The translations under genes and the position numbers were made by a program. This document shows positions 1 through 64,000 of a stretch of DNA of 64,000 nucleotides, in pieces (position 1 is the stretch's first letter; the number at the start of each line of letters is the position of its first letter). This DNA comes from Syntrophorhabdaceae bacterium. GTDB lineage: Bacteria; Desulfobacterota; Syntrophorhabdia; Syntrophorhabdales; Syntrophorhabdaceae. The notes beneath the pieces were generated by a model. The model made no database searches. It had not been told where the DNA came from and was given only the letters and a program-made list of their open reading frames with translations. Location of the stretch: assembly GCA_963666485.2 (NCBI GenBank), contig CAXXUO010000001.1, forward strand, positions 512,001 to 576,000, in the 5' to 3' direction.

Positions 1-107
1 TTACGGGTAGCCCGGGCATGGTTTACAAATTAGTGGAAGTGAATATAATAAAAGGGTATGCTAATTCATTGCGGGGAAAGATAGAAAGCTCCCCGGGGAG
101 GTAAGCG

Positions 108-608
108 ATGCTCAAGGAGATGAAGGTAGCGGGCATCACGGTAGACCCGTTCACGAATACACCGATCGTCCTTTTAAAGGATTCAGAAGAAAAGGATGTC
201 CTGCCGATCTGGATCGGGCTTCTCGAAGCGTCAAGCATCGCAACAGCCCTCGAGAACATCGAAACACCGCGTCCCATGACGCATGACCTGATAAAGAACA
301 TCCTCGACAGCCTGAGCGTAAAGGTCCTCAAGATCGAGGTCAACGACCTCAAGGACAACACATATTATGCCCTGCTTCACATCGACGTGAACAAGAAGCG
401 CATGGTCATCGACGCGCGCCCGAGCGACGCGATCGCCATCGCGCTGCGCACGGACGCCCCTATCTTTGTTGAAGAAAGCGTGATCCAGCGCTCGGCGAAG
501 GTCGACCTCACGACCCAGAAAGAGGACAAGATCGTATCGGACAGCAGTGATTGGGAAGATATCCTGGAAAATCTCTCCCAGGATGACTTCGGCAAGTATA
601 AAATGTAA
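108..608 (+). CDS. Bifunctional nuclease family protein (DUF151/BFN)
   Basis: Motifs LPIWIGLLEA, PRPMTHDL and DARPSDAIAIA; GGAGG RBS upstream. Confidence 0.9.
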   Translation: MLKEMKVAGITVDPFTNTPIVLLKDSEEKDVLPIWIGLLEASSIATALENIETPRPMTHDLIKNILDSLSVKVLKIEVNDLKDNTYYALLHIDVNKKRMVIDARPSDAIAIALRTDAPIFVEESVIQRSAKVDLTTQKEDKIVSDSSDWEDILENLSQDDFGKYKM

Positions 609-610
609 AT

Positions 611-1261
611 ATGATCGACCTGCACACGCACACCCTTTTAAGCGACGGCGAACTTCTGCCCCTTGAACTTGCCCGCCGGGCAAAGGTCAAGGGCTATACC
701 ATTCTTGGCATTTCCGACCATGTCGACGTCACGACCATCGAAAAGACAGCCGAGTCCATATTAAAGATCACGAGATATGCCGAGCTCCATGAAGGGCTCA
801 CGATCATACCGGGCTGCGAGCTTACGCATTGCCCCGCGAGGCAGATCGGGGAGCTTACGGAGCTTGCCCGCAAGCTCGGCTTCGCCTACGTTGTCGTTCA
901 CGGGGAGACCATAGCGGAGCCCGTCGAGGCGGGGACCAATGCCGCCGCCATAGAGGCGGGCGTCGATATCCTCGCGCACCCCGGCCTTATTACGGAAAAA
1001 GAGGTGGAAGAAGCCAGGAACCGGGGCATCCTCCTCGAGATAAGCGCCCGGAAGGGACATTCTTTGACTAACGGGCACGTGGCGCGCCTCGCCAGGTCGC
1101 TTGGCGCCCGGCTTGTCCTCAACACGGACTCACACAGCCCGTCGGACCTGATAACGGATGACGAGGGCCGCAGCATAGTTCGGGGAGCTGGCCTTACGGT
1201 CGATGATTTCACGGAGATGCAGAAAAACGCCCGGACCCTCGTGCGGAAGATAACCGGCTGA
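611..1261 (+). CDS. PHP-domain phosphoesterase (histidinol-phosphate phosphatase-like)
   Basis: DLHTHT..SDG, SDH, ILAHPG and NTDSH metal-binding motifs; directly upstream of hisC. Confidence 0.85.
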   Translation: MIDLHTHTLLSDGELLPLELARRAKVKGYTILGISDHVDVTTIEKTAESILKITRYAELHEGLTIIPGCELTHCPARQIGELTELARKLGFAYVVVHGETIAEPVEAGTNAAAIEAGVDILAHPGLITEKEVEEARNRGILLEISARKGHSLTNGHVARLARSLGARLVLNTDSHSPSDLITDDEGRSIVRGAGLTVDDFTEMQKNARTLVRKITG

Positions 1262-1264
1262 CCG

Positions 1265-2329
1265 ATGAAATTCTCCATCAGCGACAGTGTGAAGAACATC
1301 CCTTATTACCCCAAAGCCCTCATGTACGGTCACGAGGACGGATGGGTGCGCCTATCCTCCAACGAGAACCCCTTCCCGCCGTCCGAGGCGGTCTTCGAGA
1401 CCATTCTCGACGCGCTTTTCGCTATAAACCGCTATCCCGGCGGGGAAAAGGAATTGAAGGACGACCTCGCCGCGCACTATGGGCTGTCCGCCGAGAACTT
1501 TGTCATCGGCAACGGGTCGAACGAGCTCATCGAGATGTCTCTCAGGGCAATGAAGCACGATACGCGCAATGGGGTCATCGTCACCGAATCATCGTTCGCA
1601 TTTTACGAGATAGCCGCAAAGATCTACGGGTATACGATAGAAAAGGTACCCCTGAAAGACCTGACCACGGACCTTAACGCCATTGCCGGTGCGATACATG
1701 AACGGACCAGGATCATTTTTCTCAACAACCCCCTGAACCCGACAGGGACTATGTACGGGGACCGGGAATTCGATGATTTTGTCCGGTCCATTCCCCCGGA
1801 TATCCTGATCGTTGTGGATGAAGCATACGCGGAGTTTGCGCAAAACGAACATTTCCCGACAACGCTCTCCTATATCAAGGACCATCCGGTTCTTATTTTC
1901 AGGACATTTTCCAAGGCATACGGCCTCGCGGGCCTCAGGGTAGGCTACGCGATCGGGGACCCGGGACTGATCTCCTTCCTCGAACGGACGAAGCAGCCCT
2001 TCAGCATCAACCTCATCGCCTGCCTCGCTGCACGCGCCGCATTGAAGGACAAGGCCCGGCTCAGGAAGGTCCTCGACAACAGCGCGAAGGCGCGGCGTTT
2101 TTACTACGACGCCCTCGAAGCCATGGGCCTTGCGTATGTCCCCTCCGAGGCTAATTTTGTGCTCATCCGCATAGGTGAGAGGGCGGAAGAGATTACCCGC
2201 ACGCTTTTCGACAGAAAAGTCCTTGTACGTTTCATGGGGTCCTACGGCTTTCCGGATTGCATCCGCATATCGTTCGGCACGCCCGCCGAGAACAAGCGGT
2301 GCATTGAAGAATTAAAGAAGCTGATCTGA
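1265..2329 (+). CDS. hisC: Histidinol-phosphate aminotransferase
   Basis: LSSNENP, GNGSNE, NPLNPTG, DEAY and RTFSKAYGLAGLRVGY (PLP lysine). Confidence 0.93.
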   Translation: MKFSISDSVKNIPYYPKALMYGHEDGWVRLSSNENPFPPSEAVFETILDALFAINRYPGGEKELKDDLAAHYGLSAENFVIGNGSNELIEMSLRAMKHDTRNGVIVTESSFAFYEIAAKIYGYTIEKVPLKDLTTDLNAIAGAIHERTRIIFLNNPLNPTGTMYGDREFDDFVRSIPPDILIVVDEAYAEFAQNEHFPTTLSYIKDHPVLIFRTFSKAYGLAGLRVGYAIGDPGLISFLERTKQPFSINLIACLAARAALKDKARLRKVLDNSAKARRFYYDALEAMGLAYVPSEANFVLIRIGERAEEITRTLFDRKVLVRFMGSYGFPDCIRISFGTPAENKRCIEELKKLI

Positions 2330-2348
2330 TACCCTGCCGGCCTTTTTC

Positions 2349-3530
2349 CTATCCGTAGAGCGTTTTCATGAGAGTGGGCGGTTCGCCCGGACCGAATGCC
2401 GAGTCTTCGACCTTTTTGAGAAAGCGCCTGTAGAGCCTGGTTTGCTCCTCGAACTCGACAAGGAACGCATCGTGGCCGTAACTCGACCGCAATATGTGGC
2501 ACTTCGCGTCGATGCCGGCGGCCCGGCATATCTTGACGATATTCTGCGACTGATAGGGAGGATACAGCCAATCTCCCGAGAATGCGATGACAAGGAGCTT
2601 TGTCTTGATCCCCGCGAGAAATTTGGCCGCCGGGCTGTAATTCGCCATGCTGAAATAATCGGCCGCCCTCGTTATATACAGGTATGAATTCGGATCGAAA
2701 CGGTTAACGAAGTCGTATCCCCTGTAATGCAGGTAATTCTCTACCTCGAATTCCGGGCCGAACTTGAATTGTCGTGCCCCGTTCTTCGTTCGCCTGCCGA
2801 ATTTTTCGTTCATCGACGTATCGCTCATGTACGTGATATGCCCGATCATCCGGGCAACGCTCAGGCCTTTTTCCGGCACGCGCTTTCCGTAATAGTCCCC
2901 GTCGTTCCAGTTGGGGTCCGCCATGAGCGCCTGGCGCCCTGCCTCGTTGAACGCGATCTGCTGGGGCGTGTGCTCCCATGTGGTCGCGATGAGTATGGCC
3001 GAGGCCACCCTGTCCGGATATGAGACAACCCACTGCAGGGCCTGCATGCCCCCCATCGAGCCCCCTGCCACCGAAAGGAGCCTCGCGATGCCGAGATGAT
3101 CGAGGAGGCGCACCTGGGCATTCACCATATCGCGTATCGTGACAAGCGGGAAATCGAGCCCCCACGGCCTTTGCGTCGAAGGGCTCACAGATGACGGGCC
3201 CGTCGATCCCGCGCAGCCGCCGAGGACATTGCTGCAGATGACGAAATACTTTTCCGTGTCGAATGCCAGGCCGGGGCCTATCATATTGTGCCACCAGCCC
3301 GGCCCCTTCTGTCCTTTGTGAAAACCGGCGGCATGTGCATCCCCCGTCAGGGCGTGGAGGATAAGCACCGCGTTCGTGCGGTCCTCGTTCAGCTCCCCGT
3401 ATGTCTCGTAGCACAGGGTGACGGGGCTTAAGCTTTCACCGCTTTCCAGCATGAACCTGCCGGGCGGGCCGGCGAACGTAAAATACCGCGGCTCAACTAT
3501 TCCGATCCTGTCACGTTTCTTCTTCACCAT
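2349..3530 (-). CDS. metX: Homoserine O-acyltransferase (MetX family)
   Basis: HALTGDAH, GGSMGGMQ nucleophile, DWLYP and GHDAFL triad motifs; acetyl versus succinyl specificity not determinable by eye. Confidence 0.9.
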   Translation of the reverse strand: MVKKKRDRIGIVEPRYFTFAGPPGRFMLESGESLSPVTLCYETYGELNEDRTNAVLILHALTGDAHAAGFHKGQKGPGWWHNMIGPGLAFDTEKYFVICSNVLGGCAGSTGPSSVSPSTQRPWGLDFPLVTIRDMVNAQVRLLDHLGIARLLSVAGGSMGGMQALQWVVSYPDRVASAILIATTWEHTPQQIAFNEAGRQALMADPNWNDGDYYGKRVPEKGLSVARMIGHITYMSDTSMNEKFGRRTKNGARQFKFGPEFEVENYLHYRGYDFVNRFDPNSYLYITRAADYFSMANYSPAAKFLAGIKTKLLVIAFSGDWLYPPYQSQNIVKICRAAGIDAKCHILRSSYGHDAFLVEFEEQTRLYRRFLKKVEDSAFGPGEPPTLMKTLYG

Positions 3531-3672
3531 TTTTCAGAACATTAGTTTTATCCGAACCCCTGCACTTATGCAACAGGAATCGGGAAATGGTTCCGCGGAA
3601 ATTTTCCGGGAACTTTTATATATCATACGGTGTCATATAAATTATGACAGATCGCAACGGATGGATGGAAGA

Positions 3673-3900
3673 ATGGAACTCAAAAGTTTAATGATATTGT
3701 TGATGTTCGCGATATTGACCGGATGTGCGGTCGCCCCTGTAGACCGGTACTACGCATCGGAACCATATTATGCTGCGCCCTGTTGTCCCCCTCCCCCGTG
3801 CTGCAGGCCCGCTTATGGATACTACGGCGGGTATAAAGGCATCTCCGGAGGAGGGTACGGTGGAGGGCACCACAAGTCCGGCTCCCGGCATCACCGGTAG
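3673..3900 (+). CDS. Small Tyr/Gly/Pro-rich lipoprotein
   Basis: Hydrophobic signal with lipobox ILTGC; low-complexity YYGGY/GGGHH tail. Confidence 0.6.
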   Translation: MELKSLMILLMFAILTGCAVAPVDRYYASEPYYAAPCCPPPPCCRPAYGYYGGYKGISGGGYGGGHHKSGSRHHR

Positions 3901-3912
3901 ACAGCCCGCCTT

Positions 3913-5922
3913 TTAACCGCCGACAACGACAGTCCTCAAGACCTCTTCTACGCTGATCGCACCCTCCTTCGCCAGGATAAGGCAGTAATCCTTGAGTGAT
4001 ATCATGCCCGCCGCCAGGGCCGCATCCCGTATGGCCAGCGTGCTTGCGCCTTCGGCTATGAAATGGCGTATGTCCTCGTTGACATTCAAGACCTCGTATA
4101 CGCCGATCCTCCCCTTCGTCCCCTGATTCCTGCAGGCATCACAGCCTTTACCCCTGTAGAACGTCGTACCGGCGGGGAGCCCGAGGTATTCACACGCGGC
4201 CGCGTCTTCGTAGGCCTCCTTGCAGTTCGGGCAGATCTTCCTGACGAGCCTCTGGGCGACAACGCCGATGATAGAGGCGGAGACCAGGAACGGTTCTATC
4301 CCCATCTCCGTGAGACGCATGAACGTGCCGGGGGCGTCATTGGCGTGGAGGGTCGTAAAGACGAGGTGGCCGGTGAGGGCGGCTTCGACGGCGATCTTCG
4401 CCGTCTCCTTGTCCCTTGTTTCCCCGACGAGTATCACGTCCGGGTCCTGCCTGAGGAATGCCCTGAGGACACGGGCAAAGTCGAGGCCGATGTCATGGTT
4501 GACCTGTATTTGGTTGACACCCCTCAGATCATACTCGATCGGGTCCTCTGCCGTGGAGATATTCCTCTTCACATCATTGATCTCTGCAAGCGAGCTGTAC
4601 AGAGTTGTGCTCTTCCCCGAACCGGTGGGCCCCGTCACGTATATTATCCCGTACGGCTTCTTGATCATGTCCCGGACGAGGTTGAGGACCGGGGGATGGG
4701 ATATCAGCTTATCGAGCCCCAGGGTCGTATTTGTCTTGTCCAGGATCCTTGTACATATTTTTTCGCCGAACTTGGCAGGGACTGTGGACACGCGGAAGTC
4801 GATGGACTTGTTCCCCATCTTGATCGTTATACGGCCGTCCTGCGGCAGCCTTCTCTCCGTGATATCGAGCTTGGAGATGATCTTCACCCTGCTGATGAGG
4901 GGAAGCTGTATCTTCTTCGGGAGTACCATGTCCTCCTGCAGGTCCCCATCGACGCGATACCGTACCCTCACCTCTTTTTCCATGGGTTCGATATGGATAT
5001 CGCTCGCCCCCTTCTTCAGGGCCATGGCAATGATGCTGTTCGTCAACTTGATGATCGGGGCGCCTTCGGCCTCTTTTTCTATGTCGGGGATGCCGAGGTC
5101 CTCGTCGCCCCCTTCGTCCAGGGCAAACTCCTTGAGGATATCCGACTGGATATGGTCCATCGACTCGACAAAGCTTTCGATATCGAGGGAGTCGTCCTTG
5201 GTCAGGGTCTTGTATTCCGAATCCATGAATTTAAAAAAATCTTCCTCGTTGACAATGACGAGGTCAAAAAATACCTTCGGGTATTTCTGCTGTACCGCTT
5301 TTTTTATCTCGTCGATCGCCGTGACATTGCGCGCATCGACAACGGCCAGCGTGATCTTGCCATTCACATAGGACGTGGGCAGTATCTTATGCTTGCGCAC
5401 CAGATGCTCCGGGACGCAGGCCATAATGGAATCGTCGTGCTTGAGCGTATGAAGGGAGACGGTGCCGGGGGATTCCCTGTTCTTCATTTCCTCGATGCGG
5501 TCGGCAACGATCCTGCTCAGCTCTATCGACAAAGACTGGTGTTCATGAAGCAGCACGTCGAAATCGTTCTTCATGAGGACCAACACCTTCGTATTGCCGG
5601 ATGCCATAACGGTCGCGGAACGGGGGTTTCCCGTGAGCAGCGCCATTTCCCCGAAGGCAGCCCCGTCGCCCAGTGTCGTAATGGCGACATCGAAATCATT
5701 GTTCTTGGGGTCCCTTTTCCGTATCTCAACTTTTCCCTCGATGATGATAAACATCGCATCGCCGGGCGAGCCTTCGCGGACTATCGCGTGGTTCGGCGGA
5801 TATGACCTCTCGATCATCCTTGCAGAAAGCCTCAGCAGTTCTTCGTCAGGAAGGTCCCGAAAGATGTCCGTATTTTTTAACAGCGCCATCCTGTTGACGT
5901 TCGGCGTATTCATATCAGGCAT
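3913..5922 (-). CDS. PilB/GspE-family secretion/pilus ATPase with N-terminal cyclic-nucleotide-binding domain
   Basis: N-terminal CAP-type domain (IVREGSPGDAMFII..FGEMALL..PRSATV); ASDIHIEP, RRLPQDGR, Walker A GPTGSGKST, AEDPIEY, RQDPDVILVGE, TLHAND, CPNC..CDAC; ATG at 5922 follows AAGGAGG. Confidence 0.9.
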   Translation of the reverse strand: MPDMNTPNVNRMALLKNTDIFRDLPDEELLRLSARMIERSYPPNHAIVREGSPGDAMFIIIEGKVEIRKRDPKNNDFDVAITTLGDGAAFGEMALLTGNPRSATVMASGNTKVLVLMKNDFDVLLHEHQSLSIELSRIVADRIEEMKNRESPGTVSLHTLKHDDSIMACVPEHLVRKHKILPTSYVNGKITLAVVDARNVTAIDEIKKAVQQKYPKVFFDLVIVNEEDFFKFMDSEYKTLTKDDSLDIESFVESMDHIQSDILKEFALDEGGDEDLGIPDIEKEAEGAPIIKLTNSIIAMALKKGASDIHIEPMEKEVRVRYRVDGDLQEDMVLPKKIQLPLISRVKIISKLDITERRLPQDGRITIKMGNKSIDFRVSTVPAKFGEKICTRILDKTNTTLGLDKLISHPPVLNLVRDMIKKPYGIIYVTGPTGSGKSTTLYSSLAEINDVKRNISTAEDPIEYDLRGVNQIQVNHDIGLDFARVLRAFLRQDPDVILVGETRDKETAKIAVEAALTGHLVFTTLHANDAPGTFMRLTEMGIEPFLVSASIIGVVAQRLVRKICPNCKEAYEDAAACEYLGLPAGTTFYRGKGCDACRNQGTKGRIGVYEVLNVNEDIRHFIAEGASTLAIRDAALAAGMISLKDYCLILAKEGAISVEEVLRTVVVGG

Positions 5923-5961
5923 ACTGCTTCCCTCCTTCACCCTTATAATACCGGAGAATAT

Positions 5962-6663
5962 TTATTTTTTGAAGTCCTGCGCGCATGCTTCCCCCTGGGC
6001 CGGTCCCGATTCCTTCAAGCTCCCCGTCTGCCCCTTTTTCCGGGCTGCCCAGTTAAGGACCCTCTGGCTTGCCTGCGGGCCCCACCCGACGATGATCTCC
6101 CCGTCCATGTCGATCGTCGGTACGGCGGTGCGGCCGGTCAACCTCTTCAGTTCTGCCACCCCTTGAGGGTCATTCCCGACATCGATCTCGGTATATGCGA
6201 TCCCGTTGTGCGAAAGAAACTCTTTCGCCTGTCTGGCATACGGTCATTGCGATGTCATAAAGAGCCGTAACTCCCCCTGTACGACATTCGCAGGTGTTTC
6301 CGGGCGTTGTCTTTTTAATAAGGGGTACCCGTAATACATGATCGCTATGCAGACGAGCACGATGACGATCACGGTCGGCGCAGCCGACCTTTTCTTCTTT
6401 ATGACGGGGCCCGGTGCTGTAATGTCCGGCTGCCGGTAACTGACCGAGCCCTGTTGCGGAGCGTTTCTTTCGGACCAGTATTTTCTGACTATTTCGTAGG
6501 CCGAACTTGCCTCTTTCAGCCTCTGCCAGGCTTCCGGGTCGCCGGATGATTGCTCGGCCTGGTATCTGCGTACCAGTTCACGGTACTTTGCCTCTATTTC
6601 GTTTAACTGCGCCGTTTCGGGAATATCGAGGACCTTGAACATCCTCTGGGTGAGCTCATCCAT
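5962..6663 (-). CDS. Putative selenoprotein: degenerate J-like domain, TM helix and glutaredoxin/NrdH domain (Sec at TGA 6244-6246)
   Basis: ORFs 6244..6663 and 5962..6159 are in frame. Read-through gives LFMTSQ-U-PYARQAKEFLSHNGIAYTEIDVGNDPQGVAELKRLTGRTAVPTIDMDGEIIVGW, a glutaredoxin fold; a hairpin follows the UGA. Confidence 0.8.
6210..6228 (-). promoter_or_regulatory. Candidate bacterial SECIS hairpin
   Basis: GCGAAAGA-GUU-UCUUUCGC: perfect 8-bp stem beginning 16 nt after the UGA, with G in the apical loop. Confidence 0.65.
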
Positions 6664-6882
6664 TTCATCCCCCTTATAGCGGTGGTATGTGCCGTATTTG
6701 GAAACCCAAGAATCATATATTAATAATTGTCGATTTTTATTGCAAAAACTTTGTGATATGGCGAGAATGACAAAACCGGGATAAATAAACCTAACAGAAT
6801 ATCTTCATCGGGAGTACAAGCCTGCTTCGGGCAGACTGGGCTTTTTTAAATCGATTAATTCCTCAGGGGGAGGTATATTCTC

Positions 6883-7098
6883 ATGACCGATAGAGAGGAG
6901 TACATGTGTCCTGCCTGCCAGAGCACAATTACGGATGGCGACCTGATGCGATGCCCTCATTGCTATCATTTCTTCGGGCAACAGAGAAGAACAGCACCGC
7001 GCCCGGCTGAGGCGGACGTCCCCGGCCACTTAAGCGGGTTGAAATCGGTTCTCAAAAAACTTAACCTGGGAAGATCATCGCCAGCTGACAGCGTATAA
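6883..7098 (+). CDS. Small zinc-ribbon hypothetical protein
   Basis: CPAC..CPHC; GGAGG RBS upstream. Confidence 0.6.
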   Translation: MTDREEYMCPACQSTITDGDLMRCPHCYHFFGQQRRTAPRPAEADVPGHLSGLKSVLKKLNLGRSSPADSV

Positions 7099-7115
7099 CC
7101 ACAACCAGGCAGTCT

Positions 7116-7469
7116 TTAACCACCGCCATTCTCTTCAAAAAATAGAGGACAAAGCTCGGATGAGCCCGGTACATAATCCCGGCAGACTTTCGGCCGCGTC
7201 TCATATATCTCGCACGAGCACAACCCGTCATCCGAACGAAGATAAAAACAATGATTTATCTTCGACCCCTTCTGCGAGATTATACGGTCACCCGCCCAGA
7301 AGACACCTGTGCCGTCAAGCCGGGCGAGGATGTCCGCCCGTCCTTCCTTCTCCCACCTCTCCCTGTCCCCGGCGTCCGCGTATGCGATCATATCAACACT
7401 GCAGCAGAGGCCGCAGCGGCGGCAGGCCTTCTCATGAACATCGTCCATATCCTGCAGAAAGTGTACCAT
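7116..7469 (-). CDS. YkgJ-family cysteine-cluster (CxxCxxCC) protein
   Basis: CRRCGLCC, C.YL, CEIYETRPKVCRDY; start uncertain (7448 possible). Confidence 0.8.
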   Translation of the reverse strand: MVHFLQDMDDVHEKACRRCGLCCSVDMIAYADAGDRERWEKEGRADILARLDGTGVFWAGDRIISQKGSKINHCFYLRSDDGLCSCEIYETRPKVCRDYVPGSSELCPLFFEENGGG

Positions 7470-7585
7470 GTCTGCCGGGGCCGTGCGCGAAAAAGTACGA
7501 GATCACCGGGAAGGTGCGTGCGGACATAAAGAAAGCAATTGAAAATATGCCCGCGAGGTATTAAAGAATTCTGTGGAGGAAAAAC

Positions 7586-8038
7586 ATGAGCGATGACCTG
7601 ATCACAGCGGTGTGCCCCAGGTGCGGGGCGAAGAACCGCATTCCCGCAAGCCGATGGAAGGACCGGATGAGATGCGGAAAATGCAAGGAACCCCTTGACC
7701 TGCAGACCCTTTATCCGGGCAGGCCCGTGGACGTGACCGATGCGACCTTCCAGCGGGAGGTGGTGGATTTCAAGGGCCCTGTCCTCGCGGAATTCTACGC
7801 ATCCTGGTGAGGGCACTGCCGGAATCTCGAACCGGTTCTGGATGAACTGGCTCAGGCCTTCAGGGGACAGGCAAGAATAGCGAAAATAAATGTCGATACC
7901 TCTCCGGCATCGGCATCCCGTCATGGCGTGCAGGGAGTTCCCGCCATGTTCTTTTACAGGAACGGAACGATCGCGGACCAGGCGGTCGGGGCCCTGCCAG
8001 GAAATGAGATAGAACGGCGCATCAGGGCCATTTTATAG
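7586..8038 (+). CDS. trxC: Selenocysteine-containing thioredoxin, TrxC/Trx2 type (Sec at TGA 7808-7810)
   Basis: N-terminal CPRC..CGKC zinc finger; EFYASW-TGA-GHCRNLEPVLDELA..IAKINVD..GVQGVPAMFFYRNG..VGALP continues in frame to TAG at 8036-8038. Confidence 0.92.
7819..7841 (+). promoter_or_regulatory. Candidate bacterial SECIS hairpin
   Basis: CCGGAAUC-UCGAACC-GGUUCUGG: 8-bp stem with two G-U pairs starting 9 nt after the UGA. Confidence 0.55.
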
Positions 8039-8173
8039 CGGCCTGATATCCATTCGACGACATCCCCTGTCGCCATAATGGTTACATGAGGAACCGTCGG
8101 ACGCGCTACAGACAAACCCCGCCTCTTTTTATACCCTGAAATAAAGTACCACGGATAGGGGCGGATTCTTATC

Positions 8174-9289
8174 ATGGAAATCTTGAACAAATTGAAGTGT
8201 ATAATGTATCCGGCCGCGTCGCACTATTTCAGCCATGCCACCCTGCTCGAGGGAAATCTCAGGGACAGTCGTGACATTTTCCGGTGTCTCTTCGTGGAAA
8301 ATGACGACCTGATGAACTACATGGCATCACGCATGTATGAAGGGCCGCCGGTCACCCTGAGGACATGGCGTATATGGATCCCTTCTCTGAAGAAGACCGT
8401 TGACAGCCTTTCCTGCCATATCGACATGGCGGTGGCAGTGCTTCCCAGAAAATATGAGTCGGCGATGGAAGAGAGGGCCCACTTCAAAAGCCAGACCTTT
8501 ATCTGTTCGGCCATTGACACATCGGATGGCTGGGATACGATAAAAAAACGCTTTCAGCATAATAAGCGGCAATTCTGCAATAAGATGGATAGAAAGCCCC
8601 TTTTTTCCTACCGGACATCAAAAGAATTAAAGGATTTCGACCTTTTCTATCATGAGATGTATGTCCCCCACGTTGAAAAAAGGTTCCGGGAAATCGCATT
8701 CGTCGACCCTTACCCTGCCATGAAAGCAATGTTCCTGAAAGGTTTTCTTCTTTTTATTGAAGAAGGCGACAGGTCTATTGCCGGTATTCTCTGTGAGGTA
8801 AAAAATAATACCCTCTATTCCCGAAGGACGGGAGTGCTGCACGGCAACGAGGATTATATCAGGAAAGGGGCCGCATCGGCCGAGTATTATTTTATGCTGA
8901 AATTTGCGCTGGAAAACGGCCTGGCAAAAATTGACCTTTTGAGAAGCAGGCCTTTCCTCAACGACGGGGTTTATACCACCAAAAGAAAATGGGGCGCAGC
9001 GGTCTGCCCGAACGATCAGTCGGACAAATGGGTTTTTTACTTCATTCCGAGATATACGAGGAAGATCATTAATTTCTTCGAAGCGAACCCGGTCATTAGC
9101 TGCATAAATGACAAGATGTATGGAGTGGTCGGGTGGAGCAAGGCAGAGGAACCGTGTGACAAGGACCATTCAAAATTCACCGATCAATATTATTCACCGG
9201 GACTTCACGGCCTCATGCTGATCCGCCCCGGCTCCGAAGAACCGGTAAGGATCGATTTTGAATCACCCGTCAGGACAACAGGGGAATAA
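8174..9289 (+). CDS. Hypothetical protein with GNAT/FemAB-like acyltransferase domain
   Basis: 371-aa ORF; DFDLFYHEMYVPHV, IAGIL, EYYFMLKFALENG..IDL..SRPFL.DGV...KRKWGA resemble CelD/BcsL/FemAB-like GNAT folds. Confidence 0.55.
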   Translation: MEILNKLKCIMYPAASHYFSHATLLEGNLRDSRDIFRCLFVENDDLMNYMASRMYEGPPVTLRTWRIWIPSLKKTVDSLSCHIDMAVAVLPRKYESAMEERAHFKSQTFICSAIDTSDGWDTIKKRFQHNKRQFCNKMDRKPLFSYRTSKELKDFDLFYHEMYVPHVEKRFREIAFVDPYPAMKAMFLKGFLLFIEEGDRSIAGILCEVKNNTLYSRRTGVLHGNEDYIRKGAASAEYYFMLKFALENGLAKIDLLRSRPFLNDGVYTTKRKWGAAVCPNDQSDKWVFYFIPRYTRKIINFFEANPVISCINDKMYGVVGWSKAEEPCDKDHSKFTDQYYSPGLHGLMLIRPGSEEPVRIDFESPVRTTGE

Positions 9290-9312
9290 CAAGAGGAAAA
9301 AGGCGAAAAGCG

Positions 9313-9840
9313 ATGAACGTGGCCGAAGGCAATAACCTGTGTGTCAGGATAGCGATCAACCGGATACCCCCAATACTGAAACCGTACTATACAGTCAAAT
9401 GGCTTACGCGAAAAGATATCTCGATGAGAATATGCAGGAAGATCCTTGGGTGTATCGGGCTTGTGCCGTCCTACCCGCCGACCACGACGGCGGGCAGACG
9501 ATTTACACCTGCCGAGGGAGTCCTGGGGCTCGAACCGGGTGATTATGTCGAAGTGTCGACGGCCGATGAGATCAAAAAAACCCTCGACTCGTACGGAAGG
9601 CACGATCGCCTGTATTTCATGGCAGAACAGTGGCAGTATTGCGGCGGGAAGTTCCGGGTGCACAAGAGGGTAAACCGCGTCCTTTCAGAGCAGACAGGTG
9701 TGCTCAGAAAGGCCAGAAATGTCGTATTGCTTGAAGGCGTCTGCTGCGACGGATCACATCACGGGAATTGCGACGCTTCCTGTTTTCTTTTCTGGAAGGA
9801 AGCTTGGTTAAAGCGGGCCCCGAAAGGGCCCGCCTGTTAA
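9313..9840 (+). CDS. Conserved hypothetical protein (SH3-like domain with Cys-rich C-terminus)
   Basis: LGLEPGDYVEV..EI..TLD..G....L.F..E...YCG..FRV..RV and CDGSHHGNCDASCFLFWKEAWLKR. Confidence 0.6.
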   Translation: MNVAEGNNLCVRIAINRIPPILKPYYTVKWLTRKDISMRICRKILGCIGLVPSYPPTTTAGRRFTPAEGVLGLEPGDYVEVSTADEIKKTLDSYGRHDRLYFMAEQWQYCGGKFRVHKRVNRVLSEQTGVLRKARNVVLLEGVCCDGSHHGNCDASCFLFWKEAWLKRAPKGPAC

Positions 9841-9844
9841 TAAT

Positions 9845-10204
9845 TTATTTCTTTTTTGCTTTAGCGGCCGGTTTTGCTGCCTTCGCCGGTGCCTTCGCTG
9901 CGGCTTTCTTCGCAGGTTTTGCCACGGCCTTCCCGTTGACGGCGGCCTTTAACGCGGCACCCGCGGCGAATCTCGGGACCTTCTTGGCTGCTATCTTGAT
10001 CTCCTGCCCGGTCCTCGGATTTCTTCCCTTCCGTGCCTTGCGCGTACTCACGGAAAATGTCCCGAAACCGACGAGCGTCACTTTATCCCCCTTCTTGATC
10101 GCCTGGGTGATACTGCCGATGACGGTCTCAAATGCCTTTCCCGCTGCTGCCTTCGATATCTTTACTTCTTCGGCTACCTTTTCAATGATCTCTGCTTTGG
10201 TCAT
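9845..10204 (-). CDS. hup: HU-family DNA-binding protein with Lys/Ala/Pro-rich tail
   Basis: [46 protein letters not shown] before ATG 10204. Confidence 0.93.
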
Positions 10205-10450
10205 CTTTGCCCCTTCCTTAAATGTAGTTATATCTATGCTCATCAGGCCGCTTGTGCTGCCTGTTGCGTAAATCCACCAGATTATGGGCTTGTTAAGAAT
10301 TATTTAACATAGACATACGAAATTCAAGGTTTTTCGTAGCAAAAATAGCGATTTCCTGATTTTTTCCTGTATTTTTTTCGAACAGGGGTGCCAGGGGCCC
10401 TTATTTCCTTGCCAAATCGGCTGATTTTCACGATAATTCGGGAGAATATT

Positions 10451-10504
10451 GGCGATAGGCTATAGGCGGGGGGCCATAGGGTTTTTTTGCCATTGCCTAT
10501 CGCC
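10451..10504. repeat. Heptamer-based palindromic element, copy A
   Basis: GGCGATAGGC...GCCTATCGCC perfect 10-bp inverted repeat. Confidence 0.6.
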
Positions 10505-10513
10505 GGATTTATT

Positions 10514-11764
10514 ATGCCTAATTTCAAAAACGTTCTCCGATCATACCGGTTCTCCGCTATCCTGCTGCTGTCGGTCGTTCTGGGCGCTGCTATCGGCCTT
10601 TATTTCGGCAAGAGTGCGGCGGCACTCAAGCCACTCGGGGATATTTTCCTCAACCTTCTCTTTACGGCCATTGTGCCTCTCGTCTTTTTTTCCATAGCTT
10701 CGGCTGTATCCGGTATGCCCAACATGAAAAGGCTCGGCCGGATCCTGTTCTTCATGGTCACGGTTTTCATCCTGACGGGCATTGTCGCATCGATCATCAT
10801 GGTGATCTGTGTACAGTTCTATCCGCCCGCACGAGGTCTCGTAATAGATCTCGGCACAAAGGTCCAGGTCGATCATTTCAAGACCTCTGAACAGATCGTC
10901 AGGGCATTCACGGCGACCGACTTCACCGAGATACTCTCTAAAAGGAATATGCTCGCGCTGATCATTTTTTCGATCCTTATGGGATTGGGATGTGCGGCGG
11001 CTGGCGAAAAAGGCAGGGCATTTTCCGGCTTTCTCGCCTCAGGGAACGAGGTCATGATGAAGGTCATCTCCTTTATCATGTACTACGCGCCGGTCGGCCT
11101 GTGCGCCTATTTCGCCCATTTTATCGGAACGTACGGCAGCGACCTTTTGAACGTGTACTTCAGGGGCATGGCGCTCTATTACCCTGTCGCCATCCTCTAT
11201 TTTTTCCTCGCCTTTTCGCTGTATGCATATGTGGCGGCCCGCGGGCGCGGCATACGGAGATTCTGGAAAAATATCATGCCCGCCAGCCTTACCGCGCTCG
11301 CTACGGGGAGCAGCATTGCGACGATACCATGCAATCTCGACGCGGCGGACAGGATAGGCATCCCCCGAGACGTAAGCGAGGTGGTCATCCCCATCGGTGC
11401 GACGATTCACATGGACGGCTCATGTCTCGGGTCCATACTCAAGATCGCCTTTCTCTTCGGGATATTCGATATGAATTTCGGCGACCCCATGACGATGCTC
11501 ATAGCCGTCGGGATCGCGATCCTGTCCGGCACGGTCATAACGGGGATACCGTCCGGCGGCGTCATAGGGGAGATACTGATAATAACCCTGTACGGGTTCC
11601 CGCTCGAAGCCCTGCCTATCATATCCATGATCGGGGCACTCATCGACCCGCCGGCGACAATGATCAACGCGGTTGGTGACAATGTCGCCAGCATGATGGT
11701 CGCACGATGGGTGAATGGGAAAAGGTGGATGGGTGAAAACGGGGCGATGGGCGATGGGCGATAG
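10514..11764 (+). CDS. Dicarboxylate/amino acid:cation symporter (DAACS)
   Basis: PLGDIFLNLL, VPLVFFSI, TGSSIATIP, PIGATIHMDG, TMINAVGD; multiple TM segments. Confidence 0.92.
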   Translation: MPNFKNVLRSYRFSAILLLSVVLGAAIGLYFGKSAAALKPLGDIFLNLLFTAIVPLVFFSIASAVSGMPNMKRLGRILFFMVTVFILTGIVASIIMVICVQFYPPARGLVIDLGTKVQVDHFKTSEQIVRAFTATDFTEILSKRNMLALIIFSILMGLGCAAAGEKGRAFSGFLASGNEVMMKVISFIMYYAPVGLCAYFAHFIGTYGSDLLNVYFRGMALYYPVAILYFFLAFSLYAYVAARGRGIRRFWKNIMPASLTALATGSSIATIPCNLDAADRIGIPRDVSEVVIPIGATIHMDGSCLGSILKIAFLFGIFDMNFGDPMTMLIAVGIAILSGTVITGIPSGGVIGEILIITLYGFPLEALPIISMIGALIDPPATMINAVGDNVASMMVARWVNGKRWMGENGAMGDGR

Positions 11765-11812
11765 GCGATGGGTTAGGTCTTCCGATTGCCTCTTGCCCCT
11801 TGCCCATCGCCT
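11742..11812. repeat. Heptamer-based palindromic element, copy B
   Basis: Tandem GGGCGAT/AGGCGAT units followed by inverted TTGCCTC/TTGCCCC/TTGCCCA/TCGCCT units, between convergent genes. Confidence 0.65.
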
Positions 11813-11815
11813 GCT

Positions 11816-12148
11816 TTATTCCGTTATTATTTTTATCTCCCCCATATCCTCGCATTGATCTGCCATGATCACTGCACGGTGGGCGAGGGGGGAAAGTCCT
11901 TCGATAATGTGATCATCGGTATAGAGACCGCAGGCACCGGATGGTAGGGCTGCCTGGTGATGGACCTTGTTGTCTTCGACATACAGGATGCCTTTCTTCC
12001 CCGCGATACCAATGCTGCTTCCGAGTGCATGGCACGTCCGGGTGAGCAGGAATTCCCTGCCGTCCTGCAGGACCCTGTATGTGTTCACGGTCCCGGGGAG
12101 ATTTCCTCCGAGAAGAGCGGAATTAGTCCTTTTTATAGTTATTTCCAT
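11816..12148 (-). CDS. Hypothetical protein
   Basis: About 110-aa ORF (MEITIKR...) with protein-like composition; no family recognised. Confidence 0.55.
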   Translation of the reverse strand: MEITIKRTNSALLGGNLPGTVNTYRVLQDGREFLLTRTCHALGSSIGIAGKKGILYVEDNKVHHQAALPSGACGLYTDDHIIEGLSPLAHRAVIMADQCEDMGEIKIITE

Positions 12149-12154
12149 AAAAAA

Positions 12155-12211
12155 AGGGCAACAGGCAATAGGGTAAAGTCCCATGGCCTATTGCCCATCG
12201 CCTATTGCCTT
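12155..12211. repeat. Heptamer-based palindromic element, copy C
   Basis: AGGGCAACAGGCAATAGGG...GGCCTATTGCCCATCGCCTATTGCC. Confidence 0.65.
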
Positions 12212-12215
12212 TAAT

Positions 12216-13721
12216 TTATTCTTGAAACGCTTCGAGGCGCTGTCTTCTCAACGGGTGCCTCAGTTTCTTTAATGCCTTGGCCTCGATCTGGCGAATGCGC
12301 TCACGGGTCAGGCCAAATGCGTCACCCACCTCTTCGAGGGTGTACTCGGTCGCCTCACCGATGCCCAACCTCATCCTGATGACCTTTTCTTCCCGTGGCG
12401 TCAGCGTGGCCAGGATCTGGTCTATCTCGTGCTTCAGCGAGCTTCCGATAAACTCTGACAGGGGTGAGGAGGCGTTCGGGTCCGCAATGAGATCGCCCAG
12501 CCTCGACTCGTCGTCTCCGATCGGCGTCTCGATAGATACGGTCCCGCCGGAGACCTTCATGATCTTCCTGACCTTCTCGACGGGAAGACCGGCTTTGACC
12601 GAAATATCCTCAATATCGGGGTTTTCGCCCGATTCCTGGAAAAGCGCCGAGGTTGCTTTGCTTATCTTGTTCTTGGTTTCAAGGACATGGACCGGGACCC
12701 TGATCGTCCGCCCGCAGTCCGCTATTGCACGCGTGATCGCCTGGCGTATCCACCATGTCGAATACGTCGAGAACTTATAACCCTTCTGGTAATCATATTT
12801 TTCGGCGGCTTTCATGAGCCCCATGTTGCCTTCCTGGATAAGGTCAAGAAAGGAGAGCCCGCGATTCTGGTACTTTCTGGCGATATTGATGACGAGCCTT
12901 AGGTTCGCCTGCACGAGCCTGTTCCTGACGGCCTTCAGCCCGTTCTCTATCTCGCCGAGCTCGGTGAGCCTCACCTGGATAGCGACCGCTTCCTTACTGT
13001 CCATGAGCTTCATCTGCTGCGTGATCTTCCTGATGATCACCACGATGGTCTTTTTGTTCAGTTTGAGGTCAAGCAGGGCCTTTTCAACCTTGCCGCTTAT
13101 CTTTTCGAGGTCGGCGGCCAGTTTCTTTCTATCAGCCGCTTTGCGGCATTTCTTCAACAGCCACCGCACTTCTTCCCTTTTTCCGTACTGGTTCTTTATC
13201 GACGTAATGGATGAGACAATGGCCTTGCGATATTTCTCCTCATCTTTCTGCGTCAGGTCCATCTCGTCGATATTGATCACGTCCGCTATGCCCATCTCCT
13301 GGGCCTTCAACTGCCGGCCTATTTCAAGCAGTTCGACGACCGCCTCGGGCATGTCGAAGACGATCTTGATCGCCTTTCTTTCCGCTTCCTCGATCCTCTG
13401 CGATATCTGGAACTCTTCGTCGGGCGTCAGCAGCGAAACCTGTCCCATATCTTTCAGGTACGCCCAGACGATATTATCTGTGTCAGAAGATACCCTTTCT
13501 GTTTCCTCAGAATCCTCCCTGCCGCCCGTCATGCGCGGGCCGGACCTTCTCTCGATCGTCTCGACAAGGTCGACATCGGATTCGGAAATAAAGTCAAATT
13601 CTTCTTCTTCGCTGCCGGAAAAGCATATTTCCCGGGGAATGGACTCTTCGGCCTCGTCAAAGAGGTCCTTGTCGATCCCCGTATCCAGCATATCCTTTAC
13701 CTTTGTGTTATTAATGGCCAT
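12216..13721 (-). CDS. RpoD-like sigma-70 factor (paralog 1)
   Basis: Region 1.2 ([15 protein letters not shown]), [69 protein letters not shown]. Confidence 0.9.
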
Positions 13722-13777
13722 TCCTCTTCTCTCCACCTATAAGTCTTGCCTGATTTTAGTCCCGGTACGGTTCAGAC

Positions 13778-13821
13778 AAAAAAATAGAAAGAGCAGGCCG
13801 GGACTTACCCGGCCTGCTTTT
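13778..13821 (-). terminator. Intrinsic terminator-like hairpin in the leader of sigma paralog 1
   Basis: AGCAGGCCGGG-TAAGT-CCCGGCCTGCT followed by CTTTCTATTTTTTT on the minus strand. Confidence 0.7.
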
Positions 13822-13842
13822 ATCGACTTACCTTCGATTGTT

Positions 13843-13871
13843 ACTATAACACAAGATCAATACAATTTCAA
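13843..13871 (-). promoter_or_regulatory. Sigma70-type promoter
   Basis: TTGAAA-N17-TATAGT with an extended TGn -10. Confidence 0.6.
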
Positions 13872-13953
13872 CACCTAAATTGACCCTGCTCCATCAGATA
13901 ACAGTATGGTCGCGACTGACGGAAGACAGGAAGGTTGCCTTGCCGGGTGTAAC

Positions 13954-14433
13954 TCACGGCTGGCCCTTTATCTGACGGTCATAAAAGTCTTTTTCAAACG
14001 TCATGACAACGGTCGTGTCCTTCTCATTCGTTATGTGAACGATAATAGGATGACCGGTATCGTCATCCTTTCCCAGGAGACGGAAGGCTGCATCCTTTTT
14101 CTCAATTATCGTGAAGCCGTGTTTCTTGAGCCTCTCGGCTGCTTCTTCGTTCATCGTGCCATGAAAAATAAAGGCCTGCCCGATAAGCAACTGATTTTCG
14201 TAGATGCAGCCGGCCCCTAGCATAGGTTCCAGGTTCTTGAGGTTGTAAACCTCTGCCTTGAGGCCACTCCCTACATCCATGACTTCGTCGGGGCTTCCCA
14301 GAAGGGCGTGTACAGCGGACCTCGTCATGAGAACGCTGATGTCATCCAAGGCCTTTATGTCGATTGCATGCAAAGGCCCGGCTGCGATGAAGAGCAAAAT
14401 GAGTGCAAATAAAAAAGCGCGTGTTTTCTTCAT
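13954..14433 (-). CDS. Secreted hypothetical protein
   Basis: Signal peptide MKKTRAFLFALILLFIAAGPLHA; AAGGAG RBS. Confidence 0.7.
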   Translation of the reverse strand: MKKTRAFLFALILLFIAAGPLHAIDIKALDDISVLMTRSAVHALLGSPDEVMDVGSGLKAEVYNLKNLEPMLGAGCIYENQLLIGQAFIFHGTMNEEAAERLKKHGFTIIEKKDAAFRLLGKDDDTGHPIIVHITNEKDTTVVMTFEKDFYDRQIKGQP

Positions 14434-14446
14434 AGACCTTCTCCTT

Positions 14447-15271
14447 TCATCGCGAAAACAGGGCGTCGATAATGCCCAGCGCACCCATGGGGTTGACGCC
14501 GACGCTGACGGAAGTCGTGGTTGATCTCGTCGATGTCGTACTGCTCGATGTGGTGTGCGTTGACGAGGATGATCTGGTTTCCGTTCTCCCCGGGGCGGGC
14601 GTCACGGTCCTCGATGAACCTGTCGTCACGCTGGCGCTGCTCGATGTTGTGTTCGATCGGGAAGATGACGTCTCCCATGTTTTTTGTACAGGATTTGGCT
14701 GACCGGCCCCTGCGGCAGTACCGACGATTATGCCTGCTGCGACTGCATCCCTCGTACGGATGTCGCTGGAACCGGCTGGCTGGGGCGGGGATGGGACTGC
14801 TGTCGTCGCGGCAGGATATGCCGGCTGCCCAGCGTTCTGCCCTCGCAAGGGAACAAGGGAGACCGCGACCGATGGCGGAGCGAGGATATAAGCCTCGCCC
14901 GATTCCTCCTGGTACGAAATGGAGTTCATGCCGCTCGACATCCCCATCGAGGTGCTTTTAAAAAAGAGTCCTGAATTTACCCCGGATTGGACTGCCTTCA
15001 TCATCACTTTATTCGACTGGTACTGTCTCGTAATGGGCATGTCGACCTGATGGTATCCTTGCTTGAACAGTGTAATGATGTGGTCCCGGTTCCTTTCAAG
15101 GGAAACGGTTCCCGGCGTCTGCCCGGCCGGCCTGCCGTCAGCGAGGATGCTCGCCCCCATGGGATTCGAAGAAACGGGGACATCCTGCCTGAGCACCGTT
15201 GTTTCGCATCCGGCGGCAAAGAGGCCAAAGATGCAAAGAGCTATAACACACTTCATTCGGTCCATCGACAC
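14447..15271 (-). CDS. PEGA-domain lipoprotein with Ser/Thr-rich tail
   Basis: Lipobox AAGC; VSSNPMGASILADG...GQTP..V.L...H.ITL.KQGY matches the PEGA pattern. Confidence 0.7.
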   Translation of the reverse strand: MSMDRMKCVIALCIFGLFAAGCETTVLRQDVPVSSNPMGASILADGRPAGQTPGTVSLERNRDHIITLFKQGYHQVDMPITRQYQSNKVMMKAVQSGVNSGLFFKSTSMGMSSGMNSISYQEESGEAYILAPPSVAVSLVPLRGQNAGQPAYPAATTAVPSPPQPAGSSDIRTRDAVAAGIIVGTAAGAGQPNPVQKTWETSSSRSNTTSSSASVTTGSSRTVTPAPGRTETRSSSSTHTTSSSTTSTRSTTTSVSVGVNPMGALGIIDALFSR

Positions 15272-15310
15272 TTCCTCCTCATATATGTCTAATGTCTGTG
15301 CCCGTAAAAC

Positions 15311-16783
15311 CTACATACTCCTAAACTTGTAATATTCCACCGGGGCATAGTCGTCGGTTATGACTGGCATATCGAGCGGTATATCTTCCTTCCACCGGTA
15401 GCCGAGATATTCGTTCAATTCCCGGTCAGCTGACACCAGGGCCGGTTCTTTTGCGTTCTTGAGCGCCACCAGGATCACGTTCTGGGACTCCCGGGCATCT
15501 TCGATACGGACCCGGAAGAGATAGACCCGGGGAAAGAATTTCTTGTACGTGGCGATCTCCGCCCGGAGGAATTCCCCTTTTTTCCCGTTGATGCCCGAGA
15601 TTATGTTCTGGATCACGAGCCCCTCGTCATTGAGCGCCCTGTACATGCGTTCCACGGCCTCAGAGGTCGCCAGCTGATACGGGACGGAATTGAAGGAATT
15701 GAAGGCGTCACTGTAAATGACATCGTATTTATTGGCCGTCTTATTGAGGAATGTGCGCGCATCCTCATGAAATATCCTCAACCGGGCGTTGTCATACAAC
15801 CCGAAATACTTCCGGGCTATCTTCGTCATACCCGGGTCTATCTCCACGACATCCATGGTAGACCGCGGATGCTTCTTCAAGAAATCCTTCGGATACGAAT
15901 AGCCGCAACCCCCGATCATCAGGGCAGACCGTATATTCGGGTTGAAGTGCTTCGCGAGACGGAAATATTTCGTATACCTGAAGACGAGGTCCCCGTCGTA
16001 CAGATACATTGCCGACTGCGCCGCAAAAGGGTCCGTATACAGAACGACCATCGGCTTATCCGACCTGAGCTCGTAACTGACCCAGACCTTGTTGTACGGG
16101 GTGTCGATATCGATGATGCCCTGTTTCGTAAAGATATGGTGGATATTCCCAAAGAACACCAGGCCGAGGAAGACGCTTATGAGGATCACCTTTGTCCTGA
16201 AATAGATCTTTGTGCTCGCCAGGAGCGACAAGCCGAACAGGACGGCCGTCATGGAAAACAGTATTTTCGTCGTACCGAAGAACGGAATGATAAAGAACCC
16301 TGCCGAAAAGGTGCCGGCGATGCTGCCTATCGTCGAAATCGCATACAGGCTGCCGACGGTTGACGCGGAGCTCTCGAGGCTGCTCATGCGTAATTTCACG
16401 GAAAAAGGCGATATCATCCCGAGCATTATGCTGGCAGGTGCGAACAGGAACAACGAGGCCATGAGCGCCGTATACTCGGAACGTATGTTGAACAGGGCGA
16501 CAGCCTCCAGAACGATATGGTGCGTGAACACCGTGAGCCCGACAAATACCGCCGCAAGGAAAAGGATGCCGGAAAAATAATTCCAGTGGGCTTTTTTATC
16601 CGCAAGTTTGCCGCCCAGGTAATATCCCAGGCTCAACGCCCCCAGGATCACCCCGATCAGGCTGCTCCAGACGTATATCGAGGTGCCGACATAGGGCGAT
16701 ATCAGCCGTGATCCCACGAGCTCGTAGATCATGACAATGGCGCCCGAAATAAAGACAATGCATTCAAGTGTGTATTTTTTCAT
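15311..16783 (-). CDS. Fused MFS-like membrane domain / spermidine-synthase-like protein
   Basis: FISGAIVMIYEL, GSLYAISTIGSIAG; ALMIGGCG, VVEIDP, EDARTFL, YDVIYSDAF. Confidence 0.88.
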   Translation of the reverse strand: MKKYTLECIVFISGAIVMIYELVGSRLISPYVGTSIYVWSSLIGVILGALSLGYYLGGKLADKKAHWNYFSGILFLAAVFVGLTVFTHHIVLEAVALFNIRSEYTALMASLFLFAPASIMLGMISPFSVKLRMSSLESSASTVGSLYAISTIGSIAGTFSAGFFIIPFFGTTKILFSMTAVLFGLSLLASTKIYFRTKVILISVFLGLVFFGNIHHIFTKQGIIDIDTPYNKVWVSYELRSDKPMVVLYTDPFAAQSAMYLYDGDLVFRYTKYFRLAKHFNPNIRSALMIGGCGYSYPKDFLKKHPRSTMDVVEIDPGMTKIARKYFGLYDNARLRIFHEDARTFLNKTANKYDVIYSDAFNSFNSVPYQLATSEAVERMYRALNDEGLVIQNIISGINGKKGEFLRAEIATYKKFFPRVYLFRVRIEDARESQNVILVALKNAKEPALVSADRELNEYLGYRWKEDIPLDMPVITDDYAPVEYYKFRSM

Positions 16784-16870
16784 CCTTCTTCCTGCTCCGA
16801 TCGTTGGAAAGGAGATTGTATCAATATTGGGATGCTTATTTCAATGGAACAGTGGGGAAGATCGGGTCCT

Positions 16871-16900
16871 CCCATCCCCCATTGCCCATTGCCCATTGCC
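16871..16900. repeat. Heptamer tandem (CCCATTG)n, copy D
   Basis: CCCATCCCCCATTGCCCATTGCCCATTGCC. Confidence 0.5.
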
Positions 16901-16948
16901 TTGTTATAATACCATTGACCGGTAAATACTTTTTCTGGAGGCTACATT

Positions 16949-17350
16949 ATGACCGCTATCGAATACCTGAAAGCAAACCCCGTATTTCATATTGCAACCG
17001 TCGAAGGGACGAAGGCCCGGGTGCGTCCGTTCGGGTTCAGCATGGCCCGGAATGGCGCGATATATCTCTGCACAAACAAGACGAAGGACGTGTACAAGCA
17101 GCTCGTGAACAACCCCGAGATAGAGATCTCCGATATGGGCAGCGACATGACGTGGCTGAGGATACGCGGCCGGATCGCCTTTGATGAATCGAGGGATGCA
17201 AAGGTCCAGGCGTTCGCGGAATCAGCAAACCTTCTGAAGGTTTACCCGAAGGGCGCAGACGACGAGACCTTTATAACGTTCTATTTCACCGAAGCAGTCG
17301 CAACGCTCTTTTCATTCACAGCCGCACCAAAAACGATACCTCTCGTATAG
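16949..17350 (+). CDS. Pyridoxamine 5'-phosphate oxidase-like FMN-binding protein
   Basis: IATVEG.KARVRPF, T.KTKDVYKQL..NPEIEI, WLRIRG; GGAGG RBS. Confidence 0.85.
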   Translation: MTAIEYLKANPVFHIATVEGTKARVRPFGFSMARNGAIYLCTNKTKDVYKQLVNNPEIEISDMGSDMTWLRIRGRIAFDESRDAKVQAFAESANLLKVYPKGADDETFITFYFTEAVATLFSFTAAPKTIPLV

Positions 17351-17606
17351 GTACGGATTTTTTGCAGTCTCCCGGGCCCTTAAGGTTGCCGCCGGTGAGC
17401 CCGAACGCTTTCTAACACCGCACCTGGTCGTGATGTGCAGAAAATAATATGGTAAAGACGCCCATAATTTTGCCCCAATAATTCAACGGATAGACTCTTC
17501 GTTCCTTGTGGTAAGATTATCCCGGCTACAGGGGCGATGGGGGGATAGGTTCCGGGTTCTTAATTGTCAGGGCATACATCCCCGTGATTCTGGAACATAA
17601 AAAAGG

Positions 17607-17804
17607 GTGGGTGTGATGGTTAAATGTCCGACGTGCGGAAATGAAGTCCGGGTTGTTTCTTTCGGTTCCGCATTTCTTGCGGTATGCTGCGGCAGGATAA
17701 TCTACAGGGGCTCAACACCGCCCCCGCCGGGCGTAAGCCCGGCCGATCGCGACGAAAACCAGAACAGGGTCATATTTCTCGACGAAAAATTTAGCCGCGC
17801 ATAA
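17607..17804 (+). CDS. Small zinc-ribbon hypothetical protein
   Basis: KCPTCG...VCCGRIIY. Confidence 0.45.
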   Translation: MGVMVKCPTCGNEVRVVSFGSAFLAVCCGRIIYRGSTPPPPGVSPADRDENQNRVIFLDEKFSRA

Positions 17805-17835
17805 TACGAAGGGTCGGAAAAGATCTCCGGACCTC

Positions 17836-18168
17836 TTATTTCAGCACCCAGTGATGTATGAGTGCACCGGCAAACCAGGCCCCAAAGCTCGAGCCCAGGA
17901 CCCCGGCCAGGGACATCTCCTTTTTTAAGCAGATAAAAGCTACGAGATAGAATAATATGCTTGGCAGAATACCCCAGAGTGCGCCCCGCGTAAAACCCTG
18001 CATTACCTGCCATTGTCCCTTGTTCTCAAAATAAACGAATGCCAGTATCAAGGCCCCCGCTAAAGGCATGACGCTTATCAGTCCGGCTATCGACGGAAAT
18101 TTCCGCGCAATCCCTGTGGCGGCGAGTATGACGGCCACGCTGATCACTATTTTAATAGCAAGCTGCAT
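17836..18168 (-). CDS. DUF3147-like small membrane protein
   Basis: KIVISVAVIL.ATGIARKFPSIAGLISVMPL; four TM segments. Confidence 0.75.
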   Translation of the reverse strand: MQLAIKIVISVAVILAATGIARKFPSIAGLISVMPLAGALILAFVYFENKGQWQVMQGFTRGALWGILPSILFYLVAFICLKKEMSLAGVLGSSFGAWFAGALIHHWVLK

Positions 18169-18220
18169 AGATACACTCTCCTTTCCCGGGTATTCGATGC
18201 GCCTCATAATGAACGCCGTT

Positions 18221-19714
18221 TTATTTCTCGCCGGTTTTCGCGGCTGAGAGCGGGAGTGCTTCTTCCGCCATCCTGACCAATTCCCAGTAGGGCGGCCTGT
18301 ATCCGTTCTTTTCTTCGAACAAGGCCGCTAAAGCAAGGACCCGCTGCTTCACCCGTTTGTGCTCATTCTCCAACTCCATGGCTTTCACGGCGATGCAGGC
18401 ACCCATACCCTCAGGAACAGGGCCCACACCACCGAAAAGATTGCGTACTGCGCTGTATGCCTTTGCGAGCCCTGCGGGAACGAGCAGGTATACGGGACAG
18501 GCAAACCTGTTGCCCTTGTCCGCCCCCTCGAGCATGGCATCGACAACGGCATCGTCAACATGCGCCTGCCAGAGGGTGTCCGGGTCGCGTCCTTCGGCTA
18601 CCACCGAGAGTTGAGGATCATATTCCAGGTCGGCGGGTGCCTCTGTCACGAAGTAACGGACACCGAAATCGCTGAGCCAGTTGACCACCCCCGGTGAGGA
18701 CATCGTCGTGAGAATCTGCCACAGGTCGATGCCGAAGGCGGAATACGCCTGTGACGCGACCTCGGAACAGAACTGCTCGGACGGGTCCTTGTAATCCATG
18801 GCGAAGTCATAAGGGATATGTCGTCTGCGCGCTTCATCATACGCCCATTGTGCAGCCCGGTGCGGAAGCATCGGGTCCTTTTCAAGAAACGGGTGGTCTG
18901 CCCTGAGCCTCAGCACCATAACGCGAAGCTTGACATCCTTCAAATATTCATCCACCGACGATATAACGACACCGCGTTCTATGTGTGCCTCGATAATGCC
19001 CGGTTTGCCTGTGGCCTCGTCTATATAAAGGAGTGCAACGTGCGAAAAATTACCGGGGTAGTCGTTGCCCCGGGCAATAAGGGCCGATGTCGGGGCGCCG
19101 CCCCGTGAAACCAGGATATCGCCGCTGTGGAGCTTAAGCCCGGAATGCTCGGCCGAAGGGGTGGCTGACGGCTCCTCTGTGCCCGGAAGCACCCGGGGAA
19201 GGGAATTTTGGGGGGCCTGGAGCATTACCTCTTCCAGGGCTATCCTGCCTCCATAGAGTATCCGGTAAAGCCGGTCCCGGACCTGCTTGTCTTTGACATC
19301 CCATCGGACCGATTGCCTCTTCAAAGCGGTCCGTGTTGACGCTATAAGAGCGGCGTACTCTTTGACGCGCCCGGGGCACGCCGCCATCAGCGGGCCAAGA
19401 GCGAAAAGGTTGGCCTCGATCTCGTCAAAGATCCGGTCGGCGGGTTTCAGTTCCGCGAGGGCCATACGCGCATACTGCTCACTGCCATCCTTAAGACGCT
19501 TATCTATCTCGGGGTCAGCATTTTTGCAGCCGGTGGAGCGAACATCCCGAAACCGTTTTTCCAGTGCCTGCCATAATTCGTTCTGGTCCCAGGCAAAGGC
19601 GGCGGCACCCGCCCCGGTGCTTTGAGGGGCATCCCCGGCAGCATGCGACAGGCTGATCAGAATTGATCCAAGAATGAAAAGACCGATCAATACAGGTCTT
19701 CTGGCGTACGTCAT
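18221..19714 (-). CDS. Exported permuted NlpC/P60 (YiiX/YebB-like) cysteine hydrolase
   Basis: Signal peptide; SGDILVSRG..FSHVAL (His) precedes PYDFAMD..FCSEV (Cys). Confidence 0.8.
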   Translation of the reverse strand: MTYARRPVLIGLFILGSILISLSHAAGDAPQSTGAGAAAFAWDQNELWQALEKRFRDVRSTGCKNADPEIDKRLKDGSEQYARMALAELKPADRIFDEIEANLFALGPLMAACPGRVKEYAALIASTRTALKRQSVRWDVKDKQVRDRLYRILYGGRIALEEVMLQAPQNSLPRVLPGTEEPSATPSAEHSGLKLHSGDILVSRGGAPTSALIARGNDYPGNFSHVALLYIDEATGKPGIIEAHIERGVVISSVDEYLKDVKLRVMVLRLRADHPFLEKDPMLPHRAAQWAYDEARRRHIPYDFAMDYKDPSEQFCSEVASQAYSAFGIDLWQILTTMSSPGVVNWLSDFGVRYFVTEAPADLEYDPQLSVVAEGRDPDTLWQAHVDDAVVDAMLEGADKGNRFACPVYLLVPAGLAKAYSAVRNLFGGVGPVPEGMGACIAVKAMELENEHKRVKQRVLALAALFEEKNGYRPPYWELVRMAEEALPLSAAKTGEK

Positions 19715-20039
19715 GGCACCCCCCTTACCGGCTTTAAGGCCTCTGCGACAACCCTCTCATCCGTCATCATGAGCGGTCAATCTACATTATCCTGACAGCG
19801 GCCATGTCTGCAATAAGAAATTAGGTTGCGAAATGTGATGGAAGAGTACACCCCGTTTGTGGGCCCGCCGGATAAACAGTATGACAGCAAAACATTAACG
19901 CAAGGCAAAACAAGATCGAATTAAACACACACCCCGAAAATTATAGAGAAAATTTTCTTGCATAGTACCCGTATTCTGATTGAAAATAAACCGCGGGCCG
20001 GATGTCCCGCACACTATCTAATTTCCGGGAGGACGTGGT

Positions 20040-20339
20040 ATGAGTAAATATTTTCACCGTTTTTGCATTGCAATATTTGTCTTTGCAGCGGCAGCGTTGA
20101 TCTTTGCAGTGCCTTACGTACAGCTGGCATCTGCCGAGGACATTCCGAAAACAGAAAAAGCCGGTAAAACGGGAAGTTCCGCCGAGACAAAAATGATGAA
20201 CAAACAGGAGAAGACGCCGAAGGTCAAGACAATGGGCAACGGAGCGGACAAGGCGAAGGTCAAGACCGGCGCAGAGGCCAAGGGCGGGGATGATGTTACC
20301 CTGAAAAAAGGCGGAAAGGCGACAGCTCCCGCAAAATAA
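20040..20339 (+). CDS. Small secreted Lys-rich low-complexity protein
   Basis: GGAGG RBS, signal peptide, K/T/A/G-rich mature part. Confidence 0.65.
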   Translation: MSKYFHRFCIAIFVFAAAALIFAVPYVQLASAEDIPKTEKAGKTGSSAETKMMNKQEKTPKVKTMGNGADKAKVKTGAEAKGGDDVTLKKGGKATAPAK

Positions 20340-20375
20340 GATCAACGCGCGATGTCGGAAGATCAAGGGGATGAT

Positions 20376-20579
20376 ATGAAAACATTTCTTACAGCGATCA
20401 TCATATGTTTTTTATTTTTCACCTTCACGTGCACATCCTTCGGCATGATGAAAAGCACGGGCATCGTAAAACCGGGTGATAAAACAAAAACGACCAAAGC
20501 AACCGAGGATAAGAAAGACCCCAAAGACGCGACAAAGGGAAAGAAAGTAGAGCAAAAAGAGCAACAGAAGATAAAATAA
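20376..20579 (+). CDS. Small secreted Lys-rich protein
   Basis: Signal peptide MKTFLTAIIICFLFF; ends KGKKVEQKEQQKIK. Confidence 0.6.
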   Translation: MKTFLTAIIICFLFFTFTCTSFGMMKSTGIVKPGDKTKTTKATEDKKDPKDATKGKKVEQKEQQKIK

Positions 20580-20612
20580 ATTCAGGACCGCACAAAAGAG
20601 GAGGAAGAGATC

Positions 20613-20849
20613 ATGAAGAAAGTATGTATCGTATTGGTTGCCCTGTTCGTATTCGTCGCATTCGCAAGCGCTTCATTCGCGGCCACAGCCAAGAAGGTCG
20701 CGACTGACAATCCTGAAAATGCAAAACAGGGGTTCGTGCCCGACAAGACAAAAGCAGTCCCTGCGAAAGACACGGAACCGAAAGCGAAGGTAGACAAAAC
20801 AAATACGGGGAAAAAGATCGAAAAGAAAGAAGAACAGAAAAAGAAATAA
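20613..20849 (+). CDS. Small secreted Lys-rich protein
   Basis: GAGGAGG RBS; signal ending ASASFA; ends TGKKIEKKEEQKKK. Confidence 0.7.
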   Translation: MKKVCIVLVALFVFVAFASASFAATAKKVATDNPENAKQGFVPDKTKAVPAKDTEPKAKVDKTNTGKKIEKKEEQKKK

Positions 20850-20869
20850 CAGGTACGATTGCCTGATCG

Positions 20870-20902
20870 AACCGCCGGCTACTTCCGCCGGCGGTTTTTT
20901 TC
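20870..20902 (+). terminator. Intrinsic terminator
   Basis: AACCGCCGGC-TACTTCC-GCCGGCGGTT followed by a T-tract. Confidence 0.8.
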
Positions 20903-20919
20903 TGCCTGTAAGGCGGCCA

Positions 20920-21927
20920 TTATGTAAGCCTGAATAATTTGAATATGAGCATGCACAGCGCCCCGACGATTGCGGACGCCGGTATCGTGATGAACCAGGC
21001 GACGACCACTCCTCCCGCGACACCCCAGCGCACCGCGGAAAAACGCTTTGATGACCCGACCCCGAGCAGGGACGACGTTGTGACCTGGGTCGTGCTTATA
21101 GGGGCCCCGAAGAGCGATGCTGTAAAAATGACGCCCGCGGTCGCGCTCTGCGACGCAAAGCCATGGACCGGGCGCATCCGCAAGATCTTCTGCCCCATCG
21201 TCTTGATGATCCTCCACCCGCCGTTCAAGGTGCCCATCATGATGACCGCCGCGCAGGCGATCTTTACCCATACCGGAATGTAAAGCACGGGTATCTTGTG
21301 GAAAATAAACAATGCCAGGGCGATTATGCCCATGGTCTTCTGGGCGTCGTTCATCCCGTGGCTTACCGACATGCCGGCAGCCGCGACGACCTGGAGGTTC
21401 TTGAAAATGGTGTTCGCGCTCTTGAACCGCATCCCGAGGCTGATCCATGCGAGAATAAGCATAAAAACATACCCCGCAATAAACCCGGCTACAGGGGACA
21501 GGAACAGGGGGAGAATAACCTTATACGTGATGGATGAATATTCAAGCGAGTTCCATCCGCTCTTTACGACAGCAGCACCGATAAGCCCGCCGATCAGTGC
21601 ATGGGATGAAGACGAGGGAAGACCAACGTGCCAGGTAAACAGGTTCCACAGGATCGCACCGGACAGTGCGGCAAGCAGGATAGTCTGGCTCCCCAGGATC
21701 ATCTCCGGGCTGACAATGCCCTTCCCGATCGTTTCGGCAACGTGCGTACCGAGAAAGGCGCCGGCAAAATTAAGGACCCCCGACATGATGACCGCGGTCC
21801 GGGGAGACAGCACGCGCGTTGAAACGACAGAGGCGATGGCATTGGCGCTGTCGTGCGCACCGTTCGTATAGTCGAAGACCAGCGCGACGATCACAATGAT
21901 CACGAGGAGCGCCGTCGATTCAGGCAT
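20920..21927 (-). CDS. pit: Inorganic phosphate transporter (PiT family)
   Basis: NGAHDSANAIA, GLPSSSSHALIGG, SHGMNDAQKTMG, PISTTQ. Confidence 0.93.
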   Translation of the reverse strand: MPESTALLVIIVIVALVFDYTNGAHDSANAIASVVSTRVLSPRTAVIMSGVLNFAGAFLGTHVAETIGKGIVSPEMILGSQTILLAALSGAILWNLFTWHVGLPSSSSHALIGGLIGAAVVKSGWNSLEYSSITYKVILPLFLSPVAGFIAGYVFMLILAWISLGMRFKSANTIFKNLQVVAAAGMSVSHGMNDAQKTMGIIALALFIFHKIPVLYIPVWVKIACAAVIMMGTLNGGWRIIKTMGQKILRMRPVHGFASQSATAGVIFTASLFGAPISTTQVTTSSLLGVGSSKRFSAVRWGVAGGVVVAWFITIPASAIVGALCMLIFKLFRLT

Positions 21928-22549
21928 TCTTGATGCTTACCCCTTCGATGATATTGGCAAGTGTCCCGGCCTTGTTCAGTGCCCGCTCGATCCGGTTGTA
22001 GATCTGGTTCCACATGAGGACCTGCAGGACCTCCTTGCTGTCCAGGGGATTGGAGTCGTAGATCTCGGCGAGCGCCATAAGGAGCTGCATCTCCGACTGG
22101 TTGGTTATTGCGATGATGTTCTTGGAATGTTGTTCGGTTGCCTTTTTGCTGCCGAGCTTGTGCAGCATGATCTCCGTCTCTTCGACGATCTCCCGCAGGT
22201 TCTCGACGAGCTCCACGGCGCTCGGCTTGACCGTGCCGAAGCGGTAGAGGCCGATACGGGAGGCGACCGATTTTATCGCATTCAGGACGTCCTCCTGCCC
22301 CATATTGATCGCATGGATGTCTTCACGATCGAGGGGGGTTATGAATGAAAGGGAAAGCTGCGATGAGATCTCACGGGAAAGGTCGTCCCCTTCGATCTCG
22401 AGATTGATTATTTTTTCGCATTTCTCGGAAACGCCCGTAAAATCCTTGAAGATAGAATCAAGGACAATGGCGGCATCCTTGACTATATTGCTCTGTTTTT
22501 CAAACAAGTCGAAGAATTTAGATACTTTCGGAAAGAATCTCGGGCTCAT
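21920..22549 (-). CDS. DUF47 / Pit accessory protein (PhoU-like)
   Basis: FFDLFE, LE.EGD, SFITPLDREDI; overlaps the pit start. Confidence 0.9.
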   Translation of the reverse strand: MSPRFFPKVSKFFDLFEKQSNIVKDAAIVLDSIFKDFTGVSEKCEKIINLEIEGDDLSREISSQLSLSFITPLDREDIHAINMGQEDVLNAIKSVASRIGLYRFGTVKPSAVELVENLREIVEETEIMLHKLGSKKATEQHSKNIIAITNQSEMQLLMALAEIYDSNPLDSKEVLQVLMWNQIYNRIERALNKAGTLANIIEGVSIKNA

Positions 22550-22792
22550 AGCAGGTCATCCTTACAGTTTCTCAGCACATACAACGGGCAGTTCAATTTC
22601 AGGTCCGGGATACGGTATATTTCAGCTTTTTTTGAGGCGGCAATCAATATAATTTTTCAACGATGTTTAATGCCATGTTATCCTTGACCATTTTTTTTAT
22701 CAATACTAGAATGTCGTCAATCAAATATCGTTTTGTGGTCATTTACGTGCGTCGCGCATACAGGCCAAAAATTACCGTTGCCGGAGGGGTAC

Positions 22793-23959
22793 ATGGAAAT
22801 GTCTTTTTATAACAAACAGATACGCCATATGAGTCGTTATATTTTCATTGCGCTCCTCGTAACTGCCCTTTTTACCGTGCCCGGCGTAAGACCCGTCCAT
22901 GCCGACCCCCTGCTCGACGAGATAGTGCAATTTTCCGGCGAGATGTTCGGGGCCCAGCACAATGTGCCTGCCGTCATCATCGCCGTGGTACACAAGGACA
23001 AGACCTCTATCCGCGGATTCGGCGAACGCGCCGGCAAGGATAGCAAGCCCCCGGACGGCAATACGATATTGAGGATCGGCTCCATCACCAAGGCGTTTGA
23101 CGGCGAGGTCCTTGCCCATCTCGCCGCCAGGAATATCGTACAGTTTACTGACCCGGTCACAAAGGCCTGGCCTGAGCTTGCCGTGAATGCGAAGGCCAAC
23201 GTCGGGCAGATCCGCTTCATCGACCTCGTGACACATTCCGCCGGATTGCCCCGGGAGCTTCCCCTTGACCCGCAGGCAAAGGGGCCGGTAACGATTGACG
23301 CATACACCGGGTGGTTCAAGCAAAATAGACTTCTTTTCGAGCCGGGCAGATCGGTACACTACTCGAATGTCGGGTTCGACCTGCTTGCCGTCGGATTATC
23401 GAAGGCAGCGAATAAACCTTTTGCCAGTCTCCTGCAGCACTATGTGACCGGCCCTTTAGGCATGAAGGATACCGTATTTGTCCTTTCCCCGGAGCAACGG
23501 CAACGGCTCATGCAGGGCCATGACCCCGACGGGGCGCTTATACCGGACACAACCCCTCCTCCCGTAAATTACGGGGCAGGGGCCCTGTATTCAACAGCGG
23601 ATGATCTCGTGAAATGGATGCGCTGGCATCTCGACCGTTTCGGCCGGAAAGATGCCGAAGCCCGGCTGCTCAGCCATGCCCTCTATCTGCCGCATGACGG
23701 GCTTCAACTCGTGTCAGGGTTCGACGAATCGGGGCCGATGGATGCCATGGGGCTCGGGTGGGTCGCCATGATGCCGGCCGGCAACCGGCCGTACATTCTC
23801 CAGAAGAGCGGTGCATTGCAGGGAACGATCAGTTATATCGCCTTTTCGCCTGCGCGGGACACGGCGGTCTTCGTCGCAATCAATAAATTCGACTTCGGCG
23901 CCGCTGCGGCAATGGTAAAACTGGCCAACAACCTTATAACAACATTGGCCCAGCGCTGA
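22793..23959 (+). CDS. ampH: Serine hydrolase, AmpH / class C beta-lactamase-like peptidase
   Basis: RIGSITK (SxxK), YSN, LQKSG; signal peptide; GGAGG RBS before ATG 22793. Confidence 0.75.
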   Translation: MEMSFYNKQIRHMSRYIFIALLVTALFTVPGVRPVHADPLLDEIVQFSGEMFGAQHNVPAVIIAVVHKDKTSIRGFGERAGKDSKPPDGNTILRIGSITKAFDGEVLAHLAARNIVQFTDPVTKAWPELAVNAKANVGQIRFIDLVTHSAGLPRELPLDPQAKGPVTIDAYTGWFKQNRLLFEPGRSVHYSNVGFDLLAVGLSKAANKPFASLLQHYVTGPLGMKDTVFVLSPEQRQRLMQGHDPDGALIPDTTPPPVNYGAGALYSTADDLVKWMRWHLDRFGRKDAEARLLSHALYLPHDGLQLVSGFDESGPMDAMGLGWVAMMPAGNRPYILQKSGALQGTISYIAFSPARDTAVFVAINKFDFGAAAAMVKLANNLITTLAQR

Positions 23960-24037
23960 CGCGTATTTCTCGTTATTGAAGTCAGAATAAAAATGGCGTC
24001 GGGAATGGCCACGCCTGCCTTCCCAAACGTGCCGCAG

Positions 24038-27000
24038 CTATCTGTCCAGGATCTCCCTGACCTTTGCAAGCAGATCGTCCGGCACAATTGGCTTGGCAAT
24101 GAAATCAACCTGCCCTTCTTCAACGCCCTTGTCGAGAATGATGTCCTTCGTATAACCGCTCATGAACAGGACTTTCACCGGCACATTCAGGTTTCGTATG
24201 GCGTCATAGGTTTCCCGCCCATTTTTCCTGGGCATGACAGAGTCGAGGACCATGAGGTCGACATCCGGGTGCCGCGTAAAGATGTCTATGGCATCCTGAC
24301 CGTCCGCAGCTTCGAGAACGGTATACCCATGATGGGTAAGTATCTCTTTCAAAAGGAGCCTTACCCCCGTATCGTCCTCGGCAACCAGAATGGTCTCTGT
24401 TCCTGTGTTGGCTTTTGGCGATCCGGAGAAGACCTGAGTTTCTTTCTGCTCGGTGTTTTCGGCCACAGGGAAGTAGATAAAGAACCTTGTCCCTTTTCGG
24501 ATTTCGCTCTGCACATCGATGTAACCCTTATGTTGTTTCACGATGCCATAGACGGTCGCCAATCCGAGGCCCGTCCCCCTGCCGGGCTCTTTGGTGGTAA
24601 AGAATGGATCGAACAATCTTTCCCTCGTGGATTCCTCTATGCCCGAACCCGTATCGGACACGATCAGGCGGGCATATTTTCCGGGAATACCGAATCCATG
24701 AGATTCGATAAACCTGCTTTCTATTTCAAACAGTCGGGTTTCGATCGTGAGGACCCCCCCGTTCTTCATGGCGTCCCTGGCGTTCGTGGCGAGGTTGAAA
24801 AGTATCTGGTCGATCTGGGTGGCGTCGGCCAGGATTATCACGTCTTCGGGAATGAGCGATATTGCCAGCTCAATATCTTCCGTGAGGAGCCTTTTCAGGA
24901 GCTTCTCGGTCCCCTTGATGCAGTCATTGATGTTGATCGGGGCAAGGGTGATGGGCTGCTTCCTGCTGAAGGCGAGCAGGCTGCGGGTCAGATTTGTCGC
25001 CTTCTCAGCGGCTGAAAGTATTTTGTCCACATAGTGTTTCAAGGGGTCTGTCTGCATATTCAACTGGAGAATGGTCCCGAATCCCATGATGACAGTGAGA
25101 ATATTATTGAAATCATGGGCAATCCCGCCTGCAAGGGTGCCGATGGCCTCCATCTTTTGGGCTTGCCGGAGCTGGGATTGGAGTTTCGCCTCTTCCGTTA
25201 TATCTCTTTTGAGCGCGATATACCCCGTGAGTTGACCGGAGGAATTAATGAAAGGGCTTATGATCGCCGCTTCCTGGATAAGAGAACCATCTTTTCGCCT
25301 GTTCGTGACCTGACCGGTCCAGACCATGCCGCTCTTTATCGTCTTCCAGAGATTGTCGTAAAAAGCCTTATCATGAACACCGCTTTTGACTATCCGCGGC
25401 GTCTGGCCTATCGCCTCGGCGCGCGTGTACCCGGTGATCTTCTCGAAAGCCGGGTTCACGTACTGGATAACACCATCGAGGTCAGTAACAATGACATCTT
25501 CGGCCGACTGCTCGATCGCCGTGCTGAGGCGTTTTAATTCTTCTTCCGTTTTGAGCCGATCGGTAATATCGAGCACTGTACCGATAACGGCCGGTCTTGC
25601 CTGGTAAAAGGTTTGGGAACCATAGACCTCCACGTGCTTGAGCGTTCCGTCCCTGGCCCAGGCGCGAAACTGGTAACGTTTGGATTTCACGTCTCCCGAC
25701 GTCCTCTGGCGCACACTCTCCATCACCAGGGGCAGGTCCTCGTGAAAGATCACGTCCTGCAAGGTCAGGCGATCGACTATTTCCGAAGGTATGTACCCGA
25801 ACGTCGCGGCGAACTCCGCATTGACGTACTTGAATAGTCCATCCTGGTACAGGTAGATGCCTACCACGGATTTTTCCGCCAGGTCCCTGAACTTTCCTTC
25901 CGATTCGAGGAGCGCCTGCTCGGCCCTCTTTCGTTCGGTAACGTCGAGCAGGACACCGTTGAATACAATCTCGCGCCCGCTTGACGTGGGATTTGCGAGA
26001 CCGAGGAACCAGATAGTTTCGCCTGAATCTTTTATGAACCTGCCCTCGTAGTTCCATGGCTTTACGTCCTTAACAGCGTCTGTGATGGACGCGGCGAAAG
26101 ACCCGATACACTCGGGTGCGATCCTCGCGGAAAACCGCTCGAAAAAATCGTCCGGGTCGCTTTTCAGCCCGAAGGTACGCTGAGCGCTTTCGCTGACATA
26201 ATAAAGCCCCATTGTACCGCCTGGACGGGCATAGAACTGATAGACCACACCGGGGATGTTTTCCGCCGTGTCCCGCAACTGCACCTCGCGCTGCCGGAGC
26301 AACTCCTCGGTCCGCTTGAGTTCCGTAATGTCGGTCGCCGTGTTGATATGGGTCCCGCCGGGTGCCCGGGTTGCCTGCATAAGGATATCCCGGACCACCC
26401 CATCCTTGCGCACCCATTTTGTTTCAGCGACTCCCTGCGTATACAGGAGTTTTCCGGCCCGCTCATATTCCGCCGGGCTTTCGTAAAGGAACAGGGGATT
26501 CCGGCCTATGAGGTCCTTAAGGCCGTAACCTGTGATCTCGCACATTCTCTCATTTGCCCATTCCAGCATCCTGTCTCTTGCTCGGGCTATCCCGATGGGT
26601 GAGGCGAGAAGGATCGCCCTTAGCTGCTGCTCCGAAACGGCAAGTTGGGCTTCCGCCTGTTTGCGCTCGGTCATGTCGCGCACTATCGCCTGCAAATATA
26701 CAGCGCCATCGAGATCGAACCGGTTGAGGCTTACCTCGGTATCGAACGCCGTTCCGTCCAACCTTTGATGCCTCCACTCAAAGGTTTGAGGACTGCCTGC
26801 CAGAGCAAGGTTCATTTTTTCGATAGCCTTCATGCGGGAAGGTGTCCCGTCGGGCTGGACCCCGGGCGAGAAATCGATTGGTGAGCGACCGATAATATCG
26901 TCCTTGCCGCACCCGAACATGTTGAGCGTCTTACCGTTGCAATCCAGAAAAAGGTGGTCCTTCATCGTGAAGATGGCGTCATGTGCCGAATCAAAGAGCG

Positions 27001-27772
27001 TTCGAAATTTGAGCTCGTTCTCACGCAAGGCCTGCTCGGCCCGTTTACGCTCCGTTATGTCCCGCAAGAGCCCCCTGACACCGGCGGGTTGTCCTTCTTT
27101 ATCAATTATAAGCCGGCCCGACAGAGATGCGTGCCGCTCCGCCCCGTCTTTCTTTTTCAGCAACAGTTCATAGTCGTGGACGTATCCTTTCTCTGAAAGC
27201 TTCGACAGGAAATACCGCCGGTCGTCCGGATCGACATAAGCGTCGATGTCCGGTTTACCGATAAGATCTTCCTTGTTCCACCCCGTCAGACGGGTAACCG
27301 ACGGCGACAAAACCGTGATCTTGCCCTCCGCATCCGTCTCAAAATAAAGATCTTCTATTGTTTCGAAGATCTCCTTGAATTTTGCCTCGCTTATTTTCAG
27401 ATCAGCTTCCGCGCGCCTGCGATCGGTAATATCGAGCAGTATCCCGATGATCGCAGGCTCCCCTTTATATGTGGTCGCGGAGCTATAGACCTCGACGCTC
27501 TTAACATCGCCTCCCTTTGCGAGTATCCTGAATTCATAGTGGTGAAACGGCACCTGGCCCGATATCCTCCCGTGCAGACTGTCCTTTACAAGGGGCCAGT
27601 CCCCGGGAAAGATCACGTCATCCACCCTGAGATTATCAACCGCTTCTTCGGCCGTATACCCGAATATTTCGGCACATCGTGAATTGATGTACTTTAATAG
27701 ACCGTCATCCCGCATGACGTAGAAACCGGCGAGAGAATTCTCGGCCAGGTCCAGGAAATTTAGTTCAAACAT
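24038..27772 (-). CDS. Soluble multi-PAS hybrid sensor histidine kinase / response regulator
   Basis: About seven PAS/PAC units ending DITxRKx[38 protein letters not shown]-terminal REC domain (LDSVMP..FIAKP). Confidence 0.93.
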
Positions 27773-27988
27773 ATAAGAGGCCTCCCGTTTTGACAGCAGG
27801 AGTATGGGATGTTCAATACATTGAAATTATTCTGAATATTTATCGGGCTGTCAAGCGCAATCTTCCATTCGGACGGATGCACGCATCGGCAACCGGTAGG
27901 CGGACAATCATATGCCGGCATCGGTCCATTCACCATGACAGGCTGTTGTCATCGTGACCTGCTATACTGCCTGTATAAAGGAGGTCGC

Positions 27989-28171
27989 ATGCCCCGATAT
28001 ACATTTAAGTTGAGCGGCCTTGAACCCCTGACCGTTGATGCTCCCGATCTCCTAAAAGCCCTGGAAAAGGCCGGGGTTTCCAGGGACGAGGAGTATGAAC
28101 TTACTGAAGAGGATGATCCCTGGGAGATATTTTTTCTTGCAGCCATTCTCGACGAAACGTTTGACCCGTAG
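27989..28171 (+). CDS. Small hypothetical protein
   Basis: AAGGAGG RBS; 60 aa. Confidence 0.55.
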   Translation: MPRYTFKLSGLEPLTVDAPDLLKALEKAGVSRDEEYELTEEDDPWEIFFLAAILDETFDP

Positions 28172-28182
28172 CGGGGAATCTT

Positions 28183-28425
28183 ATGAAAAGAATTACACTT
28201 TGTATTCTTATGGCAGCCTTGATAATTACCGGCCTGGCAAGCGGCGGAGAGGCCAGGGGCACCAAAAGGATCTACGATAAGGACTGGCGGCTCAAGGGAT
28301 ATATCCGGGATGACGGGAGCGGAACGAAGAAGATCTATGATAGGAACTGGAATACTCAAGGTTATATTCGCGATGACACAATATACGACAACACCTGGAA
28401 CCGGACGGGAAGGATCGAAAAATGA
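28183..28425 (+). CDS. Small secreted beta-hairpin-repeat protein
   Basis: Signal peptide; three IYDxxWxxxGxI repeats. Confidence 0.65.
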   Translation: MKRITLCILMAALIITGLASGGEARGTKRIYDKDWRLKGYIRDDGSGTKKIYDRNWNTQGYIRDDTIYDNTWNRTGRIEK

Positions 28426-28489
28426 ACCTGCCCCCGTCACGGAGTCTTTTGGGGGGAATTCCTGCAAGACCTCAGCTTCGATCAATAGA

Positions 28490-28897
28490 TCATAAGGCGA
28501 AATTGCCCAGTCTTTCTGGCTGGTATATGATCTCTTCGATCTGTATCTTCACGGTGCCTGTGGGCAGGTCCCACGTCAGTATGTCCCCTTCCCTGTAGCC
28601 TATCAGGGCAATGCCCATAGGTGAGAGTATGGAAACGGCCTTGCCGTTCATGCCCTCCTTGCCGGGGAACACGAGAATGAGGGCATGCTCTTCACCCGTA
28701 TTTACATCCTTTACCCGGACAATGGAGTTCATCGTGACGATGTCACCCGGGACTTCCCTGGGTTCTACCACGGTAGCCTGCTTGAGCTCATTTTCGAGCT
28801 TTTCAAGGTACGGCGCTTCGGACGCGCTGCTCGTTTCTATAAGAGCGCGAAGCCTCTCGAGGTCATACCGGTTTATGTAGATCTTCCTTTCCGACAT
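28490..28897 (-). CDS. rnk: Regulator of nucleoside diphosphate kinase (Rnk, GreA/B family)
   Basis: DLERL..L, L..EL..A.VV, VPGDIVTMNS, LVFP, VSILSPMGIALIGY. Confidence 0.88.
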   Translation of the reverse strand: MSERKIYINRYDLERLRALIETSSASEAPYLEKLENELKQATVVEPREVPGDIVTMNSIVRVKDVNTGEEHALILVFPGKEGMNGKAVSILSPMGIALIGYREGDILTWDLPTGTVKIQIEEIIYQPERLGNFAL

Positions 28898-29465
28898 GTC
28901 AGGGTTTCCTGGAACTGTATGTTCTTGCCTGGCGATCAACCACTGCAGCAATACGTTTCATTCGCCGTCGCCGTATCATTGTATCGACCCTCTCGCAAAC
29001 ACACCAACGGCCTGCTATGTTAAGAAACGGCCGGCGAAAAACCTGATCTCTAGAAATTTCTTTCGAGGGCGGATCTCAGGATGTGAGTTAGATGCGCGGT
29101 GCGGCGGTTTTCAGCCTCAAAAGCCAGGTACATCATGCCTCATAATTAGCACAAAACAGGCCGGCCTGTCAAAAGGGCCGCCGCCGGGACCGCGGGGTTA
29201 TTTGGCCGCAAACCCGCCAACCGCGCTGCGGTATAAAGACCTGTACAGTCCCGGCACGTGCCATGGGAAAACACGGTTTCGGGGTTTGTTTTTGAACGTT
29301 TTCTATTTCCACTTTTTTTGAATTGGCGATACGCAAAAGAAACAGGAATGTTCAAGAGAAAAGTAAGGCAACGGGTGATGGAATAGCCGGTACCACGCAA
29401 CACGAGCAAGGAAATGTTGTCTGGGACCGACTATTCCAGGGTTCAAGCGGCAGCGGAAGATGCTG

Positions 29466-29912
29466 CTATTTGACGCACATATCCCTTCCCTGGTATTTCG
29501 TATAGTTATACCCGGGGCCGCATTTTACGCACATGTCCCTGCCGTTGTACGGGGTATAGGTATAGCCGGGGCCGCATTTTACGCACATGTCCCTGCCGTT
29601 GTATTTGGTGTAGTTATAACCGGGGCCGCATTTCAGGCATATGTCCCTGCCGTTGTATTTGGTGTAGTTATAACCGGGGCCGCATTTTACGCAGGTATAT
29701 CTGCCGTTGTACTGGGTATAGTTATAGCCGGGCCCGCATTTGTTGGCCGAGGCGGGAGCGCCTGTCGCCGGTGCGCCGGTTGCGGGAGCGCCCGTTGCGG
29801 GAGCGCCCGTTGCCGGTGCGCCCGTGGCAACGGCATATACCATCGACGAACAAAAAAGAAGGCAAACGACGCAAATAACTGCCGATACACCCAATCTTAC
29901 GGAATTCCGCAT
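29466..29912 (-). CDS. Secreted repeat protein: (ATGAP)x5 linker plus five 18-aa Cys-bracketed repeats
   Basis: GGAGG RBS; signal peptide; DNA repeats vary mostly at synonymous or conservative positions. Confidence 0.8.
   Translation of the reverse strand: MRNSVRLGVSAVICVVCLLFCSSMVYAVATGAPATGAPATGAPATGAPATGAPASANKCGPGYNYTQYNGRYTCVKCGPGYNYTKYNGRDICLKCGPGYNYTKYNGRDMCVKCGPGYTYTPYNGRDMCVKCGPGYNYTKYQGRDMCVK
29469..29738 (-). repeat. 5 x 54-bp coding tandem repeat
   Basis: Unit encodes CGPGY(N/T)YT(K/Q/P)Y(N/Q)GRxxC(V/L)K. Confidence 0.9.
29754..29828 (-). repeat. 5 x 15-bp coding tandem repeat
   Basis: Encodes ATGAP five times. Confidence 0.85.
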
Positions 29913-30018
29913 TTTTCCTCCTGTCCTGATCCGGTAATTGTGATTCTGCTTCATTGTATTAAATCCGTTTTTCGTAAGGAAGACAAGCAGGAAGTGGAGA
30001 TAACTTTTTCACGGGTTG

Positions 30019-31188
30019 TTATTCGGGCTTCTTGATGAGATTGGTTGCGGTGAACATGGCGCAGGCGAGGAAGACACAGGGGACGCAAATGGCAAGAAGG
30101 CCCGTCGACACGCGGTAACGGTCACCTATGTAGCCGATCATGATCGGGGACAATGACGAGACCGCATAGGAAAACGTGGTCATGATCCCGAGGGCGAGCC
30201 CCCTTGCGCGGGCGAAGGTAAGCCCTGTGAATGTCCAGAGCGCTCCCATTACCGCGGAACCGACGAAACCGGTGAAGAGCGTCAAAAAGCCGCGCAATGC
30301 GTAATTCTCCACCCTGATGAGGAGAATAAGGGACAAACCCATGACGATGCCGCCGGTGACGCCCACGAAGCGGTATCCCAGCCTGTCCGATGCGAGGCCC
30401 ATGGTGGGCCTGCCGATAAACTGGCCCATCCCCCAGACGCCTGCAATAAGGCCTGCGGCGGAGGCACTCATGCCTATCTCCGTCTTGAGGAACACCGGGT
30501 ACCACATGGCAAAACCGAACTCTGCGGATATCTGGAACATGGAGGCGAAGCTCACGAGGGTAAGAAGTATGATACTCGATCTTTGCGCGACCGACCGGTC
30601 GAAGAACGGACCGCCCGCGTGTGTTTCCTTTTTTTCGTCAGGCCAGGAGACCATGAGCAAAAGTGCGATGCCGATCCCCGCGAGCCCGGTCAGGGTGAAG
30701 GGGACGCGCCAGTTCCCTGTGAAGTCCAGCAGCCACCCGGCCAGCGCCGGTCCGGTAAACCAGCCCATGGACGTGCCCGAAGACATGAAGGTCACGTAAA
30801 AACCCGGTCTTTCCGGAAAGAGCTCCATGGTAAAGGCTATCATGGGAATAAAAAAGAACGCCTCCGTCATACCCGTTGCCAGGCGGAAAAAGAAGAGCTG
30901 CCCGGTGCTGTTCGCAAGGCCGGAGACGACCGTAAGCGCTGAAAAACCGAAGATGCCGAAGAGAACGGTGTATTTCCTTCCAAACCTGTCGGAAAGCATT
31001 CCTGCTATGATGGGCGTGAACATGTAGCCCCAGAGCGAACCGGCCCCGACGACGCCAAGCGCCGTCCTGTCGGCGCCGAAGGCCTCCATGAGCGAGGGAA
31101 TAAGCGGCCCGAAGATCCACCGTTGTGTAAAATAGAGGACCATCCCCAACCACCCCAGGAAGAAGAACAGCGTCTTGTTCGATCTCAT
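30019..31188 (-). CDS. MFS transporter
   Basis: GMLSDRFGRK and GLASDRLGYR motif A copies; about 12 TM segments; start reassigned to MRSNK. Confidence 0.9.
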   Translation of the reverse strand: MRSNKTLFFFLGWLGMVLYFTQRWIFGPLIPSLMEAFGADRTALGVVGAGSLWGYMFTPIIAGMLSDRFGRKYTVLFGIFGFSALTVVSGLANSTGQLFFFRLATGMTEAFFFIPMIAFTMELFPERPGFYVTFMSSGTSMGWFTGPALAGWLLDFTGNWRVPFTLTGLAGIGIALLLMVSWPDEKKETHAGGPFFDRSVAQRSSIILLTLVSFASMFQISAEFGFAMWYPVFLKTEIGMSASAAGLIAGVWGMGQFIGRPTMGLASDRLGYRFVGVTGGIVMGLSLILLIRVENYALRGFLTLFTGFVGSAVMGALWTFTGLTFARARGLALGIMTTFSYAVSSLSPIMIGYIGDRYRVSTGLLAICVPCVFLACAMFTATNLIKKPE

Positions 31189-31195
31189 AGGATTA

Positions 31196-31804
31196 CTAGC
31201 TTGATAACACACCGGGGTTCTTCGCCAGTTTCTCGATCCCGGATACGACCCGCTCCAGTTCTTCGGTAAGGGGAGAAGGGAAGACCTCCTCAAATGCATC
31301 CGCGAGGGAACGGTAATACCAGAGGGTCCCTTCCTTGCCGCCTCTGAACCTGTCCCAGAGCGCATCGCCGTGGATCCGTAAATCTTTGAGAATGGCCCGG
31401 GCATTATGGAGCTTGTCCGAGCAGGATACAAGGCGAACGGACGCGGAGGCATCCCTGATATGGGCCAGGTAAGCCTCTTTTCTTTGCCGCCAGGGAGGCT
31501 TGGGCGTCACGTCGGCATCGGTACAGCCCTCGACTATTTCGGCCACCCTGTCACCGAAACGCAACTCGATCTCTTTCTTTGCATCGGGGCCGCCCTGGTC
31601 CTCGATGGCGTCGTGAAGGAGCCCCGCTATCGCCTCGTCCTCGTCCGCACCGTACTCAAGGGCAATGCTCGCGACACCGATAAGGTGCGCAATATAGGGA
31701 ACTTCGCTCCCTTTGCGTATCTGCCGGGCATGGAGCCTTGCGGCGAACACGAGGGCGTCTTCAAATCGCTGTCCGAGGATCGGTTTCGTGGTGTCCATAC
31801 ACAT
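31196..31804 (-). CDS. Stand-alone HD-domain (p)ppGpp-hydrolase-like protein (Mesh1/SAH type)
   Basis: H..QIRKG..VPYIAHL, AGLLHDAIED, SDKLHNAR. Confidence 0.82.
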   Translation of the reverse strand: MCMDTTKPILGQRFEDALVFAARLHARQIRKGSEVPYIAHLIGVASIALEYGADEDEAIAGLLHDAIEDQGGPDAKKEIELRFGDRVAEIVEGCTDADVTPKPPWRQRKEAYLAHIRDASASVRLVSCSDKLHNARAILKDLRIHGDALWDRFRGGKEGTLWYYRSLADAFEEVFPSPLTEELERVVSGIEKLAKNPGVLSS

Positions 31805-31956
31805 CCCGCCATTTCGTATTCGTCTGGATGCCGTACAGGCTTCAGATTTTCACATTGTATTGAAAAATCCCGGGGAAAGCAATCCCGGCGGCCATACGTG
31901 AAGCGGTATGGCTCCCTGCGTGCACGTGCACAAAACGAGCACGTCGAAGGTTTATG

Positions 31957-32223
31957 TCATTCGCATGAAGCGTATATGAGATGCAATTTTTGCGATCGTG
32001 TTAACTTTTTTATCTCTTTCTCCCTCTTCAGTGCATCGGACCTCGTCAGGCATGGCTCCTGGTAAACCACCCTGACCGGTCTTCGCCCCCGGGTATATTT
32101 CGCGCCGGCGGACCCTTCGTTGTGTTCCCGAAGCCTTTTCTTGAGGTCCATCGTCCAGCCGCAGTACAGGGTCGTGTCGGAACACTCGAGGATATATACG
32201 ATAGGGCGGGGATTCTCGTTCAT
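31957..32223 (-). CDS. GIY-YIG nuclease family protein (UPF0213)
   Basis: VYILECSD.TLYCGWT.DL.KRL.EHN.G..GAKYTRGRRP, ALKRE.EIKKL. Confidence 0.9.
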   Translation of the reverse strand: MNENPRPIVYILECSDTTLYCGWTMDLKKRLREHNEGSAGAKYTRGRRPVRVVYQEPCLTRSDALKREKEIKKLTRSQKLHLIYASCE

Positions 32224-32230
32224 TTTACTA

Positions 32231-34135
32231 TCAGGGCTGTTTGCTCCCGTTCAAGCTGGCCTGAAGCTGCTCCAGTTCTTCCCAGCGCCGGTATGCCGCA
32301 TCGAGCTCTTTTTCAATAGCGCTCCAGCGTTCATTTGCGGCCTTGATCGCCGGCAGGTCCCGGCCGGCATAAAAGTCAGGCGAGTTGAGTGTGTGCAGCA
32401 GCCGGGCCTTCTCTTCTTCAAGCGCGTCGATCATGGAAGGCATGGATTCAAGCTCCTTTGCCTCTTTGAAAGACAGCCTTTTTTTCTCCTGGGGCCTCTT
32501 TTCTTTTTTTTGCGTGCGGACGGACGGGATAACCGGGATGGATGCGGCGCTTTGCCTCAGCCAATCGTCATAACCGCCGACGTACTCTTCGATCAGCCCG
32601 TTATCCTCGAATACGATTGTCGAGGTAACGACATTGTTGAGGAATTCCCTGTCGTGACTGACCATCAGGATCGTCCCGTTATACTCGAGCAGCCTTTCTT
32701 CGAGCAGATCGAGCGTTTCCGCGTCGAGGTCGTTTGTCGGTTCGTCGAGGACCAGGACATTCGACGGGAGAACGAAAAGTTTCGCGAGCAGCAGGCGGTT
32801 CCTTTCCCCGCCGGAGAGCGACCTGACCGGTGACATCGTACGCTCGGGCGGAAAGAGGAAATCCTGGAGATATCCAACCACGTGGCGGGACCTGCTGCCG
32901 GTCACGATCATATCATTGCCGTCGGCTATGTTTTCCCTGAGGGTCCTGTCTTCATCGAGCTGTGAACGAAGCTGGTCGAAGTATGCCACCTGCATGTTTG
33001 TGCCGACCCTTACTTTTCCCTCGTGAGGCGCAAGTTCCCCGAGGAGCAACCTGAGGAGGGTTGTTTTACCGCACCCGTTCGGCCCTATGATGCCTACCCT
33101 GTCACCGCGAATGACGGTGGTAGAGAATCCCCCGATGATCTTCTTTTTCCCCCAGGCGAACGATATGCCGCTCGCGTCGACAACCATGCGGCCGGTGCGC
33201 TGTGCCTCCTCGATGGAAAATCGGCACATGCCCGTCTGCTCCTGCCGTTTGGAACGTTCCTCCCGCATACGCAGCAGCGCGCGCACCCTTCCCTCGTCGC
33301 GCGTGCGCCGGGCTTTGACCCCCTGCCTGATCCACACCTCTTCCCTGGCAAGCTTCTTGTCGAACTCGGACCACTGCTTTTCCTGTGCATCGAGAAGGGC
33401 TTGCCGCCGCTCGAGATATGTCGTGTAGCTGCAGGTATAGGACGTCAGGCATCCCCGGTCGATCTCTACGATCCGTGCCGCAAGGCGTTGAAGGAACGCC
33501 CGGTCATGAGTGACAAACATGAACGCCTTTTCATACCGGGTAAGGAATTCCTCCAGCCAGAGGATCGCGGGAATGTCGAGGTGGTTCGTGGGTTCGTCGA
33601 GCAGCAGGAGGTCGGGTTCATCGACAAGGGCCTTTGCGAGGAAGACACGGCGCTTCATGCCCGCCGAGAGACCCTGGAACAATGCGTTCTCATCAAGTGA
33701 CATGCGTTCTATAATCGTTGTGATGCGCTGGTGGTAGTGCCAGGCCCCGGACGTCTCTATCTCATGCTGCAGGTGTTCCAGCGTCTTTATCAGTGCCTCG
33801 TCCCTGCTTCGGGCAATGCGGTGAGTGAGGTCATGGTACTCCGTGAGAAGCCGGGCATGCCGCTGCCCTCCCGTAGCAACGACGTCATACACTGTGCCGG
33901 GCATGCTCTCGGGAACTTCCTGCTGAAGCATCGATACGCTCACACCGCCCCGGTCGATCGCGCCTGAATCGGGGGAGATCTGGCCCGCCAGCAGTTTCAT
34001 GAGGGTAGATTTACCCGAGCCGTTGCGCCCCAGAAGACCGATCTTCTCTCCCGGGTCGACCTGCAGCGAGATGCCGTCAAGCAGCGGTGAGCTGCCGAAG
34101 GATATCGAAACATCATGTAAGCGGATCGATCCCAT
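32231..34135 (-). CDS. uup: ABC-F family ATPase Uup
   Basis: Two ABC domains (GRNGSGKST, GPNGCGKTT, LDEPTN twice); linker WIRQGVKARRTRDEGRVRAL; C-terminal LSFKE..EL coiled coil. Confidence 0.9.
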   Translation of the reverse strand: MGSIRLHDVSISFGSSPLLDGISLQVDPGEKIGLLGRNGSGKSTLMKLLAGQISPDSGAIDRGGVSVSMLQQEVPESMPGTVYDVVATGGQRHARLLTEYHDLTHRIARSRDEALIKTLEHLQHEIETSGAWHYHQRITTIIERMSLDENALFQGLSAGMKRRVFLAKALVDEPDLLLLDEPTNHLDIPAILWLEEFLTRYEKAFMFVTHDRAFLQRLAARIVEIDRGCLTSYTCSYTTYLERRQALLDAQEKQWSEFDKKLAREEVWIRQGVKARRTRDEGRVRALLRMREERSKRQEQTGMCRFSIEEAQRTGRMVVDASGISFAWGKKKIIGGFSTTVIRGDRVGIIGPNGCGKTTLLRLLLGELAPHEGKVRVGTNMQVAYFDQLRSQLDEDRTLRENIADGNDMIVTGSRSRHVVGYLQDFLFPPERTMSPVRSLSGGERNRLLLAKLFVLPSNVLVLDEPTNDLDAETLDLLEERLLEYNGTILMVSHDREFLNNVVTSTIVFEDNGLIEEYVGGYDDWLRQSAASIPVIPSVRTQKKEKRPQEKKRLSFKEAKELESMPSMIDALEEEKARLLHTLNSPDFYAGRDLPAIKAANERWSAIEKELDAAYRRWEELEQLQASLNGSKQP

Positions 34136-34198
34136 AGTGTCCCGGAGGTCTCAGTATACCTTTTTTGTCATGATGGGGCGGAGAAATTCCGCCTGAGA

Positions 34199-35623
34199 TC
34201 AGTCCTGGAAACTCTGGAGGCGCTTGCGCCTTTGCGGGTGCTGCAGTTTTTTGAGGGCTTTGGCTTCGATCTGACGGATACGTTCGCGGGTCAGGCCGAA
34301 GAGGTCCCCGACTTCCTCCAGGGTATGGTCGGTTGCCTTGCCAATACCGAGCCGCATTCTGACGACCTTCTCCTCCCGCGGTGTAAGGGTTGCCAGGACC
34401 GAGTCTATTTCTGCCTTGAGAGAGATATCCATAAACTCGATAAGCGGCGAAGGTGCCCCGGTGTCTGCTATGAGGTCGCCAAGCGTTGATTCATCGTCTC
34501 CGATCGGGGTTTCGATGGATACAGGCGCTCCCGAAAGCCGCATTGTCTTCCGGATCTTTTCCACGGGAAGCCCGGTTTTGCGGGAGATCTCCTCGACATC
34601 GGGATTGTCGCCCAGTTCCTGGTAGAGTGCCGTGGCGGCTTTCTTTATCTTGTTCTTTGTTTCGAGTATGTGCACCGGTATCCTGATGGTCCGCCCGTGA
34701 TCTGCGATCGCCCGTGTTATGGATTGCCTGATCCACCATGTCGAGTATGTCGAAAACTTGTAGCCTTTTTGATGGTCATATTTTTCTGCGGCCTTCATGA
34801 GCCCCATATTGCCTTCCTGGATAAGATCCAGGAATGACAATCCGCGGTTCTGGTATCTTCGTGCCACATTGATAACCAGCCTGAGGTTTGCCTGAACGAG
34901 CTTGTTCCTGACGATCTTCAGCCCGTTGTCGATCTCGTCGAGTTCCTTGAGTTTCCGTTTTGTGCGTGCCGCTTCGCCGGCATCGTTCATCGACCGCACC
35001 TGCTGCGCTATCTTCCGGATGATCATGGTCAGGATCTTTTTGCTGAGCCCGAGGTCAAGAAGGAATGGTATCAGCTGCTCTCTTTGTTTATGAACTTTTT
35101 TTATACCCTCGATGGAATGTATCGTCTGTATTTTAAAGTTCTCCCTGTCCTGTTCCGTGCAGTTCCCGTCATCGACGTGCCTGATCACATCAATGACATT
35201 TATGCTTCCCTCTTTCAGCTGCCTGCCTATTTCCATGAGCTCATCTATGGCCTGCGGCATACTGAACAATATATTCAGTGCCTGTTTTTCCGCTTTTTCA
35301 GTTTTTTTTGCTATGCTGCGTTCCTCATCGGCTGTGAGAAGCTTGATATTTTTCAGGTCATTCAGGTACGCCCACACTATGTTGTTTGCTGTCTCTGAAT
35401 ATTCCTTTTCGTCCGGGTCTTTCACCGGCTGCGGCCGGGCAGTCCCCTGTATCGTTTCGACAAGATCGATGCCGGATTCTGTAAAATAATCGTATTCCCC
35501 ATTTTCATCGTGAGAAGAAAATTCATCCGGAGAAAAAGTTTCGGTTTCGGAGGGTCCGAACAAACCTTCTTCAACGTCCGGTTCCGTCGTATTTTTTGCC
35601 TTTATTCTGTAGTGAATTGCCAT
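34199..35623 (-). CDS. RpoD-like sigma-70 factor (paralog 2)
   Basis: [80 protein letters not shown]. Confidence 0.9.
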
Positions 35624-35727
35624 TTTCACCTCAAAATTTCATAATACCTTCGGTGAGGGTCTCCCCTGGTATGATCTACAGGGCTGCGGTTTGGATCGTG
35701 CGATGGCCTCTCACGCTGCGTTCATCA

Positions 35728-36072
35728 TCAATGCTCGAACACCGCTATCTCGGGAGTTTCGGCGATGGCCGGCTTGACAGGGGTTTCCAGTTTCGCCGGT
35801 TTTTTCTTTGCCACCCGTTTTCCTGAGGGCATTTTCGCTTCCATTCTCACTATCTTCACGCTGAACCCTTCGAATTGTGCCGTAAGGCGGCTTATCGCCC
35901 TGCCCTGGATATCATTGGCCACCATCGTCTTGAGAATTTCCAGCTTCTGATTGGCATCGTTCAGACAGACACGTGATTCCTTGACCGATTTATGCTCCAC
36001 AAGCACCGTGATCTGAGCGGCAAGCTTCTCAATAGCCTCTCTCGCTTTAATGAACTCTTCGATTGTCGTCAT
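35728..36072 (-). CDS. Hypothetical helical protein
   Basis: AAGGAG RBS; amphipathic helices and a Lys/Pro-rich tail. Confidence 0.6.
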   Translation of the reverse strand: MTTIEEFIKAREAIEKLAAQITVLVEHKSVKESRVCLNDANQKLEILKTMVANDIQGRAISRLTAQFEGFSVKIVRMEAKMPSGKRVAKKKPAKLETPVKPAIAETPEIAVFEH

Positions 36073-36231
36073 CAGCTGCTCCTTTTGTTGCTGCTTTGCC
36101 GAATGATCTCGGCGGGCGCGTGCCGGACGGGCCGCCATCCCAATGGCTGGAATACCCGGCAGGTCGCTTGTACGTAAATTAATTGCGTGTTGTCGCCGCT
36201 GTTCTTTTTAATCCTGCTGCTTTTAAGATGC

Positions 36232-36268
36232 AAAAAAATCTGTCTTTATACGATCTCGTCGACAGATT
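36232..36268 (-). terminator. Intrinsic terminator candidate
   Basis: AATCTGTC...GACAGATT followed by a T-tract on the minus strand. Confidence 0.5.
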
Positions 36269-36435
36269 CCCTGAAACTGATCATATCATCGGAAGGTGAT
36301 ATTCATTGGATGCATTTGTTCTCCACAAACCTGTGAGCGATCGACACTGAAGAAAGTGTCAAAGGCAGGGTTATAGATAAGATAACACAGGAAGGAGTGA
36401 TAAAGATACGAATAAAAGGCCCCGGGCGATGTCCG

Positions 36436-37944
36436 TCACATATGGGTCGCATACGTCTTTCGGAAGTGAAATCCATAGACCATGTAGGTAATGGCCATGG
36501 GCAGAAGGAGCGGGCGCCTGAATAGTGACCAGAAGACCATTTTCCAGTAATAAAGCCTCGCCTTGTCTCTGATGCCCAGCGTCACCAGGGTCCGGAAAGG
36601 AGCATCGAGATAATAGAGATTGTAACGGACGAGCCCCAGGTGCAGGCCGCGTTTTCTCTTTTCCAGCGGCTTATACTCTTTGAGGTATGCCTTGACGCGT
36701 TCATAGTACGCCCGGGGCGAATAGATGCCGCTGAGCACCTCCCTGTAACCGGCTGCAAGCTTGTCATAACCCATCTTGGGAATGATATTCGTTGAGAAAT
36801 CGGTGTTATCACCCGTAATGTCCCGGCTGAGCCTGCCTTCCCGCTTTAATCTTTCATAAAGTTTGCTCCCGCTCGGGGCATTGAGCATGCCCACCATAGC
36901 GGTGACAATACGGCTTTCCTGTATGAAGCGTATCTGTCTTTCAAATATCTCCGGCGAATCGTTGTCGAACCCCACGATAAAGCCGCCGCGGACGCGCAAG
37001 CCGAGCTGCTGGATGCGCTTTACCCCGGCAAGCAGGTCACGGCCCCTGTTCTGAAATTTGTTGCACTCTTCAAGAGATCTATCGTCCGGGGTTTCGATGC
37101 CGACGAAGACGCCCTCAAATCCGGCCTGTATCATCTGACGTATGAGCTGTTCATCATCGGCAAGATTGATAGATGCCTCGGTCGCAAGGTCGAAGGGGTA
37201 TCTTTTTTTCTTCATCCAATCGATCATCGCAGGCAACACCCGGTCCTTGAGGGCCCTTTTGTTCCCTATAAAATTATCGTCCACGAAAAAGACGCTGCCC
37301 CTCCATCCTGCCGAGTACAGGGCATCCAGCTCGTTGATAACTTGAGCGGCGCTCTTGCTTCGGGTCTTGCGCCCGTACAGTGTCGTAATATCGCAGAATT
37401 CGCAGCTGAACGGGCAGCCGCGAGAATATTGAAGGTTCATGGAATGATATTTATTCATCCTGACAAGGCCCCAGAGCGGAACAGGTGTTTTGCCCAGGTC
37501 GGGAAACAGCCCGGACCTGTATACGTGTTTTGCTTTACCCAGGTAAAGGTCTGCAAGAAAGGGGTTCAAGGTGTGCTCAGCCTCGTTAAGCACCAGGTGG
37601 TCCACATCGGGATAATCTTCGGGAGAAGCTGTGAACAGCGGCCCCCCGGCAACGGTCTTGACCCCTGCGGCCTTACACCGGGCAACGACTTCGCGGACGG
37701 AGGCTTTTTGCACTGCCATCGCACCGATAAACACATAGTCCGCCCATACCAGGTCGCTATTCTTCAGTTTGGAAACGTTCATATCGATCAGCTTTTTGTC
37801 CCAATGGCCCGGCAGCATGGCAGCTACCGTAAGAAGGCCCAGGGGAGGGTGCACGGCCTTTTTTGATATAAATTTGAGCGCATGCTTGAAGCTCCAGAAA
37901 GTATCGGGGTATTCGGGGTATACCAGAAGGATTCTCATATTCAT
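36436..37944 (-). CDS. B12-binding-domain radical SAM protein (DUF4070-type)
   Basis: TFWSF..AL.FI.KK..PPLGLLTVAA, SRGCPFSCEFC, FFVDDNFIGN, GFIVGFD.D. Confidence 0.9.
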   Translation of the reverse strand: MNMRILLVYPEYPDTFWSFKHALKFISKKAVHPPLGLLTVAAMLPGHWDKKLIDMNVSKLKNSDLVWADYVFIGAMAVQKASVREVVARCKAAGVKTVAGGPLFTASPEDYPDVDHLVLNEAEHTLNPFLADLYLGKAKHVYRSGLFPDLGKTPVPLWGLVRMNKYHSMNLQYSRGCPFSCEFCDITTLYGRKTRSKSAAQVINELDALYSAGWRGSVFFVDDNFIGNKRALKDRVLPAMIDWMKKKRYPFDLATEASINLADDEQLIRQMIQAGFEGVFVGIETPDDRSLEECNKFQNRGRDLLAGVKRIQQLGLRVRGGFIVGFDNDSPEIFERQIRFIQESRIVTAMVGMLNAPSGSKLYERLKREGRLSRDITGDNTDFSTNIIPKMGYDKLAAGYREVLSGIYSPRAYYERVKAYLKEYKPLEKRKRGLHLGLVRYNLYYLDAPFRTLVTLGIRDKARLYYWKMVFWSLFRRPLLLPMAITYMVYGFHFRKTYATHM

Positions 37945-38040
37945 TCCTTGTGCGGGGCAATGCCTCACGCGGTGAGATGTTTGGGGGGCCGGGCGAATAA
38001 TAAAGCGACTATGATGACTGAATATGGACCGTCCTATACA

Positions 38041-38074
38041 AAAGAAAAGCAGGTCTGCAGCTATGCAGACCTGC
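38041..38074 (-). terminator. Intrinsic terminator after the cold-shock gene
   Basis: GCAGGTCTGCA-TAGC-TGCAGACCTGC followed by TTTTCTTT. Confidence 0.8.
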
Positions 38075-38084
38075 CCGTTGTGAC

Positions 38085-38285
38085 TTAGCTCTTCACCACG
38101 TTGGACGCGGCAGGCCCCTTCGGGCCGTTCACCACGTCAAAACTGACGGTTTCGCCCTCGGCGAGGGATTTGAAACCGCTATCCTCGATAGCGGAATAGT
38201 GGACAAAAATATCCGAACCATCATCTTTGGTAATAAAACCAAAACCCTTTGCATCGTTGAACCATTTCACTGTTCCTTTTGCCAT
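38085..38285 (-). CDS. csp: Cold-shock protein
   Basis: [44 protein letters not shown]. Confidence 0.96.
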
Positions 38286-38756
38286 GTCGACAACTCCTGT
38301 TTTGTAATTTGAAGTGGGAAAATGAGTTAAGAAGAACGACAAAAAGGATATTTCTGCTGTAGCTAATAACGGATAGTCCCGGTACTTCAGGATTATAGTA
38401 TCTCACAATTATTAGGAAATTACAACGTTATATGAGAAGATCGGGTCACATTCACTGAAAATGGTCTCGGGCATCACAGGCGAAAAGACCGGAGGACCGC
38501 GGGCGCTGGCGCTTGACGGGGGTCATGCAGACTACGCGTGCGGTGAAATTATGAACACACTGACGAAAAAGATAGCGGGGTCATTTATCTATAAAAATCA
38601 CCTCAGACGGTCACCTGTTCGGACATTTTCGTCGGAGAGACTCCCGGGAAAACGACAAAAATGTCTAAACCGTGCCGGTCCGCAAATTAATCATCAATTA
38701 TTTCGATATGTTGTCTGCCTGAAATGTCGGGCATCTAAATTGCTAGATAAAACTAT

Positions 38757-39113
38757 ATGAAGATCCTTGAACCAGAAACTGCCGGGACCAGAAGCAAGAT
38801 CCGATCGATAAAACTTATTGTCGGAGCACTTGTTCTGCTCAGCCTTGGACTTGCCGGATGCGCAGTGGTGCCTGCCGCCCCTTATGATGCATATTACTAC
38901 GGGGGGCCGTACTATTCCTCCTCCTACTATTATTCGGGTTACTGGGGAGGATATCCCCATTACTATGTACCGTACCGCGGCGGTCCTCCGCCCTACGGGT
39001 ACAGAGGGGGATACGGATATGGCGGGAGCCGCTACAGTGGCGGGGGATATCGCGGCCGGAGCGGCGGATACCGCGGGGGAAGCGGGTCCCGTGGAGGCGG
39101 CGGACACAGGTAG
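38757..39113 (+). CDS. Tyr/Gly/Arg-rich lipoprotein
   Basis: Lipobox LAGC; YYYGG and RGG low-complexity tail. Confidence 0.65.
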   Translation: MKILEPETAGTRSKIRSIKLIVGALVLLSLGLAGCAVVPAAPYDAYYYGGPYYSSSYYYSGYWGGYPHYYVPYRGGPPPYGYRGGYGYGGSRYSGGGYRGRSGGYRGGSGSRGGGGHR

Positions 39114-39153
39114 CAGGGAGCTATACCGGGCAGCGGGCCGGCACAGGAAGCAT

Positions 39154-39702
39154 CTAGAGATAAATCGCGCTCAATGTATCGAGCAGGCGATGAAATTGTT
39201 CGTGCCTGCCGCGGCCGATCCGTTCCTCTTCGATCCTTTCAAACCCCTCGAACAATTCACTCTGCTGTTCGGCGGAGAAGGTCCTTTCGGCCACTTCCAG
39301 GATGACGCCATTCTCCTTTCCCATGTGCTCCCTCAGCAGCGAAATGTAGGCCCCGGCATTCTCCATGATGCCGGCCGATGACATTGCCTCACCCTGAAGA
39401 AACGCGGCATACGCCCGGGACATTTCCCCAAGATATCCCCTGGCCTTATCGTGGTCCGCACGCATAGCCGCAGCGGGCGCTATCGCCTCGCTGCTTGCCG
39501 CTATCATCGCAGGGAACAACAGGTCCTCTTCCTTGCCGTGATGGCACTTATCGACGAATATATTCAGGAATTCAAGGATGCCTTCACAATGTTCCCTTTC
39601 GACAGCGCCCGTCTTTTCCAGTTTTTCGCAAACCTTCTCAAGAATATTGAGCATGACCCTGATGCCCTCGTGCTCATCCTTCAGCTGCTGCGTTGCTTTC
39701 AT
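39154..39702 (-). CDS. Hemerythrin/HHE cation-binding protein
   Basis: LKDEHEGI, CHHGKEEDLLFP, ADH, EHMGKEN. Confidence 0.9.
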   Translation of the reverse strand: MKATQQLKDEHEGIRVMLNILEKVCEKLEKTGAVEREHCEGILEFLNIFVDKCHHGKEEDLLFPAMIAASSEAIAPAAAMRADHDKARGYLGEMSRAYAAFLQGEAMSSAGIMENAGAYISLLREHMGKENGVILEVAERTFSAEQQSELFEGFERIEEERIGRGRHEQFHRLLDTLSAIYL

Positions 39703-39719
39703 TGTCGGTTCTCCTCCTC

Positions 39720-40388
39720 TCATACCAGCACCCATCCGGCCTTTCCTTTTTCGGCGAACCTCCTGCCCATATCGAAGGCCTTTTGACAATCCATCGGGAA
39801 AACGTCAGCACGCACCCGGGCCTTTTCCGCGGGGTCGAAACGCGGGGCATACACCCGGGAGTAATCCTCGAACTGGTATGTGTCGTAGCTGATGAGCGTT
39901 TCGGAGCTTCCGAATATGTTTGTCAGGACCATCGTGTTGAGCCCGATGTGCTGGCTGTATCCGCGCTCTTCCGCCATCTCTTTCGTGGCCCCCAGCGTAT
40001 AGATAAAACCCGTTGCGATCTTTCCCGGGAAAAGAGACCCCGGCGGATCGGTATAGGTCATGTAGGGAAAAAAGAGCCTTTCCATGAAAGACCTCATTTC
40101 GCCCGTGACGGTCCCGAAATATATCGGCGAGCCGAGGACCAGGGCATCTGCGTCCTTCACCTTGTCGAGCAGCGGCCTCAAACCGTCCTTAACGGCGCAC
40201 TGTCCATAGCTCGGGCCGTCGACGGTCTTGCACGCGAAACAGCTTATGCAGCCCTTGAACTTGAGATCGTAAAGATGAACGAGCTCGACCCCTGCTCCCC
40301 GGGAGGCGGCCCCTTCCAGGGCCTTTTCAAGGAGAGTTGCCGTATTCCATTTCTTCCTCGGGCTTCCATTTACGGCCAGCACTTTCAC
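39720..40388 (-). CDS. Flavodoxin-family (NADPH-FMN reductase / iron-sulfur flavoprotein-like) protein
   Basis: NGSPRKKWNT, GCISCFAC..C..KD, GSPIYFG. Confidence 0.88.
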   Translation of the reverse strand: MKVLAVNGSPRKKWNTATLLEKALEGAASRGAGVELVHLYDLKFKGCISCFACKTVDGPSYGQCAVKDGLRPLLDKVKDADALVLGSPIYFGTVTGEMRSFMERLFFPYMTYTDPPGSLFPGKIATGFIYTLGATKEMAEERGYSQHIGLNTMVLTNIFGSSETLISYDTYQFEDYSRVYAPRFDPAEKARVRADVFPMDCQKAFDMGRRFAEKGKAGWVLV

Positions 40389-40597
40389 GGACCCGGACCT
40401 CCTCGCACTTTAATGAAAAGATAATATCACTGAGAGGCACAGGGTGGCAAGATGGGCCGCTTCCTAAAATAAACAGGGAAAGAGCGGCCGGGTGCCGGGA
40501 AAGAAATAAGGATTGCAAGAAATGCCGATGTATAAGACAATGGGGGGTATACTTGTCGGAATGCGCAACACAAATCTAACTTTAAGGAGGGGGTAGT

Positions 40598-40969
40598 ATG
40601 AAAAAATTTTTCTGCGGTCTCTTCGCCTTCATTATCGGCATTGCTTTTCTCTTTGCCGGCCCGGTCATGGTAAAACCGGTGTTTGGTGCCGACGAGAAAC
40701 CGTCCGGGTCTACTGACAAGAAAAAGAAGAGCGGAAAGAAGAAAAAAGGTGACGACGCGAAAACAGGCGAGGACCAGTCCGCCGGACAGACAAAGACCGG
40801 AACGGCGACAACCCCGACCAAGACAATGACCCAGCCCGCCACCAAGACACAGGGCGCAGTCTCCTCCGGGTCACCGGCCGATGCAACAGATAAGGGTAAG
40901 ACGGAAAGCAAGAAGAAGAAGACGGGAAAGAAGAAGGGATCCGACAAGGATACCGAGCCTCCCAAATAA
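40598..40969 (+). CDS. Secreted Lys/Thr-rich low-complexity protein
   Basis: AAGGAGG RBS; signal peptide; KKKK.GKKK repeated twice. Confidence 0.7.
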   Translation: MKKFFCGLFAFIIGIAFLFAGPVMVKPVFGADEKPSGSTDKKKKSGKKKKGDDAKTGEDQSAGQTKTGTATTPTKTMTQPATKTQGAVSSGSPADATDKGKTESKKKKTGKKKGSDKDTEPPK

Positions 40970-40982
40970 TCAGGCAATAAAG

Positions 40983-41019
40983 AAAAACCGCCGGCCTTTC
41001 GCGTGCCGGCGGTTTTTTT
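40983..41019. terminator. Bidirectional intrinsic terminator
   Basis: AAAAACCGCCGGC-loop-GCCGGCGGTTTTTTT between convergent genes. Confidence 0.8.
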
Positions 41020-41029
41020 GTGGCGAGCC

Positions 41030-44000
41030 TTACCTTCCAATCCGTACCAATTCCGTAGCGATGTCCCGGTTGTAAGGGTCCATCTTCATCGCTCTCAAGA
41101 GGAGCTCTCCCGCCTTTTTCCGATCATTCGCCCGGACATACATCATTGCCAGCTCCATGATAGTTTGTGCGTCGATCCCTTTCATCTTGAGCATGGCCTC
41201 TCCGGCGGGGATCCCGTTGCCCGTGTCGTTGAGGCCCCGATAGACCTGGAATAGATTTTTACCGACACCATTGTCCTTGTCTCTATCCCCGACCGCGAGA
41301 AATACCGGCAGCGCCCGGCTGTAATCCTTCAATGCCAGAAGAACATTGCCTTGCGCTATGCGGGGAGCAACACTCCCCGGGATCTCCCGCCGGGCCTTTT
41401 CCGAAATGTCCAGGGCTTTCCGGTAATCCTTTTGCTTGACCAACACGTCGACGTAGTCCCTGACGATCTCCTCGCTGCGCGGGTTCAGCCGGTACGCCTT
41501 CTCGTACATGTCCGCCGCCTTGCCCGTCAGGCCCTCCCCGGCGTAGATCCTCGCCAGTTCATGGTACACGCGCACGTCCGTGGAGCCCTCGGAAGCAAGG
41601 GCGCGAAGCTCCGATTCCGCACGGACAACCTGTTTGTGGTCGAGCATATACCGGACCTTGAGGAACCGGATCTCTTTGTCGCGCGGGTACGCCTTCACCG
41701 CCTCGTCGAGGGTCTCCCGGGAAAATGCCTCTTCGAGGTCCCGGTACAGTGATACGTAATAGTCGGGGGACAGCTTGTCTTCCTTCCTGTAACCCGTCAC
41801 ATCCGGCACCTTCCGGGTCTTGAAACGGTACAGGCCCTTGATGTTGTCCGCGGAAGTAGCGGAATAGAAACTCTTCGGCGCCGAGAACTCAAGGGCCGGC
41901 AGATCGTCCGTGTTGTAGTATGCGGTAGCCAGGAGAGGTTCGATCTGCCGGGCGTCGGTGATGTAGTGGGCAAAGATCGCGTCGGGCTTCGTCAGGTTGA
42001 TGCCCTGGAGAGCCTTTCGAAACGCGCCGTTTCCCCGGTAGTGGCGGATATAGTTCTGATAATCAAGGGTCAGCCTGTCCTGCGACCCGAGCAGTATCAG
42101 GTCCGCATCACACCCCCGCCACACGATCCCGTCGGGAAAAACCGAAAAGAACGTCCTGAGGACCATCTTCACATCGGCGGGGTCAATGTCGTATAACTGG
42201 AGCCACTGGCAGAAGATGCCGCCTTTTTTCAATTTTGCCCTGCTTGTCCTGTAGAACTCCTTCGTGAACAGGTTCCCGATACCCGCTATCCAGGGGTTTG
42301 AGGGCTCCGAAATGATGATGTCGTACTGTCTTGACGACGCAAGAAGTGCGTTCCTCCCGTCATCTATTTTCAACCTGAACCTGCTGTTCTTCAACACATC
42401 GCCGTTAAAGGGCTCAAAGAAGCGGTTGGCCTCGACGACCGCGGGCTCCAGTTCGGCGCACGTCACGGAACGCACCGAGGGGAAATCAAGCACGGCCTTC
42501 GCCGTAATGCCGCTGCCCAGGCCGACGATGAACACGTCCTCGGGCGCCCGGTGATAGAGGACGGGGATATAACCGAGCAGCAGCTGGGTCGGCATGTCCC
42601 CTGCCGTCGAGGCATCCGTCTTACCGTTCACCTTGAGATACGTGCTCTCCGAATCCCTGTACACGGAAACGGTCGATGTGATGCCGTCCTTGTGGAATAT
42701 CGGCGCCGCGGAATTCTGGATCTCACCGTAATCGCCGCGGTACCAGTCGGCATAGACTGCGCCGCCGCTCGACATGACGGCGGGGCTCCAGGACGGCAGG
42801 TACGCAGCAAGGAGCAGTGCGGGCACGACAACGAGGCTGGCCGCCGCCTTTTTGATCCTGTTCCGTTTGGCGGTGTATATGAAAATTGCCCCGCAAAGAA
42901 CATTGATCATCACGGCTATTCTCAGGCTATCTTCTATCCCGATAAAAGGAATGAGAATGAACCCGGTTGCGAATGCCCCGATGATGCACCCTATGGTATT
43001 GATCGCATAAATCTCGCCGATGCGTCTGCCGAGGTCGTGGAAGCTTGCCGCATATATCTTACCGGCGAGCGGGAAAACAAATCCCATGACCACCGTCGGG
43101 ATGAGCATGGCAAGAAAACAGAGAACGAAATCGGCCGTGATGATCAGGTTGTAGGAATGCTTCACATAGGGAAAGAGCGCTATGAAAAAGAGCGGGGCCT
43201 TGCCGAGGAGGAGGATGGAGACAATACATGAAATACCTGTCACAACCTCAAGCCACCCGAACGAGACAAGGCCGAAAGACGCCCTTCGCGATATGCATCC
43301 GAAGAGTATGCTTCCTAAGGCTATCCCGAAGAGGAACGTGGTCAGCATGGTCGTAAAGGCGTACGTGGAGCTTCCCAGCGCCAGGGCCAGCGCACGCGTC
43401 CAGCATATCTCGTAGACCATGGATGCGAATCCCGTGAAGGCAAAAACATAAAAGAGCAGCCGCACACGGCGGATGTCCGTCACCGGGGCGCCGGTGTGCC
43501 CTGCATCAGCGGCCGCATCCATCCCCTGCCTTTCACCGGAGGCTGTCATTCTCCTGTTTATCAGCCATATCGAGAGGCCGACCATGATATTGACAACCGC
43601 CGCGCTGATAAGGCTCATCTGGATGCCGGCGAGGCGTATCAGGTAAAAGCCCGCTATGAACGCGCCCAGGGCTGCCCCGATGGTGTTGATGAAATAAAGG
43701 GAGCCGAGCTTCCTTCCTACTTCGCCGCTGTGGCGGATGAAGAACTTGGCCAGGAGCGGGAGCGTCCCTCCCATGAGGAACGTAGGGATGATCAGGACCG
43801 ATACGCACAGAATGAAGCGCACTATGCTTATGGTGAAAAATGATGTCTCGGAAAATCTAAGATAGATCGTCTCAACCACGCGAAAAAGAAAAGGCGTGAG
43901 AAGGCAGTAGAAGCCGATCGCCCCTTCCAGCATCCCGTATGCAAGAAAGAGCGGCGACGCCCCGTTCCTTTTCAGGATGTTCATGAGAGGGCCTCTGCTG

Positions 44001-44215
44001 TCAGCGAGGCGGCCAAAATACCAGCTGCCGAGGGCAAGCCCTCCCATGAAGGCCGTGATCACCGTGCTGACCGCAAAGGTCGTATGCCCGAAAAGGAGGC
44101 TGAGCATGCGCGTCCAGACGATCTGGTACACGAGGCCGCATACGCCGGAAAGGAAAAAGAAAACGAACAAAAATACGAAGACAGTCCGGGGAGTCCCCCT
44201 CGGCCGATCACCCAT
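41030..44215 (-). CDS. Fused MFS-like / spermidine-synthase-like protein with C-terminal TPR repeats
   Basis: SGVCGLVYQIVW, GSLYFINTIGA, VNGKTDAST, VGLGSGIT, AELEPAV, DDGRNAL, YDIIISEPSNPW; TPR-like helices at the end. Confidence 0.88.
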   Translation of the reverse strand: MGDRPRGTPRTVFVFLFVFFFLSGVCGLVYQIVWTRMLSLLFGHTTFAVSTVITAFMGGLALGSWYFGRLADSRGPLMNILKRNGASPLFLAYGMLEGAIGFYCLLTPFLFRVVETIYLRFSETSFFTISIVRFILCVSVLIIPTFLMGGTLPLLAKFFIRHSGEVGRKLGSLYFINTIGAALGAFIAGFYLIRLAGIQMSLISAAVVNIMVGLSIWLINRRMTASGERQGMDAAADAGHTGAPVTDIRRVRLLFYVFAFTGFASMVYEICWTRALALALGSSTYAFTTMLTTFLFGIALGSILFGCISRRASFGLVSFGWLEVVTGISCIVSILLLGKAPLFFIALFPYVKHSYNLIITADFVLCFLAMLIPTVVMGFVFPLAGKIYAASFHDLGRRIGEIYAINTIGCIIGAFATGFILIPFIGIEDSLRIAVMINVLCGAIFIYTAKRNRIKKAAASLVVVPALLLAAYLPSWSPAVMSSGGAVYADWYRGDYGEIQNSAAPIFHKDGITSTVSVYRDSESTYLKVNGKTDASTAGDMPTQLLLGYIPVLYHRAPEDVFIVGLGSGITAKAVLDFPSVRSVTCAELEPAVVEANRFFEPFNGDVLKNSRFRLKIDDGRNALLASSRQYDIIISEPSNPWIAGIGNLFTKEFYRTSRAKLKKGGIFCQWLQLYDIDPADVKMVLRTFFSVFPDGIVWRGCDADLILLGSQDRLTLDYQNYIRHYRGNGAFRKALQGINLTKPDAIFAHYITDARQIEPLLATAYYNTDDLPALEFSAPKSFYSATSADNIKGLYRFKTRKVPDVTGYRKEDKLSPDYYVSLYRDLEEAFSRETLDEAVKAYPRDKEIRFLKVRYMLDHKQVVRAESELRALASEGSTDVRVYHELARIYAGEGLTGKAADMYEKAYRLNPRSEEIVRDYVDVLVKQKDYRKALDISEKARREIPGSVAPRIAQGNVLLALKDYSRALPVFLAVGDRDKDNGVGKNLFQVYRGLNDTGNGIPAGEAMLKMKGIDAQTIMELAMMYVRANDRKKAGELLLRAMKMDPYNRDIATELVRIGR

Positions 44216-44599
44216 TCGATGCCCCTTTTTCAGGATATTACCTGAAGTATACGTGCTTTGAGACCCGGGCACAAGCTAAGTGAGCTCTTATCAATTTGGC
44301 CCGATACATTTATCGAAGGGCAGGGTATAATCCGGTCATGAGCAAGCGCGCCTTGTCAGTTCACGAAAGCCATTGAGCCGGTCATCCCGGGGGAGACCCC
44401 TTTTTATGAACCGCTTAAGCCCGTATTGGAAAAGTACGGCAAACGAATGGGCGAGGCCACAGTAATCCGGTAATACGTGAAGTTTGCAGCTTCACGTCCG
44501 GGAGGACCTGTATGAGTTGCTTCTTGACCCAATCCGGCCGATAATAATTGGTATATTTCAGTGTTCGGGCGTCAAAAAATAGAAAAGGAGGGGCGCGCG

Positions 44600-45415
44600 G
44601 TGATCTATGGGGCAACCAACAACCCGCTTCGGCCGTTAAAAAGTGAGATCAAGGCTATAGCCGCCCTTGGCTTCGATTACCTGGAATTGTGCCTCGACCC
44701 GCCACAGGGCCTGCCCGGTATGCTCAGGCCGAAAATTGCCGAGATCACGTCTATCCTTGAAGGGGAAGGCCTCCGGCTGCCGGTCGCCCACCTGCCGACC
44801 TTTATATCGCTTGCCGACATCTACGCCTCGATCCGTGAAGCTTCTCTGGGCGAGGTGTTCGATGCCCTCGAACTGGCGGCAGAGTTCCGGGTCGAAAAAG
44901 TAGTCCTTCACCCGGCATACCTCACCGGGCTCATAGCCTTTACCCCGGACATCGGGAGAGGGTACATGCTGGAATCCCTGGCGCGCATCCTGGAGAACGC
45001 CTCGGGGCTCGGCCTTACGTTATGCCTCGAGAATATGTTCCCCCGCGTGGGACACATGTACCGGCCCGATGAATTTACCGAAGTCCTTGCGAAGAATCCT
45101 CAGCTCATGATGACCCTTGATCTCGGCCACGCCAGCATCCGCGCCCCGAAGGGCCAGATAGCCGCCTTCGTGCATGTGGCCCGGGGACGTATAGGCCACG
45201 TGCACGTGTGTGACAACAGCGGCAACGAGGACGAGCACCTGCCCGTGGGCGCCGGGCGCATCGACCTTGCCGGAGGCCTTCAAGCCGTCAAGGCATCCGG
45301 ATACGACTCAACTATCACCCTCGAGGTCTTCTCGCCGGACCGCAGCTATCTCGCCGCATCACTCGAAAAGATACGTGCCATCTGGGATAAAGCAGGCTAT
45401 TTCCCGACCCCATAG
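44600..45415 (+). CDS. Sugar-phosphate isomerase/epimerase (AP endonuclease 2-like TIM barrel)
   Basis: GFDYLEL, VLHP, CLENM, TLDLGHA, HVHVCDN..DEHLPVG.G, TLEV. Confidence 0.85.
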   Translation: MIYGATNNPLRPLKSEIKAIAALGFDYLELCLDPPQGLPGMLRPKIAEITSILEGEGLRLPVAHLPTFISLADIYASIREASLGEVFDALELAAEFRVEKVVLHPAYLTGLIAFTPDIGRGYMLESLARILENASGLGLTLCLENMFPRVGHMYRPDEFTEVLAKNPQLMMTLDLGHASIRAPKGQIAAFVHVARGRIGHVHVCDNSGNEDEHLPVGAGRIDLAGGLQAVKASGYDSTITLEVFSPDRSYLAASLEKIRAIWDKAGYFPTP

Positions 45416-45576
45416 ACCTTCTCACTACCGCCGCATCCCGCGTCTTGCGTTGTACGTTTCACGATTCAGCCAATCATCCCGTTTCTCCTTTCCGCATCCT
45501 TAAATATCCTGCCAAACCCGGCGGACGAGGCTATACTTACTGTAGGTAGACATTATGGGGAAGGAGATGATGCATA

Positions 45577-45981
45577 ATGCTCATACCGACAAAGATACTC
45601 GTCCCGACCGATTTCTCGGAACATTCCGACAGGGCGCTCGGGCAGGCCCTTGACATAGCCGCACAATACGGTGCGGAGGTCTGCCTTGTCCATGTCCTGT
45701 GTGTTATCCGCTCCGATTTTGAAGAGTTTGTCCGGAAAGAGGCACAGGAAAAACTGGCGGACCAGCTTCGCAGGTTCCCCCGGGCAAAGGACATGGGCGT
45801 CTCTGCGCATATCCGCAGCGGCATTACGTACGAGGAGATCCTGAAAGAAGCAAAGGAAAAAGGGATAGACCTCATCGTGATCGCGTCCCTCGGCCAATCG
45901 GGCATTGCAAAATATTTCATTGGAGGAGTGGCCCGCAATGTTTTGAAGGGCTCGAAATGCACGGTGCTGCTGACAAAATGA
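45577..45981 (+). CDS. Universal stress protein
   Basis: KILVPTDFSEHS, DLIVIASLG..GI....IGGVA.NVL. Confidence 0.9.
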   Translation: MLIPTKILVPTDFSEHSDRALGQALDIAAQYGAEVCLVHVLCVIRSDFEEFVRKEAQEKLADQLRRFPRAKDMGVSAHIRSGITYEEILKEAKEKGIDLIVIASLGQSGIAKYFIGGVARNVLKGSKCTVLLTK

Positions 45982-46045
45982 ACGGTGACCGGACCCCGCT
46001 CGAAGGGTCATGCACCTTAGAGAACGAACAAAAGGAGGATACCCC

Positions 46046-46357
46046 ATGTATACACGGTTGATCCTGGTAAACTTCGGACCGGGAGCGCGGTCGACCGGGG
46101 AGATGGTGATCGACACGTTTGCCCCGATATATAAAACGATGCGCGGTTTCAGGAGCGCGACGTTCTTCGCAAACCCCGACACCGGTGAATGCGGCGCCTT
46201 GAGCCTCTGGGAGACAAAGGAGGATGCCGAAACGGCGACGGTCAGCCTGTGGCCGAAACTTCAGGAAGTGGCCGGCGGCATGCTGAAAGGGCCGCCCATG
46301 GTGCGGACGTTCGAACTTTACGAACCCAGGCCCCTTCCACCCGAGGAAATTGGATAA
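46046..46357 (+). CDS. ABM-like (dimeric alpha/beta barrel) hypothetical protein
   Basis: AAGGAGG RBS; GF.SATF..GECGALSLWETKEDAE. Confidence 0.65.
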   Translation: MYTRLILVNFGPGARSTGEMVIDTFAPIYKTMRGFRSATFFANPDTGECGALSLWETKEDAETATVSLWPKLQEVAGGMLKGPPMVRTFELYEPRPLPPEEIG

Positions 46358-46420
46358 AACGTCCTGCGGAACCTGTGAAAACGACAACCCTCCCGCACGG
46401 CAGGATGAGGGAGTTTCCTG

Positions 46421-46449
46421 TTGACATGGGAGCGTTTCAGGTCTATAAA
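46421..46449 (+). promoter_or_regulatory. Sigma70 promoter of the transporter operon
   Basis: TTGACA-N17-TATAAA. Confidence 0.75.
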
Positions 46450-46466
46450 ATCATGGACACAAATCT

Positions 46467-46689
46467 ATCAAAGGAGTGGGACCGCAATGGAAGACGACCC
46501 TGGCAGTCGATTATGCCTTGATTGGGGCGGATCGCTTCCATCCCTCGCAGCGGCCATCCGGGTCCTTTGATCCTTATAGCCTCTTCGATGACCGGAAGCG
46601 GTCATAAAAGAGGTTCCTGCAACAATTTCCCTCTTTCACTCCAGTCATAAAGACCGACCGGGCCTCATCCATTATTTGGAGAGGTTGTT
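46467..46689 (+). promoter_or_regulatory. Structured 5' leader with a uORF (46487-46570) and anti-SD pairing
   Basis: Stems ATCAAAGGA/TCCTTTGAT, ATGGAAG/CTTCCAT, CCTCTT/AAGAGG, ATGACC/GGTCAT; AACAATTTC can pair with GAGGTTGTT. Confidence 0.5.
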
Positions 46690-48006
46690 ATGTACTGGAT
46701 CAGCAAGACCATGCACCGGCTTGGAAATTTCCGGGCGCGTCTCTTCGTCTTTCTCGTCATCCTGGGACCGGGGGTCATCACGATGATCGCCGACAATGAC
46801 GCGGGGGGGATCTCGACGTATGCGGTCACCGGGTCTAAATACGGGTTCAACATACTCTGGGCATTCTTCATCCTCGTCCCGATGGCCTATTTTATACAGG
46901 AAATGACCGTCAGGCTCGGTGCCGTGACCAAGCGGGGCCACGCGGAGGCCATCTTCGACGGTTTCGGGCCGGTCTGGGGCTGGTTTTCCATCATCGACCT
47001 CGCGGTCGTGAACTGGCTGACCCTCGTAACAGAATACATCGGCATGACAGCCGCCATGAGCATGTTCGGCATACCGCCTGTCATCACGTTCGCCGCCGTC
47101 ACCATCATCCTGATGGCGGTGGTCATGACGGGAAAATACTGGACGTTCGAGAGGGTAACCCTCTTCTTTTGCTGCTTCAACTTCGTCTATATCCCTGCGG
47201 CATTCTGGGCGATGAAAAGCGGGAGCGCCCCCCCGTGGAGCGAGGTCTTCAAGGGCTTCTACAACCCCAGTTTTCCCCAGGGGCTTACGACAGACCTTAT
47301 CTTTATCATCATGGCAAATATCGGCACCACGATAACCCCGTGGCAGATATTCTTCCAGCAGAGTGCCGTCGTGGACAAGGGCCTCGACATCAAGGACGTC
47401 AAGTTTGGAAAGATAGAGACCTTTGTGGGCGCCTTCCTGACATGCCTTGTGGCCGCCTTCATCATTATCGCGACGGGGGCTGCATTTTATTATCACAACC
47501 CCCCGATCACCGTGGAGGATGCGCGGCAGACAGCCGACGCCATCGTTCCCCTCATGCCACACGGAAGGGGCTCATGGGCCCGGATGTTCTTCGCAATCGG
47601 CCTGTTCGATGCAGGGTTCCTCGGCGCTCTGTGCATATCGCTTTCGACATCCTGGGCTGTGGGAGAGGTGTTCGGATGGGCGCACTCGCTCAACAAGGGC
47701 GTTAAGGACGCACCCTGGTTCTATTTCATCTACTTTTTCATTCTCGCAACGGCCGGCGCGATCGTTCTCATCCCCGGGGCACCGCTCATCACGATCACCA
47801 TGTTCGTCCAGGTCGTCGCGGTGACGCTCCTGCCTGCCGCCCTTATATTCCTTATCCTTCTTTTGAACGATGAAACTTTGATGGGCCAGTACAAGAACAC
47901 GCGGTCGCAGAACATTATCAACTGGAGCATCACCATCTTCGTTATTTTCATGTCGAGCCTGTACGGCATTTCCGTTCTCTTTCCCGAACTGTTCGGGCAA
48001 GGATAG
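46690..48006 (+). CDS. NRAMP-related divalent-cation transporter (probable Mg2+, NrmT-like)
   Basis: GPGVITMIADNDAGGISTY (no canonical DPGN), QEMTVRLG, ANIGTTITPWQIFFQQS; adjacent MgtE-N/CBS gene. Confidence 0.85.
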   Translation: MYWISKTMHRLGNFRARLFVFLVILGPGVITMIADNDAGGISTYAVTGSKYGFNILWAFFILVPMAYFIQEMTVRLGAVTKRGHAEAIFDGFGPVWGWFSIIDLAVVNWLTLVTEYIGMTAAMSMFGIPPVITFAAVTIILMAVVMTGKYWTFERVTLFFCCFNFVYIPAAFWAMKSGSAPPWSEVFKGFYNPSFPQGLTTDLIFIIMANIGTTITPWQIFFQQSAVVDKGLDIKDVKFGKIETFVGAFLTCLVAAFIIIATGAAFYYHNPPITVEDARQTADAIVPLMPHGRGSWARMFFAIGLFDAGFLGALCISLSTSWAVGEVFGWAHSLNKGVKDAPWFYFIYFFILATAGAIVLIPGAPLITITMFVQVVAVTLLPAALIFLILLLNDETLMGQYKNTRSQNIINWSITIFVIFMSSLYGISVLFPELFGQG

Positions 48007-48017
48007 GAGGAGGTCCC

Positions 48018-49274
48018 ATGAACGACTCTACATACAACAACGGGCCCGGGTTTGAATTCCTCTGGTTCTCCGAGCTGCTGTCGCGCCCGGTAAACGCCGG
48101 GCAGGCAGGCAAAAAGCTCGGCAAGCTCACAGACCTCGTTTTCGAGCTCGTCGAGCCCCATCCCCATGCCAGGGGAATATTCCTCGACCATGGGTGGGGA
48201 AAACCGACCGAGTTCATACCCTGGGACAGGGTCATCGAGATCACCCCGGATGCCATAGTCGTCGAGCCGCCGGAAGATGGCGAGGCTTATCCCCCCTTTC
48301 AGGACCAGCCGGGCTGGATGCTCCTCAACCAGCATCTCATGGGCAGGAGCATCCTCGACATCGACGGGAGGAAAGTGGAGGTTGTCAACGACATTCATTT
48401 GCTGTTAACCAAAGGCCAGCTGATCATCGTTCATGTCGATGTTTCCATGAACGGGTTCCTGCGAAAATGGGGATTCAAGGACGTCCGCTGGATAAAGGAC
48501 CGCCTTATTTCCTGGAAGTGGGTGCAGCCCTTTTCCGTTGAGGATGCCGTCGCCACCGATTCCCTGTCCCTCGCCATCAGGAGGGAACAGGCGCTCGATA
48601 TGCCCGGGGAGGACCTGGCCGATGTCGTGGAGATGCTTTCCGGCGAACAGCAGGAAGCGTTTTTCTCCGCCCTCGATGCCGAGAAGGCCGCCGAGACCCT
48701 TATTCACGCCGAACCGCGGGCCAGGCGCCAGCTGATCGAAGACTTGACCGAAGAGCGTGCGAGGTCCATCCTTGCAGAGCTGTCCCTGCCGCAGCTCGCG
48801 GACATCTTTTCGGACCTTCCTCACGACGATGTGACAGAATTGATGAAATTACTTACCGAGGAGCAGAAGGAACAGCTCCAGCACATGTTATACGATGATG
48901 AGGTCACGGCGCAGAGGTTCATGGTCCCCAACTTCCTGCACTTCCCGCCGGACGCCCTGGTAGGGGAGACGCTGGGTGCGATCAGGCAGTCGAAACTGGA
49001 GATCGACGCAATTTCATACATTTATGTCGTTAGCGACGAGATGGTCCTGCAGGGCGTCGTCGATATCCGCGAGCTGATACTGGCATCCGACGACATGCGA
49101 TTGCAGGACATCATGTCGACATCGGTCGTTTCCGCCGAAGTGACAAAAAAGATCGAGGAAGTCGAAGAGATGTTCGATAAATACCATTTCCGGATGATCC
49201 CGGTCGTGGACACGTACGACCGCCTGACAGGCGCCATCTATGCAAATGATGTGGTAAAACCGTCTGATCAATAA
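48018..49274 (+). CDS. PRC-barrel, MgtE intracellular N-domain and CBS-pair protein
   Basis: LGKLTDLV, ILDIDGRKV.VVNDI, DLADVVE, SYIYVV..L.GVVDIREL, IPVVD..RL.GAI; no TM segment. Confidence 0.85.
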   Translation: MNDSTYNNGPGFEFLWFSELLSRPVNAGQAGKKLGKLTDLVFELVEPHPHARGIFLDHGWGKPTEFIPWDRVIEITPDAIVVEPPEDGEAYPPFQDQPGWMLLNQHLMGRSILDIDGRKVEVVNDIHLLLTKGQLIIVHVDVSMNGFLRKWGFKDVRWIKDRLISWKWVQPFSVEDAVATDSLSLAIRREQALDMPGEDLADVVEMLSGEQQEAFFSALDAEKAAETLIHAEPRARRQLIEDLTEERARSILAELSLPQLADIFSDLPHDDVTELMKLLTEEQKEQLQHMLYDDEVTAQRFMVPNFLHFPPDALVGETLGAIRQSKLEIDAISYIYVVSDEMVLQGVVDIRELILASDDMRLQDIMSTSVVSAEVTKKIEEVEEMFDKYHFRMIPVVDTYDRLTGAIYANDVVKPSDQ

Positions 49275-49290
49275 CGAAGGAGCACCCGCC

Positions 49291-49404
49291 ATGCCAAGGA
49301 TAAAAATGACCCCCACGGTCAGGATCGCACTTTTCTTTCTCTGGTTCTACCTCCTGTTCCTGATGATCCTCATCCTGATAAAATTCATCCGGGTCATCGG
49401 GTAA
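49291..49404 (+). CDS. 37-aa single-pass membrane peptide (absent from the ORF track)
   Basis: AAGGAG RBS; MPRIKMTPTVRIALFFLWFYLLFLMILILIKFIRVIG. Confidence 0.7.
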   Translation: MPRIKMTPTVRIALFFLWFYLLFLMILILIKFIRVIG

Positions 49405-49446
49405 TGTCCCGCGTATTGCCGGCCCGGCACCGCCAGAAAGCGGTGC

Positions 49447-50139
49447 TTACAGGTCAGGCAGCCCCACCTGGCCTAAAAGCTCCGACCGTGCCCGGCGCAG
49501 CGCTTCATTCCCCGGGTCCCGCTGTGACAATGAGACGGCCTTTTCTATCGCATCATACCAGTACCCGTTCGCCGCATACTTCCGTATAAGGTCCATGCCT
49601 CCCGTTGCCGAGAATTCCTTTGAAAGCCCGGGTTGAGCGGGCGTGAATATAACGCTGCCCCCGCTCACTATGTCTTTTGACCTCTGCTCCGGATCGGGAA
49701 CGATCGCGACAAACCACTGGTACTCCATCGCAGGCTGCAAAGATACCCCGCTCCCCGAGAGGGACGAGCAATAGATCCCCTCCTTCGGGGGCTTGTTCAA
49801 TTTCTTCTCGTAGACCGGTTTTACCGATTTGCCGTCATCGAGCACTATTTCGATCATAATGTCCGTAGGACGGGAGATGTACCAGCAAAAAGACGGCTGC
49901 GCGACCGACGTGGTCCCCGCGTAGTCCGGGACCAGGGCCACGAGTTTGAGCCCCGTCGTATCGACGCCCCGTGTTCCTCCTCCCACTCTCTTGCCCGGTT
50001 TGCCGAGCATGGGCGGGTTGAACTTGACCGGACCGTCCGCTTTCTTGACCTCCGGTGCCTTATCATCGGCTGAAATGGCGGGTGGTGCATAAACGAATGC
50101 GAGAAATATGACGAGAAACACTGCTGCTATGACCTTCAT
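49447..50139 (-). CDS. Exported DUF928-domain protein
   Basis: Signal peptide; P..RVGGGTRG, LVALVP, T...QPSF.WY, YQW, YA.NGYWYDAI, LL.QVGL. Confidence 0.85.
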   Translation of the reverse strand: MKVIAAVFLVIFLAFVYAPPAISADDKAPEVKKADGPVKFNPPMLGKPGKRVGGGTRGVDTTGLKLVALVPDYAGTTSVAQPSFCWYISRPTDIMIEIVLDDGKSVKPVYEKKLNKPPKEGIYCSSLSGSGVSLQPAMEYQWFVAIVPDPEQRSKDIVSGGSVIFTPAQPGLSKEFSATGGMDLIRKYAANGYWYDAIEKAVSLSQRDPGNEALRRARSELLGQVGLPDL

Positions 50140-52079
50140 GTCCTGCCCTCCTTTATTCCGTTCCCGGCATCGGATATTACCTCGAAAACGGTTAAGCGGT
50201 CCTTCTTTCCCTTCAGAGAGACCGCGCCGATACCGACCGTTTCAAACCTCCCTCCCAGCCGTTTGAGGGTTGCCTCGCCAATCAAAACCCTCCACGGCCG
50301 GCTCCGGTCGTCGGACGCCGATGCTCCCTCTTTTTGAAACCCTTCGAGGCGCGACGCAATATTGACCGTGTCCCCGATAACCGTGTATTCCATCCTCTCC
50401 GAGCTTCCGAGGCACCCGGCAACGATGGGCCCCGTAAATATTCCGATGCGTGTATAGGCTGACGGCAGGCCCCTTTTTTGCCATACGGCATTAAGCTTCA
50501 GGGTCGCATCCCCCATTTCAAGGGCGCAGAGCACTGCGCTCATCGCGTCGGCATTTATGTGGCTTTCGAGCTCTTTTTTCAGCGGGGCCCCGAAGATGGC
50601 CATGACAGAATCGCCGATATACTTGTTGATCGTCCCCCCGTGACTGATAATGACCGATCCCATCGCCTCCATGTATTCATTGAGCCAGTGAATGAGGACC
50701 TCCGGGTCGAGTTTTTCGGAGATCGAGGTAAAGCCTTTCAGATCGGTAAAAAGGATCGTCGCTATGAATTTCTGGGATGAAGGCCGTCCACCGGACATAA
50801 ATTTGTCCCGGTCTTTCCACAATTCCGCGGCGACACTTGCAGATACATGCTTTGAAAAAAGCTGCATCATGGATTCGCGTTCTGCCCTTTCGACGGTAGA
50901 GATATATGCCGTGATAAAGCCGGATGAAGCGAGGCAGGACATGAGCACCGGGATCACGGGCAGCCACCAGCCGGCAAGGAATGCGAGGAATGTGACCGCG
51001 GCGACTATGGCCAGGACACAGAAACCGGAGAGAAGGAAATGCCAGATCTTCCTTGTAAACAGCGTAAATATCCCGCCGAGCAAACCGGCGACGATTATCA
51101 GGACATATTCCAGCGATTCGGGGAAAAATCGCAGGGGCTTGCTCTCTCCCAGCGCAAAACGTATCAGCTGGGACGCCATGAATGCATGGATCTCGATACC
51201 GTACTGAAAATCCCGCGATGCCCCGAACCTGTTGATCGGCGTGTGAAAAATGTCCTTCAAACTTACCGCCGTTGAACCTATGATGACGATCTTGTTGGAA
51301 AATATCCCCGCGGGAACCTTTCTTTTCATAAGGTCATCCAGCATGATTGATTGAAACGGGGGACCCTTGTAATCGAGGATATACTGGTATCCCCGGGCAT
51401 CGATCCCGGCATATGCTGCGTCATATTCCCCGAGCGGTGTAAAGGTGGTCTTTCCTAACCTCATATGCGTCGGCTCCCTCGCATCGGGTTCCGGGACGAT
51501 CTTAAAATTTTTTAGATACTGCAATGCCAGAAGAAGCGATAACGAACTGTATACCGTCTTTCCGTCATCGAGGAAGAGAAGCCCCCGCCGGATCGCACCG
51601 TCCGGGTCCAGGATTATATCGTTAAAACCCACCCTCTCAGGATCCCGCAAGGAATATGGCCCGCCAACGCCCGGCTCCCGGTCGTCGCCCAGTTTTCTTA
51701 TAGCGAATACATTGGCCCTTTCGCGAAACACCTTTTCAAGCATTACCTTCCCCGGCGGGACTTGAATATCGCGAAGGATATCGAGGCCAATGGCCGACGG
51801 CTTATCCGCGGCGACCGAATCGAGCAGCACGGCCAGTTCACCATCCGTCATGGGCCAGTGCCCCAGGGCTTTTATGTCCCCTTCCGTTATTTTTACCAGT
51901 ATGATCCGGTCATTACGCACGCCGGGATCATACTGCAACCCGACGTAAAGATCGTAGCAAATAAGCTCTATGGGCTGGAGAATGCCGCTGAAGCGCACCA
52001 GTATTACGGAAAGCGATATCAGTGCGCTGGCGGCAAGAATGAAAAGAATGCGCGGCAGTCCCGTTCCGGGGAGATAGAT
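50136..52079 (-). CDS. CHASE2-domain class III adenylate cyclase
   Basis: IILVKITE.DI..WP, IGLDILRD, D.DG.IRR, KIVIIG.TA.SLKD.F.TP, GIEIHA; three TM; FTDLKGFT, KYIGD, YTVIGDTVNIASRLE. Start placed at ATC 52079 after GGGAGG. Confidence 0.88.
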   Translation of the reverse strand: MYLPGTGLPRILFILAASALISLSVILVRFSGILQPIELICYDLYVGLQYDPGVRNDRIILVKITEGDIKALGHWPMTDGELAVLLDSVAADKPSAIGLDILRDIQVPPGKVMLEKVFRERANVFAIRKLGDDREPGVGGPYSLRDPERVGFNDIILDPDGAIRRGLLFLDDGKTVYSSLSLLLALQYLKNFKIVPEPDAREPTHMRLGKTTFTPLGEYDAAYAGIDARGYQYILDYKGPPFQSIMLDDLMKRKVPAGIFSNKIVIIGSTAVSLKDIFHTPINRFGASRDFQYGIEIHAFMASQLIRFALGESKPLRFFPESLEYVLIIVAGLLGGIFTLFTRKIWHFLLSGFCVLAIVAAVTFLAFLAGWWLPVIPVLMSCLASSGFITAYISTVERAERESMMQLFSKHVSASVAAELWKDRDKFMSGGRPSSQKFIATILFTDLKGFTSISEKLDPEVLIHWLNEYMEAMGSVIISHGGTINKYIGDSVMAIFGAPLKKELESHINADAMSAVLCALEMGDATLKLNAVWQKRGLPSAYTRIGIFTGPIVAGCLGSSERMEYTVIGDTVNIASRLEGFQKEGASASDDRSRPWRVLIGEATLKRLGGRFETVGIGAVSLKGKKDRLTVFEVISDAGNGIKEGRT

Positions 52080-52098
52080 GGCGGCCTCCCGTGACCGT

Positions 52099-54426
52099 CT
52101 ACAGCCAGTTCCCTACCAGGACAAAGGGGGCCCAATAACAGGGGTGCTGATAACGTTCACCCTTGAGCAGTTTCAGCTGGGCCTGCCGGAGTGCCTTTGC
52201 CTTCGAGAACGATCTGTCGGTCAAATTCCTGTAAAATTCCACGACGAGGTCCGAACTGGCCTGGTCGTTGATGTACCACAGTGTTGCAAGTGCACTGCGC
52301 GCCCCGGCCTTGACCGACAGGCCGGCAAGGCCGAGTGCTGCCCTGTCGTTCGTTGCCGCCGACTGGCAGGCGCTGAGTGTCAGCAGCTCGACGGGGTTTT
52401 TCCGGTACCGGCTCATCCCGACAAACTTTTCGAGCTGGTCCATGTTCAGTTTCTCGTTCCATGTCAGGATATACGTCTCCGCGGCATTCTCCGAGAACTC
52501 GCCATGCGAAGCTATGTGCACGATGGAAAACGGGGTCTTCCTGATCTCGTCGTTGATCAGGCTGGTCTCGAATTCCTTGTTCATAAGCGCCGTACTGCGG
52601 ACCAGCTTCCGGATCTCTTCAACTTCGTACGGCACGTAGGGAAGAGGCGAAAAACCCTGGACCCCGTCGGACAATCCTGCAATGAGCACATCGTCCTTTT
52701 CCCTTCCCCGCGGGGATGCGTCTACCAGGGTAAGGCCGGGCATCGTCACGGCCGCAAATCGCGTGATGAGGAAGTCCTTCCCGTCATGGAGCGCCGCAAA
52801 AGGCATAGTCCGGAGTGTCCCGTCCGGTACGAATATTATGGTGTCGACCTTCTGCGCAATAAGGTCCGCCTCGATGGGGCGCACCATCCAGTCGTACAGT
52901 TTCTGCCCGTGGACCATGTATTCACGGGATGTCCTGTTCTCGAGGGTGCGCCTGAACTGCCGTATCTCTTTCGCGACCGTGTCCCGGCCCAGGCCGACCG
53001 TGTATTTCCGGAAACCCCGGGGCAGGCCGGCAATGACCTCGATGCGGTCCGGGAGGGTTATAAAGTAAAAGATCGCACGGCCCGGGTGGACAAGATCGGC
53101 GTTGTCTATTTTGATTCGTTTGGCCGCCACGCAGCTGTTTTGAAAATAGTCCTGCAGCTCCGCCGCCCGCAGGAGCTCCACGGCCTGGATCGCTTCGAGA
53201 AGATAGGTCTCCGATTGCTTTTCGTCTCTTTTTGAGGCTGCTTCCTTCAGGAGAAGATTGACGAATTCCACGTAGATCGGCTCGGCGGAATCGGTGTATG
53301 TCGCCTGGTTGTAAATGCGGCAATCCCCCGAAAATTCGTACCGGATCGACTGGAGAACGTTGATGGTCTTGCGATACGCGAGAAGGGCCTCCTGTGCGTT
53401 GCCTGTCCGGACCATCAGCCGCGCGGTCTGCCAGTACCACCGGTACAGGGATTCAAGCGCCCCGGCGGCCTGCGCCTCGAAGATCGCCTGCCGGGTATAC
53501 CGCATCGCCGCATCGTAGTCGCCCTCGTTTTCGCTTAAAGCCCCGAGGTAGCCCGATGCGTACGAGAGGGAAACGTGGTCCTTTATCGGTTCCGCGCTCT
53601 TGAGTGCCCCATCGAGCGCCCTGCGCGCCTCCTTTGTCAGCTCCGCCTTCCGGTTGGGTGAACGTGATGCCAGTGCGGTGTACATCCGGGCGATCCCGAT
53701 AAGCCCGTATGCCTTGTCATGCGAATCCGGCAATGCCATGTGCCGTGCATACGCCGACCTGAGCGATGCCTCCGCGGACCTCACGTCATCCCGCGCGAGG
53801 GATGTACGGGCGGAATTCGACATGGCCCGTGCCGCGAGAAGATTATTTCCGGTGCGCACGGCTAGCTCATAGCTTCGCTGATAAAGCCCTGTGGCCTCGG
53901 CGTACTTCTTCTGGAGAAAAAGTAGGTTGCCTGTATTATTGAGCACCGCAGCCAGTGCTGCGTCATTTTTGGTTTCTTCCGCCAGGCGCTGTGCCTCTTC
54001 AAGTACTTTCGCGGCTTTGTCCAGATCGTTGGTCAGGAGATAGCTATTGCCGATATGGGCGAGAATGACCGCTTCCTTATCGTTCGGCTCCGTTTTCTTT
54101 GAAAGCCTGAGGGCCGTTTCCAGGCATTTCTGCGCGGCCCGGTAGTGCCCGAGGGAATTGTATGCCAGCGACAGGCTAAGCAGGACGTCCGCCTGTTCTT
54201 TCACCCGGCCGAGGTCCCCGAGAACTTTGTCGGCCTCGATCCCTCGTTTGATGGCGCCCGTAAAATCACCGTTCTTGAGTCCGTCGTTCATCTGTTCGAC
54301 AAGCTTTTCCGCCGCCGCAGTTTCCTTCGGCGCTTCGTTTTGCTGCACGTCTTCGGCCATGGCGGTACCTGAAAAGAAAAGGGCACATACGATGGCGATT
54401 ATAAATATATATTTCATGATTTTCAT
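52099..54426 (-). CDS. Exported TPR plus CHAT (caspase/separase-like) protease
   Basis: Signal peptide ending AMA; TPR repeats; FVPDG.L..PFAAL, HIASHG (His), LSACQS (Cys), ATLW.I.D, HPCYWAPFVLVGNWL. Confidence 0.92.
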   Translation of the reverse strand: MKIMKYIFIIAIVCALFFSGTAMAEDVQQNEAPKETAAAEKLVEQMNDGLKNGDFTGAIKRGIEADKVLGDLGRVKEQADVLLSLSLAYNSLGHYRAAQKCLETALRLSKKTEPNDKEAVILAHIGNSYLLTNDLDKAAKVLEEAQRLAEETKNDAALAAVLNNTGNLLFLQKKYAEATGLYQRSYELAVRTGNNLLAARAMSNSARTSLARDDVRSAEASLRSAYARHMALPDSHDKAYGLIGIARMYTALASRSPNRKAELTKEARRALDGALKSAEPIKDHVSLSYASGYLGALSENEGDYDAAMRYTRQAIFEAQAAGALESLYRWYWQTARLMVRTGNAQEALLAYRKTINVLQSIRYEFSGDCRIYNQATYTDSAEPIYVEFVNLLLKEAASKRDEKQSETYLLEAIQAVELLRAAELQDYFQNSCVAAKRIKIDNADLVHPGRAIFYFITLPDRIEVIAGLPRGFRKYTVGLGRDTVAKEIRQFRRTLENRTSREYMVHGQKLYDWMVRPIEADLIAQKVDTIIFVPDGTLRTMPFAALHDGKDFLITRFAAVTMPGLTLVDASPRGREKDDVLIAGLSDGVQGFSPLPYVPYEVEEIRKLVRSTALMNKEFETSLINDEIRKTPFSIVHIASHGEFSENAAETYILTWNEKLNMDQLEKFVGMSRYRKNPVELLTLSACQSAATNDRAALGLAGLSVKAGARSALATLWYINDQASSDLVVEFYRNLTDRSFSKAKALRQAQLKLLKGERYQHPCYWAPFVLVGNWL

Positions 54427-54430
54427 ACCT

Positions 54431-57400
54431 TTACTGTATCGGGCTGGCCAGAAGGCCGCCGGGCTGCGGCGGCAGGCCATCCCGCCCTTTCATCACGAAG
54501 GTGCTCATCTCCTCCTCGTTCTCCGCGCAGGCCTTCGGCACCAGGGAAGCGAGGTTTAGAAACGTGTCCGGGAGATCCACCATGGTGGCGCTCACATCCA
54601 CATAGGGGGCACTGATGCCCACCGTGCCTGATAGGCCGAAGCTCGATGATGCGCTGACAATACTGTCCAAGCTCTGCAGGAAGACATCCGTGATGAGGCT
54701 GATGTGACCGCCTTCTCCATATACCGCATTCGCAATGATCTTACTGGCATTCTCGAGCACAACAGCGTCCGCAGCAATAAAGATATTTCCGCCGTTTCCG
54801 TATCCGCCGACACTTGCAGAAATGCTGCTATTGATAAGATGGAGAAGCCAGGGGTCTATCGTAATGTTGCCGCCGTCGGAGCTTACTGTTGCGGCGGTAA
54901 TGGAGCTGTCCCTCAATTCGATCAGGCCCGGGACTTTGATGCTAATGTTGCCTCCTGTGCCGGTGCCCTTGCTTTCTGTTGTGATCTTGGAGCCTGACGA
55001 AAGATAAAGGTCCGAGGACGCAACATTTATATTACCGCCATTTCCTGTCGAGCCGATGCCAGTATTGGCGTAAATGCCACTATTGTTGGATAGGTTTGCA
55101 GCCCCAGAGGCTGAAATATTTATTGATCCTCCGTGTCCAGCTCCCTGTGTTGTTGTAATAATGTCACCGGCATTTAATGTCATACTGCCCACAGCCATGT
55201 TTATACTCCCGGCGTTTCCGGAACCGGTTGTTGCCGCCTGGATAAAGCCGGTATTTCCGACATATAGGGAAGGAGTATTGATGGTTATGCTCCCGGCATT
55301 GCCTGTTCCGCTTGAATCGGCTCCAATTGAGCTTGACATATCAGAATTTTTTCCCGTTATAGTTACAGATTGGGTAGAAGCAATTTTGATTGATCCTCCT
55401 ATGCCCGAAGATTCCGTGGATGTATTTATTTGGCCTCCATTGTCTAGTAATAAAGTTCCTACATTGAGGCCTATGCTCCCCGCATTTCCTCCAGAACGCG
55501 TCATCGCTTGTATCCCACCTTGGTCCAGAACACTTAAAGAGGGACTGGATATCGAGATATTGCCTGCACTACCGGGGCCGACTGTATTTGCAACAATGCC
55601 GCTTTGCAGCCCCGTGGGGCTAATCCCCGACACAAGCATTCCCTGCGTTGCATTGATGTTGATGTGCCCGCCAGAACCAGAACCGATCGTTGATGCTACT
55701 ATCCTGCCACCGTCAACCAGTGACAATTCGCCCACGTTGAGGTCAATACCACCCGCATTGCCGGTAGATACTGCTCCAGCTTGGATGCCCGCATTAACAA
55801 TACTCAAAACGGGCGTGGTTACTGATATATTACCGCCATTTCCTATTCCCGCCGTCGTCGCGCCAAGGCTGCTTGGGGTGCCTGCGGCATCCTGACCCGC
55901 AATGTAGACAGAATTGCTTGCATTCACATTGATTGAACCGCCCGATCCCGATCCCATCAACATGGTCGATACAAAAGCCCCTCCCGTCACGTTCATGGTT
56001 CCGACATTTATGGTAATCGCACCCGGTTTGCCGGAACCAAACCCCGTTGATGAATCTATTACTGCGGTGTCGGCAACATTCAGGACAGGAGCGTATACGG
56101 TTATATTGCCCGCGTTTCCGTCATTCAAAGTACCTGCGTAAAGTCCGCTTCTGCCCGCTGTTCCCCATCCGGATATCGTGACTGCGCCCGTTGCATTAAC
56201 GCTTATCGAACCTCCGGTCCCCGGGCTCGCCGTCGCTGATGTCACTTTCCCGCCGTTGAGAATAGAGAGAGAACCGGTATTCAGGGTAAGATTGCCGGCA
56301 TTCCCCTGTCCTATTGTCATCGATTGTATATAGCCATTATCACCAATATATAAGGAAGGTGCCGCTATTGTCACATTCCCTGCGTTTCCGGAACCTGCGG
56401 CGGCAGACAAAATATAAGTGCCGGTGTCTGAGATAGAAGCAGACTTTGTTGCCGTAATATTTACGGAACCACCTGAACCGGCACTGTAAGTCGTTGTATC
56501 AATAGTGCTTTTATCAGAAAATGTGAAGTCCCCTGCGTTTATATTGACATCACCAGCTCGACTCGTATTCATTGAATAAGTTTTAATTGTACTGGAACCG
56601 AGGATATTGAGCCAATTGCCCGCGGAAAGACTTATAAGCCCGCCGGGGCCGGTTCCAGTCGTCAATACCCCGTCATCTGCTGTCGAATCAAGTACTGAAT
56701 GAGACAAATTGATCTTATCGGCGGCAAGAATAATATTTCCGGCAGGTGCACTTGTCCCCCGGTATGTGTATGAAGAAAACCTGCCTTGGGAAATGTCCAT
56801 TAGATCGCCCGCTATGGCAGTGATCGTACCCCCGGCACCTGTACCGGAATATGACGTCCATGCCCTGAAAGAGTCATCGGAAATTTTCATTGTTCCGGAC
56901 CGTAAGTAAATATTGCCGGAAGGGGCATTCGTAGAATGGTCCGAATAAGAATAAAATTTACTTGTCGAAATATCCATCGCTCCTGTTGATGTAAGAGAAA
57001 TTGACCCCGCAGCTCCGGTTCCGGACTTATATGATTCAGAATCAAACGTGCTTCCGGAAACTGTCATAGTCCCGGATTGAAGGTTTATAGCCCCAGCGGG
57101 AGCATTTGTGGAATAATTCGAATAAGAAGAAAATTTACTGGACGAAATATTCATAGAATCAGTTGCTGCGGCAGTGATTGACCCTCCTGATCCAGTACCG
57201 GAGCTATATGTGTCAGCATCAATCGTGCTTCCGGAAATTGTCATAGTCCCGGAATTCAAATTTATGCCTCCGGCGGGCGAATTGAGACCAGATAACGTAT
57301 ATGAATAAAGTTTGCTACCAGAAATATTCATCAACCCATCCGCGGTGACATTGATCGTTCCCGCCGGCCCAGCACCGCCGTATGTGTCCGCATCGAGTAC

Positions 57401-58870
57401 GCTACTGGTTAAATTTATTGATCCCCCTTTAAGCCTGATATTACCGGCCGGCCCACTCGAATATTCTGAATAGGTATCGATGTGACTGCTACCCGAAATG
57501 GTCATAGCACCCAGCGCTTCCGCACTAAATAATCCCCCCGACCCTGTGCCGGATTTATACGTAGTTGCGTCAATCAAGCTGCTTCCGATAATATTCAAGG
57601 ATCCGGCATTGAGGGTAATATTCCCGGCAGGCGCATTGGGAGCTTTATAGGTGTAAGATATTAGTGAGCTCCCCGAGATACTTGTTAAACCGCCAGAAGT
57701 CATATCGATTGTCCCGCCGGCACCCGTCCCATACGATGTGTCAGTGTCCAGTGTACTGTTCGTCAGGGTAATGGAATCGACTGCCTTCAGTGTGATTTTC
57801 CCGGCAGCCCCGGAAGCCCCGTAGCTGCTCGAATCGATATAACTGTTGGTGAGATTAACAGTATTCGAATCCAAAGTTGTATTTCCCGCTTTACCCGAAC
57901 AGTACAATGTATATGCGGACATACTACTTGAAACCAACGATATCGAACTGGTTGCCTTGATATTAATATCTCCAGAATTTCCTGAACCCGTTGTCGTTGT
58001 TTTTATTCTTCCTCCCGATATAAAAAACTGGCCTCCCTGGATGTATACTGCTCCGCCCGTTGTTCCATTTGTATCTACATCGCTCGTATATCCGGATGGA
58101 TAAGGATGCGCGGCCGTATTTCGCAGTATTTGAACATTACCGAGATTTGAGGAAACTTGCACTAAAGGGGGACCTGTAGAGATGCTAACTTCCCCGGGGG
58201 ATGCAACGCTGACGAGGCTTACCTGTCCCCTTTGCGCCCGAAGAACTGCGTTATCCACGGTAATATCGCCTCCGACCACCGACAGGTTCTTTCCCGCCGG
58301 CATGACGAGCTTTGTGTTGGGCTGAAAATTAATGGATGCAGGCGTCGTCGCCAGAAAACCGAAAGCCGACGGCGTGTCGGCGGTCAGGATATCCCCCGTC
58401 GATGAGTTCGCGTAATAACGCCCGCCCGTACCCAGCTTGATGTAGTCGGCGGTGCTCACATGAAAAGCTCCGCTTATGCTAAGAGAGGCGCTGGGGCCAA
58501 AAACGACACCGTTGGGATTAATGAGAAACATATTAGCCCCGGCGATAGTCGAAGCTAAAAGGCCGTTAATGTTCGATACATATGACGAACCAACCCCTGT
58601 GACGCGGGAAATAACGTTCTGAATGCCGGCAGGTCCGGAAAAGACCGCACTCTCAGTATTAGTTATTCCAAATTTAGAAAAGCTGTGAAAAAGGTTGTTC
58701 CCGAACTGTGTCCCCGCCGTTATGCCATAGGCGGGGCCAGCGGAGACCACGGTGCCCCTTGTCCCATCGGCGACGATGCTCTGTGCGGACACACCACCAT
58801 GGGTCAGGATGAAAAACAATAATGTGGCAACCGCGATTGCCATTCCTGTAGATCTTTTTATTGCTGTCAT
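54431..58870 (-). CDS. Filamentous-haemagglutinin-family TpsA exoprotein 1
   Basis: Signal peptide; NLFHSF, NVISRVTG, S.ING.L, FLINPNGVVFG TPS domain; G.AG.I.I beta-helix repeats. Confidence 0.9.
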   Translation of the reverse strand: MTAIKRSTGMAIAVATLLFFILTHGGVSAQSIVADGTRGTVVSAGPAYGITAGTQFGNNLFHSFSKFGITNTESAVFSGPAGIQNVISRVTGVGSSYVSNINGLLASTIAGANMFLINPNGVVFGPSASLSISGAFHVSTADYIKLGTGGRYYANSSTGDILTADTPSAFGFLATTPASINFQPNTKLVMPAGKNLSVVGGDITVDNAVLRAQRGQVSLVSVASPGEVSISTGPPLVQVSSNLGNVQILRNTAAHPYPSGYTSDVDTNGTTGGAVYIQGGQFFISGGRIKTTTTGSGNSGDINIKATSSISLVSSSMSAYTLYCSGKAGNTTLDSNTVNLTNSYIDSSSYGASGAAGKITLKAVDSITLTNSTLDTDTSYGTGAGGTIDMTSGGLTSISGSSLISYTYKAPNAPAGNITLNAGSLNIIGSSLIDATTYKSGTGSGGLFSAEALGAMTISGSSHIDTYSEYSSGPAGNIRLKGGSINLTSSVLDADTYGGAGPAGTINVTADGLMNISGSKLYSYTLSGLNSPAGGINLNSGTMTISGSTIDADTYSSGTGSGGSITAAATDSMNISSSKFSSYSNYSTNAPAGAINLQSGTMTVSGSTFDSESYKSGTGAAGSISLTSTGAMDISTSKFYSYSDHSTNAPSGNIYLRSGTMKISDDSFRAWTSYSGTGAGGTITAIAGDLMDISQGRFSSYTYRGTSAPAGNIILAADKINLSHSVLDSTADDGVLTTGTGPGGLISLSAGNWLNILGSSTIKTYSMNTSRAGDVNINAGDFTFSDKSTIDTTTYSAGSGGSVNITATKSASISDTGTYILSAAAGSGNAGNVTIAAPSLYIGDNGYIQSMTIGQGNAGNLTLNTGSLSILNGGKVTSATASPGTGGSISVNATGAVTISGWGTAGRSGLYAGTLNDGNAGNITVYAPVLNVADTAVIDSSTGFGSGKPGAITINVGTMNVTGGAFVSTMLMGSGSGGSINVNASNSVYIAGQDAAGTPSSLGATTAGIGNGGNISVTTPVLSIVNAGIQAGAVSTGNAGGIDLNVGELSLVDGGRIVASTIGSGSGGHININATQGMLVSGISPTGLQSGIVANTVGPGSAGNISISSPSLSVLDQGGIQAMTRSGGNAGSIGLNVGTLLLDNGGQINTSTESSGIGGSIKIASTQSVTITGKNSDMSSSIGADSSGTGNAGSITINTPSLYVGNTGFIQAATTGSGNAGSINMAVGSMTLNAGDIITTTQGAGHGGSINISASGAANLSNNSGIYANTGIGSTGNGGNINVASSDLYLSSGSKITTESKGTGTGGNISIKVPGLIELRDSSITAATVSSDGGNITIDPWLLHLINSSISASVGGYGNGGNIFIAADAVVLENASKIIANAVYGEGGHISLITDVFLQSLDSIVSASSSFGLSGTVGISAPYVDVSATMVDLPDTFLNLASLVPKACAENEEEMSTFVMKGRDGLPPQPGGLLASPIQ

Positions 58871-58932
58871 AGGGAATCTCCTTTTGCAGGAACCCAAGGA
58901 CAAAATGGAAATTAAAACCCTGTTCTACGAAG
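58871..58932 (-). repeat. Degenerate copy of the tpsB 3' end (duplication scar)
   Basis: Translates EQGFNFHFVLGF versus EQGFNFQFVFGF at the tpsB C-terminus (about 61728-61790). Confidence 0.8.
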
Positions 58933-58955
58933 AAACTGGAACATCTCTCACACCC

Positions 58956-61727
58956 TTAGTATATCGGGCTTGCAAGAAGCCCGCCAGGCTGCGGCGGCAG
59001 CCCGTCCCTTCCCTTCATCACGAAGGTACTCATCTCCTCCTCGTTCTCCGCACAGGACTTCGGCATAAGTGAAGCGATGTTGAGGAACGTGTCCGGGAGG
59101 TCGACCATGGTGGCGCTCACGTCCACGTACGGGGCGCTAATGCCCACCGTACCCGACAGCCCGAAGCTTGACGATGCACTGACAAAGCTGTCAGGGCTCG
59201 TGAGGAAGGCGTTCGAAACGATGTTGATGTGGCCGCCGTCACCGTATTCCGCGTTCGCGATGATGTTGCTTGCATTCTCGAGGATCACGTTGTCCGCCAC
59301 GATATTGATATTGCCACCGTTGCCAATTCCACCTACACTCGCCGTGATCGAGCTGTTGGTCAGTCGAAGGAGCCACGGGTCTATCGAGATATTGCCGCCG
59401 TCTGTGCTCACCGTCGCCGCCGTGATAGAACTATCCGTCATCTGGATCGTACCCGGAACCTTGATGGTGATGTTGCCGCCGGTGCCGGTGCCGGTGCTCC
59501 GGGTGCCAATGCTTGAGCCGCCGGACATGTAGAGGTCCGACGCGTTGACGTTGATGCTGCCCGCATTGCCTGAACTGTATGTATTAGAGAAAATGCCGCT
59601 CGGCCAGCCAACGTTTGTACCTGAAATGGTCACAGGGCCCGAAGCGTTGACATTGATCGAACCGCCTGTTCCAGTTCCTCGTGTTGAACCGGACAGTTGT
59701 CCCCCCGAAGTAAGGGCCAGGCTGCCGGCATTGAGATCAACGATCCCTGCATTACCCGAATTCCATGCCATCGAGAAAATACCAGTTGGATTATCTTCTC
59801 TCCCTTCTGAGATGCTGACCAGACCCGAAGCATTGACAACTACCGTTCCGCCTGCTCCCGTTCCTCGTGTTGAGCTGGCGAGCTGCCCCCCCGATGTAAG
59901 AGTTAGGTTTCCGACATTAAGGTTTACGGTTCCCGCATGCCCCGAACTCCATGCGCTCGAAAAAATACCACTCGGCCAATCAAAGCTGCCTTCTGAGATG
60001 TTCACCGGGCCCGAAATATTGACATTGACCGTTCCGCCTGCGCCCGTTCCTCGTGATGTGCTAGCAATTTGCGCCTGGGATGCTATGGTCAGGCTTCCCG
60101 CGTTTAGGAATATAGTCCCCGCATTGCCCGAACCCCGCGTGTTCGAGAAAATGCCGGTTGGATAGTGATCGGGATTCATAATCCATCCCGACACGATCAC
60201 AGGACCGGATGCGTTAATATTGATTATCCCGCCATTACCCGTCCCCCTTGTTATGCCGGAGATTTCCCCACCGGATGCCAAGGCAAGGGTGCCTACGTTG
60301 AGGTTAACGCTGCCTCCATTGCCAGAACCTGTCGGGCCTACCCCCGCAGCAATTAACCCGCCATTAGAAGCAGCAAGATATGGCGTGTCTACTGTGATGT
60401 TCCCGCCCTTTCCCGCACCATTCGCCATAGCATAGATACCAGATACTGCTCCGGTAACACTAAATCCGGAGATAATCACTGATTCTGAACTTGCGATGGT
60501 TATGTCTCCTCCTGAACCGATACTTGAGGTATTCGTCGATACATAACTGAGGTCATTCACGATAACATTCTTTGACTTGATATCAATGGTACCGGCATTG
60601 CCAGAACCCCGACCAACTGCGTTAATACCTGAAGAACCTGAAAGAGCGATGTAATCCGCGGCATTGAGGGTAATAGCGCCACCTGATCCGGAATACAAGG
60701 TATCCGATTCAATGAGAGCATGTGATAAACTGATACTGCTCGCATTCACGGTGATACTCCCTCCATTCCCGACTCCTTCTGCTATCGAAACAAAAGTGCC
60801 CCCATTCACGGTAATAGGCCCCGTTGTGGCAATATTGAGAATCCCTCCAGGCCCGGCACCTGAAGAGTTCGTCACTATCGAGCCGCCTGTCAATATGAAT
60901 TGTCCTCCCCGGATGTACACGTCACCTCCGGTCGTTTCCCTTGTTGATACATAACTTCGGGATAGTTCTATTGTGCCCAAGTTGCCGAACCCGTTCATTA
61001 ACGGAGGGCCGGTACCAATTGTTACTTCGCCCGGGGAACCGACGCTGATGAGATTGACCTGTCCCCCTGGGGCCCCAATCCAATTACGGGTCATATTAAT
61101 ATCACCTCCGACAATGGATACCATTTTGCCGGTCGGCACGGTTAGTACCGTTGTCGACCAGGCAGATGTGGTGTCTCCCGCAAAGCTTATTGGCGCCGGC
61201 CTTGCGGACAGGAATCCAAATGCCGAAGGCGGGTCTGAGGTAAGGACATCCGCTGCCGGGTTTGAGGCATCAAAACGGCCGGTCGCACCCAACTTTATGT
61301 AGTCCGCCGTGCTGACATGAAAGGAGCCTGTTATACTGAGAGATGCGTTGGGACCAAAAGCAACGCCGTTGGGATTGAAGAAATACATGTTGGCGCCATT
61401 AATGGTCGAAGCCAAAAGACCATCTATATTCGATACATACGACGGGCCGACCCCTGTAACCCGGGAAATTATGTTCTGAACCGATGCCGGCCCGGAAAAC
61501 GTGGCGCTGCCTGAGGTAGGAACACTAAAATTCTGAAAACTGTGAAATAAGTTCCCGCCCACCTGCGTACCTGCCGTTATACCAAAACTCAGAGGACCGC
61601 CGGAAACTACCGTTCCCCGGCTTCCATCGGCCTTGATGGCCTGACCAAACCCTGCAGAAACTGAGATATACAAAAGAAGTACCGCCAGGTATAGCGGCGT
61701 AACGATGGTTCTTTTTATTCCTGTCAT
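58956..61727 (-). CDS. Filamentous-haemagglutinin-family TpsA exoprotein 2
   Basis: NLFHSF, NIISRVTG, YFFNPNGVAFG; beta-helix repeats; C-terminal tail nearly identical to TpsA 1. Confidence 0.9.
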   Translation of the reverse strand: MTGIKRTIVTPLYLAVLLLYISVSAGFGQAIKADGSRGTVVSGGPLSFGITAGTQVGGNLFHSFQNFSVPTSGSATFSGPASVQNIISRVTGVGPSYVSNIDGLLASTINGANMYFFNPNGVAFGPNASLSITGSFHVSTADYIKLGATGRFDASNPAADVLTSDPPSAFGFLSARPAPISFAGDTTSAWSTTVLTVPTGKMVSIVGGDINMTRNWIGAPGGQVNLISVGSPGEVTIGTGPPLMNGFGNLGTIELSRSYVSTRETTGGDVYIRGGQFILTGGSIVTNSSGAGPGGILNIATTGPITVNGGTFVSIAEGVGNGGSITVNASSISLSHALIESDTLYSGSGGAITLNAADYIALSGSSGINAVGRGSGNAGTIDIKSKNVIVNDLSYVSTNTSSIGSGGDITIASSESVIISGFSVTGAVSGIYAMANGAGKGGNITVDTPYLAASNGGLIAAGVGPTGSGNGGSVNLNVGTLALASGGEISGITRGTGNGGIININASGPVIVSGWIMNPDHYPTGIFSNTRGSGNAGTIFLNAGSLTIASQAQIASTSRGTGAGGTVNVNISGPVNISEGSFDWPSGIFSSAWSSGHAGTVNLNVGNLTLTSGGQLASSTRGTGAGGTVVVNASGLVSISEGREDNPTGIFSMAWNSGNAGIVDLNAGSLALTSGGQLSGSTRGTGTGGSINVNASGPVTISGTNVGWPSGIFSNTYSSGNAGSINVNASDLYMSGGSSIGTRSTGTGTGGNITIKVPGTIQMTDSSITAATVSTDGGNISIDPWLLRLTNSSITASVGGIGNGGNINIVADNVILENASNIIANAEYGDGGHINIVSNAFLTSPDSFVSASSSFGLSGTVGISAPYVDVSATMVDLPDTFLNIASLMPKSCAENEEEMSTFVMKGRDGLPPQPGGLLASPIY

Positions 61728-63389
61728 GGGAAACCCCCTTTTACAGGGAAGCCAAAGACAAACTGGAAATTAAAGCCCTGTTCCTGAAGTGAATTGCTCA
61801 CCTTGTCGATGTTCCGGAAAGGATACCCGTAATAGAACTGGAGGCTCATCCGGTTCGCTATGTTCCACATGACGCCCATGCCGGCGCTGCCGATGCTGTC
61901 GGGATCGGGGGTGTCCCTCTTCGAGTTCCATGACCAGCCAAAATCGGTGAAAGGGACGAGGTAGATGATGTTGTTCCCTGATGACGAGGTGTAGATGGGG
62001 ATGCGCAGTTCGAATGAGCTTGCGATGCCGTTGTCCCTGACGAGCTGGTTCTCCGGGTACCCCCGCACGGAGTTGATGCCGCCGATCGAGAACTTTTCGA
62101 TCGGCAGGAGGGGGGTCGCGGGTAAACTGCATGTCCGTCCGGAAAACGAACTGCGTCCCGCCTTCGGTGATCTTGCGCAGGTACTTGACCTGCCCGAGCC
62201 ATGCAAGGAACCGGCCGTCAGGCCCCGGACTATCCCCGCGAGTGGCGCCGAGTATGCTGAGCCCAAGGCTGAAGCTCGACCGGGCCGCGATAATCTGGTT
62301 CTGCGATCGGGAAACATATTCCTGCGCGAACCGGAGCACCCGTACCTTGGACTTGCCGTCGTCCTGCCCTTCCGAGAAGGAGAAGCCTTCCCCCAGCAAA
62401 GTCTGCGTGCTGTCCCTGTAATCACCGGTGAGCGAAAGCCAGAATTCATGCTCAGGGGTCCGTATGATGGGCTGACTCAGGGTGATCCCGAACGTGTTCG
62501 TCAAACTCTTTATGTCGAGGCTGCGGAAAACGTCCTGGATCACCGTGCTCTGGTTGTTCGTGTAGTGAACGTTCAGATACGTGTCATACGCGGTGATCGG
62601 CAGCGAATAGGATATCCTGTATTCGTCGAGGCCCTGCGTCTTCCCGTAGCTGCCCTCCAATACATCGCCCAGACCGAACAGATTCTGGTGGCTGAGCCAC
62701 AGCTCTCCCTTTACATCGCCTATGCTCGGGTTCACGTTGTTGTTGAAGTTTATGCTCGCCTTGTAAGGCAGGTTCTCTTCGACCTTGACGTTAAGCTCAC
62801 CCTCGCCGGGTTTGACCCCGGGCTTCAACTCTGCGTTGAGGCGCTTGATCCGGGAGTCCTGGTTGAGAAGCTGCAGCATGTCCTGGAGTTTTCCCATGTT
62901 CAGAGGGGGGCCGGTGGCACGCTCTATGCGTTTCGTAAAATAGCTTGTCCGGAAGTATTTGTTACCCTCGACGTTGATGCTCGTGATATTGCCTTCGATG
63001 ACCTGGATCCGCACCGTGCCGTCAACGACCTGCTGGTCGGGGATTATGGCACCCGAATTGATATACCCGTTGTTAACGTAATGCAGGGTGATGGCCTGCC
63101 TGAGAGATTCCAGTTCCTCAAAGGTGATCTCCCTGTTCTCGTACGGGGCCGATATCTTTCCGAGCTGCTCGCTTGAAAATATGGTGTTTCCGGTGAACTC
63201 AAACGTTTTGACCTTTATTTTGGGAAGCGTCTTCAAGTCCTGGAACTGGGGGGCCACGGGTGAATATGACGGCTGCTGGTCGATCTGCTGAAGACGTTCC
63301 GCGTAAAGTACCGCAGAATGACAGAAGATAGAGAGAAAACAAAAGAGTCCCGCTGCGAATCCGGAAAGGTATCCGGACCGCCCCGGCAC
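61724..63389 (-). pseudogene. ShlB/FhaC/HecB-family TpsB outer-membrane transporter with a one-base frameshift at 62110-62115
   Basis: POTRA-like start (F.FTGNTIFS, YV.NGYINSGA, IEG.I); C-terminus (EKFSIGG..SVRGY..N....DNG, C-terminal strand F.F.F) is in another frame; the break lies at a G6/C6 run. Start codon uncertain. Confidence 0.85.
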
Positions 63390-63737
63390 TTCTCGCAGCG
63401 GATCATTCCGAAAACGGAAGCGTTTGATCGCCCACCTCTTTTGCTGTTTAATGTTTAAGGTATTTAGTAAATATTGTCATACTCTCTCTAGCATGACAAT
63501 GCTGAAAAATTGGGGTGATAATGTAGTTAATTTCAGTACATTCTCGGCTAATTCGGACAAATAAAGCCCTTTTCACGACGAAAGATCCCCAGTCTGAGCA
63601 ATTCGCGAAAAATTATTGTTTTTGTCGGAAAATTTCATAACAATACAAGAAACGTCTCAGATTTGTTTTAATAGATTTCGATCGACGGGGGGTATCGGAC
63701 GGACGGCGGTCGCCCGGTCAAGTACCAGGGGGGGTGC

Positions 63738-63766
63738 TTGACAAATAGAAAAAGAGTGCTTTACTT
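63738..63766 (+). promoter_or_regulatory. Candidate sigma70 promoter
   Basis: Perfect TTGACA, then TGcTTTACT (weak -10, 16-nt spacer). Confidence 0.45.
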
Positions 63767-63774
63767 ATAGTGAA

Positions 63775-63926
63775 GGGCGGGTAAGCCCAGGCAGCGAGTA
63801 GGTGGAGGGACATATCCGAGTCGAAGGAGAATCGGATTCTCACTTCGAACCTCTTCATACGAAAGCGGAAAACAGGCACAACGCGCGAGAACCTGTGAAA
63901 GCCTGGCTAATCCACCCGATTTTTTT
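63775..63926 (+). ncRNA. Candidate structured RNA of about 150 nt, family not recognised
   Basis: Terminal pairing GGGCGGGTAAGCCCAGGC/GCCTGGCTAATCCACCC; internal stems TCGAAG/CTTCGA, GAGAAT/ATTCTC, ACAGG/CCTGT; T7 tract at the end. Confidence 0.45.
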
Positions 63927-64000
63927 GTCCAAATGCACCCTCCCTGAAAACTGCGGATGAATTTGAGCATGCTGCCTGCTCCATGTATTTTCGTGAATTA

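Follow-up and report, generated by a model that had tools for sequence, protein, structure and literature searches.

The question raised by this locus is whether a TGA triplet in the middle of a reading frame ends a short J-domain-like protein or is read as selenocysteine (Sec, U) in a longer membrane-bound redox protein and, in the latter case, what such a protein might do. The window, as we call the whole stretch of DNA analysed, comprises 64,000 nucleotides of the genome of a Syntrophorhabdaceae bacterium (contig CAXXUO010000001.1, positions 512,001 to 576,000). The gene, designated J-TM-Grx here for its J-like domain, transmembrane (TM) helix and glutaredoxin-like domain, runs on the minus strand from 6663 to 5962 with an ATG at 6663-6661 and a TAA stop at 5964-5962. 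Translation with table 11 splits it into a 139-aa ORF (6663-6244) and a 65-aa ORF (6159-5962); the product has 233 residues when the TGA is read as U140. The original prediction, made from the letters of the DNA, had proposed, without naming the strand, exactly such a single 233-aa product with the three parts in this order, and the reading frame, Pfam and hydropathy bear it out (Table 1). The motifs quoted at that time are all present: U-P-Y-A at residues 140-143, A-V-P at 180-182, I-I-V-G-W at 190-194 and the letters Y-Q-A-E at 34-37. The warning that gene callers would split the gene was also justified, as databases hold pieces of 139-146 aa, two of them named "curved DNA-binding protein CbpA".

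Table 1. Features of the J-TM-Grx gene and its surroundings (positions in the window).
Feature	Position	Strand	Basis
Whole gene, 233 aa, Sec at residue 140	5962..6663	-	Full-length orthologues 59-71% identical
J-like domain without HPD, residues 1-67	6463..6663	-	Pfam DnaJ, model helices, fold matches
Variable disordered linker, residues 68-97, with a basic KKKRS patch at its end	6373..6462	-	pLDDT < 50 at 71-94; alignment
Single transmembrane helix, residues 98-116	6316..6372	-	Hydropathy in 13/13 sequences; alignment
Glutaredoxin/NrdH-like domain, residues 131-207 (UPYA, cis-Pro AVP, invariant GWGP)	6043..6273	-	Pfam, NCBIfam, fold match
In-frame TGA read as U140	6244..6246	-	TGA in 6/6 loci; Cys column of homologues
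Bacterial SECIS hairpin, 8-bp stem, GUU loop 23 nt past the UGA	6210..6228	-	Folding, conservation, published criteria
Shine-Dalgarno-like purine run, 4 nt before the ATG	6668..6674	-	Sequence; G-rich run at the same place in 4/4 orthologues shown
Conserved AT-rich block upstream, probable promoter	6717..6745	-	Common to 5/5 upstream regions
Sigma-70-like site over the last codons of the gene	5945..5973	-	9/12 matches (promoter scan)

The AT-rich block upstream of the gene matches the consensus at 8 of 12 positions, which is under the threshold of the promoter scan, hence its absence from the output. The sigma-70-like site at the other end is probably the promoter of the downstream gene, coding for a cNMP-binding PilB-type ATPase, and may explain at the DNA level why the C-terminal "CAQDFKK" is conserved: the DNA of this site is kept even in genomes G011 and G007, where the protein stops earlier. 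The tail was considered as the carrier of a resolving Cys and rejected because the G011 and G007 proteins end before it, the DNA is similar there and the promoter-like site overlaps it.

The TGA falls in a Cys column. It had been predicted to replace the first catalytic Cys of the glutaredoxin motif, a proposal that depended on homologues having Cys or Sec at this place. Cys was found in 140 of 142 homologous glutaredoxin-like domains, taken from the best 150 of 3753 profile-search matches, and the other two are misaligned first sub-hits. Six loci were compared as DNA (the window gene, those of G011, G007 and G002, the metagenome locus L045 and locus L075), and the five related ones all carry TGA-Pro-Tyr-Ala together with an identical hairpin. 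The N-terminal half matches 15 database proteins other than itself: 12 of them terminate precisely at the U column (the DNA behind three of these 12 was read), and three are shorter or diverge. An assembly error is excluded because a contig from another study's wastewater run keeps the TGA and the hairpin with 21 differences over 5900-6490, none of them in either element; one of the 21 alters the Pro codon adjoining the TGA synonymously. The TGA is thus present in contigs of two runs, one of which may be the window's own source, and not the TGC or TGT that would have refuted the prediction.

The perfect 8-bp hairpin announced by the original prediction is present on the minus strand (6228-6210). 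It has eight Watson-Crick pairs (arms 6228-6221 and 6217-6210) closed by a GUU loop; its first base lies 16 nt after TGA 6246-6244 and its loop 23 nt after. Published limits for bacterial SECIS elements (PMC13188914, including its Fig. 2 legend) are a loop of 3-9 nt with G in the first two places, a stem of 4-16 bp, a loop 16-37 nt from the UGA and a minimum free energy of -7.5 kcal/mol or lower. With GUU, 8 bp, 23 nt and -10.0 kcal/mol over a 36-nt stretch the hairpin lies within all four. Folding energy alone says little, because shuffled sequences and synonymous recodings fold comparably: the 80-nt region gives z -0.80 against shuffles, no better than chance, and 3.9% of 5000 synonymous recodings of 12 codons fold equally well. 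A comparable stem follows 350 of the 125,112 TGA triplets of the genome (0.28%), and a search of Rfam at E <= 1 over 5700-7200 gave no match. In the six loci the stretch from +13 to +34, 22 nt long, does not vary at all, the next longest invariant run being 7 nt, and synonymous codons are invariant at 6/6 hairpin positions vs 3/22 elsewhere (Fisher p 0.0002, the sequences being kin). After the TGA, dN/dS is 0.08-0.37 in all 15 pairs; by this measure the downstream sequence is under purifying selection.

The genome has the machinery that Sec insertion requires and for which a check had been proposed: selA (C1:229872), selB (C4:168611), the tRNA-Sec gene selC (C1:1387402) and selD (C2:512556) were all found, each at the genome's own G+C, and selD itself carries an in-frame TGA. 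Both selA and selB were found in the three carrier genomes tested. Judging from these sequence data, the mid-gene TGA almost certainly encodes selenocysteine, and we are highly confident that SelB, bound to the +16 hairpin, directs Sec insertion at this UGA, so that the gene is read through. That the TGA is a real stop, separating a J-like membrane protein from a decayed glutaredoxin remnant, is hardly credible: gene callers have made all copies in the databases stop at this point and two of the six loci are broken upstream of the redox domain, but selection past the TGA, the use of TGA and never TAA or TAG in all six loci, the invariant hairpin and the selA and selB genes of the carriers argue against it, and the assembly in which the G002 copy is frameshifted, between J domain and helix, also has a frameshift in the neighbouring homoserine-acyltransferase-like gene.

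Other genes of the genome have an in-frame TGA. One codes for a protein that is BCP/peroxiredoxin-like by its motifs (T-S-G-U; C10:79852-80292, plus strand), and two, named on the same basis, are HdrA-like (C1:145787, minus strand) and MvhD-like (C1:77734, plus strand); the hairpins of these last two are in nearly the same register as that of J-TM-Grx. A genome scan for motif plus hairpin returned mostly noise, with three recognisable selenoproteins, HdrA, MvhD and a thioredoxin (Trx), the Trx also by NCBIfam. In the window itself, 0.9 kb away (7586-8038, plus strand), there is a second hidden selenoprotein, a thioredoxin of the TrxC type that has a zinc ribbon at its N-terminus, the sequence W-U-G-H-C and a hairpin downstream; its kind (Trx, UxxC) is already catalogued. 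A second selA/selB pair was found in a 55-kb stretch (G000:C3:1-55000) with a G+C of 0.63-0.71 vs 0.55, which probably belongs to a different organism and was merged into this assembly. Two long, odd tRNA-like calls of ARAGORN (Ala AGC, 95 nt, C9:148918-149012, minus strand; Ile TAT, 97 nt, C3:37962-38058, minus strand) are probably false.

The gene is rare. Of the 96 genomes of the class, four yielded it, and all four are among the 20 that belong to the window's genus; the remaining genomes count as "not found", and some of them are incomplete. A first scan of contigs found nothing, and a second, alignment-based one gave four loci, three of which were those of G011, G007 and G002 again. Locus L075 is a 3-kb contig in a Firmicutes-labelled bin and may be misbinned. 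In its copy (L075:1382-2010, plus strand) the J half has several stops and a frameshift, and the TM-redox half, TGA and hairpin are intact; the copy may be decaying or turning into a form without J domain, and one of these stops is also where database protein P0020 terminates. Because only 4 of 20 genomes of the genus have the gene and the J half of this distant copy is interrupted by stops, J-TM-Grx is dispensable.

The N-terminal domain has the J fold and lacks the HPD motif. Pfam DnaJ matches residues 8-59 (E 7.4e-7, 29.6 bits, cut-off 27.8), and the modelled helices span 3-11, 20-39 and 43-67 with pLDDT about 90. Two models agree on the three helices, and in both of them helix II takes up the stretch where the HPD loop would be. 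The five highest-ranking fold matches are all J or J-like domains. The best of them, 2guz_B (Z 9.1, rmsd 2.0, 62 aligned), which we take to be Tim16 of the Tim14-Tim16 complex (the residue range, 53-117, fits), leads ordinary J domains by about 1 Z; this is no clear lead, Z under 13 being common for helical folds. HPD, which in a J-domain co-chaperone lies between helices II and III, is absent in 13/13 sequences. The predicted J-like domain with YQAE for HPD therefore stands as to fold and missing HPD, but "YQAE" is no conserved motif: only Q35 is invariant in the 13 sequences and E37 is Ala in a near-identical strain.

A module related to this domain (38% identity over 72 residues) and likewise lacking HPD stands at the head of an unrelated multi-helix HExxH membrane protein, found in 3/4 genomes of another genus (g9), which is why we regard the J-like domain as a reusable cytoplasmic module. 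Proteins of this second kind, in which an HPD-less J-like domain precedes a multi-helix membrane protein with HEAGH (HExxH), were seen at L080:850-1701 (minus strand), L034 and L082; Pfam gave just a weak DnaJ match for them. The genome also contains, in a 407-codon frame, a degenerate J domain (HHPD; G000:C2:73773-73907, minus strand) fused to an ATPase that is MinD/FlhG-like by its motifs, and it encodes three J proteins that have HPD. A plant HPD-less domain is reported (PMC3196505) not to rescue an E. coli dnaJ cbpA strain and not to bind Hsp70, and to bind another J-like domain (see also PMC10939069).

Downstream of the TGA the full Grx/NrdH fold that had been predicted is found. Pfam Glutaredoxin (PF00462) matches residues 134-191 with E 2.5e-15 and 56.9 bits (cut-off 22.9); among the three PF00462 matches of the genome it is the only one to pass the cut-off. 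The fold ranking is led by cGrx1 (7c10_A, Z 12.0, rmsd 1.4, 75/75 aligned), followed by BC3987 (Z 11.2) and by NrdH and Mrx1 (Z 10.3), with the classic glutaredoxins listed at Z 9.5 or less; cGrx1 is also the best sequence match (E 1.3e-10). The V-P of the cis-Pro substrate loop is invariant in the aligned loci. No NCBIfam family claims the domain: the top match, the YruB family TIGR02196, scores 58.2 bits, below its cut-off of 88.55; Uxx_star is tied for best with 58 bits (cut-off 66) and its subfamilies score 29-40 vs 72-325; the Grx3-type family TIGR02181 scores 40.6 bits vs a cut-off of 90. The Lys three residues before Cys and the Gly-Gly of E. coli Grx3, which belong to its glutathione-binding site, are Thr and Val-Gly here. 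The gshB and gshA/gshF families were not found in the 99% complete genome, and the cell appears, from its gene content, to make no glutathione. The redox domain is more similar to the selenoprotein cGrx1 and to NrdH than to glutathione-dependent glutaredoxins. In a quick tree of 168 domains, based on 75 columns, the family forms one branch (SH-aLRT 87); it stands among mostly soluble domains with weak support, an exported vs cytosolic origin being unsettled in this tree, and the small soluble UPHC proteins of other families of the same order form a separate branch.

The fourth position of the motif sets the family apart. Thioredoxin-fold selenoproteins usually have C, S or T at this place. Here it is Ala in 6/6 loci vs 0/142 Cys homologues, so that the single selenol proposed originally, with Ala in place of the resolving Cys, is confirmed at the sequence level. 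As this Ala occurs in none of the 142, the redox chemistry has to be extrapolated. A resolving Cys of the UxxC type is thus missing (UPYA in all six loci), and so is a C-terminal Sec followed by a stop: the single TGA lies inside the domain and the chain runs past GWGP in 6/6 loci.

Comparison with known systems places the protein beside several of them and inside none. The NrdH-redoxin, YruB and mycoredoxin group (TIGR02196, TIGR02194, TIGR02200; 1h75, 3zij, 2lqq) has the same compact fold (Z 10.3-11.2) and, as here, no Gly-Gly glutathione motif, but its members are soluble CxxC dithiols and the window protein scores below all their cut-offs. The Uxx-star families (NF041212, NF041114, NF041211, NF047338, NF045501) share a glutaredoxin-like domain with Sec (E 8.6e-16 to 8.3e-7); their name denotes Sec two residues before the stop. 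The window protein is below every one of their cut-offs, has no near-C-terminal Sec-stop and carries extra N-terminal domains. ERdj5 (3apq) likewise joins a J domain to thioredoxin folds; there, a J domain equipped with HPD shares one side of the membrane with the redox domains, whereas the membrane probably separates the J-like and redox domains here. Tim16/Pam16, chloroplast CJD1 and ARC6 resemble it in combining an HPD-less J fold with a neighbouring membrane anchor (PMC3196505). Unlike the window protein, these three and ERdj5 are eukaryotic and without Sec. The selenoprotein cGrx1 of Clostridium (Alkaliphilus) oremlandii (7c10/7c12; PMC7642778) shares the fold and Sec as first residue of U-P-x-x but is a small soluble UPxC protein, whereas the window protein has Ala in fourth place and a J-like domain and TM helix ahead. 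The "Glutaredoxin, PF00462, UxxC" selenoproteins catalogued in Table 1 of PMC13188914 keep the resolving Cys, in contrast to UPYA. The protein is a Sec glutaredoxin-like protein, yet it falls outside the UxxC glutaredoxins, the Uxx-star proteins and the J co-chaperones.

The original prediction did not recognise the architecture. The J-like fusion is indeed absent from the 142 Cys domains, and no Cys form of the whole fusion was found among the best 150 of the 3753 profile-search matches, nor by word searches (both weak) among longer and shorter proteins; the layout of module, TM helix and glutaredoxin-like domain, however, does exist in Cys form. Such Cys-type fusions, as zinc ribbon-TM-Grx (P0041) and DUF4124-Grx (P0027, P0031), consist of a cytoplasmic or signal module, a hydrophobic helix and a CxxC domain and keep CxxC in nearly all cases. 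Our literature search found no functional study of these membrane glutaredoxin-like fusions, and no description of a J-TM-Grx selenoprotein in the papers covered, though one may be listed in BSepDB or in paper supplements.

The hydrophobic helix (mean hydropathy 2.45) is followed by a second linker with pLDDT < 50 (116-129), as before it at 71-94. No lipobox or prepilin motif was seen by eye. Lys and Arg are more frequent before than after the helix in 10 of the 13 sequences, with one tie and two reversed. Because there is no signal peptide, the N-terminal domain is folded and the flank before the helix is the more basic, the J-like domain is probably cytoplasmic and the redox domain periplasmic on a short flexible tether; the assignment is insecure because the charge bias is small. 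A hydrophobic segment also precedes 54 of the 142 nearest Cys glutaredoxin domains.

We propose that the protein works like a monothiol redoxin of the cGrx1/NrdH type. Our best reading of the whole, to which we give about even chances, is that of an outward-facing, tethered thiol oxidoreductase with a single selenol, recycled in trans. The product would be a single-pass inner-membrane protein with a redox domain of the cGrx1/NrdH/YruB-type thioredoxin fold. Its exposed selenolate would attack oxidised cysteines (disulfide, sulfenic acid, persulfide) of envelope proteins, or small oxidants, near the membrane, giving a mixed Se-S bond. Since there is no resolving Cys and apparently no glutathione is made, this bond would be resolved in trans, perhaps with the help of an exported thioredoxin-fold protein of CxxC type that CcdA keeps reduced, perhaps with sulfide or a different small thiol, or by way of a diselenide dimer. 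The genome encodes a CcdA-type protein and a CxxC redoxin that has a hydrophobic stretch near its N-terminus (C9:299047), both away from the J-TM-Grx gene. Given the lost HPD and the reuse of the module in another membrane protein, the J-like domain may serve as a cytoplasmic docking module that places or partners the protein, with no stimulation of DnaK. No substrate, partner or conserved functional neighbour of the gene was found.

The original prediction had considered a redox relay or a sensor. In relays of the CcdA/DsbD type, a pair of Cys residues within the membrane works with redox centres on its two faces. The relay finds no support here: there is no conserved cytoplasmic Cys and only one helix, with one TM Cys and no pair. 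A sensor role is possible from the sequence. As a one-component transmembrane redox sensor, which we hold to be an unlikely reading, the lone periplasmic selenol would upon oxidation form an intermolecular diselenide or a bond with TM Cys105, and the joined helices would bring two J-like domains together, altering, in the manner of Tim16 towards Tim14, their binding to a true J protein, DnaK or another target. The absence of a resolving Cys suits a switch, and so do the TM Cys, C105, kept in 12/13 sequences, and the strong conservation of the J-like domain, in which 12 of the 17 invariant columns of the 13-sequence alignment fall. Its best fold match is 2guz_B and J-like domains are reported to bind other J or J-like domains (PMC3196505 and PMC10939069). 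The native selenoprotein cGrx1 (U/C-P-x-C), according to PMC7642778, dimerises via its catalytic residue when the resolving Cys is removed, with intermolecular disulfides and domain swapping; by analogy, this behaviour would fit a dimer switch as well as catalysis. Against the sensor, the long disordered linkers speak against rigid coupling, the lead of 2guz_B is of the small size noted above, a membrane protein of another kind carries the J-like module too and one homologue, P0010, is without the TM Cys. The specific form in which a diselenide or TM-Cys dimer signals through the J-like domain to a J protein or DnaK partner we hold to be distinctly unlikely. If true, such a sensor would parallel, in a bacterium, the control exerted by Tim16-type proteins and couple it across the membrane to the chemistry of selenium.

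A lone exposed selenol is a strong ligand of soft metals, and the selenol of J-TM-Grx might bind Hg, As or Cu at the cell surface, as trap or sensor and not as catalyst. The tie of Uxx_star for best NCBIfam match favours this idea, as does the suggestion, in PMC13188914, that the Sec of UXX-star families may bind metal. We consider it rather improbable: a second Sec or a C-terminal Uxx-stop occurs in 0/6 loci, no metal-resistance gene was recognised by eye among the ORFs listed near the gene in the window, L045 or L072-L075, and the cis-Pro loop that serves an oxidoreductase for its substrate does not vary.

Inverted topology or a cytoplasmic role, with the redox domain inside and recycled by thioredoxin reductase or thioredoxin like NrdH, would agree with its being the sole PF00462 domain over the cut-off in the genome, with its position in the tree among mostly soluble domains (weak support) and with the basic residues present after the helix too. 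This reading is improbable, since inversion needs a folded 67-residue domain to be exported without signal peptide and the charge bias is N-in in 10 of 13 sequences.

Finally, the gene might be a dedicated redox accessory of the cNMP-binding PilB/GspE-type ATPase (type IV pilus or type II secretion), whose gene lies directly downstream on the same strand in 4/6 loci. We find this very improbable. G014 has the ATPase orthologue (89%) and the upstream CxxCxxCC gene with no J-TM-Grx gene between them, in G002 and L075 J-TM-Grx occurs with no ATPase gene next to it, and between the two genes there is a promoter-like site; the link looks positional on this evidence. The ATPase itself (3913-5940, minus strand) has an N-terminal cNMP-binding domain and an MshEN domain, suggesting control of a pilus or secretion motor by cyclic nucleotides; a second copy (68%) is found at G000:C1:1180034-1182025, and a relative (63-75%) occurs in all 19 other genomes of the genus. 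Further on (3688-3900, plus strand) lies a 70-aa lipoprotein-like ORF with C-C-P-P-P-P-C-C and a Gly/His-rich tail, without Pfam match; a similar ORF adjoins the G002 copy.

Returning to the tethered single-selenol oxidoreductase favoured here, its reach is limited to few genomes of one lineage and its function is putative. The annotation of its N-terminal piece, filed as CbpA or hypothetical, is corrected. Neither the UxxA motif nor a J domain is listed in the inventory of 119 selenoprotein families in Table 1 of PMC13188914 (2026), and a term search for "DnaJ" gave no match in that paper or in PMC13326102. New to the inventory are thus the architecture, in which an HPD-less J-like domain, a TM helix and a glutaredoxin-like domain are combined, and the UxxA motif. 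By removing both the resolving thiol and the hydroxyl from the fourth position, in a cell where glutathione is seemingly absent, the Ala of UPYA makes this family a natural test of what a lone selenol can do.
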